DNA of 64,000 nucleotides from Pseudomonadota bacterium (GTDB taxonomy: Bacteria > Bdellovibrionota > Bdellovibrionia > Bdellovibrionales > Bdellovibrionaceae), in NCBI GenBank assembly GCA_041178425.1, contig JBEGVH010000006.1:32001-96000 (forward strand), written 5' to 3'. This document shows positions 1 to 64,000 of the stretch, one piece after another. Both the position numbers and the translations under genes were made by a program. The notes below the pieces were generated by a model. That model did no database searches and was not told where the DNA came from. It saw only the letters and a list, made by a program, of their open reading frames with translations. How positions within the stretch are numbered: the stretch's first letter is position 1; each line of letters begins with the position of its first letter.

Positions 1-1
1 C

Positions 2-1996
2 CTTGAAGATCTTATTGAATTTGTACCGCGGTCTTATCAGAATTGGAGAAAAGTCCAAAGGGTTAACGACATCCGCGAGGGCGATACCGTTGTTTTGCCT
101 GCCACTCTCATGCGTATCAACAGCTATCGTCGCGGACCACAAAGAATTCACGAAATGCTATTTGAAGATTCCTTCGGGCACCGCTTTCGTGCTCGCTTTT
201 TTCGACAACCCTTTTATGGGTATTTTGAACGGTTTCGGTGTCCGCAAAAGTTGTGGGTGATTGGCAAGCCATCGATTGCTCGAGGGGGATTTGAGTTTGC
301 ACACCCCGAGTTGCGGGAGGCCGAAGAAGATCTTCTTGATGTTGATAAACTCGTTCCAGTGTACACAGAGACCACGGGGCTGAGTTCTCGCAAAATTCAC
401 CAACTCATTGAACAGTCTTTTCAATTACTCAAAAATGCCGAGGCTTGGAGCGAGAAAGAGTATCTCCCTGCTTGGTTGCGAAAGAAATACGATCTCGTTT
501 CGCGTGAGGACTCTTTGCGAACGCTCCATTTTCCGAAGATTGAATGGGCTCAAGAGTTTTTAGAGCGTCGCACCCCCGGCCATCGTCGATTGATTTTTGA
601 GGATTTTTTTTGGATGGAATTAACCATAGCTATGAAAAAGTTATCCTACACGCGTGAGCACTGTCTTCCGCTGAAGGGCTCTGGTGTGTTGCAAACAAAA
701 CTTAAGGAAAAGCTTCCCTTTGAGTTAACGAAGTCTCAGGTTGAAGCCATTCAAGAAATTGCAAACGAACTCGAACGCGACACTCCAATGAATCGACTCT
801 TACAAGGGGATGTGGGGAGCGGAAAAACTCTGGTGTTTTTTTTCTCCATTCTGCAAACGATCGAAGCGGGAGCTCAAGCCGCTCTGATGGCACCCACCGA
901 AATTTTGGCCGAGCAACATTACCGCAATGCACAGAACTTTTTTGCTGGTTTACCGATAAAGTTGGCTCTCCTGACTTCAAAAACAAAAACAGAAGACCGC
1001 AAGCAGATACTTGCGGATTTAAAAAACGGCACTCTCTCTATAATTATTGGGACTCACGCCCTCATTGAAGACGACGTTCAGTTTTCTCGTTTGGGCTTTA
1101 TTGTTGTTGATGAACAGCATCGTTTTGGCGTGGATCAGCGGCGTCGATTGCAAGAGAAGGGTTTGTCGCCTCATCGGTTATTAGTCACGGCCACGCCCAT
1201 TCCGCGTACTTTAGCAATGACGGCTTATGGGGACCTCGAGGTGAGTGTCTTAAGAGAAAAACCTCCAGGGCGATCCCCGATCACCAGTAAACAAATGGAA
1301 GAGCGGCAACGCCCTCTGATGATGGAGTTTTTGTTAAAGCAGTTAGAGCAGGGTCGCCAAGCTTATTTTGTTTATCCACTTGTTGCGGAGAGCGAAAAAC
1401 TCGATTTAAAAAGTGCCACCGAGGCCTTTGACAATTTAAAAGCGGAATATCCGCAGATTCGTTGGGGACTTCTTCATGGCAAAATGAAGTCTCAAGATAA
1501 AGACGCCATCATGCAAGACTTTCGCGCGGGCAAAATTCAAGTTCTCGTTAGCACGACTGTGATTGAAGTGGGTGTTGATGTTCCAAATGCCGTCATTATG
1601 GTGATTGAGCACGCTGAGAGATTTGGTTTGTCTCAGCTTCATCAGCTGCGAGGCCGAGTGGGGCGAGGGGCGGCAAAGAGCTACTGCTTATTTGCTGTTG
1701 GTTACAAAGTGTCGCACGAGGCGAGACAGCGACTTCAACTCATGTGTGAAACCGAGGATGGGTTTAGAATTGCCGAAGCCGATCTTGAATGGCGGGGGCC
1801 GGGTGAATTTTTAGGAGCTAAGCAGTCTGGTCTCTCCGGATTTCGTTGGGCCGATCTTCTCAAAGACCAAGAAATGCTCATGCTGGCGCGTCAAGCGGTG
1901 CAGGAGCTTTTTATTCAGGATCCCGACTTCAAGCAGCCGGAGCATCGGGCTCTGAAGGCCTACTGGCAGCGACTTCCCTGGATTCATGTATCATAA
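2..1996 (+). CDS. recG: ATP-dependent DNA helicase RecG (N-terminus lies before the window; frame open from nt 2)
   Basis: RLLQGDVGSGKT Walker A, DEQH, TATPIPRTL, QLRGRVGRG, DGFRIAEADL..RGPGEFLG motifs; frame reads LEDLIEFVPRSY... from nt 2 without a stop. Confidence 0.97.
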   Translation, partial: LEDLIEFVPRSYQNWRKVQRVNDIREGDTVVLPATLMRINSYRRGPQRIHEMLFEDSFGHRFRARFFRQPFYGYFERFRCPQKLWVIGKPSIARGGFEFAHPELREAEEDLLDVDKLVPVYTETTGLSSRKIHQLIEQSFQLLKNAEAWSEKEYLPAWLRKKYDLVSREDSLRTLHFPKIEWAQEFLERRTPGHRRLIFEDFFWMELTIAMKKLSYTREHCLPLKGSGVLQTKLKEKLPFELTKSQVEAIQEIANELERDTPMNRLLQGDVGSGKTLVFFFSILQTIEAGAQAALMAPTEILAEQHYRNAQNFFAGLPIKLALLTSKTKTEDRKQILADLKNGTLSIIIGTHALIEDDVQFSRLGFIVVDEQHRFGVDQRRRLQEKGLSPHRLLVTATPIPRTLAMTAYGDLEVSVLREKPPGRSPITSKQMEERQRPLMMEFLLKQLEQGRQAYFVYPLVAESEKLDLKSATEAFDNLKAEYPQIRWGLLHGKMKSQDKDAIMQDFRAGKIQVLVSTTVIEVGVDVPNAVIMVIEHAERFGLSQLHQLRGRVGRGAAKSYCLFAVGYKVSHEARQRLQLMCETEDGFRIAEADLEWRGPGEFLGAKQSGLSGFRWADLLKDQEMLMLARQAVQELFIQDPDFKQPEHRALKAYWQRLPWIHVS

Positions 1997-2382
1997 AAAA
2001 AAGTTTCATCGGGCAAGTGAAGCCAGCAGGTGTGCAACTTTTTAGGGAACAAAACATAACGCGTTTAATTATAAAAAAAATTTATAGATCAGATCAATCT
2101 GGCGCCGAGAATTTAAGATTCTGACAGATAATTCACTTTTTGGGCAGAAGACCAAAAAAATCCGTATCATCGATAAGTTATTGAAATAACGTAGAAACAC
2201 CAGAGCACTGGTGCCAAAATGGGTTTTTGCCTAGCATTTAAGCTTAGGGACTGAAGATAAATCAAGCACTGCTAGTGAAGAAGTGTTTGAAAACACTATG
2301 ATTTTTTTCTTGGCTTGAGAATGTAGAAGATGTTTCTTTGTTTCAGAGGACTATAAGGTCCACGATTTAAAGGGGGGGCTAA

Positions 2383-4512
2383 ATGAAAAAAGCTCATGTT
2401 CTAGTAGGGCTATCTTTGGGGTTGGCATTGGGAACTGCTAACTCTGTATGGGCTGGCGATAAATTATTTCTTCGCTCTGGCGTTGTTAATCCTAAAACTT
2501 TCAATCCTGGTTATGCCGCTACTTTGGGCGTCAATGGGCTCAGTGAATCCATTGTGCAGTTCAAATCGATTCCAGGTGAATCAGATAAAGCGGCTCTTAT
2601 CTCTCGCGGACTTCAAGTTTTTAAATACCTTCCAGACGACGCCTACATTGTACGCGGCAGCCAAGAAAGCCTCGCGGCGGCAAAACGCCTCTCTCAAGTG
2701 AATGCAGTTATTCCATACACTGCAGCGATGAAGATGAGTCCTGATTTTGGAGCCTTCAGCGTATTCACTGCCAAAAAGAACGAAAATGTTTTGATTAAAA
2801 CTTTCAAAGCAACGGATACCAATGCCGTTGTCGAAGGAATGAATAAGATATCATCTGATATTCGCATTCTTAATGCTCAAGGCAACTCTATTTTAGCCAA
2901 CGTCCCTCAAGACACTGTGCTAGTTGTCGCTGGATTGGCTGGTATCGAACACGTTCAACCATATGTAAAAGTAAAGCTCTGGGGCGATTTCGATCTTATG
3001 GAAGGATCTGGTTCTAATCCTCCAGCGACTCCCGGTGATTACTCAGATCTTTCAGGAACAGAAGACGGAACGCGCGTGATGAATTTTACTGCGGGTTGGT
3101 CTCAAGGATTGACGGGTCGCGGACAAATCGTTGCGATGGCAGACACTGGGGTTGATACTGGTGACGTAAATACAATTCATGACGACTTAAAAGGTTCTAT
3201 CAAGAGTGGTTACGCTTACGGAATGTTTGCTCGTACCTGGGAAGATCCAATGGGTCATGGAACTCACGTTGCGGGATCAATTGTAGGTCGCGGTACTGCT
3301 TCAGGCGGTCGTATTCGTGGGGGCGCTTACGAGGCTGGCTTCGTTGCTCAAGGGATGTGGAGCCCAACTCTCGAAAACCTCACAGTTCCACCACAGTTGA
3401 AGACACTATTTGAAGCGGCCTATAATGATGGCGCTCGCATTCATTCAAACTCTTGGGGTGCGGCTCGTAACTTTGGAGCGTATGATAACTTCGCGGTTCA
3501 GGTTGATGAATATGTTTGGGAACACCCTGATATGCTTCCTATCTTTGCTGCTGGTAATAGCGGAACAGACAAAGATAAAGATGGTCGTATCGATGCAAAC
3601 TCTATTAGCTCTCCAGGAACAGCGAAGAACTGTTTAACTGTTGGTGCTTCTGAAAACGTAAACTCTCACGGTGGAATTCAGGCGCAGATTAAGAAATTGC
3701 GTGCAGCGGCGGAAGCGTGGCCTGCAGAGCCAATTTCAAGCGACTATTTGTCAAACAACATGAACGGTTTGGCGATGTTCTCTTCGCGTGGTCCTACTCT
3801 TGATGGCCGTACAAAGCCAGATGTTGTTGCTCCAGGCACAAACATTTTGAGTCTTCGTTCATCGGTTGAAGGCGCTAGTGATATGTGGGGAGCTTACAAC
3901 AAGCTTTACACCTATGCTGGTGGTACTTCGATGGCAACGCCCCTCACAGCAGGCGCGGCAGCTCTCGCTCGTCAAAAATTAGTGGGAATGGGTGAAAGTA
4001 ATCCATCAGCAGCTCTCGTGAAAGGGATGTTAATGCATACAGCTGTTGATATGTTCCCCGGTCAATTCGGTGAGGTGGGTGCAGCTCGTGGACAAGAACT
4101 TCTTACACACAGACCAAATTCTGACGAAGGATATGGCCGTGTTGACGTGGCTCGAGTTTCTCAACTTCCTTTGCGCGTGATCGACGAAAAAGCGGGAGTA
4201 GCTCAAGGGCAGGAGTTGGCTTATCAAATCACTCTTAATCAGCGTCCAGGAAAATTCTGGGTCACGCTTGTTTACTCAGACGCTCCGGCGGCGGCGAGCG
4301 CGGCGAAGACTCTTGTGAATGATTTGACATTGGTGGTGACAAATCCTCAAGGTCAGAAGCTTGCGGTTAATGATGCTGTTAACAATGGCGAAATGATTGA
4401 AATCGAAAACGCTACCGAAGGAACTTACACAATCACTGTTAAAGGTGATCGCGTTCCTCAAGGCAAAGACGGCAAACAGCCATTCGCTCTTTTGATTTCT
4501 TCATCGAACTAA
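2383..4512 (+). CDS. Secreted S8 subtilisin-like serine protease (Kp43-like) with C-terminal beta-sandwich domain
   Basis: Signal peptide; ADTGVD, GHGTHVAG, FAAGN, GTSMATP catalytic motifs; HSNSWG and SPGTAKN typical of the Kp43 subgroup. Confidence 0.93.
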   Translation: MKKAHVLVGLSLGLALGTANSVWAGDKLFLRSGVVNPKTFNPGYAATLGVNGLSESIVQFKSIPGESDKAALISRGLQVFKYLPDDAYIVRGSQESLAAAKRLSQVNAVIPYTAAMKMSPDFGAFSVFTAKKNENVLIKTFKATDTNAVVEGMNKISSDIRILNAQGNSILANVPQDTVLVVAGLAGIEHVQPYVKVKLWGDFDLMEGSGSNPPATPGDYSDLSGTEDGTRVMNFTAGWSQGLTGRGQIVAMADTGVDTGDVNTIHDDLKGSIKSGYAYGMFARTWEDPMGHGTHVAGSIVGRGTASGGRIRGGAYEAGFVAQGMWSPTLENLTVPPQLKTLFEAAYNDGARIHSNSWGAARNFGAYDNFAVQVDEYVWEHPDMLPIFAAGNSGTDKDKDGRIDANSISSPGTAKNCLTVGASENVNSHGGIQAQIKKLRAAAEAWPAEPISSDYLSNNMNGLAMFSSRGPTLDGRTKPDVVAPGTNILSLRSSVEGASDMWGAYNKLYTYAGGTSMATPLTAGAAALARQKLVGMGESNPSAALVKGMLMHTAVDMFPGQFGEVGAARGQELLTHRPNSDEGYGRVDVARVSQLPLRVIDEKAGVAQGQELAYQITLNQRPGKFWVTLVYSDAPAAASAAKTLVNDLTLVVTNPQGQKLAVNDAVNNGEMIEIENATEGTYTITVKGDRVPQGKDGKQPFALLISSSN

Positions 4513-4549
4513 GCGTTGAAATAGGCGCGTTTTATTACGAATTCCTATC

Positions 4550-4582
4550 AAAGCCCCTTCTTAGCAGAAGGGGCTTTTTTTT
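4550..4582 (+). terminator. Intrinsic terminator after the subtilase gene
   Basis: AAAGCCCCTTCT-TAGC-AGAAGGGGCTTT followed by a T run. Confidence 0.9.
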
Positions 4583-4890
4583 GCTTCGGATATGGGAGTG
4601 GGCAGTCCATTTACTAGCCCTCGTTGAGTTTCCTCTTAATCGAGAAACACCTCCCGGTAGCTAGGAAACGCTTTATTTCTGTTAATTTGGGCCTCTGAAT
4701 CGATTTTCTAACGCGTGTGTCGCGCGTTTTTGGGGACGGAGCTGCTTTTTGGCTTTTAACTGCAGTGTTGAGTGAGCAAATAAAAATTAAGTAAAATCAT
4801 TGAGTTAAACAGGAGTTGTGGTATAAGGTTAAACCCTTCTAGGGGGCAATTTTCGGAATTACAGCTTTCTAAAAAATCTTTCCGGAAAAA

Positions 4891-4919
4891 TTGATAAAAC
4901 GTGTCAATTGTGCTATAAG
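4891..4919 (+). promoter_or_regulatory. Sigma70-type promoter of carD (extended -10); a second similar promoter lies at 4800-4827
   Basis: TTGATA-N17-TATAAG with TG upstream of -10; upstream copy TTGAGT-N16-TATAAG also with TG. Confidence 0.6.
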
Positions 4920-4961
4920 TGAGCGCTCTCTTCTTTAAGAAGGGTGTTCGGAGGACCGTCT

Positions 4962-5447
4962 ATGGAAGCTTTTAAAGTTGGTGATAACGCTGTTTATCCT
5001 GGGCATGGAGTAGGGAAGGTGGTCTCAATCGATACCAAGGAGATCCTTGGACAGAAGAAGACCTTTTACTCAATCCAGATTCTTGATAGCGGTATGAAGA
5101 TCATGGTTCCACTTGATAACGTTAAGTCAGTAGGCTTGCGCCCTATCATCTCTTCAACAGAAGCAGCAGAAGTTCTTACTATTCTTAAAATGACTGAAGT
5201 TAAAATTGATAATCAAACATGGAATCGTCGTTACCGCGAGTATATGGAAAAGATTAAAACAGGTTCTGTTTTTGAAATCGCTGCTGTTTTGCGAGACCTT
5301 TTCCTACTTAAAGTTGATAAAGAATTAAGCTTTGGTGAGCGAAAAATGTTGGATACCGCTCGCGGACTTCTGATGAAGGAGTTGACTCTGGCAACCACTC
5401 AAGAAGAATTAGCAAAAGAAGAAGTTAAAGCAATATTCGGTCTTTGA
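4962..5447 (+). CDS. carD: CarD/CdnL family RNA polymerase-binding transcription factor
   Basis: FKVGDNAVYPGHGVG, VGLRP, TWNRRYR, LSFGERKML; GGAGG SD before ATG at 4962. Confidence 0.95.
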   Translation: MEAFKVGDNAVYPGHGVGKVVSIDTKEILGQKKTFYSIQILDSGMKIMVPLDNVKSVGLRPIISSTEAAEVLTILKMTEVKIDNQTWNRRYREYMEKIKTGSVFEIAAVLRDLFLLKVDKELSFGERKMLDTARGLLMKELTLATTQEELAKEEVKAIFGL

Positions 5448-5472
5448 TTTTTAAGAGGCTTAGAGGCAAAGT

Positions 5473-5511
5473 AAAGCCATAACACTATCCGTGTTATGGC
5501 TTTTGTTTTTT
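5473..5511 (+). terminator. Intrinsic terminator between carD and gltX
   Basis: 13-bp perfect stem AAAGCCATAACAC/GTGTTATGGCTTT followed by TGTTTTTT. Confidence 0.8.
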
Positions 5512-5520
5512 GGGGGTATC

Positions 5521-7002
5521 ATGTCGGAAAAGTCGGAAGTAAGAGTTCGTTTTGCACCTAGCCCAACTGGTTATTTGCACGTGGGTGGCGCTAGAACAGC
5601 GCTTTTCAATTATTTGTATGCGCGCAACCAAGGTGGAAAATTTATTCTCCGAATCGAGGACACCGATCAAGCCCGCTCCACTGAAGAATCCTTAAAAATT
5701 ATCGTTCAAGACTTGAAATGGCTTGGTTTGCAATGGGATGAAGGTCCCGATGCAGAAACTCTCAAAGACCACGGCGATTACGGTCCTTATTATCAAAGTC
5801 GTCGTCTCGATATCTATGCTAAATATGCCAACCAATTACTGAAGGAAGGCAAAGCCTATTACTGTTTTTTGACCGACGAAGAAATCGAAGTTCAACGTGA
5901 ACAGGCCCTTAAAGCCGGTCGCCCACCGCAAGTTCAGAGCCCTTATGAAGACTGGTCTCTCGAAAAAGCACAAGCTCATATGCAAGAAAAGGGTGTAAAA
6001 GGCGTCGTTCGTTTTAAAACTCGTCATCTCAAGAAAGATTATATTTTTAATGATCTCATTCGTGGAGAAGTCAAATTCCCATCCGATATGGTGGGAGATT
6101 TTGTGCTCCTTCGTTCGGATGGAATGCCAGTTTACAACTTCTGTTGCGTCGTTGATGATGCATTAATGAAAATCTCCCACGTACTTCGTGCAGAGGAGCA
6201 TCTTCCGAACACACTTCGTCAGCTGATGATCTATGAAGCTTGTGGATGGAAAACTCCACAATTTGGGCATATGTCTTTAATTCTCAATGAAGAACGCCAA
6301 AAACTCAGTAAGCGTCATGGCGCGGTTTCTTGCGCTGAATTCAAAGAGCTCGGCTTTCTTCCTGAAGCGCTCAATAATTTTTTAGCGCTCTTGGGTTGGA
6401 GTTCACCAGAAGGTAAGGAAGTTCTTTCGATGGATGAAATGAAAAATCAGTTCTCGCTTGATCGTTTGAATCCGGCCGGAGCAGTTTTTGATATTAAAAA
6501 GTTGCGTTGGATGAACTCTGTTTATCTTCGGGCGTTGCCTGAAGCTGATCTATGGAGGCGCGTAGAGCCGTTTCTTCAAACGGCGGGCCTTGAGCTTCCG
6601 CAAGATAAAGTATGGCAAGAAAATGCTCTGAAGGTTTTCAAAACGTCAATGGAAGTTTTAAAGGACGCTGAAGAGCTCTTTAAACCCATTTGCGATAAGC
6701 ATTTTGCTATCACCGAAGAAGCGAATGAAGCTCTTTCATGGGAATCGAGCCGTGCGGTTTTACAGGTTTGGTTGAAAAATCTTGAGGCCCGTACCGCAGA
6801 TTATATGACGGAAGCGGAATTCTTGGCTCTTCAGGAAGTGGTCAAAAATGAGACGGGTGCCAAGGGCAAAAATCTTTTTATGCCCCTACGCGTGGCTGTC
6901 ATCGGAAAGCCTCACGGAGCTGAATTAAAAATTCTCGTTCCTTTGTTGGGGCGTCGTTCTCTCATTCATCGTGCACAACAAGTTTTGAAGAAGTGGGTTT
7001 AA
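5521..7002 (+). CDS. gltX: Glutamate--tRNA ligase
   Basis: RVRFAPSPTGYLHVGGART, LRIEDTD, KLSKR; ATG at 5521 preferred over the GTG inside the hairpin. Confidence 0.97.
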   Translation: MSEKSEVRVRFAPSPTGYLHVGGARTALFNYLYARNQGGKFILRIEDTDQARSTEESLKIIVQDLKWLGLQWDEGPDAETLKDHGDYGPYYQSRRLDIYAKYANQLLKEGKAYYCFLTDEEIEVQREQALKAGRPPQVQSPYEDWSLEKAQAHMQEKGVKGVVRFKTRHLKKDYIFNDLIRGEVKFPSDMVGDFVLLRSDGMPVYNFCCVVDDALMKISHVLRAEEHLPNTLRQLMIYEACGWKTPQFGHMSLILNEERQKLSKRHGAVSCAEFKELGFLPEALNNFLALLGWSSPEGKEVLSMDEMKNQFSLDRLNPAGAVFDIKKLRWMNSVYLRALPEADLWRRVEPFLQTAGLELPQDKVWQENALKVFKTSMEVLKDAEELFKPICDKHFAITEEANEALSWESSRAVLQVWLKNLEARTADYMTEAEFLALQEVVKNETGAKGKNLFMPLRVAVIGKPHGAELKILVPLLGRRSLIHRAQQVLKKWV

Positions 7003-7005
7003 TCG

Positions 7006-8460
7006 ATGTCACTCGTTGTTTATAATAGTCTCTCGCGAAAGAAAGAAGCCTTTCAAAGCTTGGTTCCTGGCCACGTAAAGATGTATTGTTGTGGACCAAC
7101 GGTTTATGACCTTCTGCATGTTGGAAATTTTCGCGGCGCTATTTTTTACAACTTCGTTCGTCATTGGCTCGAGTATCTCGGATACCAAACAACCTTTGTT
7201 TACAATTACACCGATGTGGATGATAAGATCATTCGCCGGGCTCAAGAGGAAAAGGTTACCAGCGAGTCGGTGGCCGAGCGTTTTATTGCTGAGTTTGAAA
7301 AAGACTTTGCGACTCTTGGCTTGAGAAAGCATGACTTTAATCCGCGGGTTACTCAGCACATTGACTCAATCATTGAAATCATAAAAGTTCTTGTCGAAAA
7401 AGAAAAAGCCTACGTTGTTAACGGTGAGGTACTTTATAGTATTGCGGCCTTTCCTGAGTACGGCAAGCTCAGTGGTCGTAATCCTGAAGAACTCATAGCC
7501 GGCGCTCGAGTCGAGGTTGATCAGCGAAAACGCAATCCTTTGGACTTTGCGCTTTGGAAACCCTCAAAGCCTGGGGAGCCCAGTTGGGAGAGTCCGTGGG
7601 GACCGGGACGTCCTGGTTGGCATATTGAATGCTCAGCGATGGTTCGAAGTATTCTTGGTGACCAAATCGATATTCATGGTGGCGGTTCTGATCTGATATT
7701 TCCTCATCACGAAAACGAAATTGCTCAGAGCGAAGGCTGTACGGGGCATGCACTTGCTCGCTATTGGATTCATAACAATATGTTTACGTTTAGTGGCCAA
7801 AAAATGTCGAAGTCGCTGGGTAACATTTGGCGGGCGCGGGAATTTCTCCAAGAGTACAACGCTGAGATTTATAAATACATGGTATTGAGTGTTCACTATC
7901 GAAGCTTGGCGGAGTTCTCCGAAGGAACGGCAGAGCTTGCGATTAAGGCTCTTGCGCGGATTTACTCTTCGCTGAGTTTGGCTGAGAGCTTGTTGAAAGA
8001 GACGGGCGAAGAGGCTCCTCACCCTGAGTGGGAATTAAAACTCAAGACTGCTTGGTCTAAGATTGAAGAGACCCTCAACGACGATTTTGGAACGCCCGAA
8101 GCTTTTGCACAGATTTTTGATTTGGTTCGCGATTTTAACAACCAAGTTCGTCGCGGCATGAAGCTGACGCCAAAAATGCGCACAGTCATTCGTCAATACG
8201 TTGAGTTCATCCGTAAGTTTGGAGCTCTCTTGGCGCTGTTTCAACAAGATGCCTCGCAATTTTTAATCGACCTCGATGATCGTCTCTTGCTTAAGAAAAA
8301 TCTGAAACGAGAGGATATTGACCGTTTGGTGATGGAACGCCAAAAAATCAGGGAAGCGAAAGATTTTAAACGGGCTGATGAATTAAGAGTGGAGTTAACC
8401 GCGCTGGGAATCCAGGTGGCAGACACTCCCCAGGGGTCATTTTGGGAAGTGCAAAAGTAA
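7006..8460 (+). CDS. cysS: Cysteine--tRNA ligase
   Basis: [40 protein letters not shown]. Confidence 0.97.
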
Positions 8461-10526
8461 AGTCCTCAAAGAAAAAGAGTCTGTTTCGGCTTCACTCGGA
8501 ATTTCAGCCGTCGGGTGATCAGCCTCAAGCGATTCAAAAACTGGTTGAGAATTTTTCCACCGGTGCCAAACATCAAGTGCTCTTGGGAGTCACCGGCAGC
8601 GGTAAAACCTTTACAATGGCGCATGTGATTTCACAGCTTCAGCAGCCGGCTCTCGTCTTAGCTCCAAATAAAACCCTGGCAGCCCAACTCTATAGCGAAT
8701 TTAAAGAACTGTTTCCAGAAAATGCCGTTGAGTATTTCGTGAGCTATTACGATTACTATCAGCCCGAGGCCTATGTGCCGTCGACCGATACATTTATTGA
8801 GAAGGATTCGGCGATTAACGAGCATATCGATCGCATGCGCCACTCGGCTACGCGCTCTCTCTTTGAGCGCAAAGATGTGATTATAGTGGCCAGTGTTTCT
8901 TGTATTTATGGGCTTGGGAGTCCTGAATCCTATCTTGGGATGATGGTTTCTGTGGAGGTGGGGCAGAAGCTCAAACGCGATGCCTTCTTGAAGGAGCTTA
9001 TTCGCATTCAGTATCAGCGCAATAATATCGATTTCCATCGTGGAACCATCAAAGTTCGTGGTGATGTGGTCGATGTGTTCCCGAGTTATGAAGAGACTCG
9101 CGCTTTGCGCTTTGAATTTTTTGGTGATTATATTGATAAGATTTGCTGGTTTGATGTTTTAACAGGTGAAGTGTTTGATGAATTAGAGAAAGCTTCTGTG
9201 TTTCCGGCGAGCCACTACGTGAACGGAGACGACGTTCTTAAAAAAGCGATTGGAACGATTCAAGAAGAGCTTCGTGCACGAATCAAAGATTTCGAAAATC
9301 AGTTAAAGTTCCTCGAAGCCAAGCGAATCGAACAGCGCACCTACTACGACATCGAAATGATGGAGTCGATCGGGTTCTGTCAGGGCATTGAAAACTACTC
9401 GCGGCATATGACAGGCCGTGGCCCTGGTGAAGCACCTCCCACCTTGCTCGAATATTTTCCGGCGGAGTTTTTGACCATTGTGGATGAAAGCCATGTGACT
9501 ATTCCGCAAATCGGGGGAATGTATCGTGGCGATCGGGCGCGCAAGATGACTCTAGTGGAATATGGATTTCGTCTTCCCTCGGCCCTAGATAACCGGCCAT
9601 TGAATTTTCAAGAATACGAAAAACTCATGGACAAGGTCGTCTATGTGTCGGCGACCCCTGGGCCCTACGATATGCAAAAAAGTGAAGGCTTAGTCGTTGA
9701 GCAAATCATTCGTCCGACTGGGCTCTTAGACCCCCTTGTTGAGGTCCGTCCGGTGCGAACGCAGGTGGATGATTTGCTTAAGGAGATTCGCATTCGCATC
9801 AAAGCGAAAGAACGCGTGCTGATTACGACTCTCACGAAAAAAAGTGCTGAAGATCTTACGGAGTACTATGAGTCATTGAATATAAAAGTTAAATATCTCC
9901 ACAGCGATATAGATACTGTGCAGAGAACAGAGATTCTCAGAGATCTTCGTTTGGGTGTTTTTGATGTGTTGGTAGGAATCAACCTTTTACGAGAAGGTCT
10001 CGACTTGCCGGAGGTGAGTTTGGTTGGTATCACCGACGCTGACAAAGAAGGTTTTCTTCGTTCTGAGCGTTCATTGATTCAAACCATAGGGCGGGCAGCG
10101 AGAAATGCCAATGGCCGAGTGATTCTTTATGCGGATAAAGTGACTGACTCGATGTTCAAGGCCATGTCGGAGACGGAACGTCGGCGCCAGCTTCAGCAAG
10201 AATACAATGAAAAGCATGGGATCACCCCTGCCACGGTCAAACGAAAAATAAAAGATGGCCTGGGGGAGATGTTTGATGGATCTTTGTCTAAAACTATTCT
10301 TCGCTCGCAAGCACAAAGTAAAATAGCCGAAACAAAAGCTATTTATGCCCTCAAACCAACAGAATTGCGGGCGAAAATTGATGAACTGCGTGCCAAAATG
10401 AAAGCCTTGGCTCAAAAGTTAGAATTCGAGGAGGCCGCTAAACTTCGAGATGAAGTTCGTCGTCTCGAACTCCTTGAACTCGAAAATCTTGAGGGCGTCA
10501 TTGGGCGCGAGAGTGACAATGAGTAG
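8442..10526 (+). CDS. uvrB: Excinuclease ABC subunit B
   Basis: [35 protein letters not shown]-terminal UVR coiled coil; start codon uncertain (TTG). Confidence 0.97.
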
Positions 10527-12432
10527 GTCTATTGGGCAGTCACTGGTGAACTCAAAAATTGACGATCTCAAGGACCGTGTGAGGGATTTTCCGGATCAGT
10601 CGGGTGTCTATCTCATGAAAAATAGCACCGATAAAATCATCTACGTTGGTAAAGCGAAAAATCTCAAACAGCGGGTGCGAAGTTATTTGGGTGAAAGCAA
10701 AGACCTAACGCCGAAGACTCGACTTCTCGTCGCCAATATTCACGTGATCGATTATATTCTTACGAAAACCGAAGTAGAGGCGTTCCTTCTCGAAGCTTCG
10801 TTGATCAAAAAACACCGTCCAAAATTTAATATCCGTCTCAAAGATGATAAAAACTACCCTTATATTCGCGTTTCGATGAAAGACGAGTACCCACGCCTTT
10901 ATTTGAGCCGCACGGTCAAACCCGATGGGTCTCTGTATTTTGGCCCTTATACGAGGGGCGGTAGTGTTTTTGAGACCATGCGCTTTCTCAATCAATCCTT
11001 TCAATTGCGTGATTGCACCGACCACAATCTTAAAACGAGAGAACGCCCGTGTATTAACTTTCAACTGGCACGCTGTTCGGCCCCTTGTGTGAAATTGGTG
11101 AATACCACAAATTACGGTGAGGATATCGCGAAAGCTCTTCAGTTTTTGCGGGGTCAAAGTCAGGAATTGATCGACGAGCTCAAGCAAAGAATGTTGCATC
11201 TCTCGGATGAAGAAAAATACGAACAGGCCGCTCGCTGGCGCGATACCTTACGTTCATTAACAGCGATTCTTGAAAAACAATCGGTGGTTGATCCCAACGC
11301 AAAAAAAGATGTCGATATCGTTTGTTTTGTGGGAGATCAGCGTGGAACGATGATTCAGTTTTTGCACGTTCGTCAGGGGCGTGTGCTCGGTACTCGCTCG
11401 CAATTTTTATCGGGCCTTGATCCACAAGATCCCAATGAGGATCCGCGCGAGTGGTTTGTGTCGGTGATCAATCAATATTTTTGGGAGAACATTGTGCCTG
11501 AGGAGGTCGTTCTCTCCTTTGATATCGGCGTAGAGATGATGCGCCTCATGCAAAAAGTATTGACGGAACGGCGAGGGAGTGAGGTCTTAATTAAGATCGG
11601 AACCCACGATGAAAAAGAAAAAGAACTCTTAGAATTGACTCTGAACAATGCGCGGGTGGCGCTCGAGAAACAATCAGAAAAAGTGGAATCCAAAAAGAAG
11701 GGTCTCGAAGAGATTAAAGAGAAATTCAACCTTCCACAGATTCCTTTTCGAATTGAGTGCTATGATATTTCCAATTTTCAAGGGCGTGAGATCGTTGCGA
11801 GTCAGGTGGTTTTTGAAAAAGGGATTCCGGCCAAAGATCAGTATCGACTTTATAAGATCAAGTCTCTGAAAGACGCCAACGATTTTGCCTCCATGAAAGA
11901 AGTCCTCAGTCGGCGTTTTAAGCATCAGGAGTGGGAGGATCCTCAATTGGTGGTTGTTGATGGCGGTAAGGGCCAGTTGAATTTCGCTCTACAAGCTCTC
12001 AAAGAAGTGGGTAAGGACCACCTTCCTTTGGTATCACTCGCGAAAGCCAAAACTGAAAGTGATTTTGAAAAAACGGAAGTGCAAGGATCTGAGGAGCGAT
12101 TTTTTCTGCCGGGGCGACAGAATCCTGTGCTCTTTCGTAAAAATAGTGAAGGCTTAAGAATACTCACTCATCTTCGTGATGAGGCCCATCGTTTTGCGAT
12201 CACGTTTCACCGAAAGCTGCGTGATAAAAAGAGTCTGGGATCTATTCTCGATGAGATCGAAGGCGTGGGTGAGAAACGTAAGAAGCTTCTTTTGGAGCGC
12301 TTCAGCGGCCTTGAGGCCATAATGGCCGCCACGGCCGAAGAAATTGCAGCTCTTCCGAGTTTTAATTTAGATTTAGCCGAAGAGATTAAGGCGTTTCTCA
12401 TGAACGAACTGGGTGATGATTCCCAGCCCTAA
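10519..12432 (+). CDS. uvrC: Excinuclease ABC subunit C
   Basis: GVYLM...[14 protein letters not shown], Cys cluster, [20 protein letters not shown], HhH; ATG at 10519 overlaps the end of uvrB. Confidence 0.97.
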
Positions 12433-12482
12433 AAAATAGAAAAGTCCGCTCAGCTATCTTCCTGATAACAAAAGCGGACTTT
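12433..12482 (-). terminator. Hairpin terminator closing the minus-strand riboswitch transcript (possibly bidirectional, also serving uvrC)
   Basis: Inverted repeat AAAGTCCGCT(12441-50)/AGCGGACTTT(12473-82); on the minus strand followed by TCTATTTTTT. Confidence 0.75.
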
Positions 12483-12504
12483 AAGGGGAATAAAACCGTT
12501 CCAT
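12481..12504 (-). CDS. Candidate micro-ORF MERFYSP downstream of the c-di-GMP riboswitch
   Basis: AAGGAAGGAG-atcccc-ATG GAA CGG TTT TAT TCC CCT TAA; the only ORF between aptamer and terminator. Confidence 0.45.
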   Translation of the reverse strand: MERFYSP

Positions 12505-12553
12505 GGGGATCTCCTTCCTTCTCTAAATAAACCTACCTTAGGCTTTTTATCGA

Positions 12554-12646
12554 CCTTTGGCACACTGGCTGGCATTTCTCATCCGGAGAATTAGCCCCTT
12601 TAGTTTTGCGTCCCATCGTTTCCAATGGTTTGCCCTGAGACAAAGG
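12554..12646 (-). ncRNA. c-di-GMP-I (GEMM) riboswitch aptamer
   Basis: Minus strand CCTTTGtctcaGGGCAAACCATTG-GAAA-CGATGGGACGCAAAACT...GGCTAA-TTCTC-cggat-GAGAA-ATGCCAGCCAGTgtgcCAAAGG: P1 CCTTTG/CAAAGG, P2 with GAAA tetraloop, GACGCAAA junction, tetraloop receptor in P3; G at the Vc2 G20-equivalent position. Confidence 0.9.
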
Positions 12647-12775
12647 AAGGATATGACATATATTTAATTTTTCTATATCATTCCTAGACTAGAAAAAAAC
12701 CTCGATAGAGCCTCCTTAATTATTTAGTTGAAAAAACGTACCGCAACCAAATTTTAAAAACCTAGTTGGGCTTCG

Positions 12776-12826
12776 CTACTTTGGTGCACGGGATTCGCAA
12801 GCTCTGTGCTTCCTGGCTTTGCTCAT
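12776..12826 (-). CDS. Candidate 16-aa basic micro-ORF MSKARKHRACESRAPK
   Basis: AAAAGGAGG-gtgggac-ATG...TAG; near-ideal SD and spacing, no other support. Confidence 0.3.
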   Translation of the reverse strand: MSKARKHRACESRAPK

Positions 12827-12941
12827 GTCCCACCCTCCTTTTGAGCGTCGTTTGGAACCAACGCGCTAACAAAATCAGGTTACTAAACAATGTTAGTTTT
12901 TACAAATTTTTGAGGGGACTGCGTATCAGGTTGACGACTGT

Positions 12942-13088
12942 TAAGAATATCAACGGCTTAACCGATGAAAATCGTTTTATTAGGAGACAAATCTCAAAAG
13001 TGTTCAAAATAAAAATCAAAAAAAAGTGGATCGAAAAAACTAGAGAATAACTTTGAGCGCTCTAGAATCCCTCTCTGGAGCGTTTTCT
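12942..13088 (+). ncRNA. Candidate sigma28-driven short RNA (promoter 12942-12968, terminator 13057-13088)
   Basis: TAAG-N15-ACCGATGA; downstream hairpin GCGCTCTAGA/TCTGGAGCGT pairs fully only on the + strand (G-U pairs), followed by TTTCT. Confidence 0.3.
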
Positions 13089-13104
13089 AAGTCGATAGTA
13101 AAAA

Positions 13105-14160
13105 TTATTTGGCGTCGAGGTTTGATTTTATAGAGGCTTTATTGGCGAAAGACGCAACCGCATCAGAGCCATAAAAAAGAAGTTCTAAGTCCTCCCACTC
13201 AACACCAATATAAACCTGTTGCTCTTCAATTAATCGCTTCAGCTCATTCATCTTAATGCTGGCTTCCATCACATAAGGATCGGCATAGGCTGTTGCTTTT
13301 GCGAGGGAGGGAGTAGTGAAGAGGCTTTCTTGCCAATTGGGGCTCGACAGAAAAAAAGTGAGATAGTTTTTGTGAAGGTTGAGTCGTTCATGAGGAGTTT
13401 TGGTGGAAGTGTTTAATTCTATCTTGGAGAGGCTTTGATTCCAATCTTTATACTTCGAATTGGAATTCAATTCGACAGTTAGTTGCGCACGGAGAGAATC
13501 AAATTCTGTTTGTGCAAAATGAGGATCGTTCAACTTTTGGATGAGGAGAAGGAATAGAGCTTGAGCTTTGCCGAGTCCTCGATAAAGGGTGACTTTATCG
13601 TCCTTAGAAAATTGGTTCTTTAAAAACAAGAATAGCTCCCTATGAGCGTTTTTGCGTGAGTAATTGTATGATTGAGTTTCGCTATCAAAAGCGAAATAGG
13701 GTTGTGCAGGTAAAACCGACTGAATCGGATCTAATTCTTTGTGTCCGAATTCAAAAAATCGCTGATTGCGATAGTAGCCCTCTAAAAAAAGGGATCCATT
13801 GATGAGGACCCAACGATTGTCGAAGCGACGGCCGGTTTCGAACGCCGTTACAATCTCCTTGTTAGAACGCTCAAACATTCTTCTGCCCATCGTTGGATGC
13901 GTAGTAATGAAGGGTGTTCGTTTGAGGAAGTTCTCGTCAAACCAATCAAGTTCGCTGTTAATCCATAGGTTCCGCTCTGAAGGGGGTAGGTTAAGAACGA
14001 CGTCGTTGAGATTATTGAGACGAACTTGAAACGCTTTTTGGTTGAGTGTTGTTGCGCATTTGTGGATGCTACCCAATGATTTGGCTGTAGCCGCCGCTAG
14101 TGAAGGGCCCATGTTTCCAACTAAAAAAGAAAAAGCCAAAAAAAGTTTTAGAATTGTCAC
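13105..14160 (-). CDS. Secreted hypothetical protein, possible ADP-ribosyltransferase-like fold
   Basis: Signal peptide; VTLYRGL ... LFTTPSLAKATAYA ... EWEDLELLF pattern; GGGGAG SD before GTG. Confidence 0.6.
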   Translation of the reverse strand: MTILKLFLAFSFLVGNMGPSLAAATAKSLGSIHKCATTLNQKAFQVRLNNLNDVVLNLPPSERNLWINSELDWFDENFLKRTPFITTHPTMGRRMFERSNKEIVTAFETGRRFDNRWVLINGSLFLEGYYRNQRFFEFGHKELDPIQSVLPAQPYFAFDSETQSYNYSRKNAHRELFLFLKNQFSKDDKVTLYRGLGKAQALFLLLIQKLNDPHFAQTEFDSLRAQLTVELNSNSKYKDWNQSLSKIELNTSTKTPHERLNLHKNYLTFFLSSPNWQESLFTTPSLAKATAYADPYVMEASIKMNELKRLIEEQQVYIGVEWEDLELLFYGSDAVASFANKASIKSNLDAK

Positions 14161-14258
14161 AAAGAACTCCCCAAATTGTCACTCTTGTGTGTTCAATTCG
14201 TAATATGAACGATCTGTTTCGGTTTAATAGCCTTTGAACCTTTTTAGGGAAGGGTGAA

Positions 14259-14274
14259 AGCAATATAAAAGCCA
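14259..14274 (-). promoter_or_regulatory. Sigma54 (-24/-12) promoter for the 13105-14160 gene
   Basis: TGGCTTTTATATTGCT = TGGC-N7-TTGCT. Confidence 0.55.
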
Positions 14275-14356
14275 TTTTTAAATATTACTTTGCAGCCTTA
14301 GTTGCGCTTGGTAGTAAGGGGTTATCGAACATTGGAATTGACGATAGAGATCGGGG

Positions 14357-15658
14357 ATGGTGGCTATGGTGTTTGTTGGCTTACACAGTTTTAAACAAGG
14401 CTTCGCCATGGCCGTCTTGAGTCTTTTTGTTTTATCTTGGTCTCTAGATGGGTTGGCAACAGGGGCCCTCTCCTCTCAGCGTTTGCCCATTCTTCAGGGG
14501 GCCACCAGCTCTACGACGGTTCAATTGGCGGTTTTACGTTCCAGCGATCGGAACCTCCGCTATCAGCTGGCCGACTCACTGGGGGCTCTCTTTGAGCCGA
14601 TCTCCATAAAGGTAAAAACGCGAGTAACGTCGGCATGGGTGGTAGATCAACTGGCTTATCAAGGTCTTCCCGAGGGGCGGGAGTTGGTTTTTAGAGTTCT
14701 CAGTGCAGAGGGAAAGCCTTTGGATGCCCGCTTGTTACGAACGTTAAACCCTCGCGCGCCTCACCTTAAAATAGCTCTAGCGTCTTGTATGGCCGACGAT
14801 CCACAGTTTTATTCGGCTCCCATTTGGCGGTCCTTAGAGGGTCAAAAACCAGATCTGATATTTTTCTTAGGTGACAATGTGTACGCCTCTATCAAAACAC
14901 CGGTCAATCCTGCCGAGTTGTGGGAGCGCTACCGCCAGACACGAATGGCCCTTGATTTTTTTTACTTCGAGAGATTGATTCCTGTTTTTGCCACTTGGGA
15001 TGATCATGACTTTGGGCTCAATAATGGTGATCGACGTTACCCCTTTGTGCGAGAGGCACAAGACGTCTTTAGGGATTTTTTTCCACAAGAAGAAATCTTC
15101 GGAATTCTCCAAAAAGGGCCCGGCATCAGTCAGTCCCTCCTTCTCTATGGAAAACAATTTGTATTTATGGACGACCGTAGTTTTCGAGATGCCCCGATGG
15201 GGGAGTCCATGTGGGGAAGTGAGCAAGAAGCGTGGCTCTCGACGATTCTCAAAACTGCGAAGCAGCCGGTGTGGGTGATTAATGGTTCGCAAATGTTCGG
15301 ACAGTATGGTCCGAGTGAGTCGTTAGAGCGAGATTTTCCCTCTCATTTTTCTCGTTTTGTAGGCGATTTGAGTCGTTCTAGCCAATCCTTCACATTGGTG
15401 TCTGGTGACATTCATTCCTCTGAAGTTTTGCAGTTGCCGGTGAAGTTAGTAGGGCGACGAGCCCTCGAGATCACCTCTAGTTCCATGCATGCTAAACATT
15501 CTAGTCTTAGAGAACTTCCGCCGAGTCCGCGACGGTTGGCGGGGTATCATGGTGATAACTTTGTGATCGTGCATTTTGAACCAGATCCCACCCAAAATAG
15601 CTTTTATTTAGAAGCCTTTGGTCGCCGGAACCAAAAAGTCTTTGAGTATTTGTATTGA
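14357..15658 (+). CDS. PhoD-like alkaline phosphatase family metallophosphoesterase
   Basis: ALASC, FLGDNVY, WDDHDFG, MDDRSFR, SGDIH motifs; N-terminal hydrophobic leader. Confidence 0.85.
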   Translation: MVAMVFVGLHSFKQGFAMAVLSLFVLSWSLDGLATGALSSQRLPILQGATSSTTVQLAVLRSSDRNLRYQLADSLGALFEPISIKVKTRVTSAWVVDQLAYQGLPEGRELVFRVLSAEGKPLDARLLRTLNPRAPHLKIALASCMADDPQFYSAPIWRSLEGQKPDLIFFLGDNVYASIKTPVNPAELWERYRQTRMALDFFYFERLIPVFATWDDHDFGLNNGDRRYPFVREAQDVFRDFFPQEEIFGILQKGPGISQSLLLYGKQFVFMDDRSFRDAPMGESMWGSEQEAWLSTILKTAKQPVWVINGSQMFGQYGPSESLERDFPSHFSRFVGDLSRSSQSFTLVSGDIHSSEVLQLPVKLVGRRALEITSSSMHAKHSSLRELPPSPRRLAGYHGDNFVIVHFEPDPTQNSFYLEAFGRRNQKVFEYLY

Positions 15659-15738
15659 TGTTTGCAGGGGCGAACTCTCAAAATCAATCCTGAATGCCCG
15701 TTTTTATGTCGATGGTGGTAACAAGATTCTCTTCAAAT

Positions 15739-15769
15739 AAAAAAAAGAGCCAAGGGTCCTTGGCTCTTT
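15739..15769 (-). terminator. Intrinsic terminator of the collagen-like protein gene
   Basis: AAAGAGCCAAG-GGTC-CTTGGCTCTTT with an A run on the left (U tail on the minus strand). Confidence 0.85.
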
Positions 15770-15778
15770 GGGTGTCAT

Positions 15779-17383
15779 TTAAAGTGCTCCGCCACCGGGG
15801 GGTCGAGGAGTTGTTGTCTCCTCAGGGGTTGTGGTTTCACCGCCTGGACCCGTGGGTCCAGTAGGACCAGTTGGTCCGGTTGGGCCTGTCGGACCGGTGG
15901 GTCCAGTAGGACCCGTAGGACCAGTAGTGCCAGGGGTTCCGCCTGGACCTGTTGGGCCCGTTGGGCCAGCAGGACCTGTGGCTCCTGTGTCACCTTTCGC
16001 GCCCTTGGCACCTGTTTTTCCTTGTTTTCCACTGTTGAGGAGTGCTGCGATCGCTAAACCAAGAGCGGCAAGAACGCCACCGCAAACGAGCCCTTCGGTG
16101 ATCCCTTTGGTACAAAACCAGCCACTTTCTTCTTTTTTCTCTGTGGCAGCCGCGGCTGCCACAGGAGCTATTTTATCGCTAGACTTTGTCGCTGCGGCGG
16201 GTGCCTTTGCGGCTTCAGTTAAGTTGCCCATAGGTTTCAACACTTCCACGCACGCGGAAATGTTGTGGTGGTTATCCTCAGAAGCCGTAAATCCAGTGAT
16301 GTCTTTCGCGGAAATTCCTTTGAGTTTAGTGCGATCGTCTTTATATTGTTTGCGATCTTTATCAGCCATACAAGTGTCGATGAGCCAATCCATCTTTCCG
16401 ATGAGGTGATCGCGCACTGATTTATTGATTGTCACTTTGTCTTTGTAGCGTGGATCACTTTCTAGTTTTTTAATATGCTCATTCATTTTCTCTGGGCTAT
16501 TGATAGAGCTGTAGCCAGAGGCGTCGGCACACTGCTTTGAAACGTCTTCCTTTGGATTTTTTGTTACGCAGTATTCCTTTGAACCGTTGTAGCCAAATAA
16601 AAGGGGATTACAAACAAGCTTGCTTCCGCCACAACTATAAATGGCTGTGGGTTGTGTGCAGCCTCTCTCGTAGCCGCAACAGCCTGTTTCTTCATCGTAC
16701 ATTGCAGTCACCCAGCCTGCGATGACGCAGCTTCGGTCTTTCTCGCCAGCGGTTGCACTGGGAAGGAGAAGGTCGAAGAGGCTCGATGTTTTTCGAGCCT
16801 TAGGGAGAAAGTTAGACTGGTTTTTTTCAACCGCCATAATGAATTCGCGGAGGGCCTTAAAGTAAGCCATACCCCACTTCGGATCGGCTTTAGAATAGGC
16901 CTTGATTTGCTCCCATGTTGGCAGGGGATTAGTATCGAGTTCTGATTCGATCACGCCATTTTCGAGAGCTTTTTTGAGTGGAAGATTTGTTTTATTAACA
17001 ACTAAAGTTTCACCGTCAGCTGTTTGTTTTAATAGCCACTCCTGCTTTCCGGCGTCTTTCGTTTGAAATCGAAGTTTCAAAAAAGCACCATCAGCCTTGT
17101 TTTTTTGAACCGTGGCTGAAATAGCAGGAAACATTTCGTTTTTGTGCTGAGCCACCCATGGAGCAAAGCGAGCTGCTGTGTCTGCATCCATTTGGCCTTT
17201 TGCTTTTTCAAACCAGGCTCCGACCGTTTGGGCTTTGCCCATGCCGGCTGCATTCAATCTTTCTTTTGAGTGTTTGATAAAATTCTGGTTATTGGGAGCT
17301 GCCCAAACAGCCGCTTCAACAAACAGACTCGAACTGAGAAAGAGGCAGAGGCCTCGGTGAATGACCTGCATTCTTTTCTTCAT
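15779..17383 (-). CDS. Exported Cys-rich protein with a hydrophobic helix and C-terminal collagen-like tail
   Basis: Signal peptide; CVIAGW and CNPLLFG Cys-rich block; hydrophobic [19 protein letters not shown]; (GXY)22; AAGGAG SD. Confidence 0.8.
15833..16030 (-). repeat. Collagen-like Gly-X-Y coding repeat (22 triplets, mostly GPT)
   Basis: Degenerate 9-nt repeats encoding an uninterrupted GKQ...GET run. Confidence 0.92.
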
Positions 17384-17549
17384 CCCAAACTCCTTTTAGG
17401 GAAAGCGTGGAGAACGCCATTCAATAGAATGCGGATCCCCATCAATGCCTTTAGTTTATGGGATAAATTCCCCTGATTGCTAGCTTTTTATTAAAAACTA
17501 GTCGCTCAGTGCGAGCTCAGGGGCTTAGGCTTAAGCAAACTGTTTTTCT

Positions 17550-19397
17550 TTAAAGGGTGGCTTCGGGTGGGTGAGTCGTTGTCACTGGAGTGAAGCTCAT
17601 TTTCAGATGAGCGCGAATCTCTCTGAAAACACCTGGACTTTTGTGAGAAAGAGACTCGAAGAATTCCTCTTGTAACACAAGCTCTTCCATCCAATGGTTG
17701 GCGTTCAGGTGTGTGACGCTTTGGTAAGCGGTTGGAGAAAAGTCGAGCCCGTCCCAGTGAAGATCGTGGTAACGAGGAATCAATCCGATGGGGGTTTGCA
17801 TTCCAGTTCCTTTGCCCTCTACTCGTTGGAACATCCAGTGAAGAACACGCATGTTTTCGCCGAAGCCAGGCCAGATAAAACGATCGTTTTCCTTACGGAA
17901 CCAGTTCACTCCGAACACCTTAGGAGCCTTTTCAAGCTGCGATCCAAATTTCAGCCAATGAGTAAAGTAGTCACCCATATGATAGCCACAGAAAGGAAGC
18001 ATCGCCATTGGATCGCGACGAACAACCCCCACAGCCCCTGTCGCAGCCGCCGTGGTTTCAGAAGCTGTGCTCGCTCCGATATAAACGCCTCGCTCCCATG
18101 AAGGGGCTTCGTAAACGAGAGGTATCGTGTTGGCTCGACGTCCACCGAAAATAAAGGCCGAAATCGGAACACCGGCCGGGTTGTTCCAGTTGGCATCAAG
18201 GGAAGGGCACTGATTAGTAGAAACCGTAAAACGGGCATTCGGGTGGGCTGCCTTGCGACCACAGTCAGGTGTCCAGTCCTTGCCTTGCCAATCGATCAAA
18301 TGAGTAGGAGGCGTGTCGGTCATCCCTTCCCACCAAACATCCCCGTCATCGGTCAATGCACAGTTGGTAAAAATAGTATTAGAGGCAATGGTTTTCATTG
18401 CATTGGGGTTGGTTTTCATGGAGGTGCCTGGAGCTACGCCAAAATAACCAGCTTCAGGATTGACGGCACGAATACTGCCATCTTCCTTTGGGTGAATCCA
18501 AGCGATATCGTCCCCAAGAGTGGTGACTTTCCAACCATCGAAGGTTTTTGGTGGAATTAACATCGAAAAATTGGTCTTTCCGCAGGCACTCGGAAAGGCA
18601 GCGGCGAAGTAATGCTTTTGCCCTTCTGGATTCTCAACACCCATAATGAGCATATGCTCTGCCAGCCAATTCTGCTGACGCCCCATGTGAGAGGCGATTC
18701 TCAGTGAAAAACATTTTTTACCAAGAAGCGCATTGCCACCGTAGCCAGAGCCAAACGACCAAATCGTTTGTTCTTCCGGAAAATGCACGATGTATTTTTG
18801 ATCTTTGTTGCAAGGCCAGCTCACATCGGTTTGATTTGGCATCAAGGGAGCGCCGACAGAGTGCAAGCATTTGACGTAGGAGCTGCCTTCCATTTTATGG
18901 AGGGCCGGTAAACCCATACGGGTCATTGTTTTCATGCTCACAACAACATAAGGAGAATCAGTGATTTCAATTCCGTATTGCGAAAGTGGCGAACCGAGCG
19001 GACCCATGCAAAATGGGATCACGTACATCGTGCGACCTCGCATTGATCCACGATAAAGATCGATCATGATTTTTTTCATGTCGGATGGTTCCATCCAGTT
19101 ATTCGTAGGACCAGCGTCAGATTTATCGGTACTGCAGATATAAGTGCGGTCTTCAACGCGCGCAACATCCGAAGGGTCGGAGAGAGCGAGAAAGCTATTG
19201 GGACGTTTTTCTGGATTGAGCTTCTTAAAGGTTCCTGTCTGAACTAAAAGTTCGCAGAAGTTTTCATATTCTTCTTCTGAACCGTCACACCAATAAATAT
19301 TTTGCGGCTCACAGAGTGAAGCGATATCCTTGATCCAAGCGTTAATGGTGGAGTCATTAGACCCATTATAAGGGGTTTTTAAGGTGATTGTAGCCAT
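17550..19397 (-). CDS. pckG: Phosphoenolpyruvate carboxykinase (GTP)
   Basis: [57 protein letters not shown] before ATG at 19397. Confidence 0.96.
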
Positions 19398-19667
19398 AAC
19401 TTTGCCCTCCCAATTGAACTCAAAGTTTAGAATCATAAATCATCGAAGAGTTAATTATTGGAACGAAACTATAGGTTAGATACTTTGGCTAGTGAAATCA
19501 GCGCACGATGGCGCCCAAAGTCAATTAGTGTTCAACTCACTAGTTTTACATTGGTTTTATGAAGAAAGCTTCAACTCGTAAAGGCATCAAAGGGGGCCGT
19601 TTTGGTGCCTGCGAAACGCAAAAGAATGTTACATAATTTTTGGATTAAAATTGCTCGTTGAGAGCAA

Positions 19668-20288
19668 TTAATCGAACCACTCATAGTTAAAACTGACGCT
19701 GATTCGGTCTTTTTTTGATGGGTTGGGTGGCACTTCGTGGCTCATCCAGCTTTCGAACAAAACAATGTCACCTTCGTTCGGTTTTACGGCGACGAAGTTC
19801 TCAAATTCCAGGGGAAGTTTTGTTTTTTTTGGCAAGCAAGACATCATCAAATTCATTCGGGGGTCTTGAAACTTAATGCCAACGCTATCTTTAGGAAGTT
19901 GTACATAATAGGTTCCGCTCACTACTGAGCGCGGATGAATGTGCCAGGAATGGGTGGTTTGATGGCCCATAATGTTGACCCAGAAGGTCGACATACAAAT
20001 GGATTTTTCTTTGGTGTCATAGCCTTGGTGCTCCAGAAATTTATAAACGTGGGGAGTAATTTTTTTTTCGAGAAGAGCAAAGGTCGACGACCAAGTATGC
20101 ATATTGGAGTAGGAGCTGTAGGACGTATACCCACCGAGGTAGTTTTTTTGAGACCAAGCATTTCCTTTATCGTCAATTCTTCGGAGATTATAACACTCCT
20201 CCGCAAGCTCCGTGTTGAAGCGCCCTTTGTTGGGGACACTCAAGGCTTTTCGGTAAATGGAGCTAGAAAAAAGTTTTACGAGAGACAT
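19668..20288 (-). CDS. TIGR02466-like putative Fe(II)/2-oxoglutarate oxygenase
   Basis: GYTSY, WVNI, HIHP..VVSGTYYV, FESWMSHEV, RISVSFN. Confidence 0.85.
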   Translation of the reverse strand: MSLVKLFSSSIYRKALSVPNKGRFNTELAEECYNLRRIDDKGNAWSQKNYLGGYTSYSSYSNMHTWSSTFALLEKKITPHVYKFLEHQGYDTKEKSICMSTFWVNIMGHQTTHSWHIHPRSVVSGTYYVQLPKDSVGIKFQDPRMNLMMSCLPKKTKLPLEFENFVAVKPNEGDIVLFESWMSHEVPPNPSKKDRISVSFNYEWFD

Positions 20289-21598
20289 TTTTGAATCTCC
20301 TTAAAGGTTGAACGAGTCGCCTCGCACCGACTTAAAAATTCTTGGCGAATGCGAAGTCTCAAGTCTTTGCTCTCTTCCTCTGGTAAACTCCAGTACTTTG
20401 TGAAATTTTGAGCCAAAGATTCACTTTCATTCACGGAAATAAGAAAATATTGGTCACCGTGCCGAAGTTTGGCAAATGCCAGCGCCTCTCGATTGTTTTT
20501 GTAATTGGGGCCAACCAAAACGGGGAGCCCACAGCCCAAGGCTTCCATAACACTATGAACCTGTTTTTTAAAACTTCCACCGATAAAGGCTAAGCGGCCT
20601 AATTGATAAAGCTCTGCGAGCCAACCCTTTTCATCAAAAATAAGGATCTCACTATTAATAAGGGAGGATTGGTTTTTGGCTTGGCTCCAAAGACAGTAAT
20701 CAATGTTATCGCTCTCGCACAGCTTAATCAAATCGGAGAGGTGCGAGAAATGAGTTTCGTGTGGAACAATTAAAAGGCGAGGTAATTCACTTTCTGAGCA
20801 TAAAGAACGAAATTTTTTCCATGCTGGAAGAAGTACCTGTTCATCTTCTGTCCATGTCGATCCGGCCACGAGAACCGATTTGTTTTGGCTCCAAACAGTG
20901 AGAGGGGAGGGGAGGGCTCTTTTTTGTTGAAGGCGAAACTCCACTTGGTCGAATCGAGGATCTCCTGTGACCGCGACGGAGGTGTGGGGCCTAAAACGGT
21001 GTATCCATTCGGCATCATCTTCCGAAACCACTCCAACTTTGTTGATGTATTCAAGACACCAACGGGTCATCCAGCGACCCAATCCTTGCGTTTTTTTACT
21101 TCCTTCGGCCCAGGTTGAGGCCACTAAAATTTTTGGAGCGTTCATCTTATTGAGAATTGTGGGCCAAAGATCAGTGCGAGAAATCACGAGAATGCTGGGT
21201 TGTAGGCAATCAAGAAAACGTTGGCAGGGATCGGGAAGATCATACGGGAGGGGAGCCCAACCATCGACTTCCGCCAATGCCTGCAGCATTGGTCTTGCCG
21301 ACGTTGAAAAATAAGTCACAAAAAGTAGATCATCTGGATGTTCTTGTTTCCAGAGTCGAAGAAGGGGTTTGATGTATTCAATTTCGCCCGAAGCGGCATG
21401 AAACCAAATGCGACGTTGCTGAGGAAGTGGGGATTGTCGCCAAACGATTTGCTCAACTTCACGCTCCTCTAGATAGGATCTAACCTTTGGTGGCAACAAC
21501 GCCTTCTGGGGCTTCAAGCAAAAGAGGAGGAGTTTCCAAAGGCAATGGTAAAAGAGAAAACGCAAAGAATGAGGCGAGAATTTTGTGTTATTTAACAT
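20276..21598 (-). CDS. waaA: 3-deoxy-D-manno-octulosonic acid (Kdo) transferase
   Basis: IWFHAASGE, LPYD, GDPRFD, AGSTW..DE, AFIGGSF. Confidence 0.9.
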   Translation of the reverse strand: MLNNTKFSPHSLRFLFYHCLWKLLLFCLKPQKALLPPKVRSYLEEREVEQIVWRQSPLPQQRRIWFHAASGEIEYIKPLLRLWKQEHPDDLLFVTYFSTSARPMLQALAEVDGWAPLPYDLPDPCQRFLDCLQPSILVISRTDLWPTILNKMNAPKILVASTWAEGSKKTQGLGRWMTRWCLEYINKVGVVSEDDAEWIHRFRPHTSVAVTGDPRFDQVEFRLQQKRALPSPLTVWSQNKSVLVAGSTWTEDEQVLLPAWKKFRSLCSESELPRLLIVPHETHFSHLSDLIKLCESDNIDYCLWSQAKNQSSLINSEILIFDEKGWLAELYQLGRLAFIGGSFKKQVHSVMEALGCGLPVLVGPNYKNNREALAFAKLRHGDQYFLISVNESESLAQNFTKYWSLPEEESKDLRLRIRQEFLSRCEATRSTFKEIQKCLS

Positions 21599-22659
21599 GA
21601 GCCTGTCACTTCGCTCGAGGTGATTTTTTGTAGAGCCTCTTTTAGAACTCTGTCAGGAGTTATTCCGACCAGGCACCATTGATAGTTGGTATTTATGCAA
21701 GGGCCTTGACCGTGTTTGCTGCAGGGTCGACATGGTAGATCGAGTTCTAAAATTTGAGTGCTATCGAGTCGACATGGGAATCCAAAAGGAGCTGGTCCCA
21801 TGAGCGCAATTGTGGGATGTCCTAATTGTTCACCCACATGGAGGAGTCCCGTGTCGTTGGCTATCAAGAGTTGGGAGTTTTTGACAACGGCAGCACTTTC
21901 CTCGAGAGATAACTTTCCAGCTAAGTTAAAAATTCGTTCCGGGGCAATAAAAACTAACTCCTGAAGGAACTGATCTTCGGGACCCCCTAGGAGCACAAAC
22001 TTTGTGGTTGATGATGTCGTCGTCCAGCGTTGCAAAAGTGTTTTCCAGTGATCGAGAGGCCAACGCTTGAGGGCGTAGGCAGCGGAGGGTGCAAGAGCTA
22101 CGTAGGCTCCTAGAGATAAAGTGACATCGTGAGCTTTGGTTGTGGCTTGCGGGCTTAAAAAAAGCTGGGGTGGGAGAGGTGGATTTCTTGAAATTCCCCA
22201 TTTTTCGAGAGGTTCAAGCAGATCTCGTTGGCCTGAAAAAGGTCTTTCAAATTGATCAATTCGCCAGTGAAAGAGCAGATAGCGCTTCCATCGACGGATC
22301 GAGCGCCTTAAAAGGGTCGGCGTCTTTTCGAATGCTAATAGGTGGTTAATAAAGAGATAGCAACCGATAAACCAAGATCTCAAATTGTTATGGGCGTCGT
22401 ATATTTGATTGAATTTCTCGGCTTTAAGTTGCTTGCAAAGACCAAAAAGAAATCCAAGGCCTCCACTTTTTTGGAGGCTCCAAACCTGATGCACAGCGGG
22501 GTGTTCTTTAATTAGAGGTAAGAATTCGGAGCGTGTAACCCAGTGAATTTCAGCGTCAGGCCAACGATTTTTTAATGCCGATGCAACACTCAATGTTTGA
22601 ATAACATCACCAAAGCTAGAAAATCGAATGATGAGTATTTTTTTTGGCTGTTCTTGCAT
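21592..22659 (-). CDS. GT9 family LPS heptosyltransferase-like glycosyltransferase
   Basis: ILIIRFSSFGDVI, KRWP, NLAGKLSL, NDTGLLH, C-terminal CRPCSKHG. Confidence 0.88.
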   Translation of the reverse strand: MQEQPKKILIIRFSSFGDVIQTLSVASALKNRWPDAEIHWVTRSEFLPLIKEHPAVHQVWSLQKSGGLGFLFGLCKQLKAEKFNQIYDAHNNLRSWFIGCYLFINHLLAFEKTPTLLRRSIRRWKRYLLFHWRIDQFERPFSGQRDLLEPLEKWGISRNPPLPPQLFLSPQATTKAHDVTLSLGAYVALAPSAAYALKRWPLDHWKTLLQRWTTTSSTTKFVLLGGPEDQFLQELVFIAPERIFNLAGKLSLEESAAVVKNSQLLIANDTGLLHVGEQLGHPTIALMGPAPFGFPCRLDSTQILELDLPCRPCSKHGQGPCINTNYQWCLVGITPDRVLKEALQKITSSEVTGSC

Positions 22660-22925
22660 AAACAATCCCTATCATAAAACTCTAATAAGATTGAATTTTT
22701 TTGAGCTTTCAGGGCGATGCGTGATGGCGCCGCGAGGAGAACAGACAAGTTCCGGGCGCAACCCTGGAAAATTTAGTCATTTTTGAGGTCTTTCGAGGGT
22801 AAGAAAGTCTTTCGAAGGGGCTTTTTGTTGGGTTTTTAGGGGGAGTGAGGTAGTCTCCTTCAGCTTTATGTGTGTCCTTTTTTGCACAGGCGGTCGGTAT
22901 TGACCTTATCGAGACCTTCCACTAA

Positions 22926-24431
22926 ATGGGACGACCTTACGGAGAAGTGAAAGTAATGATCAAAGAGCCACAGCCTAAAAACTCAAGAGGAAACTTCAGG
23001 TTCCCTCGTGGACACCGCTTTCCGAACTTGCAAGGGCGTTGTGTGTTTATTCTTGTTTCTTGGTTGGTATTACTTTTTGTTTCTGCTGGTTGGTCCGCCA
23101 CTTTTTCAAATAGCTACGATCCGTTTCATGATCGTTTGGGGCATGATAAATTAGGACAAGTCGGTAGTAAGTCTATTTTCTATTTAAACGATCAATATCA
23201 GAACCCAGATGTTCGCTCTGTTCAATTGTTCGAAGGGCGAATCACTCGTGAAGCGGATGAGAGTGATTTTAGTTTGGGTATCGATCTTGAAGGTCAGTTC
23301 TCTCACGCCCAACAAGGCTTCAATAGTTTTACGGCTAATGAGTTTTATTTTAGAATGGATCCTCTCTGGAGTGGGACCACCCTCTTTCTTGGACGAAAGC
23401 GGTCTCATTGGAGCTCTCTCGATGATCGATGGAAGCTCGGTCTCTGGCAACCAAACTATCGCATCGATGCATTAAATCCTCATAGCCAGGGACTCACTGG
23501 TTTGTTTGTTGATTTTAAAAAAGACAACTGGACACTGGAATTTTTTGGAACGCCTTTCTTTTTGCCCGATCACGGTCCACAAATGGAAACTCGAAATGGA
23601 ATGTTTATTAAAGGCCATCCATGGGTTCAGTATCCACCGTCTGAAGTCGTTATCAAGGGCATCGCAACACCGGCCTATTACCGGGTCGACAAACCATCTA
23701 TTCCAGATGTGATCGTTAATACGGGCTATGGATTTAACTTTCAGGTGGGTGATCCCGAAAGTGAAGGATGGATGGGGAGAGCCTCATGGGGCTATAAGCC
23801 CATGAACCAACTTTTGCTTGGCTTTGACGGCAATCTAAATCTTGGTTCTTTAGAGGGCCTCGATGTTACGATTCATCCCGAAGTTGGTTTCCATAAGGTT
23901 GCTTCGCTCGATGGGGTCTATCGCTCCGAAAAATGGGCCATGTACTTTGGAATTCTAGAGGAGACTCCTGATCGTACAGAATTCGATCTTCCTTGGACTT
24001 TTCAAAATTTTGATCCAGCCCATTTCGCCGGCGGAGGCATAGAGTTCTTTACCGGTGCCTTTCGGATCGGTCTAGGAGCGGTCCATCGTGAAGGAGGGCG
24101 AGGCATCGTGTCGGGTCCTCGTTCGGAGGCGGCGGGGACTGTGCTTCCCGAAAGATTCCAATTTCGCGATTTAGTTAAAACAGAAATTAGTTATGGCAAA
24201 AACCTTGGTTCACGCTGGTCTTATGAAATTTCGGGTGAGTGGAAGCAAGAACTTGGCGAGGGAAGCGAAATAATTTCGGGTCAGGGAGCTCTTTGGATGG
24301 GGCCGTTTTGGAAGGCTTACTTGGGAATGGACATGCTCAGAACTGACAATAAAATCGTAAGTACCATGGATTTTATAGAAATGTACCAAGCGAACGATCG
24401 AGTCTATGGAGGGCTACAGTATGTTTTCTAG
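22926..24431 (+). CDS. Putative outer-membrane beta-barrel protein (start uncertain, probably later)
   Basis: Hydrophobic signal segment, aromatic/Gly-rich alternating strands, C-terminal GGLQYVF beta-signal. Confidence 0.65.
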   Translation: MGRPYGEVKVMIKEPQPKNSRGNFRFPRGHRFPNLQGRCVFILVSWLVLLFVSAGWSATFSNSYDPFHDRLGHDKLGQVGSKSIFYLNDQYQNPDVRSVQLFEGRITREADESDFSLGIDLEGQFSHAQQGFNSFTANEFYFRMDPLWSGTTLFLGRKRSHWSSLDDRWKLGLWQPNYRIDALNPHSQGLTGLFVDFKKDNWTLEFFGTPFFLPDHGPQMETRNGMFIKGHPWVQYPPSEVVIKGIATPAYYRVDKPSIPDVIVNTGYGFNFQVGDPESEGWMGRASWGYKPMNQLLLGFDGNLNLGSLEGLDVTIHPEVGFHKVASLDGVYRSEKWAMYFGILEETPDRTEFDLPWTFQNFDPAHFAGGGIEFFTGAFRIGLGAVHREGGRGIVSGPRSEAAGTVLPERFQFRDLVKTEISYGKNLGSRWSYEISGEWKQELGEGSEIISGQGALWMGPFWKAYLGMDMLRTDNKIVSTMDFIEMYQANDRVYGGLQYVF

Positions 24432-26784
24432 GCGCCCGCGGTCTCTCCTTATGATGGTGATGATCTTCGCTCTTGCGAATCTTGGATGTGAGAGATTCTT
24501 AAAAGACTCTGTTCATAGCAAGAAAACCTTCGAACTCGATCTTCAGGGCGTCAAGTGCCTGAGTGGCGTGCCAGATGTTCTCACTAACTACTTTCAGCAA
24601 AAACTTCTTCCTCACCAGCTCCATGATTCCACTCTTTGTGTTGATAAAGCATTGGGTGAATTTTTGAATTCGACTCGTGGATCAGAGGCGGCGTCGTATA
24701 AAACGGATGAAGTAAAAAAGTTCTTTCAAAAATATATTTTTAAACGAGAGATCTCGCCGGAGCTAGCCCGCGAAATTATGAAGCTTAAAGCGGCAATGAT
24801 CGGCGGCACTGAGGATGTCATCACCCGGTCTGAATTTGAAAAATTAAGAGGGTTGCTGTTTGTTTTAGAGAAAGAGCTACTGCGACTTTATCCGCATCTT
24901 AATATTTATTTACTTCGTGAAACGCTGAATATCTCGCATTCGGACCAAAAGGCGAAGTTAAATCAAGCCATCGTTGATTTAAAATTAGCTGTTCAAAATC
25001 TTCTTTCGGGGCTTCATCTTGCCGATGCGGAATACTCACTGCCAGAGGTTGAGCTGCTGCTGGCGGAGATTGCTCGGTTCGCTGGAATTGACGACCATCA
25101 GCACCCCTTTTCTCAGTGGCGTGCTCACTTGCCAACTCTTGAAAAATTAAAGACCCTATTAGTGGGTGAGGTTGTTGAAGTTCGCGGTCAAAAAGAAATC
25201 AATGAAATCTGGGACATTTTAATCGAAGTCTATCGATTGGGGTTACAGTATTATGGCGGCCTCAAACAAATGGATTGGATAACTCCTCAAAATTATCCGG
25301 AGTTTGATCTTTGGGTGGAAGATCTTTTTTCGATTCTCAATCGTGGCTTTGCCCTGAGAAACGAAGGTCAGATACCTTTTGCTCGTATCGATGATATCAT
25401 CGAGGAATTTTATGGTCGTGGTTTGTGGATTAAACCATTAACGCCGGAAACTGTTAAAATTAGTTATCGGCGTTTTATCACCCGTTTTTTAGATACTCCA
25501 TCCGCTGATTTGGTGGCTGTAGATGCAAGGCATTTAGTAAAACTTCACCGAGAGTACAAAGCTTTTAAATTAATTCAAATCGCTTTAGATCGTCTTTTTG
25601 CTGAAAAGGTGAGGCTCACCACATCCGAGGTCATTTCTTTTCTGGAGCAATATAAAGTTCAAACAGAGATCAAAAAGCTTTCGCCTTTATCGATTCGCGA
25701 CCAGGAGTACTTTTCAAGTGCATGGAAAGAGTTTCTCACTTTGGTGAAAGACGCGCAGGTTCGGCATTGGGATGAAAGAGGCCGAGTCTCTGTTGGAACC
25801 TCAAAGCAGGAGTCATGGATTTATCAAGATCTGGCGAGAATGAACCTTTTACGAGTGCCGACATCCATGTTTTTGAAGGCTTATGGAACCTCTGGAAAAA
25901 ACACTACAGAAATTTCTCTCGCCGTTGGTCAAATTCAGCCTGTGTTTTTTGAGTTTCAAGAGTTTGGCGACGAAATGGGGCTCTTTGATTTGCGAAACAC
26001 GAATAGTGCCAGTCGAAGTGCTCGTGAGGCCGACATGTTCACTCCCTCTGCGAATGGAGACGGGGCTGTGCAGTTTACGGAGATGTTTGATTTGTTCTCG
26101 GTGATGCTGAGCGGTGGTCTTGTTGGTGTTTCGGACTTTAAGCGTGTCGCCGAGTTGGAAGGATGTCTCCTGCCTGAGTTGGACTATTTTCATTTCCCTT
26201 ATTTTGAAATGGCCTGTGCCTCACGGACCTTTAAAAAATACTTCGGTCAGATATTTTCTCAATTGTCTCAGTTTAACACTTTTGTGGCACGCATGGACGG
26301 AGATCGTTGGGCCTCATTTTATAAAGATTTATTGCTTGTGGGCCAAGTTTGTCCGAGCAATCCGATTGGTTTGGAAACGGGAGATCAGAGAACGATCCTT
26401 GGTGTTCTCCATTATATCGAGAATTTGTTTTCGGTTTATGACAGAGATCAGGATGGAAGATTCAGTGATAAAGAAGTCGATCTTGCCTTTCCTCGCTTTC
26501 GCCGATTTATGATTGATGTAACGAAAAAGAGAGTCAAAGCTTCAAGTCCAGTATTGTACGATATGGCAGAAAATCTCGATTGGTCTGTCATGGCTAAGAA
26601 TGTTTTTAAGTTTTTAGTTTTCAATGGAAGAGCTCCGTCCAGTGACGAACTGGGAGTGATTGATTTCTTTTCGGTTCGAAGGTTCAACACCACAGCTGAT
26701 CGCCAAAATATCGTAAGGGTTTTTGCGGCCCTTAAATCAGAGATTGCGACCGCCTCTGCGGAGGCCTGTAATGCCACTCGGTAA
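24421..26784 (+). CDS. Large alpha-helical lipoprotein with EF-hand-like loops
   Basis: Lipobox-like NLGC; DRDQDGRFSDKE EF-hand and NGDGAVQFTE partial loop. Confidence 0.65.
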   Translation: MFSRRPRSLLMMVMIFALANLGCERFLKDSVHSKKTFELDLQGVKCLSGVPDVLTNYFQQKLLPHQLHDSTLCVDKALGEFLNSTRGSEAASYKTDEVKKFFQKYIFKREISPELAREIMKLKAAMIGGTEDVITRSEFEKLRGLLFVLEKELLRLYPHLNIYLLRETLNISHSDQKAKLNQAIVDLKLAVQNLLSGLHLADAEYSLPEVELLLAEIARFAGIDDHQHPFSQWRAHLPTLEKLKTLLVGEVVEVRGQKEINEIWDILIEVYRLGLQYYGGLKQMDWITPQNYPEFDLWVEDLFSILNRGFALRNEGQIPFARIDDIIEEFYGRGLWIKPLTPETVKISYRRFITRFLDTPSADLVAVDARHLVKLHREYKAFKLIQIALDRLFAEKVRLTTSEVISFLEQYKVQTEIKKLSPLSIRDQEYFSSAWKEFLTLVKDAQVRHWDERGRVSVGTSKQESWIYQDLARMNLLRVPTSMFLKAYGTSGKNTTEISLAVGQIQPVFFEFQEFGDEMGLFDLRNTNSASRSAREADMFTPSANGDGAVQFTEMFDLFSVMLSGGLVGVSDFKRVAELEGCLLPELDYFHFPYFEMACASRTFKKYFGQIFSQLSQFNTFVARMDGDRWASFYKDLLLVGQVCPSNPIGLETGDQRTILGVLHYIENLFSVYDRDQDGRFSDKEVDLAFPRFRRFMIDVTKKRVKASSPVLYDMAENLDWSVMAKNVFKFLVFNGRAPSSDELGVIDFFSVRRFNTTADRQNIVRVFAALKSEIATASAEACNATR

Positions 26785-27958
26785 GGTTCAAAAACAAGGG
26801 TTGGGTTCGTTTTTTTTGATTGCTCCCATTGGATTGGAAGAAGCTGCGGCTAAAGAACTACAGCAGTGGTGTTCTGTCTTGGCTTTAGAGTTTGGCGATA
26901 AAGCCCTTCTTCGCCGCTGTGACATCGTAAAAGGCGGAGTCGAATTTGAGGTGGGCGAAAGCGTTGGTTTGCTTCTAAATCGATGCCTCAAAATAGGCTC
27001 ACGGATTCTTCAAAGAGTTCACAGCTTTCAAACTCGCGACTGGGGAGTGGTTGAAAAAGAATTCCGAACTATTGCGTGGAAGCATTATTTTCCGAAGGGT
27101 CTCCGAGAGTGGGAGATCGCGGCCAGTGATTCGCGTATGAACAACGAGAAGCACCTGCAAAAATTTATTGATGAAAAATTCAAAGGAAAGTTTTTTGAGG
27201 TGGGTGGAGCGGACGCCCCGGTGGCTTACCTCCGAGTGCACGATAATATTTTTACCGTCAGTCGAGATACCAGTGGCGAACACCTTCATTTTCGAGGATA
27301 TCGTCAACAACAAGGGGAAGCGCCTTTACGCGAAAACCTTGCGGCCTTTCTTTGGGCCTTTTTGCTCGAACATCGAAGCCGCCTTGTTTTAGAACAATCT
27401 CAGATTGTTGATCCTTTTTGTGGATCAGGAACACTGCTGTTTGAAGCCGCCTTGTGGAACGCGATCGTTGCGAGCAGACATTTCATCTCAGATCCTTGGG
27501 TTGAGGCCGAGAGCCAGCGTTTATTTGCTAATGTAGGAAAGCGTCTGAAGCCTTGGAGCCTTCAACTGGTAGGTATCGATAGTGAAAGTGAAGTGTTAGC
27601 GAAGGCTAAGAGTAATGCAGAACGCCTGCGATTCACTTCGACATTGAGATTTTTGTGTGAGGATTCGACCAGTGGAAGCTTTCCCGCGTGGCTTGATCAA
27701 AACAAGCCAGTGATTCTTATCAGCAATCCTCCTTACGGCGGTAAAGGGCGACTTCAAAGTAAAGACTCCTGGCGGCAACTGTGGGGTAAGGCCCTCGATC
27801 ACTATCAGCCAGAGTTAGCCATTGGTTTGGGTCCAGAACGAGAGGCTAAAAAAGGCGATCGGCTCGGGGATTGGCAATGCCTTGAGGTGAAAAAGTTTCT
27901 CAATGGTGGAATAAGAGTCGCTGCTTCTCTGTGGATGAAAAACAAGCCTAAAGGATGA
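26771..27958 (+). CDS. THUMP-domain RNA methyltransferase (RlmL-like)
   Basis: GLEE..AKEL, DTSGEHLHFRGYR, APLRENLAA, DPFCGSGT, SNPPYG. Confidence 0.85.
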   Translation: MPLGKVQKQGLGSFFLIAPIGLEEAAAKELQQWCSVLALEFGDKALLRRCDIVKGGVEFEVGESVGLLLNRCLKIGSRILQRVHSFQTRDWGVVEKEFRTIAWKHYFPKGLREWEIAASDSRMNNEKHLQKFIDEKFKGKFFEVGGADAPVAYLRVHDNIFTVSRDTSGEHLHFRGYRQQQGEAPLRENLAAFLWAFLLEHRSRLVLEQSQIVDPFCGSGTLLFEAALWNAIVASRHFISDPWVEAESQRLFANVGKRLKPWSLQLVGIDSESEVLAKAKSNAERLRFTSTLRFLCEDSTSGSFPAWLDQNKPVILISNPPYGGKGRLQSKDSWRQLWGKALDHYQPELAIGLGPEREAKKGDRLGDWQCLEVKKFLNGGIRVAASLWMKNKPKG

Positions 27959-28084
27959 GAGCCGAACCTCTGTGTCGAGCTCTGTTTCGCTGACCATTCG
28001 TTTTAAAAAAAACACTCGAAGGAAGAACTCAAAAAGGGTAAGCTCTACTTATTCTCATTTGCGATTGCTACGGAGGTCCTAGTT

Positions 28085-28852
28085 ATGTTCCAGAGAGTTC
28101 ATAAATTTTGTGTAGTTATTCTTACTGCGATTTTTGTTCTTGGTGGTTGTAGCTCATGGATGACGCGGCAAAGCTGTGCCGATATTGATTGGTTTCACTA
28201 CGGTGAATCGGTCGCGTTGCAAGGCAAGCGACTCACAGGGGATGAACAGGTGAAACGTTGCAAAGAGGCAGATTTTGCCGTCCCTTATAGCCAGCTCGAT
28301 GCGGGATTTAAAACAGGAATGAACAAGTATTGTTTGCCCAAAACGGTTTTTGCAACAGGCAAGGCTGGTGATTTGTTTAATCCGGAAATGTGTGATCCTG
28401 GTCAAGCGAGAAGTCTTCAACAGGAATATTTGCGCGGCATCGAAGGTTACTGTTCGGTGGAAAATGGTTATACAGCTGGGTCCAGTGGCAAAAAATATCA
28501 CAATGTTTGTCCGCAGAAAACGGAAGCCGCTTTTTTAAAGGAATACCGTCGTGGTCGGAAGGCCTTCTTGACTGGAAAAATTAACGAGGCCGATCTTAAT
28601 ATGATCGGCGTCGAACGGCAAACTCTCGAATTGGAGCGTCAGCGAAACAATGTGAGTTGGCGTTTATCAGCGATACCGGCTCCTTATAGAAACCAAAAAC
28701 CAGAGGATGATCCTTATCGTAGTGAGAGAGATCGATTGGCAAGTGAGTTAAGAGGGGTTGAAGCACAAATCAACCAAAAACAAAATGAGAAAGACCGCTG
28801 GCTCAAATCAAAAGGTGAATTTCAAGCCGAACTAGCTACTTTAGCTGAGTAA
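28085..28852 (+). CDS. DUF2799-like Cys-repeat lipoprotein with coiled-coil tail
   Basis: LGGC lipobox; C..IDW..YG, repeated G...YC....GY..G..G motifs. Confidence 0.75.
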   Translation: MFQRVHKFCVVILTAIFVLGGCSSWMTRQSCADIDWFHYGESVALQGKRLTGDEQVKRCKEADFAVPYSQLDAGFKTGMNKYCLPKTVFATGKAGDLFNPEMCDPGQARSLQQEYLRGIEGYCSVENGYTAGSSGKKYHNVCPQKTEAAFLKEYRRGRKAFLTGKINEADLNMIGVERQTLELERQRNNVSWRLSAIPAPYRNQKPEDDPYRSERDRLASELRGVEAQINQKQNEKDRWLKSKGEFQAELATLAE

Positions 28853-28866
28853 GCGGTTAAGAGTTT

Positions 28867-29961
28867 ATGACCTTCGTTGAAGAGAAAAGTGAACAGTCAG
28901 GACGACCGAGCACCAAAGGGGTCTTGCTTGTTGATATTGGTACGCCCAGCGAATTAAGCCGAGAGGCTGTTCGAAGTTACCTCGAAGACTTTTTTGGAGA
29001 CCCTTTCGTGGTGAGAGCACCCCGTTGGCTCCGAGAACTTGCTCTTCGTCGCCTCATCATTCCCTTCAGATTAAATAAGTATTTTGATAGATATCAGAGA
29101 GTTTGGAGCGAAGAGGGTGCACCTTTACGAGTAGAAGCTGGTCGCGCGGTGGAAGCTTTGACTCGAGAACTCTTTAGGGTACAGCCGGAGTCTTCTTGGG
29201 TGGTGCGATTTGCATTTCATTTCGGTGGCCCCAGTATTGAGTCACAACTTGAGGATATGAAAGCCTCTGGTGTGACCGAGGTTGTGGTGGTTCCTCTATT
29301 TCCGCAGTGGTCCCTCAGTACGCGAGGAAGTCTCGAGGATCGATTAAAAAAGCTCAAGATTTTCAGCTCGCCAGAAGACAAGGGGTTTGGATTTGATCAT
29401 GTTTCGGTAACACCTGTTTTTTATGATCATGATGGATTCATTGAGGCTCAGAGCCAGTTGTTGGAACAGTTTTTGCCAAAAGACATCACAGATGAAATTG
29501 CTGTTGTGTTTAGTTTTCATGGATTGCCCGAGGGCCATTTAAAAGCGGTCGTGCCAGACTGCAAAAAGTGTCTTAAGAGGGGAAGTGATTGTCGTCCCAA
29601 TGCCCATGTTAAGCCCTTTTGTTATCGCTATCAATGTTTAGAAACGGCGCGAAGAATTGCTATTCGCTCGGGTCTTTTTCATTGGGATGTCGCTTTTCAG
29701 TCGAAAGTGGCTCCCTCTCGCTGGATCGAACCCTCGTTGCAAGAAGTCGTGGATGATCTTCTCGAGCAAGGTGTAAAAACAATGGTGGTTCTGTGTCCGT
29801 CTTTCGTCTTTGATAATGTGGAGTCATTAGATGAAGTTGGGCAGGAAATGAGAGAGTATTTTCTGCGACAGGGTGGGCGCTCCTTTTTTTTGGTGCCGGC
29901 ATTAAATAATACTGAACTATGGATCAAAACATTGTGCTTAATGGTTCTTGAGCAAAATTAA
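28867..29961 (+). CDS. hemH: Ferrochelatase (somewhat divergent)
   Basis: GVLLVDIGTP, PLFPQW, FSFHGLP, Y.YQC.ET, FQS....WIEP, ESLDE, PALN. Confidence 0.85.
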   Translation: MTFVEEKSEQSGRPSTKGVLLVDIGTPSELSREAVRSYLEDFFGDPFVVRAPRWLRELALRRLIIPFRLNKYFDRYQRVWSEEGAPLRVEAGRAVEALTRELFRVQPESSWVVRFAFHFGGPSIESQLEDMKASGVTEVVVVPLFPQWSLSTRGSLEDRLKKLKIFSSPEDKGFGFDHVSVTPVFYDHDGFIEAQSQLLEQFLPKDITDEIAVVFSFHGLPEGHLKAVVPDCKKCLKRGSDCRPNAHVKPFCYRYQCLETARRIAIRSGLFHWDVAFQSKVAPSRWIEPSLQEVVDDLLEQGVKTMVVLCPSFVFDNVESLDEVGQEMREYFLRQGGRSFFLVPALNNTELWIKTLCLMVLEQN

Positions 29962-29991
29962 AAAAAAAGGGAGAGCTTTTCAGCTCTCCCT
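29960..29991 (-). terminator. Intrinsic terminator of the trypsin-like gene (between convergent genes)
   Basis: AGGGAGAGCT-TTTC-AGCTCTCCCT preceded by an A run. Confidence 0.85.
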
Positions 29992-30015
29992 GCATTCCCC
30001 CCGGAAGCGTTCCCC

Positions 30016-30837
30016 TTATTGGACAATTGCCTGTAGTTCAATTCTGGCCTGATTAATCCACTCTTTGTAAGCAATCGCGTTCGTGTAAACAGCAAATTGA
30101 CCGCAGTCATCATTGGGATCATTGAGTCCACGACTCGTCACGCCCCAAAGAGCATGTCCAGCGGTGGTTAGAACGTAGGCTGGTCCTCCGGAGTCACCGT
30201 GACAGGCGCCTGAGCCATTTCTCTGGTCTAGGCTCACCTCAGTTTTTCCATGTTTAGGATCAGCGATTGAGACACTGGTTTTACGTAGCAGCCCAGAACC
30301 CTCTTTTTTGATGGCATCTGCTAAACCGTAACCAGCCAAAATGGTAACCTGACCCGTCTGAAGATTATCCTCAGTCAAAAGTGAGGTTGGGCGGTAGCCT
30401 TGAGGGAGTTGTCCGGAAATTTTCAAGACCGCAATATCACCCCAGTCGCTGGGTTCGAGAAATTTTTGTCCCCATGTTGTTGGGATAACAGCTCCAATCA
30501 CTTTATTGACTGCCGTGATAGTATCGAGGCTGTTACCAAAAAACACCCGAAGGTTTTTGGGCTCTTTGGCCACACAGTGAGCGGCCGTGAGTACGTAGGA
30601 TTCTGCGATCAGAGAGCCTGTGCAAAGGGAGTTATTCTCTAGGTTGTAGATACCTACGATGGTGGCTGCAAATTCATCCGTAGGTTTTACCTCATGTCCA
30701 TTGATAATATTAAATGGAGAATTTTGAGCGAGGTTGAGGATCTCTCCATCAATCGTTTTAAGTGTCTTTCCTGAAGGTGCGCACGCGGCCAAGACGCTAA
30801 GAACGACAAGGATCAAGAGACCGTTTATTTTGTTCAT
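30016..30837 (-). CDS. Trypsin-like S1 serine protease, lipoprotein
   Basis: LAAC lipobox; IING activation site; LTAAHC, DIAVL, GDSGGP triad. Confidence 0.93.
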   Translation of the reverse strand: MNKINGLLILVVLSVLAACAPSGKTLKTIDGEILNLAQNSPFNIINGHEVKPTDEFAATIVGIYNLENNSLCTGSLIAESYVLTAAHCVAKEPKNLRVFFGNSLDTITAVNKVIGAVIPTTWGQKFLEPSDWGDIAVLKISGQLPQGYRPTSLLTEDNLQTGQVTILAGYGLADAIKKEGSGLLRKTSVSIADPKHGKTEVSLDQRNGSGACHGDSGGPAYVLTTAGHALWGVTSRGLNDPNDDCGQFAVYTNAIAYKEWINQARIELQAIVQ

Positions 30838-30993
30838 AAGCCCCCCCGGCTTCTGAGATCGAACCTACCATCATTAGTGACAGAACACTGGCCGATTTAG
30901 GGCCACTTCTAGATAAAAAATTCTCAAAAATCCAACACTTTGTTTTGATTGGAACCATAAGTAAAAGTTATACAAAAGTCAGGAGGAGCGTTT

Positions 30994-31818
30994 ATGCCCG
31001 AGTTGCCAGAGGTTGAAAATGTTTGTCGTTCCCTCTCAAAAGCGCTTCCGAGTGCATTGAGATTGGTTGGTTTGGAGTTCTTTAGAAAAGACCTCCGTTT
31101 TCCAATTCCCCAAGCGACCATGAAAAAATTACTGGATTCTGATCTGATAAAGATTGAGCGAAGGGGAAAGTACATACTTTTTGAGCTCACCCGCGGGATT
31201 CTTGTTTCCCATCTTGGCATGACAGGGCAATGGCGAGTGACAAAGGGTGTTCCCAAGGAGCAGAAACATGACCATGTTCAACTTCGCTTCGCTTCGGATT
31301 TGACCCTGACCTACAATGATCCTCGTCGATTTGGTTATCTGTTGTTCGCCGAAGATCAGGCCGCTTTTTTAACCCTTCCGGAAATTTCAAGGTTGGGGGT
31401 GGAGCCACTGTCTGATCAGTTTTCGGCTCTTCGGCTGTTTAATTCTGCCAAAGGGTCACGGCGAGCAGTGAAGGTGTTTTTAATGGATCAAGCCAATGTG
31501 GTGGGTATTGGTAATATCTATGCGTCAGAGGTTTTGTACTTAGCCCACATCAAACCAAATAAAGGTGCGGGCCGATTAAAACTTGATCAATGGGAGAGCC
31601 TCGTGGCAGCCACCAAGGAGATTTTGACGGAGGCTATTCGCACTGGAGGGTCCACCATCCGCGATTACCGAAACCCTGAGGGTTATGTTGGAGGGTATCA
31701 ACAAAAACATCAGGTCTACAATAGAGCGGGTAAACCCTGCTATGCTTGTGGCACGAAAGTAAAATCGCAAGTCCTTGGAGGACGGGCCACTTATTGGTGC
31801 CCGAAGTGTCAAACCTAG
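30994..31818 (+). CDS. mutM: Formamidopyrimidine-DNA glycosylase
   Basis: MPELPEVE, RRGKY, HLGMTG, DPRRFG, GIGNIYASE, C-terminal Zn finger. Confidence 0.97.
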   Translation: MPELPEVENVCRSLSKALPSALRLVGLEFFRKDLRFPIPQATMKKLLDSDLIKIERRGKYILFELTRGILVSHLGMTGQWRVTKGVPKEQKHDHVQLRFASDLTLTYNDPRRFGYLLFAEDQAAFLTLPEISRLGVEPLSDQFSALRLFNSAKGSRRAVKVFLMDQANVVGIGNIYASEVLYLAHIKPNKGAGRLKLDQWESLVAATKEILTEAIRTGGSTIRDYRNPEGYVGGYQQKHQVYNRAGKPCYACGTKVKSQVLGGRATYWCPKCQT

Positions 31819-31858
31819 TGGTCTTTCGGTCGTTTTTGGGGGCGTCAGAGCCTAATCG

Positions 31859-31874
31859 TGGCATCTTTTTTGAA
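31859..31874 (+). promoter_or_regulatory. Sigma54-like promoter (variant -12)
   Basis: TGGCATCTTTTTTGAA, 13 nt before ATG at 31888; TTGA instead of TTGC. Confidence 0.35.
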
Positions 31875-31887
31875 TACAAAGAGTTCG

Positions 31888-33948
31888 ATGAGTAAATACC
31901 TCGTGTTTATCAAAAAACTGTCATTGGTTTTATCGATTTTTTTGTCGATGTCCCTTTTTGCAGGGAATCAACGTTGTCTCGATAGTCTTCAGGAGAAAAA
32001 GAATCAGTCTTCGAACGATGGGCCATCCGAGCAAGTCACTCTCGAGGTCCAAAGGGCTTATGTTGAAGGTGTGGCACGAGGAAATAAAATTGTTTTTCTA
32101 CGCGGTGAGGATTATCGACAGAGTGTTCAGTCGGATGCGATTCCGGTGAATTCTATTCTTGTTCTTGATGAGCTTCCACTGATTGAGGATTTGCCTCTTG
32201 TCTCTGGCATACTGATAAATAAAAATCTTTCCCTCGAAGCGTCTCATGTACAATTTCTAGCAGAAAAGCTAGGGATTCCCTTGGTAACAGTTGAGTCTGT
32301 CTTTGATCATCAAGCGTTGCGAACCCTGTCTAAAACATTTTCCCAATTTGAACTGAGTTGTCGTTCTCATCGTTGTGATCTAAAGGCCAGTAATGAGCCG
32401 TTCACTCAAGGGAGTCGCCTCGAGTCTGTTTTACCTAAAAAAGCTGACCGATTTAGCCGTGATCTTTTCTCTATAAAAGATGAATTGACTTCGAGTCCGC
32501 GCGAAATTTCTGGAGATAAGTATTTCAGTTTAATGCAGTTTAAAAAACAATTTAATGATTTGGTGCCCGAGATCACCTCTTTATCGAGCGGGTACTTTGA
32601 GTCCTTTTTGGATAGAGCGCACTATGAGGGGGTTCTTCTGAGGGTTGTGCGGCGACAGGCTCTCAAAGGTATTGAGGAGGCCAATGCGAGAAACGACGAA
32701 GACGCAATTAAGAATATTTTGGCGAATCTCCGCAACGCCTTTTTAAAAGCCGAACCAGTAAGATCGTGGTCGAGACCATTTTTTGAAGACACCACCCGTG
32801 TTCTTAAAAAATTCTATCGAGGTTCGGATCGCAGTTCTTTCTCCTTCAGGAGCAACAATGACGTAGAAGATCTTCTCGCAACGGGTCTCTATAAGAGTAA
32901 AGTGATTAGTGGTCTTCAGGCTCCCTTAGTCGAAGAGGCCTTGCGTTCTATCTGGGCTTCTCTCTATGACTACCGATCTTATGTCATCCGACGCTATTGG
33001 GGTCAACAGGAGCAAAATCTCTCAATGCCCATCATGGTGCATCCCTTCATCGAGGGAAGTAACTCTCATGCGGTGGGATCTTTTCGAATGAACGCTCATG
33101 AACAGTTAGAGTTCGACATTAATATGGTGCAGGGAAGGGGTGAACGCGCAACGAATCCATCAGACAAAGCGAAAACCTTCCATTTTAAGATAATCACCGA
33201 TGCGATAGGTGTGGCACAATGGGCTCAACCTAACAAAATCCAAATCGAAGGAATCTCGCAGGTTCAAGCTCAGGCACTCCTGACTTTTGTTTCGAGAGTT
33301 CAGAAGTTTGTGAAAGAAGAGTTCTTACATCGCGACTACGTCTTGTCTGCGGTGAATCTGGAGTTTGTCATCGAGTCAGGACGTTTTTTCTGGAATAAGC
33401 CCAAGATTTCTGTTCTTCAATACAAGCCAAGTCTTGCCAAAGAAGTCGCCTTGGGAGTCATTAGTGGAAGTATTCCCAGAGACCTTACTGAGAAGAACAA
33501 TCCTTCCGTTGATTCTCAAGAACTCAATAAAGAGCTGAGTAGACTTGGGGTTAAAAAAATGTCTGACTATGATCCCGCAACCCGTCAACACACTCGCTAT
33601 GCTTTGGTTATGAAAGACGGTGAGCCTTCGATCGTTTTTTGGGACAGCGGAGAATATCATCAACGTATGAAGGTCAAGCTCGAGCGATTGGGAATGAGAT
33701 GGATAAAGAGTGGGTATATTTTAAAGAGTAAAAAAAACGAATTGGCGCGTCTCGAATTTTCAGCGACGACCATTCGATATGGTGTTGATGTGGAAATGCC
33801 CCACGAGTCGTCGCAACGACTTTTTCAGGGAGCTCTCACAAGAACTCTCAACGAGGATTCCCTTCTCCGTGATTTTCTGATTGAATCGAAAGCCGAAGTT
33901 AGTTTTTTTACCTCTGAGGGAGAAGGCTCTGTCGAACTTGATCTCTAA
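31888..33948 (+). CDS. Exported PEP/pyruvate-binding (PPDK-like ATP-grasp) protein with upstream phospho-His domain
   Basis: Signal peptide; ASHVQFLAEKLGIP (phospho-His swivel motif), GDKY, FRSNNDVEDL..TGLYKS, IWASLY..R...R, MPIMV. Confidence 0.7.
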   Translation: MSKYLVFIKKLSLVLSIFLSMSLFAGNQRCLDSLQEKKNQSSNDGPSEQVTLEVQRAYVEGVARGNKIVFLRGEDYRQSVQSDAIPVNSILVLDELPLIEDLPLVSGILINKNLSLEASHVQFLAEKLGIPLVTVESVFDHQALRTLSKTFSQFELSCRSHRCDLKASNEPFTQGSRLESVLPKKADRFSRDLFSIKDELTSSPREISGDKYFSLMQFKKQFNDLVPEITSLSSGYFESFLDRAHYEGVLLRVVRRQALKGIEEANARNDEDAIKNILANLRNAFLKAEPVRSWSRPFFEDTTRVLKKFYRGSDRSSFSFRSNNDVEDLLATGLYKSKVISGLQAPLVEEALRSIWASLYDYRSYVIRRYWGQQEQNLSMPIMVHPFIEGSNSHAVGSFRMNAHEQLEFDINMVQGRGERATNPSDKAKTFHFKIITDAIGVAQWAQPNKIQIEGISQVQAQALLTFVSRVQKFVKEEFLHRDYVLSAVNLEFVIESGRFFWNKPKISVLQYKPSLAKEVALGVISGSIPRDLTEKNNPSVDSQELNKELSRLGVKKMSDYDPATRQHTRYALVMKDGEPSIVFWDSGEYHQRMKVKLERLGMRWIKSGYILKSKKNELARLEFSATTIRYGVDVEMPHESSQRLFQGALTRTLNEDSLLRDFLIESKAEVSFFTSEGEGSVELDL

Positions 33949-34055
33949 GATTGTCGTAAGAGCCGGGTGAGTGTTCTGGTCCTGTCTAAGAGTTCAACAC
34001 CAGAATGGGGCTCCATTCGTTATGGGGGGCCTGAGGTGTCTCTTTGTCTTAAGCC

Positions 34056-34082
34056 TAAAGTTTTACCGACGAACGCCGATAG
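34056..34082 (+). promoter_or_regulatory. Sigma28/FliA promoter
   Basis: TAAAGTTT-N11-GCCGATAG, near-perfect consensus. Confidence 0.8.
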
Positions 34083-34151
34083 GAGGTGTGAGCCACGCCC
34101 ATCATCAAGTGTTGAGACGGATGTGCCTCAAAGAAAATTAAAGGGGAATTT

Positions 34152-34391
34152 ATGTCTAAAAAAGAACAAGTTCAAAAATCTTCCGAGCCCAAACAAACTT
34201 CAAATGTTGTATCAATCGTTGTTGATCGATGCAAGGCAGAGGGCTGTAAGAGCAAAGTGGCTCGTGCGGGATTTTGTGAGGAGCATTTTGTTTGGTTTAA
34301 AGAAGGTCTAGTCACTGCCGACGGACACATGGCTAAAGATTTTGAAAAGAAATATCAACACTTTATGAAAAAACATCGAAAAGTAAGTTAA
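34152..34391 (+). CDS. Small basic protein with C-x4-C-x9-C-x2-H putative zinc finger
   Basis: CKAEGCKSKVARAGFCEEH; AAGGGGA SD; FliA promoter upstream. Confidence 0.8.
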   Translation: MSKKEQVQKSSEPKQTSNVVSIVVDRCKAEGCKSKVARAGFCEEHFVWFKEGLVTADGHMAKDFEKKYQHFMKKHRKVS

Positions 34392-34704
34392 AAGATTGGT
34401 TGTACGTCACTTTTAACTCTGATCGGGCTTGGCATGCATCTTACCAAAAGAGGATCATGCCAAGTGTAAAGCCGATTAGAAATCCACGCGCTATATATTT
34501 GCTCCATTGGTTCATATCTCTCTCTATCGGAATTTCTTTTTAAGTCTAAATTCAAAAAAACAGCTCGGACATTGAGAAAGCATGCCTCAATGTCGAAACC
34601 GCCTTTTGTCTCACATTGAAGCAGGTCATTGATAGCAAATTGAATCTTGGTTTTTCCCTACGAAAGGCCTTGAGTGGTCGATCTATTAAACCGAAAAGAA
34701 CAAC

Positions 34705-35265
34705 ATGACGAGTTTTCTGTCCCAGTATCACCAGCGCGCCCCAAGATACATTCTGCTCCCTCAGGATGAATGTCTTATTCGTGTGGCGGGTCCAAAACAA
34801 ACTCCGTGGGAAGAAGGTACCGAAATTCGTAATATTTCTAACTCTGGTTTATGTTTCACTGCTCCTAATATTTTACTTCCAAAGCTGGGCGAATTTGTTC
34901 GAGTTCAATTTGAAGTTCCAGGCTCCAAGCAAATGGCTTGCAATGGTCGAGTGGTGCGCATCGACAAATTAGGGGTCGACTCGTCTCTCGTCGGCCTAGA
35001 ATTTGAAACCTTAACATCTGCGCAGAGATGGAATCTGACTCGTGGACTTAAAAATAAAGTTAAGGATGAAAAAGAGTTAGTGATCGAGCACGGTCGCCGC
35101 GAAATAAGACAGGGCCTTTGGGGGAAAATATTTTACGCAGCTGCAGGGGTTAGTCTTTTTTTTGCAACTTTTTTATTAATTGCCGTCTTTAAAGTTTTAG
35201 TGAATCCAGACTGGTTCGAAAGCTTATACGTCCTAGCTAAATCATTTTTTGTTACAACCCAATAA
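34705..35265 (+). CDS. PilZ-domain protein with C-terminal transmembrane helix
   Basis: QRAPRY, NISNSG, GRVVR, GLEF; hydrophobic C-terminus. Confidence 0.85.
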   Translation: MTSFLSQYHQRAPRYILLPQDECLIRVAGPKQTPWEEGTEIRNISNSGLCFTAPNILLPKLGEFVRVQFEVPGSKQMACNGRVVRIDKLGVDSSLVGLEFETLTSAQRWNLTRGLKNKVKDEKELVIEHGRREIRQGLWGKIFYAAAGVSLFFATFLLIAVFKVLVNPDWFESLYVLAKSFFVTTQ

Positions 35266-35291
35266 AAAAGCCCCTCGAAATTTGAGGGGCT
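35264..35291 (-). terminator. Intrinsic terminator between convergent genes
   Basis: AGCCCCTC/GAGGGGCT stem with left A run. Confidence 0.8.
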
Positions 35292-35321
35292 CGTGATTTT
35301 TTATCTGATGGAGTCGAATCA

Positions 35322-36533
35322 CTAAAAGGTAGGTTTTAAAGTTGAGTTGCTGAGATCAAGCGCGAAAGCGACCGCTAGTTTAGTAAAAGAAGCAGAGTGC
35401 TTGAAGTTGAGCTGTGGTGAAACGACGTCGTCGGCGGTGTGGATATTTTGGTTCATCGACTGAAACGTGGCTTCGAAAGGCATAATGGTCGGGTAGCCCT
35501 GCCGGTGCCATGAAGCATGATCACTGCATCCATAACCACACTGGTCTTCTCGCCATTGCGCCCCAATATAATGATCATTGAGTGCTCTTGCGTAACCACG
35601 AAGCCATGGGTTTGTGAAATCTGTCATATCGCCAACAATAAGTTCTCCTTCGCCCGGAAAAAGAGTCATGTCTAATTGTAACACTCCAACCACTTCAATT
35701 TTATTTTGACCATAGGTTTGGGCAATCTCGCTGGAGCCAACAAGGCCAATTTCTTCGCCTGCATACCAGAAAAAGTCGATAGAACGAGAGGGCTGCTCTT
35801 GAAGAGAAACAATTCTAAGTGCTTCAAGAAGGTTTGACGATCCGGACGCATTGTCATCGGCGCCTGGTGCGCGACCAAAACCCCAATTAGCAATACTATC
35901 AAGATGCCCGCCGAGGACGACCACTTCGTGTGGACGCTCTTTCCCTTGCAAACGCACATGGACTGATTTTTGTGGCGTTTTCGTGTGAGAGATAGTTTCT
36001 ACGACATAGGGGTATTTGAGCCCCTGGAGCATTTGGCGAGCCCGTTGTGCCAATTCTTCTACGGGTTGGTTGTTGTTTGGGCCTTTGTGATAACGGCTTG
36101 GAAACTGAGAGAGCCATTGTACGGTTGAACGTAAATTGTCTTCACTCACTTGGTGCACAGCTGATTCTATCGCGGCTTGCTTCGGAATGTGTGGTATTGT
36201 TTCCGATAAAAATTGAAAGGCTTGTGCCTGTGACTTTTGGAACCGCAGAAACTCAAAATTTTCATTGGCATCATAGGAATCGGGGAGTTGTTCGAAGCCA
36301 CCGCACTTTCCAAAGCGGTGAGCCGAATGAGAAAGAGTTGATGCCTGGTACTCAGAGACCTCCGCAACGGAGAGATGAAGTTCTTCATCGCTGGCCAGAG
36401 GGGTGATGCCCATGGCTTTTAAAAAAAGTGTATCCGCTAAAATTTTTGTTGGCTTGGCTGAGGCCGTTTCCATCAAAAAAAAGACGATGAGTGTAGATAA
36501 ACAAAACACCAAACCTTGGCGATTGAAAGACAT
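35322..36533 (-). CDS. Secreted M28 leucyl aminopeptidase (Vibrio AAP-like)
   Basis: Signal peptide, CGGF propeptide, GGHLDS, APGADDNASG, AGEE, QLDMT, CGYGCSDHASW. Confidence 0.92.
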   Translation of the reverse strand: MSFNRQGLVFCLSTLIVFFLMETASAKPTKILADTLFLKAMGITPLASDEELHLSVAEVSEYQASTLSHSAHRFGKCGGFEQLPDSYDANENFEFLRFQKSQAQAFQFLSETIPHIPKQAAIESAVHQVSEDNLRSTVQWLSQFPSRYHKGPNNNQPVEELAQRARQMLQGLKYPYVVETISHTKTPQKSVHVRLQGKERPHEVVVLGGHLDSIANWGFGRAPGADDNASGSSNLLEALRIVSLQEQPSRSIDFFWYAGEEIGLVGSSEIAQTYGQNKIEVVGVLQLDMTLFPGEGELIVGDMTDFTNPWLRGYARALNDHYIGAQWREDQCGYGCSDHASWHRQGYPTIMPFEATFQSMNQNIHTADDVVSPQLNFKHSASFTKLAVAFALDLSNSTLKPTF

Positions 36534-36640
36534 GATTCCCTCCCTAGTGCAATCAGACCATGGAGTGTCAGCAAATCATTTCAGACTGTCAACACTGCGT
36601 TGGGGAAGAGTGATGCTATTGGGCGTCAAATGAGGCTTGT

Positions 36641-37552
36641 TTAGGACGATGGAGGAAGGATCGAGGGTAGTTTCCATTGGTATTGAAGGTGAGCTTTTGA
36701 AAAACCGAGTTCGGAGCATTGGAGAGCGTGCCACTCAAAGGGAAGTGCATGAGCAGGGCCACCGTAGCTGACGTCACCCAAAAGGGGATTTTGTTCAAAC
36801 GAGAGTTGGGCGCGAATTTGATGGGTACGACCGGTGTGGAGTTGTAGCCGGTAATAATTGATGCCGCGGAGATGAGTCTGAAGCGATTGTTCTAGAGGCC
36901 ATCGTTCGCTACTCTGACTTTGAAGAATTTCAAGTTCACAAATTTTCCATTTTTCTACCGGTTCTCGGGAGAGAATTTTTGGAGCTCGAGCATGAGGGCG
37001 CATCCAATGGGTTTGGGAGCCAGGAGTTAGGAGAGGACCGAGGCTCAAGGCCTCATAAATTTTTGTTGTTTTACGTTCTTCGAGGGTTCGATTGAAGTCG
37101 GCTTGAAAGGTTTTGTTTTTGGCTAAAAGCATGAGGCCCGAAGTGCCGACATCAAGTCGGTGAGTAATAAAAAGCGGGCGCTGAAAGTAGGTAGAGAGTT
37201 CATAGAGAACATTTTCGATGCGGTTATCAAGACTGGGCTGCGAGGGTAAGCCTGCCGGTTTGTTGATCACAATAAAGTCATTTTCGTCGGCAACAATTCG
37301 GGGCGACCAATTGATCTCTCGCAAAAATCTCTTGGGCTCGGTGTGGCAACGAAGAATATCTCCGACATCGACAGAAATATTTTCGGTCACTCGCTCAAAG
37401 TTGCAGTAAATAGCACCAAGATGGATCAGATAATCAGCATCTGCCGAACTTAATTGCAAATGAGTTTGCAAGTAATCGCTTAAGTTTTGTGTTTTTCTCA
37501 CTCGAAAAAAACGAATTCGCTTCATTCTCAACCTCAGATTTTGATCTAGCAT
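36641..37552 (-). CDS. RluA/RluD-family pseudouridine synthase
   Basis: INKPAGL, HRLDVGTSG, TGRTHQIR, GDVSYG. Confidence 0.92.
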   Translation of the reverse strand: MLDQNLRLRMKRIRFFRVRKTQNLSDYLQTHLQLSSADADYLIHLGAIYCNFERVTENISVDVGDILRCHTEPKRFLREINWSPRIVADENDFIVINKPAGLPSQPSLDNRIENVLYELSTYFQRPLFITHRLDVGTSGLMLLAKNKTFQADFNRTLEERKTTKIYEALSLGPLLTPGSQTHWMRPHARAPKILSREPVEKWKICELEILQSQSSERWPLEQSLQTHLRGINYYRLQLHTGRTHQIRAQLSFEQNPLLGDVSYGGPAHALPFEWHALQCSELGFSKAHLQYQWKLPSILPPSS

Positions 37553-37671
37553 GGGGCTCAGTGAGAATCAGGACCTAAGTGTTAAAAATGAAGAGATTAT
37601 GCGTGGTGTTGCTAGAAATGTATGTTTTCTTGAGGTTCCCAAAGTATCTTGTTACTAAGGCGATCTATTTT

Positions 37672-38340
37672 ATGAATATTGCAAATGAGACTGTTTTTAA
37701 ATGGTTAGTCCAATACGCTTATGAACCTGGAATTGTTTATACAATTGTTACCTTGATCATGTTTGCGAGCGCCTTTGGATTTCCCTTGCCAGAAGAAGTA
37801 ACTATTCTCAGTGTGGGCATTCTTGCCTACATGGCAGCCCATCCCTCTGTGTTTCCACCTCCCTACGAGGGAGCTCATGGCATTGAGGTCGCTGAAGCGG
37901 CTCTTGTTTGTTTTGTTGCAGTGATTATCAGTGATCTTGTCGTTTACGTTCTTGGTCGTCGCTATGGTCCCAAATTAATGAGATGGCGAATGATCGAGCG
38001 TTTGATCACACCTGACGCCCTAAAAAAAATTGAATCATGGACTGCTCGTTACGGAATGTGGGCTGCGGCTGTGTTTCGTTTTACACCAGGGCTTCGTTTT
38101 CCGGGTTTTTGGACCTGTGGAATGGCAGGGCTTTCTCCTTGGCGATTTTTGCTCGCTGATGGTGGAGCGGCACTGATCAGTGTGCCCACTCAGGTTTATC
38201 TGGTCGCCACTTACGGCGAAAGTATTTTTGGCTTTTTAAAACAAATGAAAGTGATTATCTTTTCTGGAATTGCCATCTTAGTGATGCTTTATTACATCCG
38301 CCGTTTTATGCAATTGCGACGACAAAAATCTTCCCGCTAG
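37672..38340 (+). CDS. DedA family membrane protein
   Basis: GFPLPEE, D...Y.LGR.YG, RFTPGLR. Confidence 0.9.
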   Translation: MNIANETVFKWLVQYAYEPGIVYTIVTLIMFASAFGFPLPEEVTILSVGILAYMAAHPSVFPPPYEGAHGIEVAEAALVCFVAVIISDLVVYVLGRRYGPKLMRWRMIERLITPDALKKIESWTARYGMWAAAVFRFTPGLRFPGFWTCGMAGLSPWRFLLADGGAALISVPTQVYLVATYGESIFGFLKQMKVIIFSGIAILVMLYYIRRFMQLRRQKSSR

Positions 38341-38532
38341 TCCGAAGATGCCTTTGTTAAAACATCGGCGTGATTTTTTCCGTGGAAACTCAAACAAGCG
38401 GTGCTCGCTTCGGAAACAAGTTTCCTTCAGCTGCGCTCCGAACTCGTTTTCCGAAAAAAATTACGCCGATGTTTTAACAAACGCATCTTTAGTGGCTGAA
38501 GGAAGACTTGATTCGTGCCAGGAACTCCTAAC

Positions 38533-38563
38533 TTGACATCCCCTCGGTAACTATCAGTATAGT
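38533..38563 (+). promoter_or_regulatory. Sigma70-type promoter of the SOD gene with a 19-bp spacer
   Basis: TTGACA-N19-TATAGT. Confidence 0.5.
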
Positions 38564-38620
38564 AGATGGGACAAAATGCGTCGTTTGTTCGGCGCTCAAT
38601 GCCTTTGCAAGGAGAACACA

Positions 38621-39214
38621 ATGGCTTTCGAACTTCCAAAACTTCCCTATGGTGATTCTGATCTTCAACCAGTGATTTCAGCGCAAACAATGAGCTTTCA
38701 CTACGGAAAGCATCACAAAGCGTATGTCGATAACTTGAATAAATTGGTTGAAGGCACGCCGATGGCTCAACAGAGCCTCGAGCAAATTATTATGGCAACG
38801 GCTGGACAAGCCGATAAAGCGGGTATTTTTAATAATGCCGCCCAGGTATGGAATCACACTTTTTACTGGAATTGTTTAAAACCAAAAGGTGGCGGTAAGC
38901 CTTCAGCCGCCTTACTCAGCAAGATTGAAGCTGATTTTGGAGATTTTGAAACATTTAAAAAAGAGCTTGTGAATGCTGCGCTTACTCAGTTTGGAAGCGG
39001 TTGGGCTTGGCTCGTGTCTGATGCGGGTAAATTAAAAATAGTTAAAACGGCAAATGCTGAAGTTCCTTTTACTAAAGGGCAAAAGTGTTTGTTGACGATC
39101 GATGTGTGGGAACATGCCTACTACCTTGATTTCCAAAATCGCCGCGCTGATTACGCTAACGCAGTTTTTGATCAGTTGATTAACTGGGAATTTGTTGAAA
39201 AAAACCTCGGCTAA
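38621..39214 (+). CDS. sodB: Fe superoxide dismutase
   Basis: [15 protein letters not shown] (Fe-type), [22 protein letters not shown]. Confidence 0.93.
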
Positions 39215-39342
39215 AGTCTAAAAACAATTCATTTTAGAGTCTCACGATAGTGAGGAATTGCGTTGGCTGACGTCACCGTTGAAACTAGAAAAATATTTTC
39301 AACGGTGGCCAAGTCGTGCCACTTCTTCAATGAGGCAGTAAA

Positions 39343-40626
39343 ATGAAAATTCTTATCACAGGGGGAACAGGCCTTATCGGCAGAGCTTTGGCGAAAGAGC
39401 TTGTTCTTCGTGGTCATCAGATTGTGGTGCTCACTCGTAAAAACACAGTCGCTCGTAGTGAAAATCTGCTTCCCTTTCCACACGAAATTATCGAAGGTGA
39501 TTTAACTCTCAATCCCATTCCTGAGCTCGCTCAAAAAGGCATCGAAGCCATCGTCCATTTGCTCGGTGAGTCTTTGGGGCAGCGTTGGACCACTGAAGTT
39601 AAAACTAGAATTTATCGATCAAGAGTTGATTCAACTGAGAATTTAAAAAAATCATTCGGAGCCGCTTGGGACAATGTGAGAGTTTTTGTGGGTGCTTCGT
39701 CGATCGGATATTACGGAGATGCGGCCGACAAGGCCTTGAATGAAATGAGTCCAAGAGGCCGAGGCTTTTTGTCGGAACTCTGTGGTGATTGGGAAGCCGC
39801 GCAGTCGGAAATTCAACACATGAATGCCAATTTAAGATTGGTAACTCTGAGAATAGGACTAGTTTTGGCACGGGAGGGTGGCATTTTGCGACGACTATTG
39901 CCAACATTCCTAGCTCACTTGGGTGGCAATCTTGGTTCGGGTCAGCAGTGGCAGAGTTGGATACATGTTGATGACTTAGTGAGACTGGTGAGTACGGCGT
40001 TGGAAGATGATAGGTTTGTGGGTGTCTTCAATGCCGTTTCGCCTGAACCTGTTCGCAACAAGCGAGTCACTCTAGAATTAGAGCGAGTTCTTAATGTGGT
40101 GGCAATTACACCGCTACCGATGGCCCTTCTTGAAATGCTCTATGGCGAAACCAGTGACATCTTACTGATGTCTCAAAGAGTCTACCCCCACAAAGCCCAT
40201 TCCTTGGGGTTTTCATTTAAGTATAGCCTTCTAAAGATGGCTCTCCAAAATATTCTTGGTCATTATCGATCAGGCGAAAAGGAGTTGGTCAACGAACGGT
40301 ATTTTGCAGAATCGATCGATGCTGTGAAAGCGAAAGTGTTGGGACGAGAAGGTGTGGAGGCTTCACACCGTGACTATCAATTTCACATCGGTAAGGTGCG
40401 TTTGTTCTGTCGTGCTGTTCTCGAAGAAAATCCCAATAATGATCTCGTGATCGAGCGGCAAACCAAAGGGCCTTACAAAACGTGGTCTCGATCTGTGGAA
40501 TTTAGATCGATTGGTCATGGAGTGATAGTGAAGGAAACTATTCGCTTTGGGTTTAAGATGAGGTGGTTATCCAATCTGTTAGGGGCAAAAAAAATAGTCG
40601 AACAACACCTCCAGCAGTTAAACTAA
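39343..40626 (+). CDS. TIGR01777/YfcH-like NAD-dependent epimerase with degenerate SRPBCC-like C-terminal domain
   Basis: ITGGTGLIG, SRVDST, GFLSELC..WE, GSGQQWQSWIH, QTKGPY. Confidence 0.85.
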   Translation: MKILITGGTGLIGRALAKELVLRGHQIVVLTRKNTVARSENLLPFPHEIIEGDLTLNPIPELAQKGIEAIVHLLGESLGQRWTTEVKTRIYRSRVDSTENLKKSFGAAWDNVRVFVGASSIGYYGDAADKALNEMSPRGRGFLSELCGDWEAAQSEIQHMNANLRLVTLRIGLVLAREGGILRRLLPTFLAHLGGNLGSGQQWQSWIHVDDLVRLVSTALEDDRFVGVFNAVSPEPVRNKRVTLELERVLNVVAITPLPMALLEMLYGETSDILLMSQRVYPHKAHSLGFSFKYSLLKMALQNILGHYRSGEKELVNERYFAESIDAVKAKVLGREGVEASHRDYQFHIGKVRLFCRAVLEENPNNDLVIERQTKGPYKTWSRSVEFRSIGHGVIVKETIRFGFKMRWLSNLLGAKKIVEQHLQQLN

Positions 40627-40628
40627 AT

Positions 40629-42572
40629 CTATTTAAGTTTACGAACTAGTTGTTGGGCTCGACGCCAGTTGTTTTCAGCTTGATTGTTGGCAAAAGCTTC
40701 TTGGTAGTAACAGTCAAAGAGGGCATCGATAAGGGGTTTCAGCAGAGGTCGCTCCCTGATGATTCGCTGTTTCCATTCTTCGGGTGCTTCGGCAAACTGA
40801 TTGCCTAGATGAATTGGGTACAATGAATTATTGATCAGACTATAGATTTTTTGTGAGCGTGAGAGTTTTTGGCGAGTTCTAAAGAGCCAACTGAGACTAA
40901 GTGATAAAATTAAGGTGCCGAGCATTCCTAAGAGAACGGCCAATCCTATGTTAATTCCTAATTCAGCGAGGAGTTGCTTCTGTTTGTCGATATCGAAGTT
41001 GAGAATAAAGTGGCTCCACCGATAATTTAGGTTTTCAATAAAGAACAGCAAAGATTGACCTGCTCCGCCCTTGAAGGAGTGAAGGTTGAATCCCAAAATA
41101 TTCCAGGCGTTTGATGAGGATTCTTTTGGTTCGAGTCTGTTAGAAGCCACTAGGGGTTTAAAAGGGTTCACCGCATTTGTAGGATCGTAGCGATGCCATT
41201 GATTCGTGCTATCAACATACTCAACCCAAGCGTGAGCGTGTTTTTGTCGTATGGTCCAAAAATTCCCGATCGGGTTATAGTCACCCCCAAGATAACCCAC
41301 AACCACTCTGGCAGGAACTCCTGACTCATTCAAGAGCAGAGCCGCAGCGGAGGCAAAATGTTCGCAAAAACCCTTTTGCGTTTTAAAAAGAAAATCAGCA
41401 AGAGACAGTTCGCCTCCGTCCATTGGGCTTAAGGTGTACTGAAATCGATGGTCTGCAAAGAAATCAGTGATGTTTTTTTCTAAGGATTCAGGAGAGGAAG
41501 AGTTTTTTCTTAGTTCGCCCACGAGCTGAATAACCTGGGGTGACGTGCTTTGCGTAAAATGAATCTCTGATTCGGAATTCCGACGGGGGCGTTGCAAGGA
41601 CAGTGTTGGTTTGATTCGATAAATAATTCGCTTGGTGATGGGGGTGTTGTAGCGAAAGGCGCCCTCGGAGTTCATCGACACGGAGTCGGTGTCGGCGACG
41701 AGAGCGTCAGTGTGTTCGAGAGTGAAAAGCCAGCTACTTTCACTGGGCTCAAGAGTGATTCGTAGGGATGGCTCATTTGAACTGATCATTGAGAAAACGA
41801 TGTCTTTTGGGTCAAGTGAAGAGTTGCGCTTCCACTTCAGATTTTGAGCTTGAGTGAGGGCAAGGCCTCGCCAATAAAGAGCGGTAGTGTTAGGTTTTAG
41901 ATTTACGAACTCGGCTCTAAAAGCAACATCCTCTGAAGTGGCCAGAGCTGAGACACTTCCTGGGGCCACGTCTTCCGAAAAACCAATAACTCCTTCTCGT
42001 TTGTCGTTGCTTTCTGTTATAAACATTTCATTTGAAAAACGAGGAAAATAAAAAAACAAAAAAGCCGCTAGAGGTGCTGCTAAAAGCAAACTTTGCGCAG
42101 TGTAAAGACCCGCCTTTCGAGGGAACCTTTCTCGAAAGGGATGGGTTAAGAGATGATAAACCAAGACAATCATCGCAGGAAAACCAAGACTAAACCAAAA
42201 AAGATCAATATCGAAAAGAAATTTAGATGTTATTAGATAGAGTCCGAGCAAAATGAGAAAGCCCTTCTCTTTAGAGTTTTGGTACTCTAAAACCTTCAAC
42301 CCTAATAAAATAACAAGAAAACTCGATGAGGAGTCTTTACCCGTGAGGGATCGAAAAAAGAAATAATTGATTCCCATGAACAAGATCGAAAAAAAACCAG
42401 TAACCCAACGTGATGGCGCTTTCCACTCTGCTCGATCAATCACCAAACGGTAGAACCAAAATATCAGGGCAGAGGCAAAAGCCCATGATGGAATATCTGG
42501 CAGTAGTAAGAAGGTCGAAAGCAAGAGGCAAAAAGCGAGCGACGGATCATTAAAGATAGATGCGCCCCTCAT
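40629..42572 (-). CDS. Membrane transglutaminase-like protein (TgpA/DUF3488)
   Basis: N-terminal TM region, LYWRG, GFCEHFA, HAHAWVE, YDPT triad; ATGA overlap with the DUF58 gene. Confidence 0.9.
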   Translation of the reverse strand: MRGASIFNDPSLAFCLLLSTFLLLPDIPSWAFASALIFWFYRLVIDRAEWKAPSRWVTGFFSILFMGINYFFFRSLTGKDSSSSFLVILLGLKVLEYQNSKEKGFLILLGLYLITSKFLFDIDLFWFSLGFPAMIVLVYHLLTHPFRERFPRKAGLYTAQSLLLAAPLAAFLFFYFPRFSNEMFITESNDKREGVIGFSEDVAPGSVSALATSEDVAFRAEFVNLKPNTTALYWRGLALTQAQNLKWKRNSSLDPKDIVFSMISSNEPSLRITLEPSESSWLFTLEHTDALVADTDSVSMNSEGAFRYNTPITKRIIYRIKPTLSLQRPRRNSESEIHFTQSTSPQVIQLVGELRKNSSSPESLEKNITDFFADHRFQYTLSPMDGGELSLADFLFKTQKGFCEHFASAAALLLNESGVPARVVVGYLGGDYNPIGNFWTIRQKHAHAWVEYVDSTNQWHRYDPTNAVNPFKPLVASNRLEPKESSSNAWNILGFNLHSFKGGAGQSLLFFIENLNYRWSHFILNFDIDKQKQLLAELGINIGLAVLLGMLGTLILSLSLSWLFRTRQKLSRSQKIYSLINNSLYPIHLGNQFAEAPEEWKQRIIRERPLLKPLIDALFDCYYQEAFANNQAENNWRRAQQLVRKLK

Positions 42573-43528
42573 GGTGGAGTTCCCTTTGATAAAACAGCGG
42601 CGTCCAAAAGAGACAGTTGGGTGAGGCATTCAATGGCATGTTCGTGGGAGGAGTCAGCCGAGCTTTTTCCTCGGGGCGTTTCCAAAACAAATTTCAATTT
42701 CTTGCGACGACAAACATCGATCCATTGACTGAGTTGCGAAATTCGCAACTCAGGGCTCTCGCGTTGATTCGTTTGTCGCCACGAGAGGAGTTGTGAACCT
42801 TGATTTTCAGTCTCAAAGAGTTTCACATTGAGTTTTTGATGGCGAGCGTAGGCTTTCCAATCAATATGTCGGAGAGAGTCGAAGGATTGGTAAGGGCGAT
42901 GGCCCAAGAAATCTTGCCCGTGGTCAGGGCTCCGTCGATGAAGATTTGATTCATCGGGGCCCAGCTCACCTTGAGGTGGCAGTTGAAGCGACCCCTTACG
43001 AGCCGGAAATACGAGAAGCTTTTCTTGTGGCCGCAGTATCTTCCAGCTCCGAAGAAGCCCGAGTGGAAAAGTGGTTTGGGCGATGAGAGTGGGGTAGGGA
43101 TGAAGCCCTCGGTGAGTAAGAATGACCGGAATCTCAATAGCAGTAGTAGATTTTTGTTCAACATGTGAGACAGGGGTTTGGGGGCCGACGCCCTCAAAAA
43201 AAACATCTACATCATAAACAGGTTGGGTGGAGGTATTTTCAATCAAAACTTGAAGTTTGGTAGGATAGTCGGCAAAAATTTCTTGAGGCGGGAGCACCGT
43301 TAAACGTAATCGGTGCATGTTAAAATTGGTCTGAAACATGGTGATAAAACCGAGGCTTGTTAAAGAGAAACACGAAAAATAGGCAATGTTATTATTGTAG
43401 ATAAAAGCAATGCCCAGCAAAATCAGGCAGAGCACCGCGAAGTACAGCCCCAGTTTTGTTGGAACAATATAAGTTCGGTGTTCGGGCAATCTTTTATTGA
43501 GGGATTGCCACAGAGTTGAGAAGTTCAA
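42569..43528 (-). CDS. DUF58 family protein
   Basis: PTKLG, FPLGL, DF.GHRPY...DSLRHIDWKAYAR. Confidence 0.9.
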   Translation of the reverse strand: MNFSTLWQSLNKRLPEHRTYIVPTKLGLYFAVLCLILLGIAFIYNNNIAYFSCFSLTSLGFITMFQTNFNMHRLRLTVLPPQEIFADYPTKLQVLIENTSTQPVYDVDVFFEGVGPQTPVSHVEQKSTTAIEIPVILTHRGLHPYPTLIAQTTFPLGLLRSWKILRPQEKLLVFPARKGSLQLPPQGELGPDESNLHRRSPDHGQDFLGHRPYQSFDSLRHIDWKAYARHQKLNVKLFETENQGSQLLSWRQTNQRESPELRISQLSQWIDVCRRKKLKFVLETPRGKSSADSSHEHAIECLTQLSLLDAAVLSKGTPP

Positions 43529-44414
43529 AAGCTTTTATCCTCCCAAAGTCAATGCCGTCCGCACCACCCAATCGATGCGCTAATACCGCAGTAGCAATCG
43601 CCTTCACATCATCAGGCAAACAAAAATTTCTTCCTTTTAGGTAGGCACGAGCCCTGGCTGCGCGACTGAGTGCAATGCCTGTTCTGGTAGATAGGGGTAA
43701 GTAGAGATTTTGATGTTGGCGACTGTAGTTTAATAAGTCAGCAATATATTTTGCAAGCAACTCACTGATGGTGACTTGCGAGATTGCATGCTGAGTGGCT
43801 ACGAGTGTTTCGGTGGAGACGAGAGGCTGAAGAGAACTCAATTGCTCGCGAGGGTTTTGGCCAAGGAAAATGGCAACTTCCGAATGATAAGAAGCGTAGT
43901 TCATTCCTATCGACATCAGAAAACGGTCGAGCTGGCTCTCTGGCAGTGGAAACGTGCCTGTTTGGTTTCGTGGATTTTGTGTGGCAAACAGAAAAAAGGG
44001 TCGTGGCAGAGAGTGAGTAGATCGGTCAATCGAAACAACCCCTTCCTCCATAGCCTGCAAAAGGGCGCTCTGAGTGCGAGGATTGGCCCTGTTTAGTTCG
44101 TCAGCCAGAACCAGTTCAGCAAAAAGCGGGCCTGGAATAAATTGGAACTCTTTTTTTTCTTGATCGTAAATGGAGTTTCCCAAAATATCGGAAGGTAGCA
44201 GATCGCTCGTAAATTGAATGCGTGAATAGTTGAGATTTAGAAGTTTTGCCAAAGTTTGAACGAGTGTTGTTTTTCCCACTCCTGGCACATCTTCAATCAA
44301 TAAATGACCGCCCGCAAGCAGGCACGTGAGCGCCATTTCAACTTCGTTCGTTTTGTCTAAAATGATCTCAGACGCTTTTTGGATAACCTGTGGCCAGATC
44401 GAATCATTACTCAT
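43494..44414 (-). CDS. moxR: MoxR family AAA+ ATPase
   Basis: HLLIEDVPGVGKT, RIQFTSDLLPSD, DELNRA, ATQNP, PLPESQLDRF. Confidence 0.95.
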   Translation of the reverse strand: MSNDSIWPQVIQKASEIILDKTNEVEMALTCLLAGGHLLIEDVPGVGKTTLVQTLAKLLNLNYSRIQFTSDLLPSDILGNSIYDQEKKEFQFIPGPLFAELVLADELNRANPRTQSALLQAMEEGVVSIDRSTHSLPRPFFLFATQNPRNQTGTFPLPESQLDRFLMSIGMNYASYHSEVAIFLGQNPREQLSSLQPLVSTETLVATQHAISQVTISELLAKYIADLLNYSRQHQNLYLPLSTRTGIALSRAARARAYLKGRNFCLPDDVKAIATAVLAHRLGGADGIDFGRIKAFELLNSVAIPQ

Positions 44415-44420
44415 TCTTTA

Positions 44421-44449
44421 ATTTTGAATTTTGTTGGGCGGATCGTCAA
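44421..44449 (-). promoter_or_regulatory. Sigma70-type promoter implying a leaderless moxR mRNA
   Basis: TTGACG-N17-CAAAAT ending 6 nt before ATG; no SD. Confidence 0.5.
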
Positions 44450-44582
44450 ACCAGAGACGAAGAATTTGACTAAAAGCCTGATAGTATTGGAGTCTTAGGT
44501 TTTGGGGCTAGTCGAGGGTGTCTCTTTGTTTTGCTAGTTTCGAATCGTAAGAGAATGTAAAAAATTAATTTGAGAGAGTGTC

Positions 44583-45695
44583 ATGAAAAAATTAGGAATG
44601 GTTGGCTGGCGAGGCATGGTGGGTTCTGTTTTGATGGAACGCATGAACGCAGAGAATGATTGGAAATTGGTCGAGCCCTTCTTTTTCTCCACATCAAGCA
44701 AAGGTTTTGAAGGGCCCGACATTGGCCAAGGTAAACAAAAACTATTGGATGCTAACAGTATTGCTGATCTCTCTCAAATGGATATCATTCTTTCTTGCCA
44801 GGGGGGCGACTATACCTCTGACATTTTTCCCCAATTGCGTAAAGCGGGGTGGCAGGGGTTCTGGATTGATGCGGCCTCGACCCTTCGTATGCAGCCGGAT
44901 GCGGTCATTATTCTCGATCCTGTGAATGGTGATTCTATTCGCCAGGAGTTAGTGAGGGGAACAAAGAACTTTATTGGGGGGAACTGCACGGTGTCGCTGA
45001 TGCTGATGGCCCTGGGTGGTTTATTTCAACACAATCTTGTTGAATGGATGACCTCCATGACCTATCAGGCGGCCTCGGGAGCGGGCGCTAATAATATGCG
45101 TGAGCTTCTCAAACAAATGGCTGTTCTTGGAGAATCCACAAAGAGTTTTGTGGATGATCCTTCTCGTGGGATTCTTGAGATTGATAGGCAAGTGCAAGCT
45201 CAAATGCGTGGAGATTCGTTCCCAAAAGATTTCTTTGGGGTGCCTCTCGCAGGCTCTCTGATTCCATGGATTGATAAAGAATTCGAAAACGGTCAGAGTC
45301 GTGAGGAATGGAAAGGGCTTGTCGAGACCAATAAAATTCTGGGTCGTGATAGTAAGCCGATTCCTATCGACGGTACTTGTGTGCGCGTAGGAGCCATGAG
45401 GTGCCACAGTCAGGCTTTGACAATTAAACTCAATCGAGATGTTCCTCTTGATGAGATAAACGCAATGATTGCAGCCCATAATCAATGGGTGCAAGTGGTT
45501 CCTAATCGTCGCGAAGAAACAATTCAAAATCTAACGCCAACGTTTGTTTCTGGAACCCTAAGTGTACCGGTGGGGCGCCTGCGTAAAATGAACTTAGGTT
45601 CTCAGTACCTCAATGCCTTCACCTGCGGTGATCAGCTCCTCTGGGGAGCGGCAGAGCCCCTTCGTCGAATGCTCCGCCTTTTGATCGAGGGTTAG
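44583..45695 (+). CDS. asd: Aspartate-semialdehyde dehydrogenase
   Basis: [52 protein letters not shown]. Confidence 0.97.
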
Positions 45696-45715
45696 TGAGT
45701 TTAGAAACGCGTGGG

Positions 45716-46066
45716 TCACTTTTTTTCTTCTGATTTTTGGGACTCAAGCTTTTTTATTTTCTCATCCATTTTTTCGCGATGGTCTTTCATTTTTTCGAGG
45801 TGCTTCTCTTTGAGGTCAGCCCGCAGTCCCTTCATTGCGTCACGGTGCTCTTTGCGACAGTGCCTTATGTCTTCTGGCTTCATTGATCCATTCACACAGC
45901 CCTTGAATTTATTCAGGGATTCTATCTGTTCGTCGATGGCCTTGACGGCTTGGGTTTTATGAGACTCAAACTGAGCGCTCGCGTCTTTGTCGCCATCGCT
46001 GCTCCAGGCGTTAGAACTGGTCAGTAAGGTGAGGCCGAGAAGGGTGCGTGCAATGAGTATTTTCAT
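45716..46066 (-). CDS. Small secreted charged helical protein (two Cys)
   Basis: Signal peptide, AAGGAG SD, K/E-rich; GCCGATAA sigma28-like -10 upstream at 46095-46102. Confidence 0.75.
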   Translation of the reverse strand: MKILIARTLLGLTLLTSSNAWSSDGDKDASAQFESHKTQAVKAIDEQIESLNKFKGCVNGSMKPEDIRHCRKEHRDAMKGLRADLKEKHLEKMKDHREKMDEKIKKLESQKSEEKK

Positions 46067-46345
46067 AAAAGCTCCTTTTAAAGTCCTAGACTCGTTATCG
46101 GCCTTTGGCTAGGCGGGCTAAAGAGGAGAGCTCAAATAAAAATGCTAGGATCTCGCGGAATTGTTTTATTTTTTGACAGTTTCGGTCAATTTGACGGGGA
46201 TAAATAGAATTTATAGACCTCTAAGTGTTGTAAAAACGAGTTCAGTAAAAAAAAGCTTTTCATGGAGGTTGGGTCAATTTTTAAATTGACCCACCACTTC
46301 AGCTTCAATAAGGATCGAGGTCTCCAAGGAAAAGGGGTAAAAATC

Positions 46346-47461
46346 ATGCAGAAAAACGGGATGTTTCTATTTATTTTAGTGTTCAATATTTTTTATTTGA
46401 ATTTTTCGAGAGCTGAGAGTTCTCATCGATACATTATTCGATTTAAGCCCACGTTTAAGGCATCAACGGTTATGGAGTCTTACTCCCATTTAGCCATTAA
46501 AAATAAATACGACACCCTTTGGTCTGGCTTCTCGGCGTCGTTGACACCCAATGATCTTCAGCAACTTAAAAACGACGATCGAATTGAAGAGGTGTTTGAA
46601 GATCAAGAGGTTCATCTGGATGGTCTGAACGTGCAGCAAAATGCCTCTTGGGGGTTGAGTCGCATCGATCAACGTCAGCGACTGTCTGATGATTTTTATG
46701 AATACGCTTACACGGGCGAAGGAATTACCGTTTATATTATAGATACGGGAATTAACATTCGTCATAGCGAGTTTCAAGGGCGCGCTCAGATCGGTGCGAG
46801 TTTCGTGAGAGCCTCTAAGAGTGACGGAGGCGATTGCCACGGTCATGGCAGTCATGTTGCTGCCATCGTGGGTGGAAAAGAGTTTGGCGTGGCGAAAAAA
46901 GTTAAGCTCGTCGGTCTCAGAACTTTAGATTGCAAAGGAAGTGGATCTCTCAGCGATATTCTAGAAGCCCTTGATTGGGTGGGTAGATACGGGCCTTCGC
47001 GTTCGGTCGTAAATATTTCGATTGGTACTATCGCAAGTAAGCACCTTGACGACACTATTGGGCTGCTCGTAGCGAGAGGTGTGACTGTTGTTGTTTCTGC
47101 GGGAAACTCATCACAAGATGCCTGTTTACAATCTCCAGCCCGTGCGCCTGCTGCGATTACCGTCGGTGCGATCGAGCAAGGAGATAGGAAAGCCTTTTTT
47201 TCAAATGATGGTCCCTGTGTTGATGTGTTCGCTCCTGGCACCGATATCCTTTCTGCTCATAAAGGTCATCGCACATCGACTAAAGTTTTGAGTGGAACTT
47301 CGATGGCGACTCCCTTTGTGACGGGAGTTATGGCTCTCGCCATTCAGCAGTTTCCTAAAAAATCAACAGCCACCATTCGCAAGTATGTTCTTGAGCGAGC
47401 CACCGAGGGCGTTGTGATTGATGCTTCCGCGTCTAAAAACAATGTGATTTATTCGCGTTAG
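46346..47461 (+). CDS. Secreted S8 proteinase K/aqualysin-like protease with I9 propeptide
   Basis: YII.F propeptide, WGLSRIDQ, IDTGI, HGHGSHVA, SAGN, GTSMATP. Confidence 0.93.
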   Translation: MQKNGMFLFILVFNIFYLNFSRAESSHRYIIRFKPTFKASTVMESYSHLAIKNKYDTLWSGFSASLTPNDLQQLKNDDRIEEVFEDQEVHLDGLNVQQNASWGLSRIDQRQRLSDDFYEYAYTGEGITVYIIDTGINIRHSEFQGRAQIGASFVRASKSDGGDCHGHGSHVAAIVGGKEFGVAKKVKLVGLRTLDCKGSGSLSDILEALDWVGRYGPSRSVVNISIGTIASKHLDDTIGLLVARGVTVVVSAGNSSQDACLQSPARAPAAITVGAIEQGDRKAFFSNDGPCVDVFAPGTDILSAHKGHRTSTKVLSGTSMATPFVTGVMALAIQQFPKKSTATIRKYVLERATEGVVIDASASKNNVIYSR

Positions 47462-48630
47462 AGTTTTGTAAAAAGTTTGGCGCAGCGTGGTTGTGCCGAT
47501 TCTCGTATGAGATCGAAGAGTGTGTCGAAAGGGAGGTAAGGATTTCCTCCCTTTTCCTCAAAATGTGAGTCAGTGCCTTTCCCTCCTGCAAACCATATAA
47601 AATCAATGCCTCTCAGAGAATTCTCGTTGAGCCATTTTCCACCAACCGATTTATTTTGGTTGTCGAGGTATAAAAAATAGGAAACATTCATTTTTGATAA
47701 AAACTCGCCACTTGCCACTTTTGCTTTGGTCTGGCGATTACTCTTTTTAATATCGACTTCTCCAAGCGTTTCTAGTTCCACTTCGATGAGAATTTTTTTG
47801 GCGGCCTGAGGGTGTTCAGTCATCTCCTCTTCGTTTAAAAAATAACCTTCGCTCAGTTGGCGATGATAGCCTACTACTGTTTCGTTCCAAAGTTCAGATC
47901 CAAGATGACTATCAATGATAAAACCTTTTTTGTTGTGGGCGAGAAAGTAGCGCAGAGTTAAATCGAAGATGGCGGGATTTGGCTGATTTTCTGCAAAAGA
48001 AGCGACGGTGGGTTCACCGATCTGGGCGTATTTTTCGGTAAAAAAGTAACTCGCAGAGGCCAAAGCCTTTAAATCGGCCGGTGTAAACGAAAGGGGGATA
48101 CCGTCAGTATTTGTTCGAACTACGAGGTGTTGAGGTTCGGGGAGTAAAAGGCCAGCACAGCGAGCGCCATTACAAAAACCTTCCCAATCTTCGGGATAGG
48201 GATCTCTGAATGGTCCTCGCTGGTAGAGTTCATGAAGCGTGCCCGGAAACGAATATTGGCCAAGAAGAATGTCGAACTTTTCGATAGGAGACAACTTTTG
48301 TAAGTCTTTTGGGCTCATGGCCACTAGAGTATCGCGATCCAGTACGAACTCCGGATAAAATCCCCTTTGCCATTGATTGGCGATGCCCCCTGATTGCATC
48401 GGAAAGTAATTACCTGCCCAGGGAGCCTCCTCAGAGGCGAGGCGAAACTGCTGGAGCCCTTGATAGGGATTTAGGAACTCGTGTAGGTCGCCCTTTGGGG
48501 CGCTGGAAAATCTCAAGGCGTATTTGAGACGATCAATATCTTGTTTAAAGGCCGACGGTGGCGTAGCAGAGGCAAGGCCCGAACAAAGTAACAGAAAAAG
48601 AATGGAAAGCTTTAAAGATAAACTCATCAC
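47458..48630 (-). CDS. Secreted transglutaminase-elicitor-like protein
   Basis: PWAGNYFP..GGIA, LSPIEKFD, WEGFCNG, FTPADLKAL, NP..F, ELWN, G.W motifs. Confidence 0.7.
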   Translation of the reverse strand: MMSLSLKLSILFLLLCSGLASATPPSAFKQDIDRLKYALRFSSAPKGDLHEFLNPYQGLQQFRLASEEAPWAGNYFPMQSGGIANQWQRGFYPEFVLDRDTLVAMSPKDLQKLSPIEKFDILLGQYSFPGTLHELYQRGPFRDPYPEDWEGFCNGARCAGLLLPEPQHLVVRTNTDGIPLSFTPADLKALASASYFFTEKYAQIGEPTVASFAENQPNPAIFDLTLRYFLAHNKKGFIIDSHLGSELWNETVVGYHRQLSEGYFLNEEEMTEHPQAAKKILIEVELETLGEVDIKKSNRQTKAKVASGEFLSKMNVSYFLYLDNQNKSVGGKWLNENSLRGIDFIWFAGGKGTDSHFEEKGGNPYLPFDTLFDLIRESAQPRCAKLFTKL

Positions 48631-48672
48631 CCAACTCTCTTTCGCTGAATAACACCCATTGATTCAAGGGAA

Positions 48673-48688
48673 AGCAAGAAGTCGGCCA
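48673..48688 (-). promoter_or_regulatory. Sigma54 promoter for the TGase-elicitor-like gene
   Basis: TGGCCGACTTCTTGCT = TGGC-N7-TTGCT. Confidence 0.6.
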
Positions 48689-48767
48689 GGATCGAGGGTC
48701 TTTCTCTTTGCTGGCGATCTGTTGGTTAAGGAGGGGGGGAATGTGGTTCCCTGGGTGCCGGTAAAAC

Positions 48768-49895
48768 CTAAGTGTCTGTTGAATAGCGCCTTGCTTTCCA
48801 GCGTAAACCTAATTTTAAGCTATTTGAAACCCGAGCACAGAGAGAAATAAAAATAAATAAGCCCATATTGATGGGATATAAAAAGGCTCCTATGGTTGAA
48901 AAACGGCCGTTGTCCCTCTGGTCGCGAACGAAAAACAACGTGAGTAGCGCATAATGAATCCAGGTCCAGTGCCCTAAGGTCGCACCCACAACAAGAATGG
49001 TCTCTATCCAAGTTTTAGGTGAGGAGTATTTCATGCCTAAGCGAAAGTTTCTTTGCCAACCCGAAAAAAACTCCTGAGGGGTAGCGTACATTCGCGTCGA
49101 ATACAAATCCGTCAGTGGATAAACAAGAAAGGTTTGGCCCCTCGAAAAGCATTCTTTTGCGAGCGCGAGATCTTCTGCGAGTACATTTTTGATTTTTAAA
49201 TGACCCTCGCTCGCCCAGTAATAATCTTTATCAAAAAGTAAAAATTGTCCGATCGAAAAAAAACGTTCCTTGGAGGGGAGGGTCTGTTTGGAATCGGTAA
49301 TGAGCTGAATCATTGAATAAAAAGGACCAAGAGCTTTCTCCCAAGCCGTGGGGTTGCGATGATAGGGACGACAAGTCATGAGTGCGGCGCTATGTTGAGA
49401 AAACCAAGAGAGCGCTTTGGGGTAGTGTTCAGGGTGGTGACTAGTATCAGCATCAGTAAACAAAATGTATTTTCCAGAAAAGTGGATTTGGTTTAAGTGA
49501 TGAGCACCTTGATGGCAGGCCCAGTTTTTACCCGACCATCCCTCAGGCTTGGAGCTCGACTTAATCACTTCAAACCCAAGTTCCCTAGCGATGTCATGGG
49601 TGCGATCGGTGGATTGGTCGTCAACGACAATGATCGTTGTGCCGATTTTTTTAAGGGGATAGAGCGACTTTAGCAGCGTAGAAAGATTTTTCTCTTCGTT
49701 GCGAGCAGGAACAATGATGGCCAACTGATCGGCCAGGTGTTGCCAAGAAATGTGGTTGGACTCCTGCTTGGGTGGAAATACGGTGTTAATGTTCCTCACG
49801 CTCTTGCGTGCTCTGATGAAATGGCGCCACCAGAGCATACCGTAACCGCTAGCAAAGAGAAGATTGGAACCAGTGAACAGTTGCGACATACTCAT
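48768..49895 (-). CDS. GT2 glycosyltransferase, CrtQ/CruC-like (carotenoid glycosylation)
   Basis: IIVPARNEE, VDDQSTD, PEGWSGKNWAC, FTDAD, GQ, EDLALA, RMY; last gene of the crt operon. Confidence 0.85.
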   Translation of the reverse strand: MSMSQLFTGSNLLFASGYGMLWWRHFIRARKSVRNINTVFPPKQESNHISWQHLADQLAIIVPARNEEKNLSTLLKSLYPLKKIGTTIIVVDDQSTDRTHDIARELGFEVIKSSSKPEGWSGKNWACHQGAHHLNQIHFSGKYILFTDADTSHHPEHYPKALSWFSQHSAALMTCRPYHRNPTAWEKALGPFYSMIQLITDSKQTLPSKERFFSIGQFLLFDKDYYWASEGHLKIKNVLAEDLALAKECFSRGQTFLVYPLTDLYSTRMYATPQEFFSGWQRNFRLGMKYSSPKTWIETILVVGATLGHWTWIHYALLTLFFVRDQRDNGRFSTIGAFLYPINMGLFIFISLCARVSNSLKLGLRWKARRYSTDT

Positions 49896-50479
49896 TGAGG
49901 TAGCCAGAGCAGTGTTTCTTTAACGCCGGGATAGCCCTCTTCGAACCATTTCCACCAACTGCAAATCATGATCAAGTGTCCAACAAGAATAAAGTAGTGG
50001 CTCCACATTTCAACACGGTCGGATTTTTTGGTGAGGTAGCGATGCCAATGAAGCGCTTCATCGAAAAAGCTGTAGACCACGCTTAAAAAAATTAAAACCA
50101 TGGCCGGAATTCGAGCTAAATCTCTGTGTGCATAGCCTAAACAAAGCACAATAACACTCGCCATTCCTGAAACAATAGTGATGTGGTGAATCAGAGCTTC
50201 TCCTTCTTGAAGAACTTCTTTGTAAACGGTTCTATGGCCGATGGTATCAATAGCAATCGCTATCACAAAACAACCAATGCCCAAAGGAATGTTCCAGACC
50301 CATGTTGGAAATTCAACACCGTTGCTAGCTCCTAAGTAGAGAAAGGCTCCAACTGCAGCGAGGAGACCCACCATCATTCCGTTCCAAAGGACATAAACAA
50401 TCCAATCTTTTGCGTCGAAAAGCTGGATGCGGCCAACGTATATTTTAAAATCTATCCAAAACTCTTTCACAGCGGTCAT
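49892..50479 (-). CDS. His-rich membrane protein of unknown function in the crt operon
   Basis: About 5 TM helices; two D-x3-H...E-x3-H motifs; ATGA overlaps with both neighbours. Confidence 0.8.
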   Translation of the reverse strand: MTAVKEFWIDFKIYVGRIQLFDAKDWIVYVLWNGMMVGLLAAVGAFLYLGASNGVEFPTWVWNIPLGIGCFVIAIAIDTIGHRTVYKEVLQEGEALIHHITIVSGMASVIVLCLGYAHRDLARIPAMVLIFLSVVYSFFDEALHWHRYLTKKSDRVEMWSHYFILVGHLIMICSWWKWFEEGYPGVKETLLWLPQ

Positions 50480-51387
50480 GGTGGAGCTTCCTTTGTAAAG
50501 TTCTTAAATGATGTTCGTAATCGATCTGTTAAGAAACGTTGAGAACCCAAGAGAAAATATTTTAATTTTTGTGGCCATTCTAGAACCGTTCGTTTTTTTA
50601 AGGCGGAAGGACCGATTCTTCGTATCTCAATACCGATCCCTTGATACAGATAACTAGCAACACTGATGCTCCAGCCAGCACGAAAGGGCAAATAAGAAAG
50701 TCCTCTCCGCCCCTCGTCGTACATTGAATCGGCTTTATCAAGGAGTCTTAAAACTAATTGATAAACCAGGTTTTCGTTTTTTTGTGAGAGCAATTGGTAG
50801 GGCTTTATTGATTCCTCTTCAAGCCAAACTCTAGGAATATAGATACGATCATTGCGAAAGTCATCGCCCACATCTCTACAGATATTGGTTAGCTGCATGG
50901 CTCGGCCCAGTTGATCAGCAAACAATAGGGCTTCAGGGTCGCGAACTTTCAATATAGGGCTCATCATTAGGCCCACAACACCTGCAACGTGGTAGCAATA
51001 CCTCAATAAATCATCTAAGGAGTGTATCATGGTGCCCGAAACGTCTTGTTCAAATCCCTCGATCATTTCAAAAAAATGGTGTTGAGGAATCTTAAATGTT
51101 GCCGTTAGTTCGTGAAGCCCTGAATAGGGGGAGGGTGTCGAAGTTTCTAGATTGGCTATCAAACCCTTTTGAGTCTCCTTTTTTATCAATTGCAGGAGTG
51201 ATTGAGCTTCTTCTTGATTGTTGGCTTCATCGACCTGATCGTCACAATGCCGACACCATCGGTAGAGCAGATAGGCACCCCTCTGGCTTTTTTTATCCAG
51301 GAGGAGGGATGCCAACCGAAAACTTTTAGAGCCACCCGTGATGGCGGCTTTACTCAGTTTATAATTCACGTCGACCGATTTTGACAT
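50476..51387 (-). CDS. crtB: Phytoene synthase
   Basis: GSKSF.LAS, CDDQVD, YCYHVAGVVG, QLTNICRDV.DD, RIYIP. Confidence 0.95.
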   Translation of the reverse strand: MSKSVDVNYKLSKAAITGGSKSFRLASLLLDKKSQRGAYLLYRWCRHCDDQVDEANNQEEAQSLLQLIKKETQKGLIANLETSTPSPYSGLHELTATFKIPQHHFFEMIEGFEQDVSGTMIHSLDDLLRYCYHVAGVVGLMMSPILKVRDPEALLFADQLGRAMQLTNICRDVGDDFRNDRIYIPRVWLEEESIKPYQLLSQKNENLVYQLVLRLLDKADSMYDEGRRGLSYLPFRAGWSISVASYLYQGIGIEIRRIGPSALKKRTVLEWPQKLKYFLLGSQRFLTDRLRTSFKNFTKEAPP

Positions 51388-51406
51388 GATCGCTTGTCCT
51401 TACCTT

Positions 51407-52969
51407 TCAAAGGTGTATTTGAGGGCGTTCTAATGATGGCTCGACCGCGACGGGACCCATTTTGTAGGTGCGTTCGTAGTCTTCGGCGATGAGTCCGCAA
51501 GTAGCTTTTGCAGATTGAACAACGCCAGGTAAACCAGCCCCTGGGTGAGTTCCTGCGCCAACAAAGTAAAGGCCGGCAATTTTCTCATCTCTGTTATGAG
51601 TACGGAAATAAGCGCTTTGAGTGAGAGTTGGTTCAAGGGAAAAAGCAGAACCGTGGTAAGAATTTAACTCTTTTTCAAAATCGTTTGGAGTAAAAATCTT
51701 CTGAGTCACGATGTTCTCACTCAGACCCGGGAGATAGTGTTTTTCAAGATAATTTATGATCTTTTGTGCGTACTTTGGAGCTTCTGTTTTCCAGTTGATA
51801 TCGGCCAATCCCAAGTGAGGAACAGGAGAAAGAACGTAGAAGGTTTCGCAACCTTCGGGCGCTAAACTTGGGTCGGTTTGAGTGGGCGCATGGAGATAAA
51901 GGGAAAAATCATCAGCAAGATGGCCTTTGTCAAAGATGTCAGCCAAAAGGTCTTTGTACCGAGGGCCGAACAAAACCATGTGATGAGCAAGATTTGAAAA
52001 TTTCTTTTTTGTTCCAAAATAAATCAGGAAAAGCGACATGCTGAAGCTTTTTTTATCGATCGCTTTGGTCATCTCAGGTCCGCGAGGGTGGCGATCGAGA
52101 AGATTTTTATATGTATGCATCACATCAGCGTTGCTCACGACGAGATCAGCTGCAAGAGTTTCGCCTCTACGGGTGCGCACTCCGGAGACATGCTTGTTGT
52201 CTACCAAAATTTGATCAATTTCACAGTTGAGCAAAAGTTTTCCGCCATTTTCATGAAATAAACGAGTAAAGGCCTTTACTAGGGCGCCTGTACCTCCCCT
52301 CGGAAAGGTCACTCCCCATTTTTGTTCGAGAAAATGAATAAGCGTGTAGATTGAGGAGGTTTGAAATGGATTGCCACCGACAAGAAGTGAATGAAAACTG
52401 AAAGCCTGGCGAAGCTTTTCGTTTTTCACATACTGCCCAACAGTTTGATAAACATTTTGATAGGCTTTTAGTTTAACCAGCTGAGGGGCTACACGAATCA
52501 TTGACCACCAATCCAAAAAAGCTTCAGCCGAGAGTTTTTCATAACCCTCTTTGAATACTTCTTCGCTATAGGAAAGAAATTGGCGGTACCCTTCAGCGTC
52601 TTTTGTTCCAGAGAGAGCCGTAATCTGTCGAAGGGTTTCATCGAGATTTTGTCCGTAATTGAAGCGAGTGCCGTCTTCCCAGCAGAGTTGGTAAAAGGGA
52701 TTGACGGGCATAAGTTCACAGTAATCGGAAAGTCTTTTGCCCACGCTTTCAAAGACTTCTTCGAGGCAGCTTGGTGCAGTGATAACAGTTGGTCCGGCAT
52801 CAAAGGTGAAGCCGTCTTGCTTATAGACGTAAGCGCGCCCGCCCGGTTGATCTCTTTTTTCGCAAATAGTGACTTGAAATCCTTGTGATTGAAGGCGAAT
52901 GGCTGTGGCGAGTCCACCAAAGCCACTTCCAATAACGATTGCTTTTGGGTTTTTTTTCTTAATATGCAT
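51407..52969 (-). CDS. crtI: Phytoene desaturase
   Basis: GSGFGG, FDAGPTVIT, SFHSLLVGGNPF, DDFSLYLH, GAGTHPGAGLPGV. Confidence 0.96.
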   Translation of the reverse strand: MHIKKKNPKAIVIGSGFGGLATAIRLQSQGFQVTICEKRDQPGGRAYVYKQDGFTFDAGPTVITAPSCLEEVFESVGKRLSDYCELMPVNPFYQLCWEDGTRFNYGQNLDETLRQITALSGTKDAEGYRQFLSYSEEVFKEGYEKLSAEAFLDWWSMIRVAPQLVKLKAYQNVYQTVGQYVKNEKLRQAFSFHSLLVGGNPFQTSSIYTLIHFLEQKWGVTFPRGGTGALVKAFTRLFHENGGKLLLNCEIDQILVDNKHVSGVRTRRGETLAADLVVSNADVMHTYKNLLDRHPRGPEMTKAIDKKSFSMSLFLIYFGTKKKFSNLAHHMVLFGPRYKDLLADIFDKGHLADDFSLYLHAPTQTDPSLAPEGCETFYVLSPVPHLGLADINWKTEAPKYAQKIINYLEKHYLPGLSENIVTQKIFTPNDFEKELNSYHGSAFSLEPTLTQSAYFRTHNRDEKIAGLYFVGAGTHPGAGLPGVVQSAKATCGLIAEDYERTYKMGPVAVEPSLERPQIHL

Positions 52970-54020
52970 GGGATAACCTCTCTAGCATGGTGTTCAATTG
53001 TTCGAAGGCAGCAGGGGAAAGTTTATTGGCATTTTGAGCTAGATCATTCAGCCATTGTTGCTGAAGTTCGGTAGCTCGAGTTTTGGCAAGATGTTTCAAA
53101 TTCAAACGTTCAATGGCAGGCTCAATGGCTTCTTTAAAGAGCGGCATTTGCCGTTGGTTATGAATGAGGTTAACAAATTCGTGGTAGTCGGTGGAACTAC
53201 AGAGATCAGCGAGCACAGCCCAAACAAAAGTGGGTCGCATGAATTTTAAATCTTCATATTGTTTTTGCGGATTGTTAGCTGAGGTCAGATTACCAATATC
53301 ATCGTGCATCTGCAGAAACTGTCCGAATTGCAATCCAAGGTCGTTGAGAGCATCCAAAGTTTGATCGAGGAAGCGGCATTGTTCTTTCGTTAGAGTATTA
53401 AAAAAAGCAAGCGCACCCAGTTTGAGAGAGAGGGCTGTCAGAGCACCGGATTTTAATTCAATACTCTTGAAAACAATCTCTGTGATATGAGGTTGCGGTA
53501 TATCGCGGAGATTGGTACCGATATCGATGGCCTGGCCTGTATGAGCTAAAAGTAATGTTTTATGGCATTCGGCGATGGCGATCGACTTGATTGATTCTTG
53601 CAAGTTAGAGTTTTGGATTAAAACCAAGGGCCAAAAGTAGAGCCAGTTTCCGGCGTTGAGCGCGAGCGGAAGGCCATGAATTTTATGAAGAGTGGGGCGA
53701 CCTCGGCGTATTTCTGTTTCATCTTCGATGTCATCAATAATGAGAGAGCCTGAATGTATGAGTTCAATGACATCATTAAAAAGTTTAATGTCTTTTTCTC
53801 CAAAAGAAGAGCCCTTCAATTTTTCGTTGTCGAATTCTTGTGCTACTTGATACCCAAAGTTGATAAGTTCCGAGCGAAAGCCCTTTTTTGGTCGACTTAA
53901 AAATTCGTTAATTGGATTGAGCAATGACGTCTGACACAGATCATTCAATGGATCGTTCTGTTGGCTTGAGATCTTTGTGAGTTGGAATAACTCATGATAG
54001 CCAAAAGTTTGCTCTCTCAT
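52959..54020 (-). CDS. crtE: Geranylgeranyl diphosphate synthase
   Basis: IHSGSLIIDDIED..RRG, GQAID, LKSG, QMHDD. Confidence 0.88.
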   Translation of the reverse strand: MREQTFGYHELFQLTKISSQQNDPLNDLCQTSLLNPINEFLSRPKKGFRSELINFGYQVAQEFDNEKLKGSSFGEKDIKLFNDVIELIHSGSLIIDDIEDETEIRRGRPTLHKIHGLPLALNAGNWLYFWPLVLIQNSNLQESIKSIAIAECHKTLLLAHTGQAIDIGTNLRDIPQPHITEIVFKSIELKSGALTALSLKLGALAFFNTLTKEQCRFLDQTLDALNDLGLQFGQFLQMHDDIGNLTSANNPQKQYEDLKFMRPTFVWAVLADLCSSTDYHEFVNLIHNQRQMPLFKEAIEPAIERLNLKHLAKTRATELQQQWLNDLAQNANKLSPAAFEQLNTMLERLSHAY

Positions 54021-55243
54021 ATCTGATCATCCGAGGCAATGAGTTTGTTAGACGTTTGTAAAGCTGGGAAAATAATTTTTAAGGCGGTGATAACGGGTAT
54101 GGGCGGTCGGCCGACAAGCAAACGCAGCTTATCGATAAAGTTTGTTTGGCCCGAGTAAAATCGAGAGATCGTTTTGACTGGCAATCGATAAAATCTCGAG
54201 AAAATATTTTTACGATTTGTTTCGTCAGACCCTAAGAACATCAGTCGATTCAGAAATAAATAAAAAGGTCTCGTTTTTTCATTTTGATTTTGGAGTTTTC
54301 GTAAGCAGGCTGCCACCTGTTCTTTGGTTGGATGCGACAAATCAGATAAGGCTTCGGCCACTCGAGTGCTCCACAGAAAAGAATATCCTGTGACCGGATG
54401 GTAAAAGTCGGCGCCGGTGCCTATGAAAAATGGTTGGCCGCCTATCGATTCATTCGAACTCTTAAGTGAATGAAGGGGAATTGGTAAAACACCAGTTTCT
54501 GTTCTCATAACCGTTTCGATGGGCCAGTGCTTTGTGAAAGCATAGTGCTTTAAATCAGAAATGGAGGTTTGAACAGGGAGTTGATGATTGTTGCTATAGT
54601 AGGTGTCTTCGATAAGGAGCGTTTCTTCTGTCAATGGAAGGGCGTAAATAAAGCGATATCCGTCGGTTTGATCGATGTTTGCATCCATGAGCAGGGGGCG
54701 ATTCAGCCGATGAGGACCTCTTGTTTTTATTTCAAGTCCGACAAACTTCTGAAATCCCCAATGGCGTTTTTGCATTTCAGGCAAAGTGAGTTTAGGTATT
54801 GATCGAGCATCAATGACGATTGTTCCAAAAAATGTTCTGCCGGTTGTGGTTTTAACGTGAGTATCTGAGATTTCTTCGATTTTTGCTCCCATCATCAGGT
54901 GATCGCGGAGAAAATGCTGCATTTTGGAAAAAAAATCTCTGGCCAAAATGGTATGGTAACTGAGGTTGACGGTGGTGCGCTTTTTTGAAAATTGAACGTC
55001 GTAGTTGTTCCAGGAAGCCGTGAGAAAGTCTTTCCAAAGGTTTATGTTTGAAACATCGTTTTGATGGAAAGACCAAGTTTTATCGCAAGCAAACGAATCC
55101 TGGCTTTCAAAGATTTTGAAGCTGAGGTGAGGTTGTTTTATCTTTAGCTGGTAAGCGTAACACAATCCAGAAAGTCCGCCACCAACAATCAGAATATCGA
55201 AAGCACCTTCATAGTTTTTGTTTAAGAATAATCTATCGCCCAT
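54017..55243 (-). CDS. crtY: Lycopene beta-cyclase
   Basis: GGGLSG, TWSFH, FQKFVG, LMDA..Q.DGYRFIY.LP, EDTYYS, HPVTGYS, RFYRLP..I.RFY. Confidence 0.92.
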   Translation of the reverse strand: MGDRLFLNKNYEGAFDILIVGGGLSGLCYAYQLKIKQPHLSFKIFESQDSFACDKTWSFHQNDVSNINLWKDFLTASWNNYDVQFSKKRTTVNLSYHTILARDFFSKMQHFLRDHLMMGAKIEEISDTHVKTTTGRTFFGTIVIDARSIPKLTLPEMQKRHWGFQKFVGLEIKTRGPHRLNRPLLMDANIDQTDGYRFIYALPLTEETLLIEDTYYSNNHQLPVQTSISDLKHYAFTKHWPIETVMRTETGVLPIPLHSLKSSNESIGGQPFFIGTGADFYHPVTGYSFLWSTRVAEALSDLSHPTKEQVAACLRKLQNQNEKTRPFYLFLNRLMFLGSDETNRKNIFSRFYRLPVKTISRFYSGQTNFIDKLRLLVGRPPIPVITALKIIFPALQTSNKLIASDDQI

Positions 55244-55251
55244 CGAATTTG

Positions 55252-55282
55252 ACTATACCGAGATAAAATGGGTATTTGTCAA
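55252..55282 (-). promoter_or_regulatory. Sigma70-type promoter of the crt operon with a 19-bp spacer; nearly leaderless
   Basis: TTGACA-N19-TATAGT ending 8 nt before the crtY ATG; imperfect dyad TTGACaaATACC...GGTATaGTCAA. Confidence 0.55.
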
Positions 55283-55402
55283 AGAATTGTCGCATTTTAT
55301 TGGAAGCATTGACGGCCGCTCCATAAAATGTGAGGGGAGCGGCTTAAGTAATTTAGTTTTCTTAAGGGAGGCGATCAGCTTAGATTTCGAATCGAAGAAA
55401 CA

Positions 55403-57262
55403 TTAGGCCGCAGTGACCTCTTCGTCGCCGTCAACCACAAACTCCGAATAAGGAGTTTTAATTTCTTTGTAGTTGATATCAGGCCATACTCGATATCCGC
55501 GCACTTTAAAGAGCGAAAAGGCGAGCGCTTTGCCTTTCACATAGTGAAAGCCCGCCTGTTCGAGCCAGAATACATCGCTAATTTTTTCAGACGTAATCTC
55601 GCTAATGAGGAGATCGAAGCCGTACACTTTCGTGGAGGATTCAATTCTTGCAGCGTGTTTTACTATGTCTCCAAAAACCCGCAGTTGGGATCGCTCATGA
55701 GAACCAACTCTTCCGATGATGGCCTCTCCATGGTGAACGCCCATGCCAATGCGAAGAGGTTTTAGGCCTGTGGCGACTCGAAGGTTGTTTAGGCCCTCGA
55801 TGGCTAAGCGGATATCCAGGGCACAAAAAAGAGCCTGCTCGGTATCGCTGTCTTTGGCTTCGTGCACTCCCCAAACAACCGAAAGACTCTCAGCGTCTAC
55901 GTGTTCAACCCAACCTTGATGTTTGTCGATCATTCGCATGAGAACCTCGATGGTCTCATTCACGGTGGTTAGTATTTTTGCTGGATGGTCTCCCTCGCAC
56001 ATCGAAAGAATGTGGCTGAAGTCGCAATGAAGCACGGTCACTTGTCGGTGATGCCCAACAAAGTCTTCCTCTTTGAATCGCATCATGGAGTGAATCGCCG
56101 CCTTGCCAAACGCTTGGTGCATTATGGCATAAGCTTTAACGCGTTCCTTCAAGCCAATAGCAATATCATCAAAATGGTTGGCGAGAGTTTTAAACTCATC
56201 GGGTGTGGTCATTTGTGGTGCAATTTTAAAGTCAAACTGGCCATCCAGCATTTTTCGCACGGCTTGACGAAGAAGAGTCATGGCCTGCTTTATATGATCG
56301 ATCATAAAAAACACAAGAAAGAGCGAAATAGCAAAGATGATTCCGATAAAGAGAGTCCATTGGCGAAAAGTTTGTTGAAAAGGAGAGGAAATAATCCCTT
56401 CTTCGGACGTGCTAAAAACCGTGGGGCCCAAAGTTGTTTTTGCGTAAGACCCGGTGAATTGCCGATTGGTTCGATTGACGGGAAGTTGATATTGGATATT
56501 GCCCCGCGGGCTGGCATCTTGAAGCCCGGCTTTAACGAGCGGATTGTCAGTCAAAGAGCGTCCCTCGATCGTAAGATATTCATCTGGATGTGCCAATGTG
56601 TTGCCAAAACGATCGACTAAAAAAACAGTCCGGTCTTTGAAGGTAGAGAAAATACGTTGAACACGCGCCAGTTCAACATAAAAGATAGCAGCAAGAGCAA
56701 CCTCTTGATTGAGGTTACGAGAAAGGGGAACACCCACAGCCATGAGAGGTACTTCTGGTTCGATGGTTGCAATTTGTATGTCATTACCCTTTTGAGCAAG
56801 CGCTCTGATAGGGAAAGGTTTAAATAAATTAATTCGTTTGATGTAGGATTTATCTTTGCCCAGGCGTTCGAGGGCCTTGTTATTCATGATGGCGTGGCTC
56901 AATTCGTATTCATCTTCATTAGCACTGTAAATTGTAATTCCTAGTAAATCTGGCTCATTAGCAATAAGATGTTCGAGGTGGTCGACCATTTCTAGTTTGT
57001 TGGCTTTTCCGGCATCGAGCAATAAAGTGGAAAGTAGTTTTGATTTTTCCATGAGGGCGCGAACATAATTTTCAAATTCTTTGGCCTTTGTCACAGCGAC
57101 CAGCGTATTGGCTTCTTCTTCTTTATTGAGATCAATTTGCTCGAAATACTTTATGGTGTAGAGATTAAAAGGCACGCTGCCAATAAAAACTAAAACGATG
57201 GTCGCTAATGCCATTCGAATCACAAATGAGTTGGACGAGGTCTTAAGGAAATTAGTAATCAT
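55403..57262 (-). CDS. Membrane Cache-HAMP class III adenylate/guanylate cyclase homolog with degenerate active site
   Basis: TM-Cache(LAHPD)-TM-HAMP(DEF..LA..F)-cyclase (IGMGVHHG, GRVGS, FGD...AARIES, VKGK). Confidence 0.85.
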   Translation of the reverse strand: MITNFLKTSSNSFVIRMALATIVLVFIGSVPFNLYTIKYFEQIDLNKEEEANTLVAVTKAKEFENYVRALMEKSKLLSTLLLDAGKANKLEMVDHLEHLIANEPDLLGITIYSANEDEYELSHAIMNNKALERLGKDKSYIKRINLFKPFPIRALAQKGNDIQIATIEPEVPLMAVGVPLSRNLNQEVALAAIFYVELARVQRIFSTFKDRTVFLVDRFGNTLAHPDEYLTIEGRSLTDNPLVKAGLQDASPRGNIQYQLPVNRTNRQFTGSYAKTTLGPTVFSTSEEGIISSPFQQTFRQWTLFIGIIFAISLFLVFFMIDHIKQAMTLLRQAVRKMLDGQFDFKIAPQMTTPDEFKTLANHFDDIAIGLKERVKAYAIMHQAFGKAAIHSMMRFKEEDFVGHHRQVTVLHCDFSHILSMCEGDHPAKILTTVNETIEVLMRMIDKHQGWVEHVDAESLSVVWGVHEAKDSDTEQALFCALDIRLAIEGLNNLRVATGLKPLRIGMGVHHGEAIIGRVGSHERSQLRVFGDIVKHAARIESSTKVYGFDLLISEITSEKISDVFWLEQAGFHYVKGKALAFSLFKVRGYRVWPDINYKEIKTPYSEFVVDGDEEVTAA

Positions 57263-58850
57263 ACTCTACCCCTAAACTCAAATAATGGCCAGACAGATCA
57301 AATGTTGATGTGCTTGAGGCCCCAAGTTTCTCGTTTTTATCATCAAAGGAGAAGCTTTGTTTGTTGTAAGAATATCCGGCTATCGTGGTCAGTCTCTTCG
57401 AAGATTTATAAGATGATTGAATGTTCAATTGATAAAAGTTGACGTTCTTTAGCTCGTTACCGGCAGTGGATTTAGCGTTAATTGGTTTGAGGTAATTAAA
57501 GCTATAATCGATAGCCCACTTGTTTGATTTGATTTCTCGATACCCCAGATCGATCTGAGGCCCGGAAGTGCTGATAGCTTTGAGTTGAGTTCCTGAAAAA
57601 ATAGAGGTTACCTCTGGTAATTGCTTTAAGAAAAGACCCAGTTTAAGGCGAAGACTCTCTTCTTCGCTGATCTCGACGTTGAAGATGCCAAAGATATTAG
57701 AACTCATGAAGTTATACTTTTTCTCATCGATGTTGAGGCCAGTGAACTGCAGGTCAACAAAGTACCCGTGAGAAGACTCATCATAGATAGCACCGTAGCC
57801 TACAGCTCCCGTGCTCGTGATGGCATTGAGATTGAGGCTTCGATTGTCGGAGACTAATTTAGTTTTATAGTTAAACTGAGAAAGGCTGTACGAAGCCGTT
57901 AAATAAGGTTTGTTGGCCGTGATGGACGATTCTTTTACATAGGCATCATAGGCGGAAGCAATAGAACGGTCGCCATGCTGAAGTTCAAAGACCATTTCGG
58001 TGGGTTCTGTGGGTTTTCTATAGAGTCCGTTCGGGGCCGCAACGAGTTTGTATTGTCCACCAGTCCAGTCCTCTTGAATGCTAAACATCGTGGCTTTTTT
58101 CTGAGTCGTTACTTCAGTAAAGAATTGATAGTCATCCGCCGTTGGATCGTACTGGTAGACTTGAATAGACACACTGGCTTCATCGGGCAGTGGATTGAAT
58201 TCAATCTCTCTAAGGTAGGGAGACGCTGGTTTTTTAAATTCGACCATAGGGAGGCTTGGTCCAATGATTGTGAGTTCATTAATATTGGTCGGTTTTTCGC
58301 CAACAGCGCCATTGGAGTCGGTCGCTTGAACGAACCATTTATATTTTTTTGAGGAATCAAGCTTCATCGCAAAGAGGGTGTCTTGGGTTTTAATAGACTC
58401 AAGAAGTTCTCCTGATTCAGACAAAATATTAAGAATATAAAATTCGGCTTCTCTCTGGCTCTGCCACTGAAATCGGATGGGGTAGGAAAGGTCATCGGTA
58501 GTGACCGTGTGAGAAGGTTCCGGAAATATTGTGTCGACGTTTTTGAGTTTAACTTCAAAAGGAATCGCCTCGCTCCAGTCTCCATAGATGCCGCGAATGT
58601 CTTTTCCGCGAACCCTCATCCAGTATTTGCCAGCAGGCATCGGTCCCGACCATCGTGCTTCGGGCACGTTGGTGAGAGTTTTAAAAGGGGTGCCTTTTCC
58701 GGCCTTGCCAAATTCCAATTGGTAACCGCGAGCTTCTGCAGCGGCTTCCCATTCGAGATTGATGACGCGCTCCTCGGCCTGAGCCAAAGATGCAAATCCA
58801 AAAATAAGGTTCGTTGCGATAAAGAGGTGCCAGCCGATCTTTTTGATCAT
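57252..58850 (-). CDS. Exported FN3-repeat protein with probable C-terminal outer-membrane beta-barrel
   Basis: Signal peptide; LEW...Y..E, GKYWMRVRG..G.WS FN3 motifs; amphipathic strands ending YLSLGVEYDY. Confidence 0.7.
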   Translation of the reverse strand: MIKKIGWHLFIATNLIFGFASLAQAEERVINLEWEAAAEARGYQLEFGKAGKGTPFKTLTNVPEARWSGPMPAGKYWMRVRGKDIRGIYGDWSEAIPFEVKLKNVDTIFPEPSHTVTTDDLSYPIRFQWQSQREAEFYILNILSESGELLESIKTQDTLFAMKLDSSKKYKWFVQATDSNGAVGEKPTNINELTIIGPSLPMVEFKKPASPYLREIEFNPLPDEASVSIQVYQYDPTADDYQFFTEVTTQKKATMFSIQEDWTGGQYKLVAAPNGLYRKPTEPTEMVFELQHGDRSIASAYDAYVKESSITANKPYLTASYSLSQFNYKTKLVSDNRSLNLNAITSTGAVGYGAIYDESSHGYFVDLQFTGLNIDEKKYNFMSSNIFGIFNVEISEEESLRLKLGLFLKQLPEVTSIFSGTQLKAISTSGPQIDLGYREIKSNKWAIDYSFNYLKPINAKSTAGNELKNVNFYQLNIQSSYKSSKRLTTIAGYSYNKQSFSFDDKNEKLGASSTSTFDLSGHYLSLGVEYDY

Positions 58851-60586
58851 CGCACCTCCAGCTTTTTAATTTTAAGAGGTTTAACCGCAGAAACCTGGGG
58901 AACATAGATCTCACGCGACTCAGAAACGTATCCTGGTCGACCCGTTTTATCTATGGCTACGACTCTTACCTCGTAGGAACCAGGGAGAAGTTTATTAAAC
59001 GAATAGCTCGTGCCCTTGGTTTCGTAGCGGAAGCTGCGTTGCCCAGACGCTCTGAGTTCAACATAATACTCGACGGCTCCCTCAACGCTTCTCCATTGAA
59101 CGGTGACGTTACCTGTATTAGACGCTCTCACACTGATAGGTCCTTCCATCGCGGGGGCGCGAAGCATCGGAAGGGGTTTTAATTCAAACTGAAGAATCGG
59201 TGAGTGGCCAATCATTTCGCCATCGCTGTTATAAGCTTCTACCTGAGCCTGATATTGGCCCTCTTTCGGAAAAGTTTTGATGGCTTCTTCCGTGGTGACT
59301 TTTGTTGGCTTGGCAGCAGTGATCTCTCCAATCGGGTTCGCAACACGTAAAAGGTAAAACGAAACAGGGCGGGTCGATTCCGTAGACCACTTCATGGCCA
59401 AACTTGGTTCTTTAGAAACATACCATATGGTTTTTTCAGCAGGTGCTACCCAACGAATGACGGCACGCTCTTTGGTGAAGGGGGCTATCTTAAAGCGGTT
59501 AGGTTTTGTTTTGATCCAGGTTTTCGTTTTTTTATCCAGGCTAACGATGCGCCAAAAATAGGACCCGTTTTCAAGATCGGTCAACCGCATTTGGTGTTCG
59601 TTTTTAAAAGATTCTGCTCTTAAGCCTTCAGAAAAATCTTCATCTCGAGCGACCTCTACTCGATACTCGAGATAGTGGTCATTCGGAGTCCAGTGAAGGA
59701 AAATTGATTTTTGTGCATCGGTGGGGTTTATCGTAATGCCATTGAGCGGGCTCACGAGGGTTGGAAGTATTCTGTTGCGCACGCGCGCTTTTGCCACATT
59801 GGAGGCCCAGAGAAGATTTCCATTGTCGGGGGCATAGATGGCCCAGCGCCAAAAGTATTCGCCAACGGGTAGTGAAACATTCAAATTGTTGCTCAATACA
59901 GATGTCTTTTTTCGATTGGATAAATTTTTTCTAGTAGGCCCCCATTCAATGGCGATCTCAATGTCTTTTTGTGTGGCTTGATTTCCGGCCCACGTAAAAA
60001 GTTTACTCGGAATGACTCCCGCATTTGTTTCGAGCTCAAAATCATCGGATTCACCGGTCCAATTGACCTCGTAAGGATTTTTTTGAGCCAATCGTCGCGT
60101 GGGGTTCATGATAACTTGGCTATTGGGCTCCTTATAAATAAAGGAGTAATTGCTATGAAGAAAGTATTCTCTTCCATCGACCACTTTGAACTGCGTTGGT
60201 TTTTTTGAGTCGAGATGAAAAGCGCCCTCTCTGACATAAAAAGAAATAATGCCATCATCATTTTCTTTGAGAACTAAGCGCGATCCTGATTCTATTCTGA
60301 GGACACCACGCTCGTCCGTAAATTGGAGGCGGATCTCTCCGTACTCATCGGTCTTTATTTCGTCGTCGTTGTGAACCGGATCGCCGAGGATCAAAGGGTT
60401 CCATAGCTTGGCGTGTTGATTTTTAACTGAGTGGTAACCCTCGTTGTCTTGAATAAAGCCAATCACTCGGGATTTGTTTTTTATGGCAGAAGGAGGTTCT
60501 GATTGAAAAAAGTAACCTAAGCTCAGTGCTAAAACACCGAGTGGTAGATAGATTACTTTTAAAAATCTCATGCTCAACAATTTCAA
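58847..60586 (-). CDS. FecR-domain protein with multiple FN3/Ig-like repeats
   Basis: N-terminal anchor; W.PL..GD.V...DEIKT...IRL.F...L.I..GS.L FecR motif; repeated G.YFWR/G.Y.V.V.A motifs; GGAGGAG SD before TTG. Confidence 0.75.
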   Translation of the reverse strand: MKLLSMRFLKVIYLPLGVLALSLGYFFQSEPPSAIKNKSRVIGFIQDNEGYHSVKNQHAKLWNPLILGDPVHNDDEIKTDEYGEIRLQFTDERGVLRIESGSRLVLKENDDGIISFYVREGAFHLDSKKPTQFKVVDGREYFLHSNYSFIYKEPNSQVIMNPTRRLAQKNPYEVNWTGESDDFELETNAGVIPSKLFTWAGNQATQKDIEIAIEWGPTRKNLSNRKKTSVLSNNLNVSLPVGEYFWRWAIYAPDNGNLLWASNVAKARVRNRILPTLVSPLNGITINPTDAQKSIFLHWTPNDHYLEYRVEVARDEDFSEGLRAESFKNEHQMRLTDLENGSYFWRIVSLDKKTKTWIKTKPNRFKIAPFTKERAVIRWVAPAEKTIWYVSKEPSLAMKWSTESTRPVSFYLLRVANPIGEITAAKPTKVTTEEAIKTFPKEGQYQAQVEAYNSDGEMIGHSPILQFELKPLPMLRAPAMEGPISVRASNTGNVTVQWRSVEGAVEYYVELRASGQRSFRYETKGTSYSFNKLLPGSYEVRVVAIDKTGRPGYVSESREIYVPQVSAVKPLKIKKLEVR

Positions 60587-60715
60587 GAGTAGACTCCTCC
60601 AGTCAATCTATCGGAGTGAGACGTCAAAAAATAAATAGGATTAAGGTCGAGTTTTTACTTAAATTATTAGGAATGCTTGCGGCGGGCTTAGGAAGCCAGA
60701 GGGCTTTAGGTGTTT

Positions 60716-61447
60716 CTAGGGTTGGTGGCGGATAGAAGCACTACTGCAACCGGATTCATTACCTGCATAGTCTTTAAATTTAGCATAAACGGTGTTGGTA
60801 GCGTTGGCATTAGGCAGTGCGAGGTCTGATTTTTCACCAAGACCATAGTTATACCATTGGCCTCCAGTTTCACAATCCGAGTTAAAGGTAAAATAAACAT
60901 ATTTTGGTTTTAGAAGAAAGCTGCCAGCTTGAAGAGCGATGGAATACTCTGCTTTAACAACTAGATCAGCAGTTGTTGAACTGCCACCATCAAGATCAAG
61001 AAAACCAATATCAAATGTTGGCTGTAAAAAATAACCCGAGAGAGGTTCCGTCTCGAATTCATTAGCGAGGGCTTTCATCTGAAAGGGAATCACTGCCGCA
61101 TTTACGTTGGCGGGTGCAATACTTGCTGGCAAGGCATTGAGTGGCAAAAGAATTTCAGCGAGGCCGTCCACACATTCGATATCACTCACCTTCGCGAATG
61201 TCGTTCCCTCGTTGAGACTCAAATAGAGTTCTCTATGAGCGGTCTCGCAGACGATGTGAAAAGTTGCGAGCTTGGAAGTTTTGTTAACAATGAGTCCATT
61301 CAATAGCGGCGCCTCTCCGTCTTGGCGCAACGAAAAAGAGGCCGATGATAGGCCCAAGCTACTCTGTGTTTGTGTCGCCTTCGTGCAGCTAATTTCGAAA
61401 AAAACTAAAACTGCAAGGAGGCTCCAAGATGAAACAAACTTCCTCAT
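60716..61447 (-). CDS. Hypothetical lipoprotein with Ig-like C-terminal motif
   Basis: Lipobox-like EISC; C-terminal TVYAKFKDYAGNESGC. Confidence 0.65.
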   Translation of the reverse strand: MRKFVSSWSLLAVLVFFEISCTKATQTQSSLGLSSASFSLRQDGEAPLLNGLIVNKTSKLATFHIVCETAHRELYLSLNEGTTFAKVSDIECVDGLAEILLPLNALPASIAPANVNAAVIPFQMKALANEFETEPLSGYFLQPTFDIGFLDLDGGSSTTADLVVKAEYSIALQAGSFLLKPKYVYFTFNSDCETGGQWYNYGLGEKSDLALPNANATNTVYAKFKDYAGNESGCSSASIRHQP

Positions 61448-61705
61448 GGTATTTTCTTCGGACGAATCAGTGGTTTACTTGAGTTTTCTTATTTTGAAGC
61501 GCAACGGGAGCCTGAAGGCGCAGCGCTTCCCAATACCTTGGTCTCACAAAGGGTGTTGAAATGGGTCTTTGGTCGAGCTCGAGTTTTGGCGGGGTCGTTT
61601 TAATACAAAATTAATTTAACTAAAGTTGTTTAGTGTCGGTGTATTGGGTATTGGCAGAACAAGAAAAAAGACAATTTCCTTCGGCAACATAAAAAGGGAG
61701 GGCCC

Positions 61706-62179
61706 ATGGGACAAAAAATATCCAATCACGTCGCGGTTTTTGATCAGAGTGTTGATAAAGCCCGAGAGTGGATCTCGGAACTTCACGAAGAGCTCCATTG
61801 GATCAGTGCCGACTCGGTTTATCACCTGTTACGAGCGGTTCTACAAACTCTTCGCGATCAAATAAGTATTGATGAAGGTGCCCATTTGTCGGCCCAACTC
61901 CCACTGGTATTGAGGGGTACGTTTTATGAGTGTTGGGATCCTAAATTATTGCTGCCTAAGGGGCTTGGTAAAGAGGAGTTTATTGCCGAGGTAAAGCACA
62001 AAATGGGCTTAGCTGGTCTACCAAAGTACGACATCGAAAAAGGCGTTTTGGGTGCCTTGCTCCTTATTAAGCGCCACGTGGATCGAGGTGAAATGGATGA
62101 TGTGATTGGGGCTCTCCAGCCAACCATGAGATCTTTTATTCTCGGTGGCGAACTTGAAGCACAAATGCGAGCTCAGTGA
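61706..62179 (+). CDS. DUF2267 family protein
   Basis: FDQSV..A.EW, LRAVL.TLRD, AHLSAQLPL.LRG.FYE.W.P; GGGAGGG SD. Confidence 0.88.
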   Translation: MGQKISNHVAVFDQSVDKAREWISELHEELHWISADSVYHLLRAVLQTLRDQISIDEGAHLSAQLPLVLRGTFYECWDPKLLLPKGLGKEEFIAEVKHKMGLAGLPKYDIEKGVLGALLLIKRHVDRGEMDDVIGALQPTMRSFILGGELEAQMRAQ

Positions 62180-62193
62180 GGGAGGTTGTAGTT

Positions 62194-62748
62194 ATGAAAT
62201 TTCCCTTTAAACTTCAGTTTCGGGATATTGAAAAAGACGAGAGAATTTATAATGTGATTTGGGATCATGTTGATAAATTAGAAAGAATTTACCAACGCAT
62301 TGTTTCTTGTGAGGTGACCGTAGCGGCTCCTCATCGTCACAAAATGAATGGCTTAATCTATCACATCCAAATTCGGTTGTATGTTCCTGGTGACGATATT
62401 TTCATTACAACCGAAACAGAGAAGAACGGTGCCCATAAAGACGTTCATGTTGCGATTCGCGATGCCTTTGATGCAGCTCAAAGAAAACTTGAAGATTTGG
62501 TTCGTAAAGAGCGCGCCTTTGTTAAGGTTAAGGTGGGACCCTCAGAAGGAAAAGTTTTGAGATTGTTCCCGAATGAACATTGTGGATTTATTCTATCGCA
62601 CGATCAGCGAGAGTTATACTTTCATGAGAACTCGGTTTTGAATGCCGATTTTGAACGGCTCAAGATTGGAGATAAAGTTCGTTTTTCTGAAGAGATGGGG
62701 GAGAAGGGGCCTCAGGTGACATCGATGCAGAAAGCCGGAGGACGGTAA
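62194..62748 (+). CDS. HPF/RaiA ribosome-hibernation domain fused to a cold-shock domain
   Basis: I.SC.V.V..PH.H, D..VAIRDAFDAA.RKL; GFI...RELYFHENSV, GEKGPQ. Confidence 0.9.
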   Translation: MKFPFKLQFRDIEKDERIYNVIWDHVDKLERIYQRIVSCEVTVAAPHRHKMNGLIYHIQIRLYVPGDDIFITTETEKNGAHKDVHVAIRDAFDAAQRKLEDLVRKERAFVKVKVGPSEGKVLRLFPNEHCGFILSHDQRELYFHENSVLNADFERLKIGDKVRFSEEMGEKGPQVTSMQKAGGR

Positions 62749-62872
62749 AGAGCTTGTCTTTGTTTCACACTGAGACAAAGGTCTCCTGATTTGTGGTTTT
62801 CTTCATTTGGGGGACCCTTCGTGCGATGTTAATATAAAGATGGAATAAGGTTCACTCAAAGGAGAGAAACTA

Positions 62873-63292
62873 ATGGATTCAATGTCAGTAGTCAGTCTTC
62901 GAAAAATCTTAGTTGTTGATGACAACGAGCTGAGTGGTCGTCTGCTGCTATCGATTCTGGTAAAAGCTGGCTACGACGTAGAGCTTTGCCATCGTGGATC
63001 GGATGCCATTGAAAAAATTGAAAATGCTAAAATCAAGTACGATCTTATACTCACTGACGTTTTGATGCCACTGATGGGTGGTTTTGATTTTATTGGGCGC
63101 GTAAAAAAGATGGGCGGTCTCAGTGCTTTTATGGTGGTGTCTTGCATGCGTGATCATGAGACCATGGTCAAGGCAAAGTCTTTAGGCGCCTCCGATTATA
63201 TCACTAAGCCCTTTAAAAAAGATGATATCATCGAAAAATTGGAAAGTTTTTTCAATCGTTCAGATAAAATGGCCGACGCCTCAGGTTTATAA
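62873..63292 (+). CDS. Single-domain response regulator receiver
   Basis: ILVVDD, LILTDVLMP.MGG, GASDYITKPF; AAGGAG SD. Confidence 0.92.
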   Translation: MDSMSVVSLRKILVVDDNELSGRLLLSILVKAGYDVELCHRGSDAIEKIENAKIKYDLILTDVLMPLMGGFDFIGRVKKMGGLSAFMVVSCMRDHETMVKAKSLGASDYITKPFKKDDIIEKLESFFNRSDKMADASGL

Positions 63293-63360
63293 AGGTTCTC
63301 GATTCTTTCTTCGAGAAAACAATTGTCATTCCTTTTGATTATGAATATTCAAAAGGACCT

Positions 63361-64000
63361 ATGGCAATCCCTCCGGCATACGAACCTAATATTTTTTTAA
63401 TAAGTCCCATCGAAGACAAGCTCAATGTGCTAGAATCTTCGGTTCACCATGCTATGCTTGGAAATTCAATTTCAATGCCTGTTTCTCCGGCCCGGGGCCG
63501 CGCGATCGTGGCGCCCTTGCACCAGCATCCCTCAAAAAAAGGATTTTCGCGGCCAGAAGGTCGAGCGAGACTTCTTCATGATTTAGCCAACATTGAGCTC
63601 CAAGCGATGGAGTTAGGCCTGAGAACCCTTTATGAATATCCCGAAGCGCCGACCGCTCTTAGGGATGAACTCGCAGAGGTGACGCTATCCGAAGGGCGAC
63701 ATCTTAAAATGTGTTTAGAAGCCATTGAAGACTTGGGGTTTCATTGGGGAGATTGGCCTATTCATTTGGGGCTATGGGAAACAGTGAGCACCGAGGATTC
63801 CCTGATTGATCGAATGTTTATTGTTCATCGTTATTTAGAAGGCAGTGGTCTTGATGCCCAAGATACAATGCTTAGACGGCTCGAGGGTGTTCATGATCCA
63901 AAGACCTATGCCGTCCTCAAACAAATTCATCGCGAAGAAGTAGATCATGTTTATTTTGGTAGTCGCTGGCAGAGTGAGTTGAGTCAATCACTCGGAAGAG
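63361..64000 (+). CDS. DUF455 ferritin-like protein (runs off the window end; absent from the ORF track)
   Basis: Open frame MAIPPAYEP...RARLLHDLANIELQAMEL...SEGRH...GDWPIHLGLW...LEGSGLDA...IHREEVDHV.FG. Confidence 0.88.
   Translation, partial: MAIPPAYEPNIFLISPIEDKLNVLESSVHHAMLGNSISMPVSPARGRAIVAPLHQHPSKKGFSRPEGRARLLHDLANIELQAMELGLRTLYEYPEAPTALRDELAEVTLSEGRHLKMCLEAIEDLGFHWGDWPIHLGLWETVSTEDSLIDRMFIVHRYLEGSGLDAQDTMLRRLEGVHDPKTYAVLKQIHREEVDHVYFGSRWQSELSQSLGR

Follow-up and report, generated by a model that had tools for sequence, protein, structure and literature searches.

The closest described counterpart of the element analysed here, which belongs to an uncultured relative of the predatory Bdellovibrio, is merRNA of Bdellovibrio bacteriovorus HD100. 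In its accessible text, the 2013 report of Karunker et al. describes a discrete 445-nt species (1,073,741-1,074,185, minus strand) that is massively abundant in attack-phase Bdellovibrio, about equal to all mRNAs together (PMC3627812). The same text proposes that merRNA is a store or sponge for c-di-GMP, with triggered release of c-di-GMP, and states that there is no conserved ORF downstream of the riboswitch (PMC3627812). In the available part of a 2019 report, the function of merRNA was called never directly tested (10.1101/617340). A search of the openly available papers turned up no description of an ORF within merRNA.

A merRNA orthologue beside uvrC

An earlier note on the window (the whole 64-kb stretch of DNA analysed) had described a complete minus-strand GEMM-I aptamer pointing at the 3' end of uvrC, with no conventional gene under its control. 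This observation was confirmed, and the interpretation that came with it is partly supported. The aptamer matches RF01051 with 67.2 bits (gathering cut-off of 35 bits, cmscan), being the sole Rfam match to exceed its gathering threshold in the 64-kb window and the single RF01051 match in the entire 3.06-Mb assembly, and the next gene is the convergent uvrC. A permissive Rfam scan of 12300-13150 gave the same aptamer and no further family, the next best match (E 0.21) lying far under its cut-off. The upstream part of the element, the aptamer and the neighbouring gene are as follows.

12877..12905, minus strand: putative promoter, with -35 TTGTAA (12905-12900), a 17-nt spacer and -10 TAACCT (12882-12877)
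12858..12870, minus strand: probable transcription start zone, placed by homology with the published merRNA start (accessible text of PMC3627812)
12776..12840, minus strand: sORF1 with its SD AAGGAGGG (12840-12833), ATG at 12826, 16 codons (MSKARKHRACESRAPK) and stop codon TAG (12778-12776)
12711..12717, minus strand: element W, an SD-like AAGGAGG with no start codon behind it
12643..12654, minus strand: anti-SD element X, ATATCCTTCCTT, whose last four bases are the first four of the P1 5' strand
12556..12644, minus strand: c-di-GMP-I (GEMM-I) aptamer, RF01051, E 5.5e-11, model positions 1-87 of 87
12530..12544, minus strand: hairpin AGCCUA-AGG-UAGGUU in the linker from aptamer to SD, in both MFE and centroid folds
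10450..12432, plus strand: uvrC (Pfam UvrC_RNaseH_dom, GIY-YIG, UVR and HHH), the convergent neighbour, outside the element and given for context

The three-helix junction of the aptamer is closed by P1, formed by CCTTTG (12646-12641) with CAAAGG (12559-12554), and the six pairs of P1 are formed in 98.1% of 581 cells from 97 relatives. Binders of c-di-GMP are separated from binders of 3',3'-cGAMP by the specificity nucleotide at 'position 20'. The GG that precedes CAAA, invariant in the 97 relatives, matches the expectation for the c-di-GMP type, with c-di-GMP as the predicted ligand.

The earlier note had left homology with merRNA undecided. In genome G109 the aptamer match (1073868-1073951, minus strand) falls within the published merRNA interval, and the window is collinear with this locus through promoter block, X, aptamer, GGAAGG, GGTTTYATTCCCCTTA block and terminator. 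The locus of the window is therefore an orthologue of Bdellovibrio merRNA, extending from about 12866 to 12433 on the minus strand (predicted span of ~430 nt). The aptamer was matched in all 36 family genomes examined, a merRNA-type locus occurs once per genome in 143 of 150 family genomes, and the element is kept as a unit in 40 of the 41 genera of the family. Its neighbour varies by genus (uvrC in 5 loci, SLT-LysM in 9). uvrC adjoins the locus in all five loci of the window's genus and in no other genus, and in 23 of 27 family loci the gene downstream is convergent, as it is in the window. The cis-regulated protein-coding gene that would mark a 5' leader riboswitch is thus lacking downstream of the aptamer.

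The putative promoter overlaps the block CCTGATTTTGTT (12879-12868), 12 nt that are identical in the G109 merRNA locus by pairwise alignment. The published start lies 17 nt past the conserved block in G109, which would place the start of the window's transcript at ~12860 (accessible text of PMC3627812). The element as first drawn was too short, since the RNA reaches ~220 nt farther upstream and includes a second micro-ORF. The concern that transcription might begin downstream of the anti-SD strand was also answered, given that the start lies more than 200 nt upstream by homology and that RNA contigs span 12462-12849. These RNA-library contigs (200-394 nt, four studies) cover only this interval, and 12000-12461 and 12850-13300 have no coverage in any of the four runs, which says nothing on transcript ends, as contigs cannot prove them; one contig ends in adapter sequence ~11 nt past 12847. 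Among 20 listed runs from 11 studies, 17 that are recorded as RNA hold part of the stretch, which is a hint only, as the depth of contigs cannot rank expression.

The four other species of the genus carry sORF1 peptides MSKSRKQRACESRIPK, MCKTRKQRACESRAPK, MNKSRKQKACESRVPK and MSIARKHRACESRAPK, and a coding signature is present in the related sORF1 family M(K/R)xRIHDHHDEPPK. Judged by this signature, sORF1 does look like a true peptide gene. For element W, GGAGG stands at the same place in family loci. RNAalifold returned no consensus pairs for the leader from W to X (52 of 93 unique sequences). A helix closing W (AAGGAGG) on the 3' block M described below appeared in one MFE fold and was set aside, as inspection by eye revealed no consistent compensating changes in the loci.

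The terminal micro-ORF and the helix across the aptamer

Downstream of the linker hairpin, which has a counterpart at the same place in aligned relatives, the RNA carries the following features.

12509..12520, minus strand: SD element Y, AAGGAAGGAGAT, whose AGGAG core (12515-12511) is spaced 6 nt from the ATG
12481..12504, minus strand: sORF2, ATG GAA CGG TTT TAT TCC CCT TAA, encoding MERFYSP and a stop
12481..12498, minus strand: block M, CGGTTTTATTCCCCTTAA, conserved at the nucleotide level, with family consensus GGTTTCATTCCCCTTAG
12431..12482, minus strand: intrinsic terminator, with an 11-bp stem (12482-12472 with 12451-12441) and tail TCTATTTTTT (12440-12431)

The SD, the N6 spacer, the ATG, the seven codons, the stop and the terminator were all found where the earlier note had read them. 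Its distance of about 50 nt after P1 holds for the ATG and not for the SD, which begins 34 nt after P1.

The terminator hairpin was shown by folding and by a dedicated scan. Its loop of 20 nt contains an inner stem, its stem begins inside the stop codon of sORF2 and its tail overlaps the stop codon of uvrC. A consensus promoter and terminator scanner returned nothing on the minus strand, where its limits (loops of at most 8 nt, 9 of 12 hexamer matches) exclude both features; the terminator went uncalled because its 20-nt loop exceeds the 8-nt limit. In most relatives a terminator directly follows the motif, with a different stem sequence. A classical terminator/antiterminator platform was considered and rejected: no segment complementary to the 5' arm of the terminator was seen by eye, and the variation of the terminator stems between species while the linker stays conserved was counted against it.

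The micro-ORF is a family feature. sORF2 matches the last seven codons, (K/M)DWFHSP and stop, of longer ORFs in relatives, which carry a micro-ORF of 7-24 codons (14-18 in most), usually ME(G/V)...DWFHSP and stop, and no long gene. The size range of 7-24 codons holds across all 130 motif-bearing loci, with one ORF of up to 37 codons. The stretch from ATG to the block falls into seven in-frame length classes, from 30 to 54 nt, and none of its 85 unique sequences has an in-frame stop, compared with 35/85 and 25/85 in the other two frames. Automated calling detected an ORF that ends at the terminator in 25 of the 30 genus representatives, versus 0.43 expected in shuffles; the five misses are mis-calls of T-runs, and a separate ORF listing has the ORF there. 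The window's genus has the shortest ORF in the family, its ancestral start block having been remodelled and now serving as the SD: element Y corresponds by homology to the ATGGAAGG block at which the ORF starts in most relatives. An SD, GAGGTG or GGAAGGAG, stands at the proper spacing in most relatives, and one large genus lacks an SD at the normal distance, having GGTG 13 nt before the ATG.

The peptide itself appears weakly constrained, as judged from the aligned sequences. The ORF ends in F(H/Y)SP and a stop in 65/85 unique sequences, and in the other 20 the conserved 3' block falls in a different frame, which yields ...WIGFIPL or ...VSFP. Codon periodicity is absent from the middle of the ORF (entropy 0.84/0.96/0.78). 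Block M, of which a GGTTTCATTCCCCT-type version is present in 130 of 139 family entries, has column entropy near zero with third codon positions included, the synonymous sites of TTT CAT TCC CCT being invariant. Taken together, these three observations make the seven-residue peptide, which the earlier note had offered as one of two possible outputs, unlikely to be the product that matters. Given the use of another frame and the invariance at synonymous sites, the frame may be kept open for a reason at the RNA level.

A pairing partner for block M was sought within the RNA. Pairing of its GGTTTYATTCCCCTTA sequence with the start region of sORF1 was rejected (mean z 0.07 against shuffled M; 1/73 below -1.64), and no pairing was found with the linker plus GGAAGG (mean z +0.65) or with the leader from W to X (mean z +0.66). 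The aptamer AGGGG scored weakly better than shuffles (z -0.78, 19/117).

The start region of the micro-ORF can pair across the whole aptamer. Elements X (12654-12643) and Y (12520-12509) form 11 of 12 possible pairs, 9 of them contiguous (RNAduplex, -13.5 kcal/mol), and this pairing takes four of the six bases of the P1 5' strand (12646-12643), so that it overlaps P1, as the earlier note had maintained. The 9-mer AAGGAAGGA occurs twice in the 64-kb window on both strands, once as the SD and once as the anti-SD. Since ~1.1 occurrences are expected per window, a chance origin is unlikely for a complement 123 nt away.

The earlier note had suggested looking for conservation or covariation of this pair; CCTTCC/GGAAGG is kept in relatives, with some covariation. 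Each of its six core pairs is present in 89-100% of sequences (97 unique relatives), and pair 10:209 shows 15 double changes, 10 of them from C-G to A-U. The covariation score of the helix was 0.214, compared with 0.160 in shuffles (0/500 reach 0.214), in an alignment that left out the window's own, SD-masking platform type (27 loci); all slid registers scored lower. This covariation comes mainly from one pair and probably reflects few independent events. The helix and P1 share two to four bases: the alternative partners of C14/C15 are G153/G152 in P1 and G205/G204 in the helix. In most relatives the overlap amounts to two bases only, so that a three-way junction holding both P1 and a shortened helix could form.

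Switch polarity and competing readings

The long-range helix dominates the predicted ligand-free fold. In the free ensemble the pair probability of P1 was 0.0, the helix was present in the MFE and centroid structures of all three loci examined, and forcing P1 in these loci cost 4.3, 6.9 and 1.5 kcal/mol. The earlier note had c-di-GMP acting as an ON signal, with stabilised P1 freeing the SD. Partition-function folding did not reproduce this, as the start region, measured as the unpaired probability of positions -12..+5, did not open with P1 enforced. The values were 0.37 versus 0.37 for type A loci (up in 16/75 and down in 18/75 relatives), 0.48 versus 0.50 for type B (n=10) and 0.43 versus 0.48 for the window. 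The SD freed by enforcing P1 re-pairs with the 3' block of the ORF itself or slides in register.

A riboswitch-gated micro-ORF is well supported by these observations; translation of the ORF, the ON polarity and the output are what we infer from them. The reading that we favour, with a probability of about 0.45 for the model as a whole, is a merRNA orthologue with a helix-masked terminal micro-ORF in which c-di-GMP turns on ribosome loading and the output lies at the RNA level. The expression platform would be the terminal micro-ORF instead of a gene, its initiation region being sequestered by the long-range helix between CCTTCC, just 5' of P1, and GGAAGG. Without ligand this helix would win, leaving P1 open and the SD or the start codon masked. 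Binding of c-di-GMP would lock P1 and weaken the mask, and the ribosomes that load would translate as far as the stop codon abutting the terminator hairpin. The output would most likely be ribosome traffic on the RNA itself and less so the peptide, candidates being that this traffic shields or exposes the 3' hairpin and the conserved single-stranded GGTTTYATTCCCCTTA block. If true, this would be a riboswitch architecture whose regulated 'gene' is a few codons on the same small RNA, with a bearing on how a hunting cell that does not grow may link its pools of second messenger to ribosomes and RNA stability.

It is rather unlikely that the RNA is purely structural, with an aptamer that only binds and stores c-di-GMP, CCTTCC/GGAAGG as a closing helix that stabilises the RNA and a micro-ORF that is untranslated or irrelevant. 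Such a sponge would account for the extreme abundance of merRNA and agrees with the proposal in the accessible text of the 2013 report (PMC3627812). The missing downstream gene (23/27 neighbours convergent), the start site that stays closed in the folding models, and a 3' block conserved as nucleotides next to an ORF middle free of amino-acid-level constraint are all compatible with it. It is harder to reconcile with a frame that has stops in 0/85 sequences, where the two alternative frames have them in 35 and 25, with properly spaced SD sequences in most relatives and with an ORF that survives length changes and remodelling in the window's genus. Moreover, a mere closing helix has no need to share bases with P1.

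The linkage of helix and P1 on which the favoured model depends could also operate in reverse, as thermodynamic coupling works both ways. A ribosome at the micro-ORF start would then free CCTTCC, so that P1 closes and c-di-GMP is held, and a stop in initiation would let the helix form again and P1 open, which would release the ligand. If true, the riboswitch runs backwards, from translation state to ligand availability. We consider this improbable. The c-di-GMP-I aptamer class has a very slow ligand off-rate, from which slow release is to be expected, and ribosomes would have to occupy a very abundant RNA in stoichiometric amounts. It does draw on the absence of peptide-level constraint, and on the abundance of merRNA and the triggered release of c-di-GMP proposed in the accessible text of PMC3627812. 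An extended form, to which we give the same low credence, combines a c-di-GMP store that has a ribosome-operated valve with a real micropeptide gene, loss of initiation (for example on prey contact) causing bulk release. If this were true, a bicistronic micro-mRNA would have passed for a non-coding RNA for 13 years.

Slightly less probable again is that the RNA is an mRNA for a functional micropeptide, MERFYSP here and ...DWFHSP elsewhere, made on command of c-di-GMP. The ORF is universal in the family, its C-terminal F(H/Y)SP recurs in 65/85 unique sequences, and sORF1 on the same RNA resembles a true peptide gene. A peptide under selection would sit poorly with the 20/85 sequences that take the block in another frame, with an ORF of 7 to 24 codons whose middle lacks codon periodicity and with invariant synonymous sites in TTT CAT TCC CCT.

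We give little credence to translation-coupled attenuation, where a ribosome at the stop codon would block the hairpin and c-di-GMP would control read-through, here antisense into uvrC. The overlap of the sORF2 stop codon with the first bases of the terminator stem lends itself to this reading, as do two of three loci of a sister family (L002 and L027), in which the aptamer precedes a Pro-rich micro-ORF that extends across the terminator, with a co-oriented signal-peptide gene behind it. In the family of the window, however, the downstream gene is mostly convergent (23/27 loci) and differs by genus (uvrC 5, SLT-LysM 9), the RNA contigs stop by 12462 (a weak hint), and the accessible text on merRNA describes a discrete 445-nt species (PMC3627812).

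That MERFYSP is the stump of a longer protein once under riboswitch control is already contradicted: the window's genus does have the family's shortest ORF and a remodelled start block, but the full-length MERFY gene that the earlier note had thought relatives might reveal is found in none of the 130 motif-bearing loci, which hold micro-ORFs only, the terminator follows directly, and the element is kept as a unit in 40/41 genera.

Comparison with known systems

SgrS/SgrT and RNAIII/delta-haemolysin are small RNAs of dual function, each of which encodes a small peptide as well. The element shares with them the pattern of an abundant 'non-coding' RNA with short conserved reading frames, and differs in having a riboswitch between two frames and no known base-pairing target. 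In the Mg2+-sensing mgtA leader of Salmonella, the proline-codon micro-ORF mgtL governs transcription into the downstream gene. Both systems join a ligand-sensing RNA to a very short Pro-containing ORF, with translation of mgtL being coupled to RNA conformation; the ligand and the aptamer class differ, and here a downstream gene is absent. Leader-peptide attenuators of the trpL, pyrL and mgtL type have a co-oriented structural gene downstream, whereas the neighbour here is convergent, and the stop codon overlaps the terminator stem with no antiterminator alternative found.

The add adenine riboswitch of Vibrio vulnificus is a translational ON switch in which ligand binding frees the SD. The resemblance lies in the competition, here predicted, between ligand-stabilised P1 and a helix that masks the ribosome-binding site. 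In contrast with add, the masking strand is on the 5' side and encloses the whole aptamer, the frame has 7-24 codons and there is no gene, and the polarity is a proposed one.

The Vc2 riboswitch sRNAs of Vibrio cholerae also place a c-di-GMP-I aptamer within abundant sRNAs and act on the fate of the RNA itself and not just on a gene downstream, according to the available part of the work of Pursley and Waters (10.1101/617340). There the aptamer forms the 3' end and the ligand protects against 3' decay (10.1101/617340), whereas the aptamer in the window lies internally, with an ORF and an intrinsic terminator behind it.

The likeness is closest to merRNA of B. bacteriovorus HD100, as described in the accessible text (PMC3627812): the element is predicted to be, as merRNA is, a stand-alone RNA of ~430-445 nt with its own promoter and terminator, both have the aptamer in the 3' half and lack a downstream gene, and the loci are collinear. 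In the window's genus the RNA stands beside uvrC instead of between mrp and the SLT-LysM gene, and the micro-ORF has shrunk to 7 codons, what was ancestrally the start block being used as the SD. In comparison with the published description (accessible text of PMC3627812), the conserved terminal micro-ORF, the masking helix and the upstream micro-ORF were found here. The aptamer has a conserved expression platform, a masked micro-ORF ending on the terminator, and 40 of 41 genera of the family have it in common. This platform, its spread through the family and the coding signature of sORF1 open what was a 'mysterious sponge' to simple mutational tests in the laboratory strain.

Identity and surroundings of the locus

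An Infernal scan of the 64-kb window (cmscan) bore out the complete GEMM-I aptamer that the earlier note had described on the minus strand: c-di-GMP-I (RF01051) matches at 12556-12644 (-) over the full model with 67.2 bits, the gathering cut-off being 35 bits. No other family exceeds its gathering cut-off in the window, and the aptamer is single copy in the 3.06-Mb assembly. P1, the SD, the seven-codon ORF and the terminator all lie where they had first been placed.

10450-12432, plus strand: uvrC (Pfam), convergent with the RNA
12826-12776, minus strand: upstream micro-ORF sORF1, MSKARKHRACESRAPK, ahead of the aptamer; 12776-12840 with its strong SD
12654-12643, minus strand: anti-SD ATATCCTTCCTT, complementary to the SD segment
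12646-12641 with 12559-12554, minus strand: P1, CCTTTG with CAAAGG, by sequence reading
12520-12509, minus strand: SD segment AAGGAAGGAGAT, by sequence reading
12504-12481, minus strand: terminal micro-ORF ATG GAA CGG TTT TAT TCC CCT TAA, six bases past the SD segment
12482-12472, minus strand: first arm of the 11-bp terminator hairpin, starting within the micro-ORF stop codon, by sequence reading
3' of the hairpin, minus strand: terminator tail TCTATTTTTT, reaching into the uvrC stop codon

The locus is very probably (about 0.9) the orthologue of merRNA, the abundant stand-alone c-di-GMP riboswitch RNA of Bdellovibrio bacteriovorus. RF01051 was matched in 36/36 sampled genomes of the same family and in 47/61 across all sampled genomes; a wider draw of the family gave 143/150 genomes, that is 116/118 good-quality genomes and 40/41 genera, nearly always with one copy each. 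In G109, a complete family genome, the match at 1073868-1073951 (-) falls within the merRNA interval of B. bacteriovorus HD100, given in PMC3627812 as 1,073,741-1,074,185 (reverse strand, 445 nt). Placed on G109, the published ends leave 234 nt of leader before the aptamer and 127 nt of tail after it, the tail closing in the terminator T-run. The window shares with this locus an identical 12-nt promoter block, CCTGATTTTGTT, followed in the same order by CCTTCC adjoining P1, the aptamer, GGAAGG, GGTTTYATTCCCCTTA and the terminator. These coordinates and this collinearity answer in the affirmative the question of homology that had been left undecided. By homology the transcript would span ~12866 to 12433, which places the anti-SD well within the RNA and not ahead of its start. 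CCTGATTTTGTT (12868-12879, minus strand) lies at the presumed -10/start region, the rest of the leader having diverged from that of G109, and may be the recognition site of the strong attack-phase promoter.

Twenty listed public runs from 11 studies, of which 17 are recorded as RNA, contain part of the stretch 12380-12920. Contigs of 200-394 nt from four RNA libraries in four studies all lie within 12462-12849 and join sORF1, anti-SD, aptamer and SD in one piece; contigs cannot prove ends or abundance. An intergenic region of so rare a predator would not usually turn up in this way in RNA runs, which would be in keeping with very high expression. The runs are labelled freshwater, sediment, estuary, aquaculture, sludge and wastewater.

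The downstream gene is convergent in 23/27 family loci. It is uvrC in 5/5 loci of the source genus, and nine loci from other genera have an SLT-LysM transglycosylase in this place; on the upstream side, five loci have an Mrp/ParA-type ATPase. Since neighbours differ by genus and are mostly convergent, the RNA gene moves as a unit, without a conserved read-through target. UvrC has relatives with 74-83% identity in MAGs labelled Pseudobdellovibrionaceae or Bdellovibrionota. The listed uvrB frame (8442-10526, plus strand) reaches 77 nt into that of uvrC, whose real start is therefore probably further downstream. Upstream of the RNA, a 351-aa ORF (13105-14160, minus strand) has no Pfam match.

The terminal micro-ORF and its masking helix

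We fetched 147 loci, ten from other families. Among 139 family entries, a block of the type GGTTTCATTCCCCT stands directly before the terminator in 130; four have too little downstream sequence and five lack the motif, two of these being conventional riboswitches that precede signal-peptide genes. In one family genome the merRNA-type copy (L146) is accompanied by two c-di-GMP-I aptamers in tandem (L145, G142:C154:2871-4712), each directly before a small signal-peptide protein gene and thus a conventional riboswitch.

Two expression platforms were distinguished, with 13/130 loci left untyped. In type A (90/130) the conserved GGAAGG runs directly into the ATG (ATGGAAGG), and in type B (27/130, including the source genus) GGAAGG(AG) serves as SD 4-8 nt ahead of the ATG. 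The 117 typed loci yielded 85 unique ATG-to-block sequences, with in-frame stops in 0/85 in the ATG frame versus 35/85 and 25/85 in the other two. The block is read as ...F(H/Y)SP-stop in 65/85, one frame over in 15/85 and in the third frame in 5/85; typical products are MEGINTYKDWFHSP, MEVKNCSKNYIMDWFHSP and MQKNTKRFHSP, and MERF(Y/N)SP in the source genus. Aligned with G109, the window ATG occupies the (K/M) place of ...(K/M)DWFHSP, and the ancestral ATGGAAGG has turned into AGAAGGAAGG, the present SD, which indicates a micro-ORF shortened from its 5' side. That it is the remnant of a deleted gene fails, since no relative compared has a long gene in its place; the micro-ORF is a family-wide trait.

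The complementarity claimed between anti-SD and SD is likewise present, with 11/12 positions paired, nine contiguous (-13.5 kcal/mol), and takes up four of the six P1 bases. With both strands of the window counted, the 9-mer AAGGAAGGA occurs only at these two sites, ~1.1 occurrences being expected window-wide. Conservation was assessed in 97 unique type-A relatives; type B, the window's own, was omitted because its SD is in a different register. Over the eight pairs proposed for the helix, 82% of cells are paired, and each of the six at its core can form in 89-100% of sequences; for P1 the share of paired cells is 98%. At one helix pair there are 15 double changes, ten of them C-G to A-U. The covariation score is 0.214 versus 0.160 in shuffles (reached by 0/500) and is lower in every slid register. 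Helix and micro-ORF are both conserved, and the support from covariation is real yet thin, probably with few independent events behind it.

The outer two P1 pairs share two C residues with the helix, which pairs them to the GG of GGAAGG. In partition-function folds of the window, G109 and a further riboswitch locus (L024), P1 has a probability of 0.0 without ligand and the long-range helix prevails; the cost of imposing P1 is 4.3, 6.9 and 1.5 kcal/mol, respectively. Ligand binding could plausibly pay this cost; a KD of ~1 nM is cited in PMC3627812.

Proposed response to c-di-GMP and role of the reading frames

The locus carries a conserved, masked terminal micro-ORF, and its translation is somewhat favoured; that c-di-GMP turns it on is a tentative reading, slightly disfavoured. 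Of the translational ON switch for a 7-residue peptide proposed in the earlier note, the conserved micro-ORF and the P1-competing helix stand, whereas in folding the start site is not opened by P1 and the variable middle of the ORF lacks amino-acid constraint. Forcing P1 did not raise start-region accessibility in type A (0.37 vs 0.37, 75 sequences), type B (0.48 vs 0.50, 10 sequences) or the window (0.43 vs 0.48). In the folds, the SD purines thus set free either find a new partner in the pyrimidine block of the ORF itself or shift by two bases, and in most genera helix and P1 overlap by just two bases. The variable middle of the ORF has no codon periodicity (entropy 0.84/0.96/0.78; five length classes, 51 sequences). 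The 3' block (12481-12498) is invariant, synonymous sites included, and so is conserved as RNA; as its pairing partner, the sORF1 start region, linker and leader were no better than shuffled controls and the aptamer weakly better, and it looks as if kept single-stranded. Taken together, these results lead us to see in the ORF a regulatory frame of the leader-peptide kind, where ribosome transit would count more than the product; the peptide itself is probably not what matters. The Pro-stop ending of this micro-ORF recalls slow-terminating sequences.

sORF1 is retained in the four other species of the genus, and 88/127 unique leaders contain an ORF of 8-40 codons preceded by an SD. A subgroup from other genera, M(K/R)xRIHDHHDEPPK (30 unique sequences), has invariant residues and varying synonymous codons, mainly at third positions (entropy by codon position 0.66/0.35/0.85). 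This variation reads as a classic coding signature, so that the sORF1 family looks like a true micropeptide gene within the "non-coding" merRNA.

Family loci keep an SD-like AAGGAGG (12711-12717, minus strand, in the window) 30-70 nt ahead of the aptamer, with no start codon behind it and no consensus structure predicted; it might stabilise the RNA from the 5' side, serve as a stand-by site for ribosomes or pair with another segment. Terminator loops (12452-12471, minus strand, in the window; L003-L147) share AUCA..GGA/GAnGAU across genera on differing stems. The RNA has GGA motifs in hairpin loops at repeated points (linker loop AGG, the SD-like AAGGAGG, GGAAGG), reminiscent of CsrA-binding RNAs.

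PMC3627812 reports no conserved ORF downstream of the riboswitch and proposes a c-di-GMP store, an idea never directly tested according to a 2019 preprint (10.1101/617340), in which sRNAs containing Vc2 are also described as being stabilised by ligand. Later papers used only the merRNA promoter or touch on the RNA briefly, and our literature search, with subscription papers and bioRxiv supplements outside its reach, turned up no paper describing an ORF in merRNA. The masked micro-ORF makes this old open question directly testable by experiment.

Sister families likewise have aptamer, SD, micro-ORF and terminator. In three loci of one sister family (L002, L009, L027) a Pro-rich micro-ORF (MDITPIFRPPTPP...) comes after the aptamer and crosses the terminator hairpin, with a co-oriented signal-peptide gene behind it in two (L002, L027). 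This arrangement suggests riboswitch-controlled leader-peptide attenuation, and from this layout translation-coupled attenuation may be the ancestral use.
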